Shown here: positions 1 to 38,081 of the stretch, piece after piece
Position numbering within the stretch: the first letter of the stretch is position 1
Layout: each line of letters starts with the position of its first letter
Source of the DNA: Octopus bimaculoides
Lineage: Eukaryota
NCBI RefSeq assembly: GCF_001194135.2
Contig: NC_068992.1
Location: forward strand, 34,462,476-34,500,556
Direction of reading: 5' to 3'
Length of the DNA stretch: 38,081 bases
Translations under genes and position numbers: made by a program
Notes under the pieces: generated by a model
The model's input: only the letters and a program-made list of their open reading frames with translations
Database searches by the model: none
What the model was told of the DNA's origin: nothing

Positions 1-340
1 TATATATATATTTATATATATATACACACATACATATATATATACACATATAATATACATATGTATAATATATATATGTATGTGTGTGTGTGTGTGTGTG
101 TACATATACATATATACATACATATAATATGTATATATATGTTTTGCAAACAACTTGAACATGTAAGTACTACTAGTTGAGAATTCTGCATACCAGAAGC
201 CAGCAAGTGTAAGGGGTCATCAAGAGAGAATGCATGCCATTTCAGGGCCTACCTCTTGACAGCATCAGCGCGCACCAGCCCTCCTCACTGATATGAGGCC
301 CTGCTTGCTAGATCAACTGGTTATCTAATAAAGCTCAATA

Positions 341-748
341 GGCGTAGGCCTGGCTGTGTGTTAAGTAGCTTGCTTACCAACCACATGGTTCCGGGTTCAT
401 TCCCACTGTGTGGCACCTTGGGCAAGTGTCTTCTACTATAGCCTCGGGCTGACCAAAGCCTTGTGACTGGATTTGGTAGACGAAAACTGGAAGAAGCCTG
501 TTGTATATATGTATTTATATATATATGTGTGTGTGTATATGTTTGTGTGTCTGTGTTTGTCCCCGCAACATCGCTTGACAACCGATGCTGGTGTGTTTAC
601 GTCCCCGTAACTTAGCTGTTCGGCAAAAAGAGACGGATAGAATACGTACTAGGCTTACAAAGAATAAGTTCTGGGGTCGATTTGCTTGACTAAAGGTGGT
701 GCTCCTGCATGGCCACAGTCAAATGACTGAAACAAGTAAAAGAGAGAG
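341..748 (+). mobile_element. Full-length tRNA-derived SINE (Octopus-type) with a central TA/TG microsatellite
   Basis: A-box-like TGGCTGTGTGTTAAG and B-box-like GGTTCCGGGTTCATTCCC. The body has ACCTTGGGCAAGTGTCTTCTACTATAGCCTCGGG, then a TA/TG tract, then a 3' half ending CAAATGACTGAAACAAGTAAAAGAG. Homologous halves recur at 30120-30350, 37151-37330 and 37965-38081. Confidence 0.85.
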
Positions 749-859
749 TATTTTTCTAGCCATTGCTCATCATCGCCTTCTAACCAAATGCAGTGGGTAG
801 ACTTTTCAACTGTGTGTGTGTGTGTAAGTGTGTAAGTGTGTTTATGTGTGTGTGTGTAT

Positions 860-1469
860 NNNNNNNNNNNNNNNNNNNNNNNNNNNNNNNNNNNNNNNNN
901 NNNNNNNNNNNNNNNNNNNNNNNNNNNNNNNNNNNNNNNNNNNNNNNNNNNNNNNNNNNNNNNNNNNNNNNNNNNNNNNNNNNNNNNNNNNNNNNNNNNN
1001 NNNNNNNNNNNNNNNNNNNNNNNNNNNNNNNNNNNNNNNNNNNNNNNNNNNNNNNNNNNNNNNNNNNNNNNNNNNNNNNNNNNNNNNNNNNNNNNNNNNN
1101 NNNNNNNNNNNNNNNNNNNNNNNNNNNNNNNNNNNNNNNNNNNNNNNNNNNNNNNNNNNNNNNNNNNNNNNNNNNNNNNNNNNNNNNNNNNNNNNNNNNN
1201 NNNNNNNNNNNNNNNNNNNNNNNNNNNNNNNNNNNNNNNNNNNNNNNNNNNNNNNNNNNNNNNNNNNNNNNNNNNNNNNNNNNNNNNNNNNNNNNNNNNN
1301 NNNNNNNNNNNNNNNNNNNNNNNNNNNNNNNNNNNNNNNNNNNNNNNNNNNNNNNNNNNNNNNNNNNNNNNNNNNNNNNNNNNNNNNNNNNNNNNNNNNN
1401 NNNNNNNNNNNNNNNNNNNNNNNNNNNNNNNNNNNNNNNNNNNNNNNNNNNNNNNNNNNNNNNNNNNNN
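860..1469. other. Assembly gap (N run); other gaps at 8885-9545, 10290-11130, 29953-30052, 30795-30804 and 32139-32187
   Basis: Runs of N seen directly, flanked by microsatellite or satellite sequence. Confidence 0.99.
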
Positions 1470-2230
1470 ATATACATATATATATATTTAAACATCACAG
1501 ACCATGAATATTTTATTTTAGCTGTCAGGCCAAGTTTGATACCAATATATAACATTAGACTATCAGTATTTATTTCTGTTGCTTTACATGCTGAAGTCAA
1601 TATGACACTGAATCTGAAATTATGTGCTTGAAAAGCAATTCTTAATTTATTTTGTTTTTCATTCTTTAATGATCACTAAAATAAGTACTTCTCAAATACT
1701 GCAGGTTCATCTAATTGACTATACTTGCTTCAATAGCATGTGTGGTCCTTTACCTATGCTGGAAATCATTTTTTATTAACTACAGTCTTGCTTTTGCTAT
1801 CATTATTGTTTTTTAACCACATGGTTTTGTTGAATCAGTAAACCTGAGATCAAAAACATTCAAAGTGCATTTATGTTGTTTTTTCCTTACAGAGAGTGAA
1901 TCTGTGACTACATCATTCAATATTCACAGCCAGATTTTAAAACAGTACAGTTTGATTTGAGTGAAATCAGACAACCCTTTTCAGCAGGTCCATGTTAAGA
2001 CTCCTTCATTGGTTAGCAAGTTCATTAAAGCAGATAAGACTATGAAGCAGATGGAGATTCATATTTTTCATAATCTAGTGCAATTCTTCATTTTGCTACA
2101 TTCACTTTACTCAGACATCAACATTTTTATTCATTCATTCATTCAATAATAGTAAGATAATTATCAGAAATATGCCAAGGTTAATTCAATATACAGTCTT
2201 CATTATATTGCATAACAAAATTTATCTCAC

Positions 2231-2328
2231 CTTAGAAAATGTAAAATATTGTTATCATTATACTTGCATGTATCTCCCACACACAGATCTATGACATATT
2301 TATTATATTTCACTGAGTGAAATCTGTG
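2231..2328 (-). CDS. Candidate internal exon of an unidentified gene (HRFHSVKYNKYVIDLCVGDTCKYNDNNILHFL, phase 0 to 2)
   Basis: Acceptor gatttgtttcctcag, donor AAG|gtgaga and an open frame. Phase-compatible with the 5286-5377 candidate. Protein not recognised. Confidence 0.22.
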
Positions 2329-3104
2329 CTGAGGAAACAAATCATCCCTGAAGTAAGGCACTAGTCAATCTAAGATACATGACGAGTGGAATTTGATATA
2401 CAAATTTAGATGAACTCACTCATGCAAGCAGAATGAAAACAATGAAGAAGCTGCAATGTAGTTTGAGCTCCTAAGTCATAAGTCATTAATCTTTTTGCTA
2501 TATCATACTCATTATACCTTAAAGTCACTCTATACACACATCTGCTACCACTAAAGTAGTCCACTCCATACAATTACTCCTTATTAATACACTTTGATAT
2601 AACTCAATGCAGACAGTACTAATAAATAATAATATTAATGCGGTTTAAACTAATAAACACTTATAAGATCTCTAATGATCAATGTGTTTGTCACCAGACT
2701 CCTATAGTCCACAAAAAATTATCTACCTTTTCTTGACACTAAGCAATAACTTAGATGTTGTCACATCTAACCAAGCACAAACACATTGCTATGTAAATAA
2801 CATCAACCTTCTTACCTCTTTAATCATCTGCATAAAGTTATCAATTTCTTTTTTGTTTGTTCTTCATTATCAAAGATGATCATGATTCAAGATTGATTTC
2901 TATGTTCTGGTCTGGTGAATTCAGACATGATTAGAAAATGTCTATCCAGGTCAAGGATCCTTTCTACTATGGAGCATGTAGGAAAAATACAACATTTGTA
3001 GTAATGGTAGTCCTAACTTTATAGAATGAATGTTTATTCTCAGCAACTGTCTTTTGCTTTCAACAGGTGAAGTACCAGTGTAAATCAGGATGAACCTTTT
3101 AGGT

Positions 3105-3560
3105 AATTTTTAGGTAGTCACCTCCTGAGAGCTTTCTCCATCACCACCATCACTACCATGCTTTCCCTGAAGGGGCTTGCTATACAGAAGATACTTTGCG
3201 ATGTGCAGTTTCACTATGTAACTGATATGTTTTTCCCACCTTATCTGAACATTTTGCAAAGGAATGTATTGTCTCTGGACTATGCACTCACTTGCAGAAG
3301 GTCCAAGTAACAATTTGGTCTGCCAAGGCACCTCAGTATCCAGAATATTGTTCTGCCAGTGGGTGCAGTAGGGATACTTTATGTAGAAGTGCAGTGTTTG
3401 AAAGGGAGCAGGAAAAGAAAATTAAGCACTACCTAACAGTTGACACTTGTGAGATGGTAACTCAAATCCAACCCATGTGACACAATCTGATTCATGCTGG
3501 TGCCCTGAATGGTGAACTCAAAAGAACTTGCAGCTTTGGAGAAGTGCTTCTTTTGAAAGG
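3105..3560 (-). mobile_element. Degraded RTE-clade LINE fragment (RT C-terminal region)
   Basis: Minus-strand translation WQNNILDTEV...QNVQIRWEKHISYIVKLHIAKYLLYSKPLQGKHG resembles the RTE consensus WQDxIxDTEVL...QLRWAGHVxRMxDxRIPKQLLYGELxxGKR. Contains stops and frameshifts. Confidence 0.7.
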
Positions 3561-5285
3561 CTAGTGCTACTATTATTTCAAACACACACATGTCTCAAAT
3601 AGACTGTCCAGGACTAACAGTTATATGTAAAGTTGTAAGAATAACTGCACTACTTGGTGGAGAATAGATATCAACCTATGATAATTCAAATTGTATTTTA
3701 AACATATCAATACATCTAACCAGGCAAAGTCAACAAAAATATCAGATAATGTCTCTTCTGTTTCTCCCCTACTTAATAATATAGAATAATATTATGTAGC
3801 CTTGCAAAACATTTTAAAGCATATTTTATATAGTACAAACATTATCTGATATACAACTCAATGTGCTCTATAATTGAGATAGATATATTTATCATATCAA
3901 AAATGGACAGTTTACTCAGGGTTTTGAATAACATAAGCTGAGTTCTACACAACAATGTGTGTGTGTATGTTTTAGTGGCATTAGAGACATGAAAAGCAAG
4001 ATATCATAATTGGTTTAGTATCTCTATTGAACGTTAGAAAATAGATAAAACAATGCCATTTAAGGTTCCAGTATTGTCTTGTATGATAGTAACAATTATT
4101 ACTGATTAAACCTTTGAAATGATGGTATTCTATTCTTTTGTTCCCTCAGATTAAAGTAATCTACCAATACAATCTTTGGTGTTTCTATATGAATAAGAGA
4201 TTCTTCAATCCTAATATCAGATGATCAGGAACTCATGTATAATTACTTAATCAATTTCTAGTTTGTTGTTAATTGTTTGTGGCATTAATTTCAAGGAGTA
4301 AATCAGAAAAACCAAAAAGTCTGTCCATTTTTATAATGGATGCAGACAATTTAAGCAAATGGTAAATTATCTTTAATGATAAAAGGAACTTGCCTGTTGT
4401 GTATCTTTAAAGTAATTCTGAAGAAGACTAATTTCAATGAAGAAAGACAAAAAGTAACTATTACAATACTTATATGAGATATTTAAGGAAATAAAGTCAG
4501 AAATTTGTAAATAACTGTTCGGTACCACTCTACTTGCAGTATTTCTTTTACATTTTATACCAAAATGTAAATATATCATGTTCATAAAGCATGCATATAT
4601 ACATATCTGTGTGGCTAACCAAGACATATTTGTTTGAGTTTATATAAACATGTATTTTAGTATAAGATAAAACGATTGACCAAGGATAATTTGAAAGAAG
4701 CTAGGTAAGATATCAAAACACTACATTTCTTTGATCAGATGTCACAAGGTTGTCAATATATTTGAATTAATACTTGACTGTCCAAATCATGTTAGTCCTG
4801 ATAAACAAACTTAATATGATGATGAGAGAAAAAAAAAACAGAAAAGAATGTGTATGTATGTGTGTGCGTGAAAGAGAGTATTTACACTGGCAGTATTTCC
4901 TAAGACAATTGCACTTTCACAAGAAGTTTAAAGAAACACTATGCACATTTTATTTCCTCAAGAAGAAACTTATATATAATTCAAAGCACAGGGTTAGTAG
5001 GATGATGATACATTTATTTCATTTTAGATTTTGTTAATGTACTTAGAAATGGAGAGACCAATAAAATTGTGTACACTTTAGAAAACAGTCTGGAAATTAT
5101 ATGCAGACACATGAGATAGAAAGGTAAAGATGATAAAAAACAACAAAACCTAAACAACTGGTTGGAAAATCTACGCTTTGTGTTTTTCTCAGCATTAGAA
5201 TTGATTCTACAGATAAACCACTTAACTACCAAATTATCTAGTCCACCTTGTTGTAAATACATTTTGTGTAGTGAGAACAACTCAC

Positions 5286-5377
5286 CATTGTGAGCAACAG
5301 CATGTCTCTAAGACTGGTGGGATTTTCTGTAGCTTGTAATACTAAGTTTAATTGATTCTTCAAGAGTACAACAATCT
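5286..5377 (-). CDS. Candidate internal exon of an unidentified gene (IVVLLKNQLNLVLQATENPTSLRDMLLLTM, phase 1 to 0)
   Basis: Strong acceptor ttttagttttgcag and strong donor ATG|gtgagt. 92 nt, with only one of three frames open. Lies in non-repetitive sequence. Protein not recognised. Confidence 0.4.
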
Positions 5378-5670
5378 CTGCAAAACTAAAATATCCTAAA
5401 AGTATGATGGAAATGAATACCTTATGAGGTGCTCCAAGTATCCAACAAGTAACAGAAATCCTTATTACTGTTCAAACAATGCATAGAATATACTTGCCTT
5501 GAAAATAGTTAGGAAATTATTTAACATAAGACAATCTGGGGAATAACAGAATGAAAGGAAAATGTCTCTAGGATGAAAGTGAATGATGTCTGTTTAAAAT
5601 AACCTCTCCTCAGAAATATCAATTATTTTATCTAAGATCTGGAATGAAAAGAAAAATATCAGCCTTAATA

Positions 5671-6959
5671 TGAGCTGGTATCAAAAAGTTCCTGGACTAG
5701 TTATGTAGTGTGCTAACAGATGGCAGCACACAGTTGTGTGCACAATGAGAGCTAGCAGTAACCTTCATGAGACAATGTGTCGAGTGACATCACTGTGTTT
5801 ACTTTGCAAGTTATGAAATTAGTGTTTTTGTGATCATGTGTGTGCTGTAGTCTGTGATTTTGTCATGGAGAGGAACGAAGAGTCAACATGAAATTTTGGG
5901 TTAAACTTGGAAAGTCTGCTACAGAGACATTGAACATGCTTCAGCAAGCTTACAATGTTTTGAGTGGTATGGATGCTTCGAAAGTGGGAGAACATCCCTG
6001 GAAGACAATGAATGATCTGGAAGACCTGCCACAAGCGTCACTCCCAGAAGTAGGGAGAAAATTCATCACCTTGTGCATGAGGATCGTTGGAGGACAATCA
6101 ATGACATTACTAATGTTGTTGGCGTGTTGTATGGGTCTGTGCAAGCAATCCTAACGTCAGAATTAAGCATGTGGTGTGTTTCTGCCAAATTTGTCCCTCA
6201 CCTGCTGACCACTGAGCAGAAAGAACATCGCATCAAAGTCTGCCAAAATCTCCATCAGCCTGCTGCTGATGACCATCCTTCATGTCAAGGATCACTGGTG
6301 ATGAGAGTTGGGTCTAAGAGTACAACTCTGAGATGAAGCAGCAGTCATCATAATGGAAGAGCCCTTCATCACCATGACCAAAGAAGACATGACACAGCCA
6401 CAGCTCAATCAAGAGCATGTTCACTGTTTTTTTTTTTTTTTGACATCCGCAGTATTGTACATCGAGAATTCGTCCCTCAGGGCCAGACCATCAACTGAGA
6501 GTTCTACTGTGACATTTTCAAGTATTTGAGGGAATATATTTGGCAAAAGCAACCAGATCTGTAGAGAAAGAAGGATTGGATTCTTCGTGATGTCAATGCA
6601 TTCTGTCATTAAGCTTTCCTCACTCATGAGTTTCTCACCAAAAACAACTTAGCGTTACTTCTGCACCCTCCCTATTCACAAGATTTAGCACCCGTGGACT
6701 TCCATTTCTTGTTCAAAATAAAATGCCACTCAAAAGTTGCTTTTTTCACACCATTGTCAAGATCCAGAGTGAATCACTGAAGTCCCTTGACTTGCATATG
6801 GAAAATGACTTCCAGACCAGATTCCAAAAGTGGTAGAAATGCTGGGACTGGTGAAATCCTGTGCTATGTGACTATTTCGAAGGGGATGATGTTAAAACTT
6901 TGGTACATAAGTTATTTCTATTAAACATAACTAGTCCAGAAACTTTTTGATTCTACCTT
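5671..6959 (+). mobile_element. Full-length inactive mariner (Tc1/mariner, DD34D-type) with a pseudogenised transposase
   Basis: TIRs ATCAAAAAGTTCCTGGACTAGTTATGT (left) and ACATAACTAGTCCAGAAACTTTTTGAT (right), flanked by TA, ~1.29 kb. Translation MKFWVKLGKSATETLNMLQQAY...SAKFVPHLLTTEQKEHRIKVCQ...KDWILRDVNA...HPPYSQDLAPVDF, with many frameshifts and stops. Confidence 0.93.
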
Positions 6960-8326
6960 TATCATAGTTGAAATTCAACCAGAGAGGAATATTGTACTAT
7001 GTTAGTACAGTAAAAAATACGCTATCTACTTTAAAACTTTCTATGAAGATGTACAAAAAATGTCCAATGGAAATCCAGCAAGTTGTGCTTTGTAGTTGTA
7101 TCTTAGTGCACGATGCATACATTCTGAAAAAAATAACTATGAAAAGCCAAATTTGCTCAGGAAACTGGTTTGTCATGGCACTAGCAAGTAGGAAAATATC
7201 TTTTCAATGAAAATGTTAAGCTTACTTTTCATTTAATGCTCAAATATATTCCTAAGCTGTTTAACCTAATCCATCAGTGATCATTGTATAGTATCTGATG
7301 AGCAGGAGGCTGGAAGGATGGAAATTTAAGGGATATGCTGAACAACTTTTATTCAAAATAGAGGTGTAGCTTAAAGTAATGATTAGAAAATGGCATTTGA
7401 TGCATGGATGCTGAAGTCACAGTATTGGTACAAGTACCTGCTGCAATAAACAATACTACTGAAAATCATTCAAAAACTTGGTCAACAATCCTCATCAATC
7501 AAAAAGGTTGCTTGATATAAAAATTTTGAGAAAAAGAATATTCCAAGGAAAAACTATCTGTGCTGCTATGTTTATTTTGGTGTTAAATCCACTGTAATTC
7601 CCATTACAGAAATCTAATGCTTGTTATGCTATAGTGTACAGCAGTGGAACGCTAATGTTATCCATGATGCTTCTGATGATTTGAATATCTATATTAGAAA
7701 TGGCTCCTGAGACAACTGCATTTAATATCAACATCTTCAACTGATATTGCAATAGAATTTCACCAATAAAATATGTCCATATTTGGTAGCAGCATGTGGA
7801 AAAACCACTTTCCAAACTATCTCTCTGGCTTCAAACAAAGAATGCTACAAATACTATATTATATGATAAAACTTTATCATACACAGCTACTGTAAGCAAA
7901 GATAGAGTAACAAAAGAATATTTTACAATTGTCTTACAATGCAATGTTACCAGTACAGATACCTACATTTGGAATATTTAACTGGATTATGAAGGAAATT
8001 TGTTCTATTTGCATCAAAACCAATAAACTCCTAACAGCAACTCTAAGTTTCCTGACAAATAGCAAAAGTTACAGAAAACTATGGCAAGAGAGTCTTAAGA
8101 TAAATTATTCAGTGTCTGCTAAAAAATAGCAGCAACATATAACTCAGTTAAGTGCTCAAAATTAAGGAGGGCTACATCATTTGAGTCATGAGTGAACTCT
8201 TTATGAATGATATATATGAAAATTGACTGGAAGTGTAATCTCTCATGCTCATTATCATTACATTCCATCACATGTTTAAGGATATACTTTTTCAAGTGTA
8301 AGAGCAAAGAGATAGCTACTAATTAC

Positions 8327-8404
8327 CTTATACACAAAAGTGATAGTGAAACCCTTAAACACCAAAGATGCAGCCGAAAATGTTGATTATATGCAGTTGC
8401 ATAT
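8327..8404 (-). CDS. Candidate internal exon (YATAYNQHFRLHLWCLRVSLSLLCI, phase 2 to 2)
   Basis: Acceptor atgcctttcacag, donor AAG|gtaatt, 78 nt, one frame open. Protein not recognised. Confidence 0.25.
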
Positions 8405-8668
8405 CTGTGAAAGGCATTACACATGATTAGTAACTGCCCAAAGATGTCATCATAGGAAGGTTTAGGTAAAGAAATAGACTATTTAACTCATATTCTGCAA
8501 ATTCAATCTCTATGTGGAACAATGAAAATACAAAGTTCTTTTCTAAACTTCAACATGTGGATTTTTACTGTTATTGTTACCAGAATGCTCCAATGATGCA
8601 ATGATGAGGCAGTTTTCTAAACACAAATCTTTCCTTCTGCTAGAATTCAAAGAATTAAAAAGGAGACA

Positions 8669-10060
8669 TTTCGAGCGGGATCATTGCCAGTGCCCCTGGA
8701 CTGGCTCATGTGCGGGCGACACATGAATCTTTCGAGCGGGATCGTTGCCAGTGCCCCTGGACTGGCTCATGTGCGGGCGACACATAATATCTTTCGTGCA
8801 AGATCGTTGCCAGTGCCCCTGGACTGGCTCTTGTGCGGGTGACACGTGAGGTTTTTTCGAGCGAGATCACTGCCGGTGCCCCTANNNNNNNNNNNNNNNN
8901 NNNNNNNNNNNNNNNNNNNNNNNNNNNNNNNNNNNNNNNNNNNNNNNNNNNNNNNNNNNNNNNNNNNNNNNNNNNNNNNNNNNNNNNNNNNNNNNNNNNN
9001 NNNNNNNNNNNNNNNNNNNNNNNNNNNNNNNNNNNNNNNNNNNNNNNNNNNNNNNNNNNNNNNNNNNNNNNNNNNNNNNNNNNNNNNNNNNNNNNNNNNN
9101 NNNNNNNNNNNNNNNNNNNNNNNNNNNNNNNNNNNNNNNNNNNNNNNNNNNNNNNNNNNNNNNNNNNNNNNNNNNNNNNNNNNNNNNNNNNNNNNNNNNN
9201 NNNNNNNNNNNNNNNNNNNNNNNNNNNNNNNNNNNNNNNNNNNNNNNNNNNNNNNNNNNNNNNNNNNNNNNNNNNNNNNNNNNNNNNNNNNNNNNNNNNN
9301 NNNNNNNNNNNNNNNNNNNNNNNNNNNNNNNNNNNNNNNNNNNNNNNNNNNNNNNNNNNNNNNNNNNNNNNNNNNNNNNNNNNNNNNNNNNNNNNNNNNN
9401 NNNNNNNNNNNNNNNNNNNNNNNNNNNNNNNNNNNNNNNNNNNNNNNNNNNNNNNNNNNNNNNNNNNNNNNNNNNNNNNNNNNNNNNNNNNNNNNNNNNN
9501 NNNNNNNNNNNNNNNNNNNNNNNNNNNNNNNNNNNNNNNNNNNNNAATCTTTCGAGCGGGATCGTTGCCAGTGCCCCTGGACTGGCTCATGTGCGGGCGA
9601 CACGTGATATCTTTCGAGCGAGACCGTTGCCAGTGCCCCTGGACTGGCTCTTGTGCGGGTGACACGTGAAATGTTTCGAGCGGGATCTTTGCCAGTGCCC
9701 ATAGACTGGCTCATGTGCGGGAGACACATGAAATGTTTCAAGCAGGATCGATGCCAGTGCCCCTGGACTGGCGCATGTGCGGGTGACACATGATATCTTT
9801 CGAGCGAGATCGTTGCTGGTGCCCCTGGACTGGCTCTTCTGCGAGTGACACATGAGGTTTTTCGAGCGGTTTCGTTGCCAGTTCCCCTGGACTGGCTCAT
9901 GTGCGGGCAACACACAAAATCCTTCGAGCGAGATCGTTGCCAGTGACCCTGGACTGGCTCTTGTGCGGGTGAAACATGAAATGTTTTGAGCGAGATCGTT
10001 GCCAGTGCCCCTGGACTGGCTCTTGTCCGGGTGGCACATAAAAGACACCATTTCGAGCGT
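8669..10060 (+). repeat. GC-rich tandem satellite/minisatellite with a ~61-63 bp unit
   Basis: Unit TTTCGAGCGAGATCGTTGCCAGTGCCCCTGGACTGGCTCTTGTGCGGGTGACACGTGAAA. Unit starts at 8670, 8731, 8793 and 8856, then about 8 more units after the gap. Runs directly into an RTE-type 3' tail. Confidence 0.95.
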
Positions 10061-10267
10061 GGCCGTTTTCGTGCGGGTGACACGTAAAAGCACCCACTAC
10101 ACACTCTGAGTGGTTGGCGTTAGGAAGGGCATCCAGCTGTAGAAACTCTGCCAAATTAGATTGGATCCTGGTGTTGGCATCCGGTTTCACCAGTCCTCAG
10201 TCAAATCGTCCAACCCATGCTAGCATGGAAGACGGACGTTAAACGATGATGATGATGATGATGATGA
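10060..10267 (+). mobile_element. RTE-LINE-type 3' tail ending in (GAT)n
   Basis: GAGTGGTTGGCGTTAGGAAGGGCATCCAGCTGTAGAAAC...CCAACCCATGCTAGCATGGAA...GTTAAACGATGATGATG is homologous to the 3' end of the RTE at 20720-20891. Confidence 0.85.
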
Positions 10268-11165
10268 TATATATATATATACACACATGNNNNNNNNNNN
10301 NNNNNNNNNNNNNNNNNNNNNNNNNNNNNNNNNNNNNNNNNNNNNNNNNNNNNNNNNNNNNNNNNNNNNNNNNNNNNNNNNNNNNNNNNNNNNNNNNNNN
10401 NNNNNNNNNNNNNNNNNNNNNNNNNNNNNNNNNNNNNNNNNNNNNNNNNNNNNNNNNNNNNNNNNNNNNNNNNNNNNNNNNNNNNNNNNNNNNNNNNNNN
10501 NNNNNNNNNNNNNNNNNNNNNNNNNNNNNNNNNNNNNNNNNNNNNNNNNNNNNNNNNNNNNNNNNNNNNNNNNNNNNNNNNNNNNNNNNNNNNNNNNNNN
10601 NNNNNNNNNNNNNNNNNNNNNNNNNNNNNNNNNNNNNNNNNNNNNNNNNNNNNNNNNNNNNNNNNNNNNNNNNNNNNNNNNNNNNNNNNNNNNNNNNNNN
10701 NNNNNNNNNNNNNNNNNNNNNNNNNNNNNNNNNNNNNNNNNNNNNNNNNNNNNNNNNNNNNNNNNNNNNNNNNNNNNNNNNNNNNNNNNNNNNNNNNNNN
10801 NNNNNNNNNNNNNNNNNNNNNNNNNNNNNNNNNNNNNNNNNNNNNNNNNNNNNNNNNNNNNNNNNNNNNNNNNNNNNNNNNNNNNNNNNNNNNNNNNNNN
10901 NNNNNNNNNNNNNNNNNNNNNNNNNNNNNNNNNNNNNNNNNNNNNNNNNNNNNNNNNNNNNNNNNNNNNNNNNNNNNNNNNNNNNNNNNNNNNNNNNNNN
11001 NNNNNNNNNNNNNNNNNNNNNNNNNNNNNNNNNNNNNNNNNNNNNNNNNNNNNNNNNNNNNNNNNNNNNNNNNNNNNNNNNNNNNNNNNNNNNNNNNNNN
11101 NNNNNNNNNNNNNNNNNNNNNNNNNNNNNNATATATACCGCCTGACTGGCCTTTGTAGGGTTTTA

Positions 11166-11467
11166 GAGCGAGATCGTTGCCAGTGCCCCTGGACTGGCTC
11201 TTGTCCGGGTGGCACATAAAAGACACCATTTCGAGCGTGGCCGTTTTCGTGCGGGTGACACGTAAAAGCACCCACTACACACTCTGAGTGGTTGGCGTTA
11301 GGAAGGGCATCCAGCTGTAGAAACTCTGCCAAATTAGATTGGATCCTGGTGTTGGCATCCGGTTTCACCAGTCCTCAGTCAAATCGTCCAACCCATGCTA
11401 GCATGGAAGACGGACGTTAAACGATGATGATGATGATGATGATGATATATATATATATACACACATG
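11166..11467 (+). repeat. Apparently identical 302-bp duplicate of 9988-10289 across an N gap (probable assembly artefact)
   Basis: Same length and, by eye, same sequence, including the microsatellite lengths. Confidence 0.8.
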
Positions 11468-11686
11468 TATAAGTTAGAAGCTATCATCTGGTGTGGTTTT
11501 ATTCTCTTAATACATTTAACCAGTTAATGTCACCAATATCTACTGGTTGTCCTACAATAAATGGATTTTCCCAAATGATGCAACATCACAGAAATCAAAG
11601 GAATCAAAGAACCTAATTCAGTAAGGCAGCTAATTTATATGGGAACTATTGTAAAGGTTAAATCTCTCAACAGATCCTATACTCAC

Positions 11687-11776
11687 AAGTACGTATAATG
11701 TTAATACATGCACATTTTGTTAGAGTTTGATGCTGAAGACTTATAAGAGAAAGAACTCCCTGTGATGTTGCAATTC
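11687..11776 (-). CDS. Candidate internal exon (IATSQGVLSLISLQHQTLTKCACINIIRT, phase 1 to 1)
   Basis: Acceptor cgcctttag, donor TT|gtgagt, 90 nt open. Protein not recognised. Confidence 0.28.
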
Positions 11777-12727
11777 CTAAAGGCGTTAATGATATAATAG
11801 AATAGTTTCAAGTGGAATACCAATGCTAATTGCAGAGATGGTTCCCTGACAATATATTCCCACACAGTAGTAACAGCTAACAGCTCTGGGCATAAACCTA
11901 TATTTAAAATATTCATACATATTATCATAATGATCAACAAACAGTAAGAATTCCTGCAATTTTAGAAATGTGGAAAGATACATACACATCAAAAATCTAT
12001 ATTTTCATAAGTACCAGGCCAAAGATCTCCTCTGTTTTGTTGAAATAATAACCAATATGGATATCAAAGAATCAAAGCAACAAAGAAAGCCTTTTGTAAT
12101 ATTATAAACAAAGATATTATAGCACAAAAGCAACAAGAGATGAATTTGTAATTGATGTAGTCAATGAATAAAGCTTTGGTTTATGAGCTGAAATTTTCAT
12201 ACAACTCTCATTAGCATTCTCTTTATTGATCACTTTTTGACATTTAGTTTCAAATCTGTCAACTCCTTCAGTGGTCAAAAATTCTTTGCTATTCCTTACT
12301 TCAACATTCCTTTTTCTGTTAATATAAAACTCCATTTGAATAGTTACTCCTATTGATAAAACAATGTCATTTCTTATTGCTTGGAATTTAGGTGTTAACC
12401 ATCAATAATATAGAGACAATTAATACATTAACTCCAAATAATATATACACCGTTAAACATTAATTATCTATATTGTTCAAAATTACTAAACTAACCAGTT
12501 ACATTGATCATCAGTAATATAGACACAGTTACTACATATAGTTCTAAATATACAGTTATTACATTTAGTTTTAAATGCAGAGTTACTACATTAACCATCA
12601 GGATGTATGCACAGTTAGTACCTGAATCATCATCAACATATATAGAATTAGTAAGATATCTATTTATAGAATTAGTAATATATATACGGCTATGACTTTA
12701 CACATACCATTCCCCTCTATCTTTTAC

Positions 12728-12786
12728 CAGAAAACATGTTACCAACCCATGCCAGCATGGAAAACAGACTTTAAATGATGATGATG
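12728..12786 (+). mobile_element. Short RTE-type 3' tail remnant
   Basis: CCAACCCATGCCAGCATGGAAAACAGACTTTAAATGATGATGATG. Confidence 0.7.
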
Positions 12787-13649
12787 TTACTGCTACAAGT
12801 GTTTCTTTCCTATCTCAATATTTGAATAAGAGATGACTGCATTGAATCTATTGGTATCTAGTGTGCTATCCCATTCACCCTCTAGTGTTGTCTACCGTCA
12901 CTTCCTTTCTCCCTAATACCACTTTTTTATTGACATCCATCACTCTCTTTCTATCACAGCCTTGACCATCTATTATTTGTACTCTCCCTTACAAACTGAC
13001 AATAACAACCCTTCTATATTGCCAATTCGCCAGGTCGCTCAGTAATGGCGTTAATCCATTCTCTTGTCAGTGACAATTTCTACAATGATACATCACTCCT
13101 GCATTCTTCTCTGAAACTCCCATTACATTGTGCCCTTACTATCTTACTCATTACATTCTATCTTTACTGCCTCTCTTCATTACTCTTCTTGCATTGTTTC
13201 TTTTATTTCTCCCTCCTCTTTCACACTATCACCCAAATTGGTGTCCTCATTATACTCTCATTTCTTTCATCTCATCATAATCCATTTTCTCTCATCTCCC
13301 TACATTTTACTCACTCTGTTCATTAGATTACACTGAAAAATGATAATATAGAGCAGTGAGACCTTCCTACTAAGTTGCGGGGTACCAAAACAACTTCTTT
13401 AGTGCTCGCATCATGAGGATATACTCAGAACACTCTGTGTTCAATGTATTGTGGAAAATGAGCTGCAATATAGTTGAGGGTTGAGAGATTCCTTAGGCTT
13501 TTCATAACAATCGTTAATACTGGTACTATGATAAGATACACATAGCACACTCTATTAAGTTGGAGCTAGGAAGGTCATCTAGCCACAGAAAACATGTCAA
13601 CATTGAAAGTTCATGCAAAAAGATATATATATGTATAAATGTGTGTATG

Positions 13650-13774
13650 TACATATGTACCATATGTACATATGCATGTATAAACACACACACACAAATA
13701 CAGATACACACAAACACACACATGCACACACACACACACACTACACACACACGCACACACTACACTACACTACA

Positions 13775-13810
<36 letters not shown>
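13650..13810. repeat. Compound (CA)n/(CACTA)n microsatellite
   Basis: Seen directly. Confidence 0.95.
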
Positions 13811-14629
13811 ATGAGCCAACAAGATAAGCTCTGCATGGTCATCTGAACTGTTAACAACATCACCTCACAAATCATATTCTAACTTAGTGGCCAATGTACT
13901 GCAAAATAAATTTATATACTGTGCTTGAATAGGAGGGTTTGGTTGGAATACTTTGGATGAAGGTCCTCCTCAATGCACATTACAAGTTGTCTCTGTAAGT
14001 TGTACCCCAGCGGCCCAAAATTCACAAAGCATCTTTTACATATACATAGATATACATACATATGTGCATATGAGTGTGCATGTGGAGAGAGAGAGAGGGA
14101 GAGACAGACAGACAGAAACAGACAGACAGACAGAAGGATAGATAAATATGATTCTTTATATTTCATTTGTTATTAGCTACAGAAGTAGTATTAGTACCGG
14201 AAAGTAATCTCTATGTCTTACTTAATGTGGATGTACTAATACAAAGCCACAATACTGCAGTATTTATCTTAAAAAGGCAACTAATAGTGTTGTATAGGGT
14301 TAAAAAGTACAAAAACACTAAAAAGTATAAAAGTACAAAATCAAGAACAGGCACAAAATGCTCAACTACATCTGTGGAACTGCTAGGTCCATGTTGCTGG
14401 GCATCTTTTTGTTTGCGACTGATACTTCTGTAATTGTTAGCGCTATACATCTTTTTGAGAGACACCTTTTCAAGATATATACTACAGTATGGAGGATTTC
14501 TTACAGTATATTCATGTTAAGTAAGATATACAGAGTGCTTTTTATATATTTAATTATTCATAATCCATTTTTGATACAGTTACATTGCTGTACTCAAGAA
14601 GACCTGTCTGTCACAGTAGAACTGATATT

Positions 14630-14872
14630 AGGTGCCAGTGCTGCATAAAAAGCACTCAAGCTAGTGCTACATTAAAAGCACCAGTGCTGACACACATAAA
14701 AAGCACCCAGTGACTCTGTGGAGTGGTTGGCATTAGGAAGGGCATCCAGCCATAGAAACCATACAAGAACAGACAATGGAGCCTGGTGCAACACCTGGCC
14801 TAACCAACTCCAGTTAAACCATCCAGCCCATACCAGCATGGAAAATTGACGTTAAATGATGATGATGATGAT
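14630..14872 (+). mobile_element. RTE-type 3' tail copy with short upstream tandem units
   Basis: GTGCCAGTGCTGCATAAAAAGCAC-like units, then GAGTGGTTGGCATTAGGAAGGGCATCCAGC...CAGCATGGAAAATTGACGTTAAATGATGATG. Confidence 0.8.
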
Positions 14873-15428
14873 TACATACTCTTGCATGATTCTTTCAGCT
14901 GAGTAACAATTTCAATTGTACTCTTTTCTGTCTCAGTACTTCAGTCAATATTATAAACTGCCATAAGTCAAACCTGTAGCATACACTGCATTTCCAGTTT
15001 TAATCTGTACAATATCCCTGATAAAATCTATACCAACTGACTTCATCTCTTTGACCACATCTCTTTGTCAACATCAAAACCTCCAAACTTACAAAAGTCA
15101 TACTAGATACATTTCTTGTCTACTAATCTGCAGCTTACATAAAAGTAAAAGTGTCAGTGTTAGTTTTTGAAAACATTGTTTCATATTGGCCAATGTTCCT
15201 TTCCAAAATAATTTTCTCTTTTTTTTCTGTACTTTTTCTTTGTTTCTCTATGTTTTCTTTCATTGTTGCATGGGAATTGAATTAATCTGTAAAAGAATTT
15301 GGTTAGCAGCTTTCATTATTTCATCTCTTGTTGCCTTTTTGATATTCAGAGGATTTGACAGTTAAAAGGTCAAGAACTACTTTATATTAAATACCTTGAG
15401 TGCTGAGTTTCTAAACTGGTACATGTAT

Positions 15429-15431
<3 letters not shown>

Positions 15432-15525
<94 letters not shown>

Positions 15526-15526
15526 T
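15432..15526. repeat. (AG)n microsatellite
   Basis: Seen directly. Confidence 0.98.
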
Positions 15527-15899
15527 GAAAAGTTGCAGAATATTTAAAATAAAGCTCACACACCTAAAAACGTATCTGTATGTGCTGATGCACATTTTCT
15601 CTTTCACTCATTCTCTCTCTCTCTCTCTCCTCAACTTTACATCACTTTTTCACACTCTTTCTCTTTCTTTCTTGTTACCTCTACCTAACATACAAACACA
15701 TACTCATACATGCACTCACATACACCAGATAATTAAATTTAAAAAGTGACTGAATTAACAAAAGAAATTACAAAGCTATGCATGCTCATTGGTTACATTT
15801 ATAGGAAAGCATTTTACATTAAAAAGTGAACACTAAACTTATCATCTACTCAGTTGTGAAGTGAAGAAGAGTAGCAGACTAGGCATTTCCCCTTACATT

Positions 15900-16560
15900 T
15901 CATCCCCCAATTGCAGTTCCTGTTATGTACAACAGTTATGATTACTACTTCTTTTCAGAATATTGCCATCTTTCCAAAAGCCATCAATAAGCATCCAGCT
16001 GTGGGAACATAAGAGGCTCTTATGCCTGGCCCCAGAGCAACATACTTTCTCACAAATGTGACTATGGAAGCAAAAATTGCAGCCTTGATCATGTTGATAA
16101 TGAAAATTACAGTATTTGGTCAAACCACTTTGTGAATGACAAAGTGTTCCACAGACATGACAAACATAATTATTTGGCCTTTGCATAAATGATTATCAGA
16201 GTCAGCCAGTGACTTCCTTATTACATGCAATATTTGGTGATTAATGAAACCAGCTCTAGAAAGCAATACTCTGTTGTACTTATTGCATTTAAATTCTGTA
16301 TTGAAATCTTCTGGAATCTCTCTGTTTTCTTCCTTTTGCAAGGATTGCTTGAGCTCTGCATGTTCAATAACATTGCCTCAGACTTTTCACAACCATCTTT
16401 GATTATACAACACTAGCCAGTTCACTTCATTGCTAAGAATTCCCAATTTCTAATGTCCATACACCAGAATCTTCAAATTATTCTTAACCACATCTTTGAA
16501 TCACTTCTTTGGCTTATGACTTGGCATCTTTATTTGAAAGCTCTCCATAAAACAATCGCT
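15900..16560 (-). mobile_element. Degraded RTE-clade LINE 3' region with C-terminal C2H2-like zinc fingers
   Basis: Minus translation DVVKNNLK...HAELKQSLQKEENRE..FKCNKYNRVLLSRAGFINHQILH...YVCHVCGTLCHSQSGLTKYCNFH...ICEKVCCSGARHKSLLCSH, with stops and frameshifts. Confidence 0.75.
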
Positions 16561-16848
16561 TGGGCAACCTAGTATACAATACAACCAGTTTAATGCATTT
16601 GACTGTAAACAATCATCTCAATACTTTGCAAAAATATATACTCGCACACACACACACACACACAAATATATACATATATTTATGTATACATACACACACA
16701 TATATACACATACATCTTTTCCATCTAAGAATTTTTTTAACCTAATATTCATGTGCTATTATTTATACTTTTATCAACTTCAAGGTCGACTGTTCAAAAA
16801 GATTTATTTTACATCTCTTGAAGTTTCTAAAGTTTCTAAATTCTTCTT

Positions 16849-17420
16849 CATCATCATCATTGTTTAACCTTCCTTGCTGGCATGGGCTGGATACAGAGGA
16901 GCTGGCCAGGCAGAAGATGGACCAGATTTCTGTGTCACTTTTGGTGTGGTTTTTACTGCTGAATGTCCTTCCTAACACCAACCACCCTGCAGAGTGGACT
17001 GAGTGCTTTTCATGTGGCATCAGCACAAGTGAGGTCAGTTTTGATATTGTTTTTACAGCTGGATACCTTTCCAAATGCCAACCACTTTACAATGTGGACT
17101 GGATGCTTTTTATGTGGCACCAGCACTAGTAGGGTCACTAAGTAACATGCAGGACAAGGAGTTTTTGAGAGGGGAGCGACATTGGAGGAGGTGAACTTGT
17201 GTCAGATAACAAAAGGATAGAGTGTAACAGAAACACAGAGACAGAAACAGGTGTCTTGCTGTAGAGGAGATACAGGATTACCCAGCCAGAGCGAGAGGGG
17301 GGAAAGAAAGAGAGAAAGAGAGAGAGGGGAGAGAGGGTTAACAAGAAGAAAGAGGACAGACACAAGTGTGCTGCTGCAAAGGAGATATACGGTTACCTGG
17401 CTAGAGAGAAGAGCAAGTAA

Positions 17421-17489
<69 letters not shown>

Positions 17490-17760
17490 GGATTAAGAAT
17501 GAGGGCAGAAACAGGTGTGCTGCTGTAGACAAAATATATGGTTACCCAGCCTGAGGGAAGAGCAGGAGAAGGAGAGAAAGAGAGTGAGAGACAGCAGAAG
17601 TGCAAGAGAGAGCAGGATTGATATGCCAGGGTATACTCACAAGGGACGGGGATCAGAGCATAGATGGGATGGAAGAGTAAGGAAATGAGTGATAAATGAT
17701 AGCAAGTGCCAGGGCATACCCTCAAGGTGTAGAGGTCATAATATACATGGCTGGGTATTG
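16849..17760 (-). mobile_element. Non-autonomous element with an RTE-type tail, a duplicated tail core and a GA-interspersed ~45-bp motif
   Basis: (CAT)n at 16849-16860 and inverted tail motifs. ACAGAAACAGGTGTCTTGCTGTAGAGGAGATACAGGATTACCCAGCC-like motif occurs three times. Homologous to 21075-21425 (+). Confidence 0.6.
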
Positions 17761-17819
17761 CCAAAAAGGCACAAGTAGGGAGTGGAGGTGGGGAATGCAG
17801 TGACTTATGTGAACCTGGT

Positions 17820-17864
<45 letters not shown>

Positions 17865-17882
17865 TAGATAGATAGATAGATA
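17820..17882. repeat. (GATA)n microsatellite
   Basis: Seen directly. Confidence 0.98.
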
Positions 17883-18855
17883 TGACTTTTTGACACTGCA
17901 CTTTCTAAACTTTACTTTTGTTGCTGGTCATCTGTTCACTATAGATCTTTTTTTTTTTTACCTGTACCCATTGCTTATTTCCTAATAACTTTCTCTTTTC
18001 AATTCCCCATGTATTAGTTTCTAGTGTGATCGAGGTTAAAATTGTATCTCTTCTGTTTATTGTACATTACTTCCAGTCAGGATCCCATTGCTGTTATTCT
18101 GAATCTCTCTCCATTACTCCTTTATGAAACTCTCTGGCACAGAACCCACCTTTGCCACTCTCGTCTCTCCTCTCACTTTGCTCATCTTGATGCATATTCG
18201 TAGGCAGATATATTGGACAACTGGTGCCCAGTTCACTCTACCTTACCCTTTTGTTTGTTTACTACCTTTATCATCCAGTATCACTTTATTTGTCAGTATG
18301 CCTCACACATCATTGATCTCTGCTAAGCCTCTGTCATTGCTCTTACCATGAAGTTACATAGACTTCAAACATTTCCTGCTCTCCCACACTTATCTCAGAA
18401 TACTAAGAGCTCTTATCAATTCAACCAACAATAACACATCTTTTTCATCACTATCACTCATGCTTCTTACTCTGTAAAGAAGTGGATGCATGAGCTGACG
18501 TGAACTTGTAAGGGCTGGACTCTTTAGTCTTGTCAAGGACATGACACCCCTCTAGTGTTGGTGGCATAAAAAAACACTCAGTACATTCTGTAAAGTGATT
18601 GGTGTTAAGAATGGAATTCAAGCCAAAATGAAATGTGAATGTGATGTAGTTTCCGTTTACCTGTCTAGATGAGCAGACTCATCCAACCCATATCCAAATT
18701 CAAAACTCAAAATAGATGACACTAAGAATAAAAACAAATACTACTTGAAAGATAGTACACTACAAAATTAATTGATGACAAGCCAGAATGTATCAAATCA
18801 ATAGACATTCCAGAAATATAAAGGGCAAAAAAAGAAAGGCAAAAATGAACGCTTT

Positions 18856-20891
18856 AGATACAAATGATTACAGAGGTATCAAGTTGTTGGATCAGGTAAT
18901 GAAAGTCACAGAGAGGGTCATAACCCAACTAATTAGGGAAAGAGTCAGTCTAGAAGAGATGCAGTTTGGGTTCATGCCAGGGAAAAGCACCGCTGATGCT
19001 ATATTTCTGGTAAGACACCAGCAGGAGAAATACCTAGCCATAGATAAACCTCTGTACCTGGCTTTAATTGACATGGATAAAGCCTTTGACAGAGTCCCCT
19101 GATCCCTTATCTGGTGGCCAATGAGGGAACTAGGGATAGATGAAGGGTTAGTGAGAGCTGTGTATACCATGTACAGGGGTGCTGTCAGTAAGGTGAGGGT
19201 TGGCAACGAGTACAGTGAAGAATTCCGAGTAGGGGTAGGGGTCCACCAAGGATCAGTCCTCAGCCTCCTCTTATTCATCACAGGAATTCAAGACAGGATG
19301 CCCCTGGGAGCTCCTCTATGCTGATGACCTTGCTCTAATTACTGAGTCACTATTAGAACTAGAGGAAAAGTTTCAGATATGGAAGCAAGGATTAGAATCA
19401 AACGGCCTTAGAGTCAACCTAGCTAAAACCAAAGTCTTAATAAGTAGGAAGGCAGACAAACCACAAATCCCTTCAGGTAAATAACCCTGCTCAATCTGTA
19501 GAAAAAGGGTTGGAAGAAACTCCATAAGATGTACCCGGTGTAAACTATGGATGGATAGGAGGTGCAGCAATATCAAAGGAATGCTAAGCAGGAAAATAGA
19601 TTTTTTGTGTGTGGCAAATGCTCAGGGGCAATAAACACTGAAAATGTGCAGAAAACAGCTTCTGTTGCATACCAGGGGGAAAAACTAGAAGTAGTTGATA
19701 GATTTCATTACCAAGGTGACTAAATCAGTTGCAGGGGTGGATGCTCTGAAAGTGTAGCTGCTAGAATAAGATTAGCTTGGGCAAAGTTCAGAGAGCTCCT
19801 ACCTCTGCTGGTGACAAAGGGCCTATCACTCAGAGTAAAATACTGTATGACGCATGTGTACGAACAGCCATGCTACAAGGCAGTGAAACATGGGCCTTGA
19901 CTACTGAGGACATGCGTAAGCTTGCAAAAAATGAAGCCAGTATGCTCCGCTGGATCTGTAATGTCAGTGTGCATACATGTCAGAGTGCAAGTGGCCTGAG
20001 AGAAAAGTTGAATTTAAGAAGCATCAGATGTGTTGTGCAAGAGAGACAACTGCGCTGGTATAGTCATGTGTTGCGAATGAATGAGGACAGCTGTGTGAAA
20101 AAGTGTCACACCCTAGCAGTTGAGGGAACCTGTGGAAGAGGTAGACCCAGGAAGACATGGAATGAGGTGGTGAAGCACAATCTTCGAACATTGGGCCTTA
20201 CCGAGGCAATCACTAGTGACTGAAGCCTTTAGAAATATGCTGTGCTTGAGAAGACCCGACAAGCCAAGTGAGATCATAACTCGTGGCCTATTCCAGTGGG
20301 TGTGACCAGCCCACTTATGAGTACCCCTCATTCATTGGACAATAAACTATGCTTGCGAAGATCTGTTGAAGCAAGTGATATCAAAATCAAAATTGCTGAT
20401 GTGGCTGATGACAGTACCACCTGATTGGCACTTGTGCCTGTGGAACATTAAAAGTACCATTCAAATGTGATTGTTGCAAAAGCTGCTAATTGGCTCCCAT
20501 GCCAGTGGCACATAAAAGGCACCATTTGAGCGTGATCATTGCATGTGTCGCCTTACTGGCATATGTGCCAGTGGCATGTGAAAAACAACATTCGAGCGTG
20601 GTAATTGCTAGAGCTGCTGGACTGGTTCCAATGCAGGTAGCACGTAAAAAAACACTGTTTGACTGTAGTTGTTGCCAGAACCGCCTGACTGGCCTTCGTG
20701 CCAGTGGCACATAAAACAACCACTACACTCTCAGAGTGGTTGGTGTTAGGAAGGGCATCCAGCTGTAGAAACTTTGCCAGATCAGATTGGAACCTTGTGC
20801 AGCCTCCTGGTTTGCCAGTCCTCAGTCAAACCATCCAACTCATGCCAGCATGGAAAGCGGACATTAAACGATGACAACGATGATGATGATA
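18856..20891 (+). mobile_element. 5'-truncated RTE-clade LINE: RT pseudogene, tandemly repeated 3' UTR and (GAT)n tail
   Basis: NDYRGIKLLDQVMKVTERV..MQFGFMPGKSTADAIF..IDMDKAFDRVP..GVHQGSVLS..LYADDL..VNLAKTKV..LEVVDRFHYQGD..GSETW..RQLRWYSHVLRM..GRGRPRKTW. Multiple stops and frameshifts. Confidence 0.95.
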
Positions 20892-21074
20892 ATGACATCA
20901 CAACTCAAGAAATACAATAAATGACAAATAAGGATCAAAGATTCTGAGAACATTGGTATTTTGATATTCCTGTCATATAATGAGTTCCTTAGAAGGAAAG
21001 AGATACTTTGCAACTCATACGATATGGATTTACAGGATAGATTAACTAGAGTTTAACATTTTCAGGTTTACAAG

Positions 21075-21425
21075 TTTGCTTTGCAGTGACAATGCCTCTC
21101 CTCCTCTCCATTTCCCACTATTCTTTCACAATCTTGTGAACATACCCACCTACTCACCCCATTCAGTGTACCCCCATCACATTTTCACCATCCTATTTCT
21201 CTTCTCTCTCTCTCCTACTGAGGTAGACATGCATCTCCTTTACTGCAAGACACCTGTTTCTGTCCCTCTCTTCCTCCCTCAGCTGAGTTGTCTTGGAAGT
21301 TACTTGGTGATCTCACTGCTGCTGGTGCCACATAAAAAGCACTCAGTAAAGTAGGTGGTGTTAGGAAGGGCCTCCAGCCATAGAAACCATACCAAAGTAA
21401 ATAGTACAGTAAACGATGATGATAG
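21075..21425 (+). mobile_element. Second copy of the non-autonomous RTE-tailed element
   Basis: CT-rich head, CATCTCCTTTACTGCAAGACACCTGTTTCTGT motif, GGAAGTTACTTGGTGATC segment and RTE-type tail. Confidence 0.6.
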
Positions 21426-22139
21426 TTTTGTGTGGTGAAAATGAAAGTTCAGTAAGAAAACAACAGAATTAAAAGTTAAAACTTTTAAAATCCATATTAA
21501 AATTATACTGAAATCAATATTAAACTTAATTGTTACATAATATATATCAATGAAATACCCAAAATTTTATAGCTCTTCATAAAAGTATTCCACCCCCAAT
21601 TCTGATAGCTTCAGCTGGTGCAGTTCACACACACTGAACCCATTTAGTGATACAAGTTGAAAGCACCTATCAGTTTCAGAGTGTTCTGCATACAATTGTT
21701 CTTACTCTACAATATCTGTTTACATCTAAATCAACTGAGTTAAGATTAAGTGTGTTAGCAATGTATGCTTTGCCAGTAGCAGAAAACGATCAGTTAAAAA
21801 TTTTGGCAGATAATCTGGGCAGTCAGTTAACTCAGTTTTCTGCATTTCACTATCATAAGTAGTTGGACTTAATATTAGCAGTGAAATAAGTTTTGACAGA
21901 TAATTGCTTGCATTTTAACAATGGTAGAAAATTGTGTTTATTAGACTTGACAATCCAGTACATTAGAGAATAAAAATGTTGACTATTTAATTTAAAGGTC
22001 TGTTGAGTCTGTGATATTTACAGTAGTATCATTGAAAGTATCAAAGTTAATAAACAGTTCTCTGAGTTTTATCTAATAAAGAGTAACAGAGTTATGTTTC
22101 CTTTAGATTTTGAAAAGCTATATCCCAAAATTGCATCAT

Positions 22140-22430
22140 TGATAATCTTATATATTGATATTGAAATCTTTATCATAATACAGAAATTCAGATATTGACA
22201 CCTTCATATTTGGATATCAATTTTAATATCCCAATATTGGAAGAGATATCTTGGCAACGAACCATATAGTGGAACTAATATCTCACTATTGAAATCAATA
22301 TCTGTTTACTGAAACTAAATATGTGATATAGAAACTGATATTCTGATATTGAAACTGCTATCCTATTACTGAAAATTTGATATTGAAACCAACATACTGA
22401 TATTAATCCAAACCAGAAAGAAACTTATAG
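22140..22430. repeat. Degenerate short-unit tandem repeat (TGATATTGAAAC-like)
   Basis: Recurrent GATATTGAAA/GATATT motifs. Confidence 0.55.
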
Positions 22431-22558
22431 TATTATTTGCTGTTGAAACAAATATGTAGTATGACTAAATTAATGTCTAGCTTCAAATATTATTATCAAT
22501 TTAATTTTACATTTAGTTCTGGAAGAAATAACAGTATCTACGACCTTTTATTTTTTAG

Positions 22559-22665
22559 TGCTTCCAAGAGTGGCTGTAGAAAGTGAAGACCTTAACCAAA
22601 TGCTTTCAAAAGAGTTGACTCCATTAAAGATACCCAATGGTCACGTGCTGGTGTTCGACAATGGA
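22559..22665 (+). CDS. Candidate exon (LPRVAVESEDLNQMLSKELTPLKIPNGHVLVFDNG)
   Basis: Acceptor ccttttattttttag, donor GGA|gtgagg, one open frame. Protein not recognised. Confidence 0.2.
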
Positions 22666-24210
22666 GTGAGGCCTTGAGGGACTATAAGTCCATTATAGTT
22701 GATTTCAGGACTTACGTTAGTAACTACCCCTTCGGAAGAATAAATGACAAAATGGACTTGAATATGCTTTGAAATCAGAACATAAAGAAATGTTCCTAGG
22801 TACCGTAACATATTTTTTTCCAATACTCTAATGATGCAACCATCCATATATGATTTCAATTAGTATTTTAAAGGGAGGCAATTTTATATTGTATTTTATA
22901 TGTATTTATTTCATTGACATCGCATAAGAATGAAGAATAAAATTTATCTCAAAAGGAGTAGAACATTGAAACATTAAACAAGATCAATTAAACAGCTAGT
23001 CCTGCTCTGCACATCCCTTTCAACAAATTTATAAAAAAAGTTATTGTATGAGCCTCCACATTGTCACTTAACTTCCTTGAATTATTAGCCAAATCTCCCT
23101 CATATATGATTTTGAAAAAGGATACATTGGATAGCATAACCCTGATTACACTGTATTTGAATTAAAGTGGAGATGGGCATGGCTGGTATGGTTTTCATCA
23201 TGTGTTTGTTTAATCAAAGCTGACCTACAACAACAAATTTAAAATTACCCTATTGTTAATTGTAATATAATACTATATTCCAATTATTAAATATATCAGT
23301 GTGGTCATTTCACTAAAGTTCCATAAAACATCACTAAGAATAGAGTGAAGCTCAAGGTAACATCTGATGCCTAACATCTTTATGATGTTATGAAAAGATT
23401 TCAAGGTCTTTTCTTCTCATTTGACACTTTTAGTATTATTGATAGTGACATGATATTGTTGAAAATGCTGCACTGTGTGTGATTATGCTTTGAAGTTCTT
23501 TACATTGGATGTGTTATTTTATTTGTTTCATAAGCCAAGATTGAAATGTGGAAATTTTCTTCAAAGAATCTGTTTATAACCTCTTTCAGTCCATTAGTGA
23601 AAGTGTAACATAATTAATTTTTGACCAATTAATTATTATGTTCTATGTACCACTTTCTCACAAATTCCTAATATCTCTCAAAAGCTGTCTGATAATTGCT
23701 TCTCACATCAATAAAAAAATTTTAAAAGAAGAGAAGAAAATGCTTGTATTGATATTGTCAAGTCTGAAATACTTTTGTTAAATCTTGTGTAAATATTTCA
23801 ATTTTGTTTCTAACATTTGTTATATACTATTCTCATATAAGATGCCTCTAAATAATTGTTTACCTTTCAGTGAGCAGACTTCATCGACTAGACATTCCTA
23901 CTTGATATCATATCAGTGTTCATTTTTAGTATATTTTTTCATACATACTTAAAATATATTTGTTTTCATTAGTTACACATTTATTGATCAGAGAAGCGAG
24001 AAATATGTCATTGTTAGTCAGGGAAATGGTATTTGATTAAGGAAAATGTTGGCAATTAATGTTAAGATGATATAGACTCTGTCAGAAAGACAAGGGAGAC
24101 ATGGAGATAGAGCACGCCAACATGTACATATATATGTACGTATGTATGTATGGATGTATGTAAGTATATGTTTGTGTATGTGTATGCATATGTGTATATA
24201 TGTATATGTG

Positions 24211-24258
<48 letters not shown>

Positions 24259-24489
24259 GTATGAATGTACATAGGCATGTATGTATATATGTATGCATTC
24301 GAAAAAGAGTATAAACAAGTAAAACATGTGGTATCACATAAGAACATGTAATTTATAATTTAAACATAATTGCAGAGTAGTATAGCAAATAATGCATAAA
24401 GTCTCTTACAGCTGTTTCTAGAATAGCTGAACATGTGTAGCATATGTTATTGAGTAAAGATTTCTATCTAAACCAACTATTCCATCTTC

Positions 24490-24690
24490 AGAGACAAAGA
24501 ATTAAGGATATTAGTAGTTACCAGTTCATTGAAGAATTAAGGAACATCCTTAGTGAATGATAATAGTGTTTAGCAGTTCCATTATCGAAGAATTAAAAAA
24601 ATTCAAGTAAAAGATAATAGCAGTTGGCAGTTCTATTGTTGAAGAATCAAGGAATCTCTTTAGTAGAAAATAATAGAAGTTTAGTTCTAG
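24490..24690. repeat. Degenerate ~55-bp tandem repeat (3-4 units), followed by a (GAT)n-like tract at 24705-24790
   Basis: AAGAATTAAGGA...GATAATAG...GCAGTTC(C/T)ATT..G recurs. Confidence 0.65.
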
Positions 24691-26174
24691 AACTGGTAAC
24701 TTTTATTCTGATGATGATGATGACAATGGCAATGGTGGTAGTGACAGCAACAATGATGATGATGATGATGTTAATGACGGTGATGATCATGATTCAACAT
24801 AGCAGCACTGAACTTCTTTCCACACTGTATGAGTATGCTGCATGTAATTCACCAATACATTATACTGACTTATGCAACATTTTGGTTAAGACAGTTGAAA
24901 TCTCTGTCACTCATTTGTCTTCTATATATATTCTTCCACAAAGCAGCCCGAGGTTTTACACTAAGAAACTTCATTGCAGAAATGGAATATCTGGAGAGGA
25001 TTAATGGATGTTTATTGCCAGGAATATAGCAGAATTTAGTCCAAAGACACTGGCTGAAACATTGTGACAAAGATAACAAATTCTAAATGAAATATTACAC
25101 AAATATTTTGTTCTTCTCCCAGAAAGCTCACTTTACAAAAATGAGTAAGCTTTGATTTATAAAGAAAGGTAGCAGCAGAGATGAAGAAGAAAGAGCGGGA
25201 AGGAGAAAGAAAGTATAAGTGGTGGTGGTGAATGACTGAATGGTTGGTTGAATGAGAGGATAGGCAAGAAGTGTCTGACTATATAACACAACGCTAATAT
25301 TCTTTGTCAAAATAACATGATATCTGTTTATGGTTTGGAATTATTCAAGTATTAATATCAGACTATGTTTTTCAATGACAAAATATGTAATGCCACAGTT
25401 ATGACAGAACTGAGGATCAAATCAGTGAGAAAGATTCTCTACTGACATATTGTCATCAAATGAGAGGGTATTATCATTTCAAGCCATAATTGAAATACTT
25501 GGTATTTTGTACTGCACTTTTGACATAGAATAAAGTTGATAATATACATAATGAAAGAAAGAAAAATTTTGCCACTTTGTGTCTTTTATCTGTCTATATT
25601 TTTTGGCACAATAACTAGAAATGGTATGCTGATAGGAGTTGCAATCTTTTTTGTGTGTACTTGAGTGAATAGTGTTGATGGAAATTAGGCTGCAAGCAAG
25701 AAGCATGAATTCATAACGATAAAGGTGGTAGTAGTGATGGTGGTGAGCATGACATTAACAGTGGTGGAAGTAGTTACAGAAATAGTATCAAATAAATAGG
25801 AAAATTATAAACAGCCATGTAAAAAGGCTATCTTGTAGCCAATGTAAATTTAGTACTGAAATAGTAGGTTCACCATTTACACAAGAACATTTTTTTTATC
25901 AAATCATGGAGCCTGGTAAGGAATATGAGTTATAGATTTGATGGGCTTATGAATAGTTTCCATCTACAAAATCCAAACAAGATGTTATTCAACTTGAGAT
26001 CTGGGAGAATATACTTGACCAAAGAACTATACTGCAGGATTAAACTCTGAACATGGTCATAAAGTAAGCTCCTAAACTACACAGGTATGGTTACAATTCT
26101 TACTCATGGTTACAATTCCAGTATTGTTACATGTCCATATCTAAGAGCTCAAAATATCACACTTCTGTTAACTT

Positions 26175-28410
26175 ATACATGTATGTATGTATGTATGTAT
26201 GTATGTATGTATGTATGTATGCATTTAGTATGTATATATGTATATCAGTATTCAGTTTTATTTCAAGATTTCTTGCCAATAGAGAAAGAGCCAGTTTCTA
26301 ACCTAGATCCAAGGCTCCTTCATTGGAATTTCAACAGCATCAACAGGGTATTTTTGTTTGTTTGTTTGTACGTATGTATGTATGTATGTATGTATGTATG
26401 TGTGCATATTTGTATGTTTTGTTTCATGTATGTATTCTCATGCATATAGTTGTATATCTAGACATACTCATATAAATGATAAACGATATCTGGAAAGTTT
26501 TACAGATTTTTACAGTTCCAGTGATGAATTAGAGCTGTAGTCCTGAAATTAACTTTCTCCTTTCTGGTTTTGAGAAGCCTAATTTATAAAGGTTGGTATT
26601 TAGGCAGTGTATTACATATCCCAGGGCTCCAATACTTACAGGTATAAACCTGAACTTGTAATCTGAATAGAGTAACTACAGATTTCTTAATAGTTCAGCA
26701 CTGGTATTCTCTTTTTCACTGATTCACTTTTTCACTGATTCACTTTTTCACTTTATGTTAATATCTGCTGGGCAGCTGATTTCCACAACTGTACACAGTT
26801 TCTCTTCTCTATCCCAAATCATTATATCAGGTCTGTTGTGCTTATATTTTATTGAGGTCTTCACAGGGACATTCCAACAGTAATCTTTCTTTATTATGAG
26901 TGGCTATGGCTTCTACCATACTGTGGGTTCTTATTTCTCTGTCCTTGAGGTTATCCTTTCGATGAATTTCATTATAGAGTTTCCTATCTACAACATCATG
27001 TCTTATTGGTAGATAACATTGTGATGACATTTTCAGGCAACTACTTATGATGTGTGTGATATCTTTGATGTTAACTCTACAAAATCTGCATCGGTTGTCA
27101 TATTTAAAGGCATTTCTTGTATGTGTATCCCTTTTGTGCATCAGGTACTTGTTTGATATTTCCTGTTCCTGGATTGCAAATGCATATCCTTAAAAGTGAG
27201 AGGTAGTAATCTAGTTATTGGCCCATGATAAACTGCTTTCACAATCGATGTTACAATCATCTCACAGCTTTCTATTGACATATCCATGCATAGTTTTCTG
27301 CACTTATAAGCTCATCCTTTCATCTGATGATACATTGCAGTAGAGTCATGTGATTTCTTTGGGCATGTAATGTATTCTAGGTTATCAGACAAAGAGTGTT
27401 GCTCTAGAAGTTGCCTTCCAAATCTTATGATGTTTTCAGTGTCATGTATGCAAACTTGGTCAAGGAATGCACCTCGACACTTGGCAGTTAAAAGATGTTG
27501 ACAAAGGGATATAATACGATGTTGCTGAAGGGATATGATGTGACATTCAAAGGCATTTTGGATTGATGCTAAGCCCCTGCCTTCTTGTTTTCATTTTAGG
27601 TAAATGTGGAAAGACGATGTGGTAGATGTTAATGTGGAAATTATGAGTGCTTGTTAGTATTTTTGGGGTTTTCACATCAATGACTCGGATTTCATCAAGA
27701 GTCCAATCAAACAGCCCAAATATTGGTATGAGTACTGGCACTGCAAACACATTGTGAACCACTGTTTTATTGAATGAAGAGAGTTCTGAGGTCCAAATTT
27801 TCTTTATTCAGCTGCAATATTCTTTAGTTACACATGTTTTGTTACAGGTGCCATTGTAAGATATATTTTCATCCACCTCTAGATACCTGTAATACTCCTC
27901 GTCAGATACATGGGAAACAGTCAAATCATTGAAGGAGATGTTACTAGTCTGGTTTATAGCTTTATCCCTTTTCACAACCATATAACAACATTCATCCTGA
28001 TCAAATTCCAACCCTACATCCTTTGAGAATGTTGTGACTATGTCAAGGCTCTTTGTCATCTCATGCATATTCTTGCATCAAGTATTAAGTCATCCACAAA
28101 GAAACAGTGTGTAATATTGGTACTTCTATTTCCCTGTGAACCAGTGAGATATCCTTCAGATTTCCTTAACATGAATGACAACATCACAGAGAGGCTGTCT
28201 CTTTGGAATATACCTTTACAATACTGTATTCTATTGGTGAAAACAGAGTTGCTCTTTGTGTTTAATTTCAAGATGGTGGCCCACGATGAAGTCAGGTCAG
28301 CTATGGCTTTGACTATTCTCACTGGAACTTTCGCGAGTTGAACGGCTTCTAGCATCCATGAGTGGGGATCAGAGATAAGGCTTTCTTGTAGTCTTGCCAC
28401 ATTGAAATTA
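26175..28410 (-). mobile_element. R4/Dong-like RLE-type non-LTR retrotransposon remnant, 5'-truncated (copy 1)
   Basis: Minus translation gives RT motifs PHSWML..GIFQRDSLS..ITHCFFVDD..FSKDVGLEF..YRYL, then VFAVPVL..DW..IDVKT, a CCHC knuckle CRFCRVNIKDITHIISSC and RLE HNRPDIMIWDREEKLCTVVEISCP. The 3' end lies in (CATA)n. Confidence 0.88.
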
Positions 28411-28424
28411 GTTTCCTCCTATGC

Positions 28425-29715
28425 TCTCGCACCCATGTATGTATGTATGTTATCAATCAGTTTCATTTCTGTATTTCTTGTCCATAGAGAAAGAGCCGGA
28501 CTCTAACATAGATTCAAGGCTCCTTCATTGGAACTTTTATCAACATCATCTAGGTATTTGTGCATATGTGTGTGTATGCAGTATTTGGTGTTAGTGTATG
28601 CGCAGATTTGTATGCTTGTTTTATGTATGTATGTATGTATGTGTACAGATTTGTATGCCTTGTTTTATGTATATATTCTCATGCATATACTTGCATATCT
28701 CAACCTGCTCATATATACTTAAATGATAAATTTTAAGTATGGAAAGTTTTACAGCTTATTACAGTTCCAGTGATGGGTTAGATCTGTAATCTTTCAATCA
28801 GCTTTTTCCTTTCTGGTTTAGAGAAACCTAATTTCTCAAGATTGTTATTTAAGCAGTGTGTTACATATCTCAGTGCCTCAGTAAATACAGATATAAATCT
28901 GAACTTGTAATGTGGATAGAGTAACTGCAGATTTCTCAATAGTTCAGCATAGGTGTTTTCTTATTCACTGAACTTCCACTTTATGTTAACATCTGCCAGG
29001 CAGCTAATTTTCCCAACTGTGCAGTTTCTCTTCTCTATCCCAAATCATTATACCAGGTCTGTTGTGCTTACATTTTATTGAGGTCTTCACTGGGACATTC
29101 CACCAGTACTCCTTTTCATTATGAATGGCTACAGCTTCTACGGTACTGTGGGTTCTTGTTCCTTTGTCCTTCGGGTTAGCCTTCTGACTGATCTAACTGT
29201 ATAGTGTCCTAGCTACAACAATATGTTTCGTCATTAGATAATACCATATTGACATTTTCAGATAACTGATTATGATGTGGGCAACATCCTCGGTGTTAAC
29301 TCCACAAAATCTGCATCAGTTACCACATTTTGCTGCTTTGCCTGCATCTCTGTCCCTTTTGTGCATCAGGTATTTGGTTGATTTCTCCTGTTCCTGAATT
29401 ACAAATGCATACCCTTCAAAGTGAGAGGTAGTAATCCAGATGTTGGTCCATGATAGACTGCTTTGATGATTAATGTTACTATCATCTCAGAGCTTCCTAA
29501 TAACATATACATGCATGGGCTACTGCTCATAGAGGCTCATCCTTTTATCTGATGATACATTGCAGTAGAGTCATGCATCTACTTTGGGCATGTATTTAAG
29601 GTTATCAGACAAAGAATGCTGCTTTCCAAGACTCATGATGCTATCAGCCTCATGTATACAAACTTGTTCAAGAGATGCACTTCGACACTTGGTGGTTAAA
29701 AGATGTTGCCAGAGA
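28425..29715 (-). mobile_element. R4/Dong-like RLE-type non-LTR retrotransposon remnant (copy 2, shorter)
   Basis: Colinear and homologous to ~26180-27510. Contains CRFCGVNTEDVAHII and WNVPVKTSIKCKHNRPGIMIWDREEK, the same 3' UTR (AGAGAAAGAGCC...CAAGGCTCCTTCATTGGAA on +) and a (CATA)n end. Confidence 0.88.
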
Positions 29716-29789
29716 GATATGATATGACAAACAGTGTATAATTTTGGTATTTCTGTTTCCTTTTGGTATGTATATATGTATGCATGTGT

Positions 29790-29929
29790 ACTGGCGTTAA
29801 GTAGGGCATCCAGCTATAAAATACATGCCAAAACAAACAGTAAGGGCTAGTACTGTTGTCTGGCTTGCCAGCCCCTGTCAAACCATCAAACTTATGCCAG
29901 TATGGAAAACAGGCATTAAATGATGATGG
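29790..29929 (+). mobile_element. RTE-type 3' tail remnant
   Basis: TGGCGTTAAGTAGGGCATCCAGCTATAAAA...TGCCAGTATGGAAAACAGGCATTAAATGATGATG. Confidence 0.7.
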
Positions 29930-30119
29930 TATACACACACACACACACACACNNNNNNNNNNNNNNNNNNNNNNNNNNNNNNNNNNNNNNNNNNNNNNNN
30001 NNNNNNNNNNNNNNNNNNNNNNNNNNNNNNNNNNNNNNNNNNNNNNNNNNNNTTCCACTCGTACGGTATTCCACAACTTTACTTTATTATATATATATAT
30101 AAATATATATATATTTATG

Positions 30120-30350
30120 TGTGTATGACTTTGTGTCTACTGTGTTTGTCTCCCTGACATTACGTGACAACTGATGTCGGTGGGTTTACATCCTTGTAAC
30201 TTAGCCATTCAGCAGAAGAGACTGATGGAATAAATGCTAGGCTCACAAAGAATAAATCCTAAGGTCGATTTCTTCAACCAAAAACCCTTTAAGGCGCTGT
30301 TCCAACATGGCTGCAGTCAAATGACTGAAACATGTAAAAGAATACAAGAA
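30120..30350 (+). mobile_element. 3' half of the tRNA-derived SINE
   Basis: Homologous to 540-748. Confidence 0.75.
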
Positions 30351-30813
30351 CACTTTGAAACTAAAAGTTGTCTTGCAAACACTATTCTCAAGTAACATTG
30401 CAAAGATATTAAAAATGTGTGTATTAAAAGTTTAGAGTCATAGATATGTCTCTGCTCTTTTCATGTGTGTAATTATAAAGCTAATTATTTGAAGTATGAA
30501 CAATGAGAGGAAGTTTTGAGTCTGAAGGAAATATTTGTATCAACATGCATGTTTATTAATATAATGCACATACAACTTATGAGAAATTGTAAGTTCTGTA
30601 ACCAAGGTAACAGAATATATCTGTAGCAAGGATATTTAAGTTTGATTTATCTTAGTAGTTGTTGAGTCCAAGTAAATTCATTTAAGTAGGGAAAACATGG
30701 AAGCAAGATGACGTCAGCATTGACAAGATCTCTTTTTCTCTCTGAGTGTGTGTGCATGTATGCGTGTGTGTGTGTGTGTGTGTGTGTGTTGTGTNNNNNN
30801 NNNNTATACATAG

Positions 30814-30848
<35 letters not shown>

Positions 30849-30868
30849 TGTGTGTGTGTGTGTGTGTA

Positions 30869-32128
30869 TTGGATCATCTCATAAATAATGCGTTTTTTTG
30901 ATGGCATGAAATAAAAGTCGGAAGGGGACAGGATAAATTACCTGCATCAACTTACTATAAAAACAGGTAGTAATTTTACCTTGTCCTCATTCTTAGTGCA
31001 AGTTTTGAAGAGTGCAGTTCGATTTCAACAGTTATTTTTTCAAAGCTATAATGGAAGTGACAAAGGAGTATATTCAGCATATTTTGCTTTATGAGTTCAA
31101 TAAAGGCAACAATGCAAGGGAAAGTGTGTGGAATATTAATGCAGAATATGGGAATCAGACAATAAGTGTAAGCCAGTGTCAATGATGGTTCCATAAAATC
31201 CAAGCTGTAGAGCCTAGAAGACTAGCCTCATCATCTAAGATCTGTAGAGCTTCACAAGGACATCCTGCAAACTCTGGTGGAACAAAATTCCATCGTAACT
31301 GTTGAGGAACTAGTAGAGAAGCTTGGATTTGGTCATTCAACCATTCATCAACACCTGTATGCCATCAGAAAAGTCAGAAAATTGGGTCAATGGGTTCCTC
31401 ACAAACTTTCCAAGTCTAATCACACATAGCGAGTCAATGTGTCCTCTTCTTTGCTGTCACGTCTCATGAATGGACCCCCTTTGGACTGAATTGTGACTGT
31501 TGACAAGAAATGCATGCTTTATAAAAATGTCAAGCACTGAAGATAGTGGGTAAGGATAGGAGAAACACCAGCACCCCAGGTTAAAGAAGGGAAGGGGTTG
31601 TTATCTATTTGGTGGGATATGAGAGGTTTAGTCTACTTTAAACTTTTATACCCCAACCAAATGATAACAAAGAAGATCTGGTGTGAGTGGCTAAAGTCAG
31701 CGCTAGAAGTAAAACAACCATCTTTGGTTTCAAGACGAAAGGTGTTCTTCTATCAGGATAATGCTTGGCCACATACAATGAGGATGACATTCCAAAATCT
31801 GGAGCAGTTTGAATGGGAAACGATGTCCCACCCATTATATCCGCTGGACATTCCTCATTCAATTATCATTTATTCCACAGTCTTCAAAATCATTTGGACA
31901 GAAAAAATATGAATTCTGTAGATGAAGTCAGAGCAGTAGTGGAGAAGTATTTTTTGTTACAGACAAGTGAATTTTGGAAGATGGGCCTTGAAAGTCTAGC
32001 AGATAGTTGGAAGAGCATTGTAGAAAATGAAGGTGAGTATATTTTAGATTTAAAAAGAAATTTATTTATCTTAACTTTGAAAAATAAAAGACGTATAAAT
32101 AAAACGCATTATTTATGGAATGACCCAA
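30869..32128 (+). mobile_element. Full-length inactive mariner of a second subfamily, inserted in a TA/TG microsatellite
   Basis: TIRs TTGGATCATCTCATAAATAATGCGTTTT (left) and AAAACGCATTATTTATGGAATGACCCAA (right), flanked by TA. Transposase from ATG at 31051: MEVTKEYIQHILLYEFNKG..WVPHKL..IVTVDKK..LSIWWDMRG..YQDNAWPH..HLFHSLQNHL..NEGEYILD, with stops and frameshifts. Confidence 0.95.
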
Positions 32129-32199
32129 TATATATATANNNNNNNNNNNNNNNNNNNNNNNNNNNNNNNNNNNNNNNNNNNNNNNNNATATATGTATAT

Positions 32200-33000
32200 A
32201 TTTATATATAGGTCAGTAAATGGTGGGGTTGTGTTAACCGCACGTGGAGAAATAATAGGAAAATAAAAAATAATAATAAGGCAGAATGCTAAACTGAAAG
32301 CATATTTTAATATAGATGTGTATAAGGAGGATTAAAAAGGATTTCTAACCAGCTTTCATTACATGGCAAATTTTCAAGAAGAGGGAGAATGAAAATGTTT
32401 TTTACAAAATAAAAATAAAAAAATAACATATAAAAAAATGATATATAAAAAAATAATATACCAATACATTATATTGTCTTTGAGCTTTTAAAGTTCAATG
32501 GTAATCCATGTAGATAATTGTTAGAAAGATTAGGATGCATGCAATTGAGAGCTGTGTTTTGTTTTAAAAATAGGGCTGAAAGTTTATGTGTTAAGCAGGA
32601 AGTGTGGTGTCAAAACAGTAAGTGTGTGTAAGGGAAGACAATTCTGTGGGTGTTATACTCTTTAGTTGGAGTTCTGGACTCTTTGTCAACTGGAAGTTTA
32701 TGTCTGTTCTTAGAGAAATAAGAAGTAAATTTATATGTATTTCATTGGATAGGCGAGAGAAGGGAATATGGTCAACGAGGGGTTTGTATGTTAAGAAGTG
32801 TTTGGAATTTCTTTATAAAAAGATCCTCCTTGTTGATTCTTTCTTGTGTAGAGATTCTGTCTTTACATTGATAGAAAGGGAATATAAGAAATTTAGGGTT
32901 TTTATTTCTGGCACAAGAGTCTGTGGCCACTGAGTGGAATTTGGCGGTGTTGTGGGAAATTTATTTGTTCTTTATGGACTGCTACTCTTCTATGCAAAGG
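32200..33000 (-). mobile_element. Penelope-like element 3' fragment (C-terminal part of the GIY-YIG endonuclease plus 3' region)
   Basis: Minus translation PLHRRVAVHKEQINFPQHRQIPLSGH/DSCARNKNPKFLIFPFYQCKDRISTQERINKEDLFIKKFQTLLN resembles PLE endonuclease C-termini (LxxRxxEH...R..KExLFIKKFxPxLN). Identified by recognition, not by alignment. Confidence 0.65.
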
Positions 33001-33002
33001 GA

Positions 33003-33330
33003 GGCGCCAAAATTGCCTGAACATGTAGGGGTAGGTGCAGGGAAAAGAGCAGCTTAAGAAGAGAGCTGTCTTCTGGAGATATGTCTGTTAAATCATGAAT
33101 GCAATGAAGAAATTCTGTCGGTCTTCTGTCTCCCAAATCTTCGTCATTGAAGAGAGTCTGAAAACAGTGCTCAGCAGAAAGAGACCTCCTATGAAGTACT
33201 TCACGCTTGAGAGATGACTAAGTCACATTTTGTGGTGTATCAGTAATCAGGTCTTTGAGTTGAATGGGCAGAAGGAATGGTGCTGAGTAAAATGTTCAGT
33301 TGCTGAATATTGCTCGTCATGAAGTAGATT
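33003..33330 (-). mobile_element. Ty3/Gypsy gag fragment (CsRn1/Kabuki-like)
   Basis: FQTLFNDEDLGDRRPTEFLHCIHDLTDISPEDSSLLKLLFSLHLPLHVQAIL matches the gag motif LGDRKPSxFLxxLxxL...LFLxxLPxxVQAIL. Confidence 0.75.
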
Positions 33331-33457
33331 GTTGCATGTTGCTCTCTGGCACTTTCTCTCTTGTGCTTGGGTTTTTGCCTATCCCCTGGCTGCTTGACTT
33401 GTGCAGTCACACACACACACCTAAAAGCAAACTTACATGCTGGCATCCTCACGAAAG

Positions 33458-33575
33458 TGGTAACCCCGGTGTGATTTAAACATGCAACCTTCTGACCTGG
33501 AGTCAGATGTGCAACAGTAGTGCATCTGACTTCACGTCAGAAGGCTGCATGTTCAAATCACATCGGGGTCACCAC
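33458..33575. pseudogene. Two CpG-decayed, CCA-tailed tRNA-Trp partial copies in inverted orientation, sharing the D-arm
   Basis: 33509-33575 (+) GTGCAACAGTAGTGCATCTGACTTCACGTCAGAAGGCTGCATGTTCAAATCACATCGGGGTCCACCA resembles tRNA-Trp positions ~10-76. 33458-33512 (-) resembles positions ~22-76 with the CCA anticodon intact. Confidence 0.85.
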
Positions 33576-33873
33576 TTTAGTGAGGAAGCTAGCTTGTAGG
33601 TCTTTTTTTAGGTGTACGTAATCATACAAGTTGAGTGGCCAAAGGATAGGTAAAAAGCCAAGCACAAGAAAGAAAATGCCAGAAAGAGAATTGTGCAGAA
33701 CCTCACTTTTTATAGTCAACCGGAGGTAATGCCACCTGTCAGCAATCCTACTGGAAGTTACAACATATTCCAGAATATTCTGTACCAAAGGAGGGAATGC
33801 AACTCTCGTTTATTTTCCTTTCTCTTCAGTAGAATCTGCCACATACTCTTTTAATTTTACACATTTCAATCAT

Positions 33874-34573
33874 TTGAGTGTGGCTAGGCATATATTTAAG
33901 TCGGTTCAGATGAAGCACGTGTTAACTCCACCATACCATCCAAGGTCAAATGGGTTAGCGGAAAGATTCGTTGAAACATTCAAGAGAACTTTAAGGAAGA
34001 CCAAACAGGAAATCCTTGAAGATACAAATATGACAAGGTTTTTGCAGGTGTATAGAATGACACCGAATCCAAGTGCAGAGTTGGGTAGGTCCCCCAGATT
34101 TGATGTTTTCCAGAAAAACTTGTTCTATTTTTGACAAATGGTTGCTGAGCAGGAAACAGAAAATAGAAAAATTTGGGAAGAAAAACGAAATTTTTTAACA
34201 CAGGTGACAAAGTGTATTTTAGAATATATAGTAATGGAAAACAGGATTGGGAACAAGGTAATATAACTGGACGTCTGGGTACTGTGATGTACATGGTAAA
34301 ATGACCAAAATATGAACACAGAAGGCATTTAAACCAATTAAAAAAATATATACCAAAAACCAAGAGTGGCGAGAAGAACCAATGGATTCATGGTATGATT
34401 TGTTTGAGGTCCCACAACCACAAGCAGAAGCAGAACCGACTCGTAGGTTGAACAGGAAGAGAAAACCTACAGAAATGATGGAAATTAATGCTAAGAGGAA
34501 AAGATGTGTCAGTTTCTCAACGAGGAAATAAAATTGATAAATTCGGGTTTTAAAGACTCTCAAAAGGGGGAAG
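33874..34573 (+). mobile_element. Ty3/Gypsy integrase C-terminal fragment, 3' region and PPT
   Basis: MKHVLTPPYHPRSNGLAERFVETFKRTLRK...GDKVYFRIY..GKQDWEQGNI..LGTVMY..HRRHLNQL. PPT AAAAGGGGGAAG at 34562-34573. Confidence 0.88.
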
Positions 34574-34853
34574 TGTTGTGTGGACGCTCCCAGGCGATAA
34601 GTAGGCTAGTTTAATACATATAAATAGCTAAATGAAAAGCGTCATGCAGAGCAACCCAGAGCTGTCAGTAGACTAGCGTTTAGTGAGTTGAGTCATCAGA
34701 AGTGAGAGTTGAGTAGTTGAGTAGAGGTCATCCGCACGTGCGATATAACAGAATGATATATCTGTCCTTCTACGTCAGCCATGCATGACGTTTTTTTAGT
34801 TCAGACTGCTCTGCTATACATCTAAGTACCCATACAAAAACAAATATTACTAC
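34574..34853 (+). mobile_element. 3' LTR of the Gypsy element
   Basis: Starts TG immediately after the PPT and has a TATAAATA box. The putative degenerate end is AATATTACTACC, so the right boundary is uncertain. Confidence 0.65.
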
Positions 34854-37150
34854 CCTTAAGAAATCATGTTTTCTCTCTCTATCTGTATCTTTATCTCTAA
34901 CACTAATTCATTTCCCGCCTTACTTCTTATTCCATTTATTTTGTTTATTTTTCTTATTTTCTATTTTTACCACATAATTTATTCATTTAGAGACTGCAGG
35001 GATGGTGACCCAAATCTTTGGAAAGCAAGTTTTCTTTTTCTTTTTATTTCTATTTTACTGTATTGTTTCTGAAATTTCTAACTGCTCACTTTCACTCTCT
35101 GAGTACACTACATATATGGTTATGTTAGTATTAGTAAAGAGTGAAGTCTTCCAAATATATCTATTGTCTGTGACTATATAATGAAACTGTGTGCTATTTT
35201 GTAGCAGAGGCTGGTATTTTGACTTGCCATGAAATACTCTGATGTATAATCTGTTCATTATGTTACATTATGCAGCATCACGTATGTAGCTAATACAGAT
35301 AACAAAACAGCAGTCAGGAAATGGAATAAATATCTTATCTTTCACTTGACTTCTCTTATATGCTTAATTCATAAGTATTTATGTGTGTGTGTGTGTGCAT
35401 GCGTGTGTGTATGTGTAGAAGTAATGTAGGCACAGATAGGTGACAAAGGAATACGCAGGAAAAGCAGAAAAAAACATGCAACAAATATAGTTGTTGACCA
35501 AATATCATTACAATTTTGACACCATCAGACAATATTGGTAGTGTTAGCATCATGAGCTGCTTGGGTATATATAAGTAAACATGACAGACAGACAAAACAG
35601 ACAAAAATTAGACAATTACAGTTGTGGAAAGATGAGTTCTGTAGACTGAATGGCTCGTAAAGGTGAGTTGTGAGCAGGTGAGGAGAAATATATAGCACAG
35701 GTCTATAAATAAGAACATTAACACAAAAAGTACAAAACAACATAAAGAAAGAAATATACTTAGAATGTCTTTTGACTTATCGGACAAAAAAAAAAAGTAT
35801 GTGAAGTAATGCTTATACGAAAGATAAAACATCTTCCAGTATTTGGCAAATAAGTTTTTAAATTTTTGACATCAGAGACTGGTAAACTAACTGACCGTTA
35901 GAAGAGGCAATTAAAAAGAAATTAGTAGCTTGAGAAACAAGAAGGTGTTATAGTATCATGTGGGAGAGGAGAAAAGTAAAAGGAACAGGTGAATTGAAAG
36001 AAAGACAGGTGGAGTGATAAAGAGAGCAAATCATGTCTTAGAGGCAAAACAGTAGATGAGGAGAGAACAACAATAGGAATAAATAAAGATAAAAAGGATA
36101 AATAGAAACAAAAATAAAAGTGCTAAATGATAGAAACATAACAGAATGTAAACAATGGGTAACTAGAGAAAAAGATAGAAAGATTGATGTTAAGTTAATG
36201 CTAGACAGAAAAAGGAACAGAAAGATAAGTACAAGAAGGAGAAGAATGGTAGATAGATGAATGAATAGGGGAAATGTTGCAAGATAAAGAATTGATGAGT
36301 GTGTATCTTTCAGCCTTGAGAAAAAGTTTAAGAAAATATTTAGACACAATGGAAGTTGGGAAAAAGGAAAACAATTAGTCAGTGGAATGATGTAAGGGAA
36401 AGGGAACTGGCAAGCAGCAATAGACTAGTGTGGAGAAAAATCCTGTGGAAGTCATGAAGGAAAGAAATGTGTGGGAGTAGGACAGAGGGGGGAAGGTAAG
36501 GAGTGTTAAGAAGAGGGCAACAAGAGAATATGAGGCAATGGGTGAGGGAGCAGTGTATCACAGTAGTGAGAGGAGCAATCACTTGTTAAGGTTATCTCGA
36601 TAGATTTCCTATAGAAATTATAGCCAGCACTGATTTTGTAATGATGTTTCCTATCCAAGCACAACAATGAGGCTGAAGGATTTTTTTCTCCTTCATCAGC
36701 ACCCACCCAACCCAGTAATCACCCACAAACTCATGACTTAAATAGTGGAGTAGCTTTATTGGATATACCAATTTTACATACTAAACACATTGAGAACAGT
36801 TAGGGAAAGACATGCTGATGAGTATTTTGGAGATTAGAGGAAAGGGAATATCAAAAAGTGTGAATATTACAAAAACATCCTAGACAAGGAGACAGTGAAG
36901 AGAGGATGTTGAAAAAGGAGAGTAAGCAAGGAGTAACAGTGGTTAGGTACAGTGAGGGGGAAAATGTTAGAGAGCATCTTAGAGTTGTAAGAGTTGGTAG
37001 TGAGAAAATGGGAAGAGAAGGTGTTGGGAGGCAACAGATGTAACTCAGGAAAGACTATGCTGTGAGTGTGATGACGAGTGGGAGTCATGGATGGAAGAAG
37101 TGTAAAGTAATAGATTGATAAGTGGACTTGGTGCAGAACAAATATGCATA

Positions 37151-37330
37151 CATAGGAGTGGCTGTGTGGTAAGAAGCTTGCTTCCCAACCACATGGTTCC
37201 AGGTTCAGTCCCATTGCATGGTATCTTGGGAAAGTGTTTTCTGCTATACCTTCAGGCTGACCAAAGCTTTGTAAGTGGATTTGGTAGAAGGAAACTGAAA
37301 GAAGCCTGTCATATATACATTTATACATAT
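37151..37330 (+). mobile_element. 5' half of the tRNA-derived SINE
   Basis: TGGCTGTGTGGTAAGAAGCTTGCTTCCCAACCACATGGTTCCAGGTTCAGTCCC, homologous to 341-520. Confidence 0.85.
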
Positions 37331-37339
37331 GTATGTATG

Positions 37340-37660
37340 TATAGATGACATGCAAATACTCATGGATTGCATTTCTGCTTCTTGTAAGGCATTTGGACTT
37401 AGCATTAGCCTGGACAAGACTGTTGTAATGTTCCAGCCTGCACCAGGAAATCCATATGTGAAACCAGCTATCTTGGTTGAAGGAACAATTCTGAAGGTAG
37501 TAGACAAGTTTGTCTACCTGAGCAGTGTATTCTCGTCAAGAGCAGGGCTCATTAGCCACCAACGGAGCCGCAAATGCAAAATATAAGTTAGTCCTAGAGC
37601 GCACAATATTCCTAAAGATCGGCAATGGTCTTCCTCGGTCACGAGTGGATGACCATCATC
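37340..37660 (+). mobile_element. Internally deleted RTE (BovB-like) remnant: RT segment fused to the terminal zinc finger and 3' tail
   Basis: DDMQILMDCISASCKAFGLSISLDKTVVMFQPAPGNPYVKPAILVEGTILKVVDKFVYLSS joined in frame to SRAGLISHQRSRKCKI*, then a short UTR and (CAT)n. Confidence 0.8.
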
Positions 37661-37707
37661 ATGTATGTATGTATGTATGTAGGAAAGATTGGAACAGGAG
37701 ACAAATG

Positions 37708-37825
37708 CTCAGGATGTTATTAAAACATTTATATCTTCATATCTTCTAAATATGTTTCAATGAATGCATTCATCGGAACATATATAGAAGATATGAAGAT
37801 ATAAATGTTTTAATAACATCCTGAG
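37708..37825. repeat. 118-bp near-perfect loopless palindrome
   Basis: 59-bp arms with 3 mismatches, centred on GAATG|CATTC (37766/37767). Imperfect extension of about 15 bp on each side. Confidence 0.95.
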
Positions 37826-37964
37826 TGTTTGTTTCCTTTTTCAATGTTTTCCTATTTCCTCTTAAATACGACTTACTTATCCTGGAGTCAAACCACACAC
37901 AAGCCTGATCATTGTTTCCTACAAAATTTAGCAACCCTATAATTATTCTTCTGGTTCTTTCCTG

Positions 37965-38081
37965 TGTATGTATGTATTTGTGTGTCTGTGTTTGTCCTCT
38001 CACCATTGCTTAACAACTGATGTTGATCTGTTTACATCCCTGTAACTTAGAAGTTCAGCAAAAGCAACAAATAGAATAAGT
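37965..38081 (+). mobile_element. 3' half of the tRNA-derived SINE (cut by the window end)
   Basis: TGTGTCTGTGTTTGTCC...TTAACAACTGATGTTGATCTGTTTACATCCCTGTAACTTAG, homologous to 540-640. Confidence 0.8.

Follow-up and report, generated by a model that had tools for sequence, protein, structure and literature searches.

A palindrome built around tRNA-Trp in a truncated Ty3/Gypsy element of Octopus bimaculoides, probably formed during the element's own reverse transcription

Results

A 345-bp inverted repeat lies between an LTR and a gag fragment

The window, by which we mean the whole stretch of 38,081 nucleotides of Octopus bimaculoides DNA that was analysed, carries at 33342-33686 an inverted repeat of 345 bp whose arms, each about 165 nt long, are 81% identical. 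A repeat search of the window recovered the arms as two pairs of blocks, 33417-33509 with 33523-33615 (93 nt, 85%) and 33342-33402 with 33626-33686 (61 nt, 82%), and a blastn self-comparison joined both pairs into one inverted match over 33342-33686 (77% over 349 columns, E 1.4e-74). A preliminary description of this DNA had reported an inverted repeat with arms about 80% identical here, each arm made of the 3' portion of a tRNA-Trp with its CCA plus about 115 bp of flank; we found both arms to be built in this way. When arm was compared with arm in a gapped alignment, there were 133 matches, 23 transitions, 8 transversions, and 4 gap columns (K2P 0.225); the identities of the tRNA and flank parts are given in Table 1. 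Folded as single-stranded DNA, the - strand reached -115 kcal/mol, compared with -44.8 +/- 4.0 for shuffled sequences (z -17.5). The two copies of the D-stem are separated by the 7-nt D-loop only, and neither a target-site duplication nor foreign DNA lies between the arms. A blastn search of 32200-34700 against the window found no further copy of the palindrome within its 38 kb.

On the - strand, the order of parts is LTR, spacer, primer binding site (PBS), tRNA-Trp complement from position 58 to 10, tRNA-Trp sense from 26 to 76 with CCA, complement of spacer and U5, and gag from about codon 20 (Table 1). A reading of the palindrome on the + strand was rejected because the hairpin has the LTR body on its right and gag on its left, both of them on the - strand.

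Table 1. Features at and around the palindrome (positions in the window)
Feature	Position	Strand	Basis
gag fragment, DUF7041 type, 5'-truncated and decayed, about codon 17-23 to about codon 130	33003..33341	-	phmmer relatives
Inverted copy of spacer and U5 (putative fold-back copy), 116 nt, in the opposite orientation to the native arm	33342..33457	-	87/112 identical to 33575-33686 (gapped alignment)
tRNA-Trp sense, positions 26-76, ending in CCA (putative fold-back copy)	33458..33508	-	46/52 identical to the other arm (gapped alignment)
tRNA-Trp complement, positions 58 down to 10 (putative read-through stretch), 48 nt	33509..33556	-	Rfam and manual alignment
GTGC strands of the D-stem, originally GCGC	33509-33512 and 33520-33523	-	Rfam and manual alignment
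D-loop	33513-33519	-	Rfam alignment
Primer binding site, TGGTGACCCCGATGTGAT	33557..33574	-	18 nt, complementary to tRNA-Trp positions 59-76 including CCA
Native arm flank, last ~80 nt of the LTR (U5) plus ~30-nt spacer	33575..33686	-	1474-nt paralogue contig
5' LTR of the defective element, body and 3' end	33605..33843	-	Paralogue depth, colinear contig
Integrase C-terminal fragment of a different high-copy element	33870..34480	+	rve_3, E 5e-6; abuts the LTR

The palindrome is centred on the D-loop of tRNA-Trp

The Rfam tRNA model aligned to 33500-33571 over all 71 of its positions with a score of 19 bits (gathering score 29) and with the acceptor stem unpaired. In this alignment, GTGC/AACAGTA/GTGC falls on D-stem, D-loop, and D-stem, which places the centre of the palindrome where the preliminary description had put it. 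The anticodon CCA is kept in the left arm and reads TCA in the right arm. An encoded CCA follows the discriminator at 33572-33574, with TGG at 33458-33460 on the other arm, and the inverted tRNA copy reads TGGTAACCCC... on the + strand. ARAGORN called no tRNA because positions 1-9 are absent. A genomic tRNA gene or pseudogene was rejected on the absence of an ARAGORN call, an Rfam score of 19 against the required 29 bits, and the CCA in both arms; a tRNA-derived SINE was rejected because the locus is single copy and positions 1-9 are absent.

The PBS differs from GACGTGAT by one CpG transition. A PBS had been recognised earlier, and that reading stands, with different letters: the - strand reads GTGGTGACCCCGATGTGAT, so the site is TGGTGACCCC and not TGGTGGACCCC. 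Compared with what we take to be the tRNA-Trp sequence, CpG-type transitions account for 6 of the 10 differences that the right arm shows and for 4 of the 8 in the left arm, in keeping with the earlier remark that many are of this kind, and the observed/expected CpG ratio of the window is 0.25. At three of the four decayed CpG sites (positions 26, 51, and 64), both arms read CA. The chance probability of this concordance is about 0.3, and it could hint that some decay preceded the duplication.

The right arm flank reads as the end of an LTR

The LTR starts on the - strand with TGTGGCAG at 33843, and its 3' end probably lies near ...ACACCTAAAA, at about 33605. The flank of the right arm is the 3' end of this - strand LTR, some 240 to 270 bp long, together with a roughly 30-nt spacer that ends in CTAAAG immediately 5' of the PBS. 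Same-genome contigs at >=80% likeness cover 33705-33830 at 13- to 19-fold the single-copy depth, and one LTR-like contig piece extends to 33843. Several paralogues have a purine-rich tract directly before TGTGGCAG or TGTAGAG, as expected for 3' LTRs. A 914-nt contig has the order reverse complement of 33784-33705, 34 nt, flank, which is the order of the window's - strand. Because LTR body and flank are colinear, the right arm is native and the left arm is the inverted copy; the outer neighbour of the left arm is gag, not LTR. A blastn search found no second LTR copy in the window, so that the 5' LTR (about 33605-33843) is the only one present.

Protein similarity led to related families (L001-L008), among them neither the closest paralogue nor an orthologous locus. 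Related loci from octopus assemblies have primer binding sites of ordinary length. In L001, which comes from another assembly, the LTR starts with TGTAGCAGCC and ends in ...GTGCCTATAAA; both the start of the window's LTR and its ...CCTA(T)AAA end resemble it. About 17 nt past the LTR end, L001 reads TGGTGACCCCGA, which is also the PBS of L002, followed by a leader without likeness to tRNA. The PBS of L007 is TGGTGACCCC(C)GACGTGATTT, followed by an unrelated leader. Thus the tRNA-Trp PBS of L001, L002, and L007 measures 12 to 20 nt. Two of the loci come from assemblies that we take to be of O. sinensis and O. bimaculoides, L007 presumably being the O. bimaculoides one; L003 is named by its source as O. 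vulgaris. This O. vulgaris relic has no detectable DNA similarity to the window, L004 and L005 showed no tRNA-Trp PBS in the DNA examined, and the relative P0026, used as a search query, matched nothing beyond itself.

The neighbouring gag belongs to a Ty3/Gypsy element

With the open 75-codon stretch at 32993-33217 as query, an exhaustive phmmer search returned 162 gag relatives (best 9.6e-13). Pfam gave no gag match on the three - strand frames, and querying a word index of proteins with the gag translation, stops included, likewise gave none. The relatives carry DUF7041, and P0104 has DUF7041, RVT_1, RNase H (RT_RNaseH_2), Integrase_H2C2, and rve, which is the Ty3/Gypsy order. The earlier identification of the neighbour as a Gypsy gag is thus borne out: this is a gag of DUF7041 type, which occurs fused to Ty3/Gypsy pol, and its relatives have a tRNA-Trp PBS. 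By eye, a C-X2-H-X9-C-X3-C motif is present in P0152, P0153, P0157, and P0104; the gag in the window ends at about codon 130, before this motif. P0104 also has a GPY motif near the end of its integrase (...YDGPYKV...), and no pol of the element is left in the window.

At its 5' side, the window gag reads YFMTSNI....QQLNILLSTIPSA, which aligns with residues 23-45 of P0001 (YFAANNISSEHQQLQILFSAFPAS) and with LVANKIQSSQQQLNILLSTIPS of the paralogues; the fragment is preserved at least as far upstream as codon 23. Gag meets the inverted flank within 33325-33342, where decay has blurred the sequence, so that microhomology is unreadable there. At about 33003, gag is cut by a very high-copy repeat, and the 3' half of the element is missing, with everything past about codon 130 lost. 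On the other side of the LTR, depth over the integrase fragment is about 75-fold single copy at 33918-33985, and integrase paralogues continue upstream where the window stops. Nested or abutting transposable-element fragments are common here and include integrase, mariner-like, and LINE pieces.

A canonical paralogue lacks the tRNA extension and retains the leader

A same-genome contig of 1474 nt, assembled independently in three runs (1474, 1473, and 1473 nt), carries LTR flank, PBS, and gag in one line. The question raised earlier, whether the flank is the U5 of a Gypsy element with this gag, is therefore answered by a paralogue in which the same LTR, PBS, and gag are colinear. It matches the window on the gag side at 33003-33164 and 33270-33302 and on the LTR side at 33565-33615 and 33685-33729; the LTR-side matches are in the same orientation, and the contig runs on into the LTR beyond the arm. 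We read its sequence over 30 nt beside the PBS and 30 nt beside gag. On the element strand, it has TGGTGACCCC(T)GACGTGA and then GAATATTCACGTGGAATATTCC, that is, a PBS of 17 to 18 nt followed by a leader that is not tRNA; next to GGGGTCACCA, it reads ...GGAATATTCCACGTGAATATTCTCACGTCA. The leader sequence GAATATTCACGTGGAATATTCC is itself a small quasi-palindrome. Octopus-assembly relatives show the same pattern of a PBS without a tRNA extension.

On the gag side, this paralogue and a second one (2161 nt) extend past 33302/33304 with an insertion of 10 to 12 nt and then match 33303-33324. The first translates as LVANKIQSSQQQLNILLSTIPS and the second goes on in similar sequence, and both gag-side paralogues run into upstream gag codons (LVANKIQSSQQQLNILLS). 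From the PBS core to the point matching 33302, the paralogue measures 269 nt and the window, which has the hairpin there, 262 nt. About 218 nt of the paralogue has no counterpart in the window; this stretch takes in what remains of the PBS, the leader, and gag from its first codon to about codon 17-22. In its place stand 223 nt (33342-33564) made up of 48 nt of tRNA complement to G10, the inverted tRNA copy, and 116 nt of spacer and U5; the tRNA extension at 33509-33556 is absent from the canonical paralogue. The window is 80 to 88% identical to its paralogues.

The palindrome is a single-copy locus without detected transcripts

In three studies, 33000-33960 is spanned by Logan contigs (1014, 983, and 985 nt) whose depths of 46.5, 41.9, and 21.1 correspond to single copy, and 31-mers of the locus were present in 13 runs from four studies, covering every individual sampled. 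These contigs and runs supply the independent support for the inversion that the preliminary description had called for. Runs from other species contained no words of the locus, a result with little bearing on orthologues because the index finds near-identical DNA only. In two whole-run contig sets, at >=80% likeness, 33450-33510 was covered by the locus alone; there is thus no second two-arm copy at this likeness, and one-arm copies exist among same-genome contigs. This count, which had been proposed as a check, speaks against the alternative raised with it, that of an undescribed recurring element class. On the same coverage of 33450-33510, we rejected a foldback or MITE family.

Three RNA-seq runs, each sampled at about 6% (11 to 13 million reads), gave zero reads on 33022-33885. 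The Rfam family MIR9746 (RF04095) aligned over the tRNA hairpin with 52 bits (E 1e-9; gathering score 79), and we found no literature on this family. With a score of 52 against 79 bits and zero reads in the three runs, a MIR9746-like miRNA or hairpin-RNA gene was rejected.

Elsewhere in the genome, a core of at least 31 nt (tRNA-Trp positions about 47 to 73, CCA, and CTTTAG) occurs some 30 to 50 times. At a separate locus, tRNA positions 22-76 with CCA start exactly at the fold-back point. These repeated tRNA-Trp modules could belong to an LTR family with an extended PBS of 30 nt or to a SINE born from strong-stop DNA. We consider it doubtful that copying of the primer tRNA is recurrent and heritable in this genome and not a one-off. 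Hairpin-RNA loci in general might also arise from tRNA fold-back hairpins; the MIR9746 consensus from soybean looks much like one.

Discussion

The locus is the dead, rearranged 5' end of a tRNA-Trp-primed Ty3/Gypsy element with a CsRn1-like DUF7041/CHCC gag on the - strand, and its hairpin stems from the element's own reverse transcription; this is the account that we consider probable. From the structure we infer which event came first, which enzyme acted, and why the copy stops at G10. Plus-strand strong-stop DNA (U3-R-U5-spacer-PBS) would have overrun its 18-nt stop and copied another 48 nt of the primer tRNA, as far as G10. Its 3' end would now have been ...GCGC-TACCGTT-GCGC, a D-arm in DNA form, which could then have snapped back on its self-complementary GCGC stem and primed its own extension. 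Such self-priming would yield tRNA sense 26-76 with CCA and then the complement of the spacer and of about 80 nt of U5. Once 116 nt of flank had been copied, the strand may have jumped to minus-strand DNA within gag (codons 17-22) and been extended from there as plus strand, and leader and gag start would have been lost in this second switch. The defective DNA presumably integrated and then decayed mainly through CpG transitions, with arms that are now 19% different.

The preliminary description had already proposed read-through followed by snap-back on the GCGC D-stem. This core is supported by the ordinary PBS of the paralogue, the position of the palindrome centre in the D-loop, and the existence of one-arm copies. 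None of the findings that had been named beforehand as refuting it turned up. To it we add the deletion of the leader and gag start, the second switch, and the end of the extension at G10. Loss of the leader together with gag up to about codon 17-22 makes a second template switch necessary. A single-step origin accounts for an inverted copy that begins exactly where the tRNA insert ends and for a deletion that begins where the inverted copy ends. In many eukaryotic tRNAs, m1G9 firmly blocks reverse transcriptases, and by analogy a stop after G10 fits a block at that site. Read-through would also have had to cross positions 58, 37, and 26, all of them usually modified in eukaryotic tRNAs, and this counts against it. 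That the proposed priming stem has only 4 bp likewise counts against the snap-back.

A possible but rather unlikely course of events has a read-through provirus integrate first and host replication or repair switch templates later at the quasi-palindrome of the D-stem. In that case, 167 nt of the opposite strand would have been copied before a switch back, so that both the deletion and the inverted arm would have arisen in DNA. The final structure would be the same as in a single step, and the fold-back carries no date relative to integration. Short inverted repeats are known hot spots for template switches, and the concordant CA at three CpG sites in both arms fits a duplication after some decay. 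Set against this, the second event must begin exactly at the end of the tRNA insert, and the rare read-through is still required. Moreover, the K2P of 0.225 between the arms is about the divergence of the window from its paralogues (80 to 88% identity), which makes the arms about as old as the insertion and agrees with an origin when the element inserted or close to then. Origin during reverse transcription is thus the reading that we retain.

The three other explanations that we weighed have far less in their favour. The hairpin might be functional or heritable, whether as a self-priming device (in which the element would itself encode a tRNA 3' end that pairs with its PBS), as an siRNA or miRNA gene, or as the end of an undescribed element class. 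Its high stability, the MIR9746 match, and the recurrence in the genome of tRNA-Trp 3' modules with CCA point that way. We nevertheless hold such a role to be very unlikely, because the MIR9746 match is under the gathering score, the hairpin is single copy at >=80% likeness and absent from the canonical paralogue, the gag start and everything past about codon 130 are lost, and arms with a 19% difference, on which no read fell in the three RNA-seq runs, decay freely. Given how common nested and abutting fragments are in this region, two defective elements or LTR-PBS fragments could have inserted or recombined head to head. This is exceedingly improbable: the identical rare tRNA extension would be required in both fragments, their meeting point would have to fall exactly at the D-loop, with a single loop and a self-complementary stem in common, and the left arm ends inside U5 and abuts the sense-oriented gag of the same family. 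tRNA-like sequence on both strands would also result if a genomic tRNA-Trp gene and its flank had been duplicated in inverted orientation, or the palindrome could be an artefact of assembly. Both ideas are effectively refuted: the tRNA lacks positions 1-9, CCA is encoded, the flank is an LTR that stands next to a plain 18-nt PBS in the paralogues, and three independent assemblies plus 13 runs carry the structure.

Taken together, these results identify the locus as a single silent fossil of aberrant reverse transcription and not a new element class. The hairpin has no apparent present function. If formed as proposed, it would be a natural germ-line record in which primer-tRNA read-through past 18 nt and fold-back self-priming, two errors otherwise known from HIV-1 proviruses and test-tube reactions, were joined in one product. 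It would then imply that the Ty3/Gypsy elements of invertebrates undergo read-through and that the resulting DNA remains able to integrate. The locus would also mark the enzyme's final stop on tRNA-Trp, after G10 and beside the usual m1G9 site. For annotation, this origin accounts for a tRNA-like palindrome that could be mistaken for a pair of tRNA pseudogenes, a miRNA precursor, or a new transposon.

Several known systems resemble parts of this structure. MIR9746 (RF04095) shares with it a long hairpin that finishes in ...CCA at the 3' side and starts with the complement at the 5' side, and it aligns with the tRNA part at 52 bits; unlike our locus, for which no expression was seen, it is a plant family, and with a match under the 79-bit threshold, the resemblance is a lead only. 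In 1993, Ohshima, Okada and colleagues reportedly put forward a strong-stop-DNA model for tRNA-derived SINEs with internal CCA. Here, too, tRNA sense with CCA is joined to the complement of U5, as in minus-strand strong-stop DNA with its primer. Unlike such SINEs, our locus is single copy, has no positions 1-9 and hence no complete A box, and forms one arm of a palindrome inside the parent element.

The CsRn1 lineage is marked by a tRNA-Trp PBS, a Gag CHCC motif, and a GPY motif near the integrase end (PMC3630058, PMC2582038). The window has the tRNA-Trp PBS TGGTGACCCCGATGTGAT at 33574-33557 on the - strand, its relatives have the gag CHCC, and P0104 has GPY; since the window copy, unlike members of the lineage, has lost the CHCC and GPY parts together with its 3' end, its membership rests on those relatives. 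Self-priming of strong-stop DNA from a 3' hairpin is known for the HIV-1 minus strand in vitro, where it depends on cTAR and is a dead end (PMC6088434). In that reaction, as proposed for our locus, a 3' hairpin of strong-stop DNA primes the same strand and gives an inverted duplication. The difference is that we propose the plus strand, a hairpin copied from the tRNA D-arm, and rescue by a further switch and integration.

The closest parallel to the read-through itself comes from HIV-1 proviruses, in which 7 to 54 nt of tRNA(Lys-3) read-through stand exactly at the junction of an internal deletion and are explained by deferred second-strand transfer (PMC12657518). As in those proviruses, U5-PBS runs unbroken into the complement of the primer tRNA (48 nt here, 7-54 nt there), and the insert coincides with the junction of an internal deletion past the PBS, the LTR being kept (PMC12657518). 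Unlike there, the tRNA copy stops here at the D-arm and is followed by its own fold-back and 116 nt of U5 and spacer before the junction. Furthermore, the octopus copy is fixed and old, in the germ line of an invertebrate, and it belongs to a Ty3/Gypsy element primed by tRNA-Trp.

Copies of the tRNA-Trp 3' part elsewhere in the genome

A module consisting of tRNA-Trp positions ~47 to 73 followed by CCA and CTTTAG was found in ~15 short contigs, which are copies of window 33545-33580 elsewhere in the genome. The depth of these contigs was ~2100 to 2200, compared with 42 for single-copy sequence, which implies a core of at least 31 nt present in ~30 to 50 genomic copies. The upstream consensus TTTCTGCACTTGTCAGAACTGAGCTCAGCG is common to four copies, and ACGTCGGGGT occurs a second time within one downstream consensus. 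These repeated modules do not represent tRNA genes; they may be an LTR family with an extended primer-binding site (PBS) or a SINE derived from strong-stop DNA.

Additionally, a second locus, represented by a 203-nt contig from sequencing runs X2 and X5, carries tRNA-Trp positions 22 to 76 with CCA (5 mismatches), corresponding to window 33520-33574 and flanked on either side by unrelated DNA. Its tRNA-Trp part is a 5'-truncated retro-copy that starts exactly at the fold-back point of the tRNA hairpin.

In the paralogous 1474-nt contig, a canonical relative of the hairpin element, the leader starts directly after the PBS with the quasi-palindrome GAATATTC-ACGTG-GAATATTC. Both this contig and L007, a related element with a tRNA-Trp PBS, have one extra base after TGGTGACCCC, a base that is absent from the window tRNA copy.

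Surroundings of the hairpin element

The gag fragment ends at ~33003, where an extremely abundant repeat (window 32300-33000; word depth, 1e4 to 1e6 versus 46) begins. This repeat is transcribed or cotranscribed, with RNA-seq reads lying on 32950-33021. The integrase fragment of a different element is 5' truncated near 33850-33893, at the start of the hairpin element's LTR. A second palindrome looks MITE-like or foldback-like, and its sequence is not related to that of the tRNA hairpin. One 300-bp stretch is repeated at 100% identity, with one copy on each side of an N gap, and looks like an assembly duplication.

Other features of the window
Feature	Position	Strand	Remarks
62-bp tandem array and 300-bp duplicate	8652-10101, 9984-10283, 11162-11461		300-bp copies flank N gap
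SINE-like units with GATGATGATG tails	10177, 11355, 14790, 20802, 29868		recurrent
Candidate non-LTR (LINE-type) reverse transcriptase ORF fragments	18788-20223, 26842-28400	+, -	by eye
Candidate mariner/Tc1-type transposase ORFs	31012-32211	+	decayed; by eye, e.g., ...YQDNAWPHT...HPLYPLDIP...
C-terminal integrase fragment (rve_3)	33870-34480	+	high-copy element, ~75-fold depth
Second palindrome	37684-37849		83-nt arms, 89% complementary, zero spacer, AT-rich

Likeness to an Rfam family

The alignment to Rfam MIR9746 (RF04095), a soybean microRNA family, spans the whole tRNA hairpin at window 33458-33575 (52 bits; E value, 1e-9; threshold, 79). A search for literature on MIR9746 gave no paper. 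Because its consensus has the complement at its start and CCA at its end, the MIR9746 family may itself be a palindrome of a tRNA 3' part.
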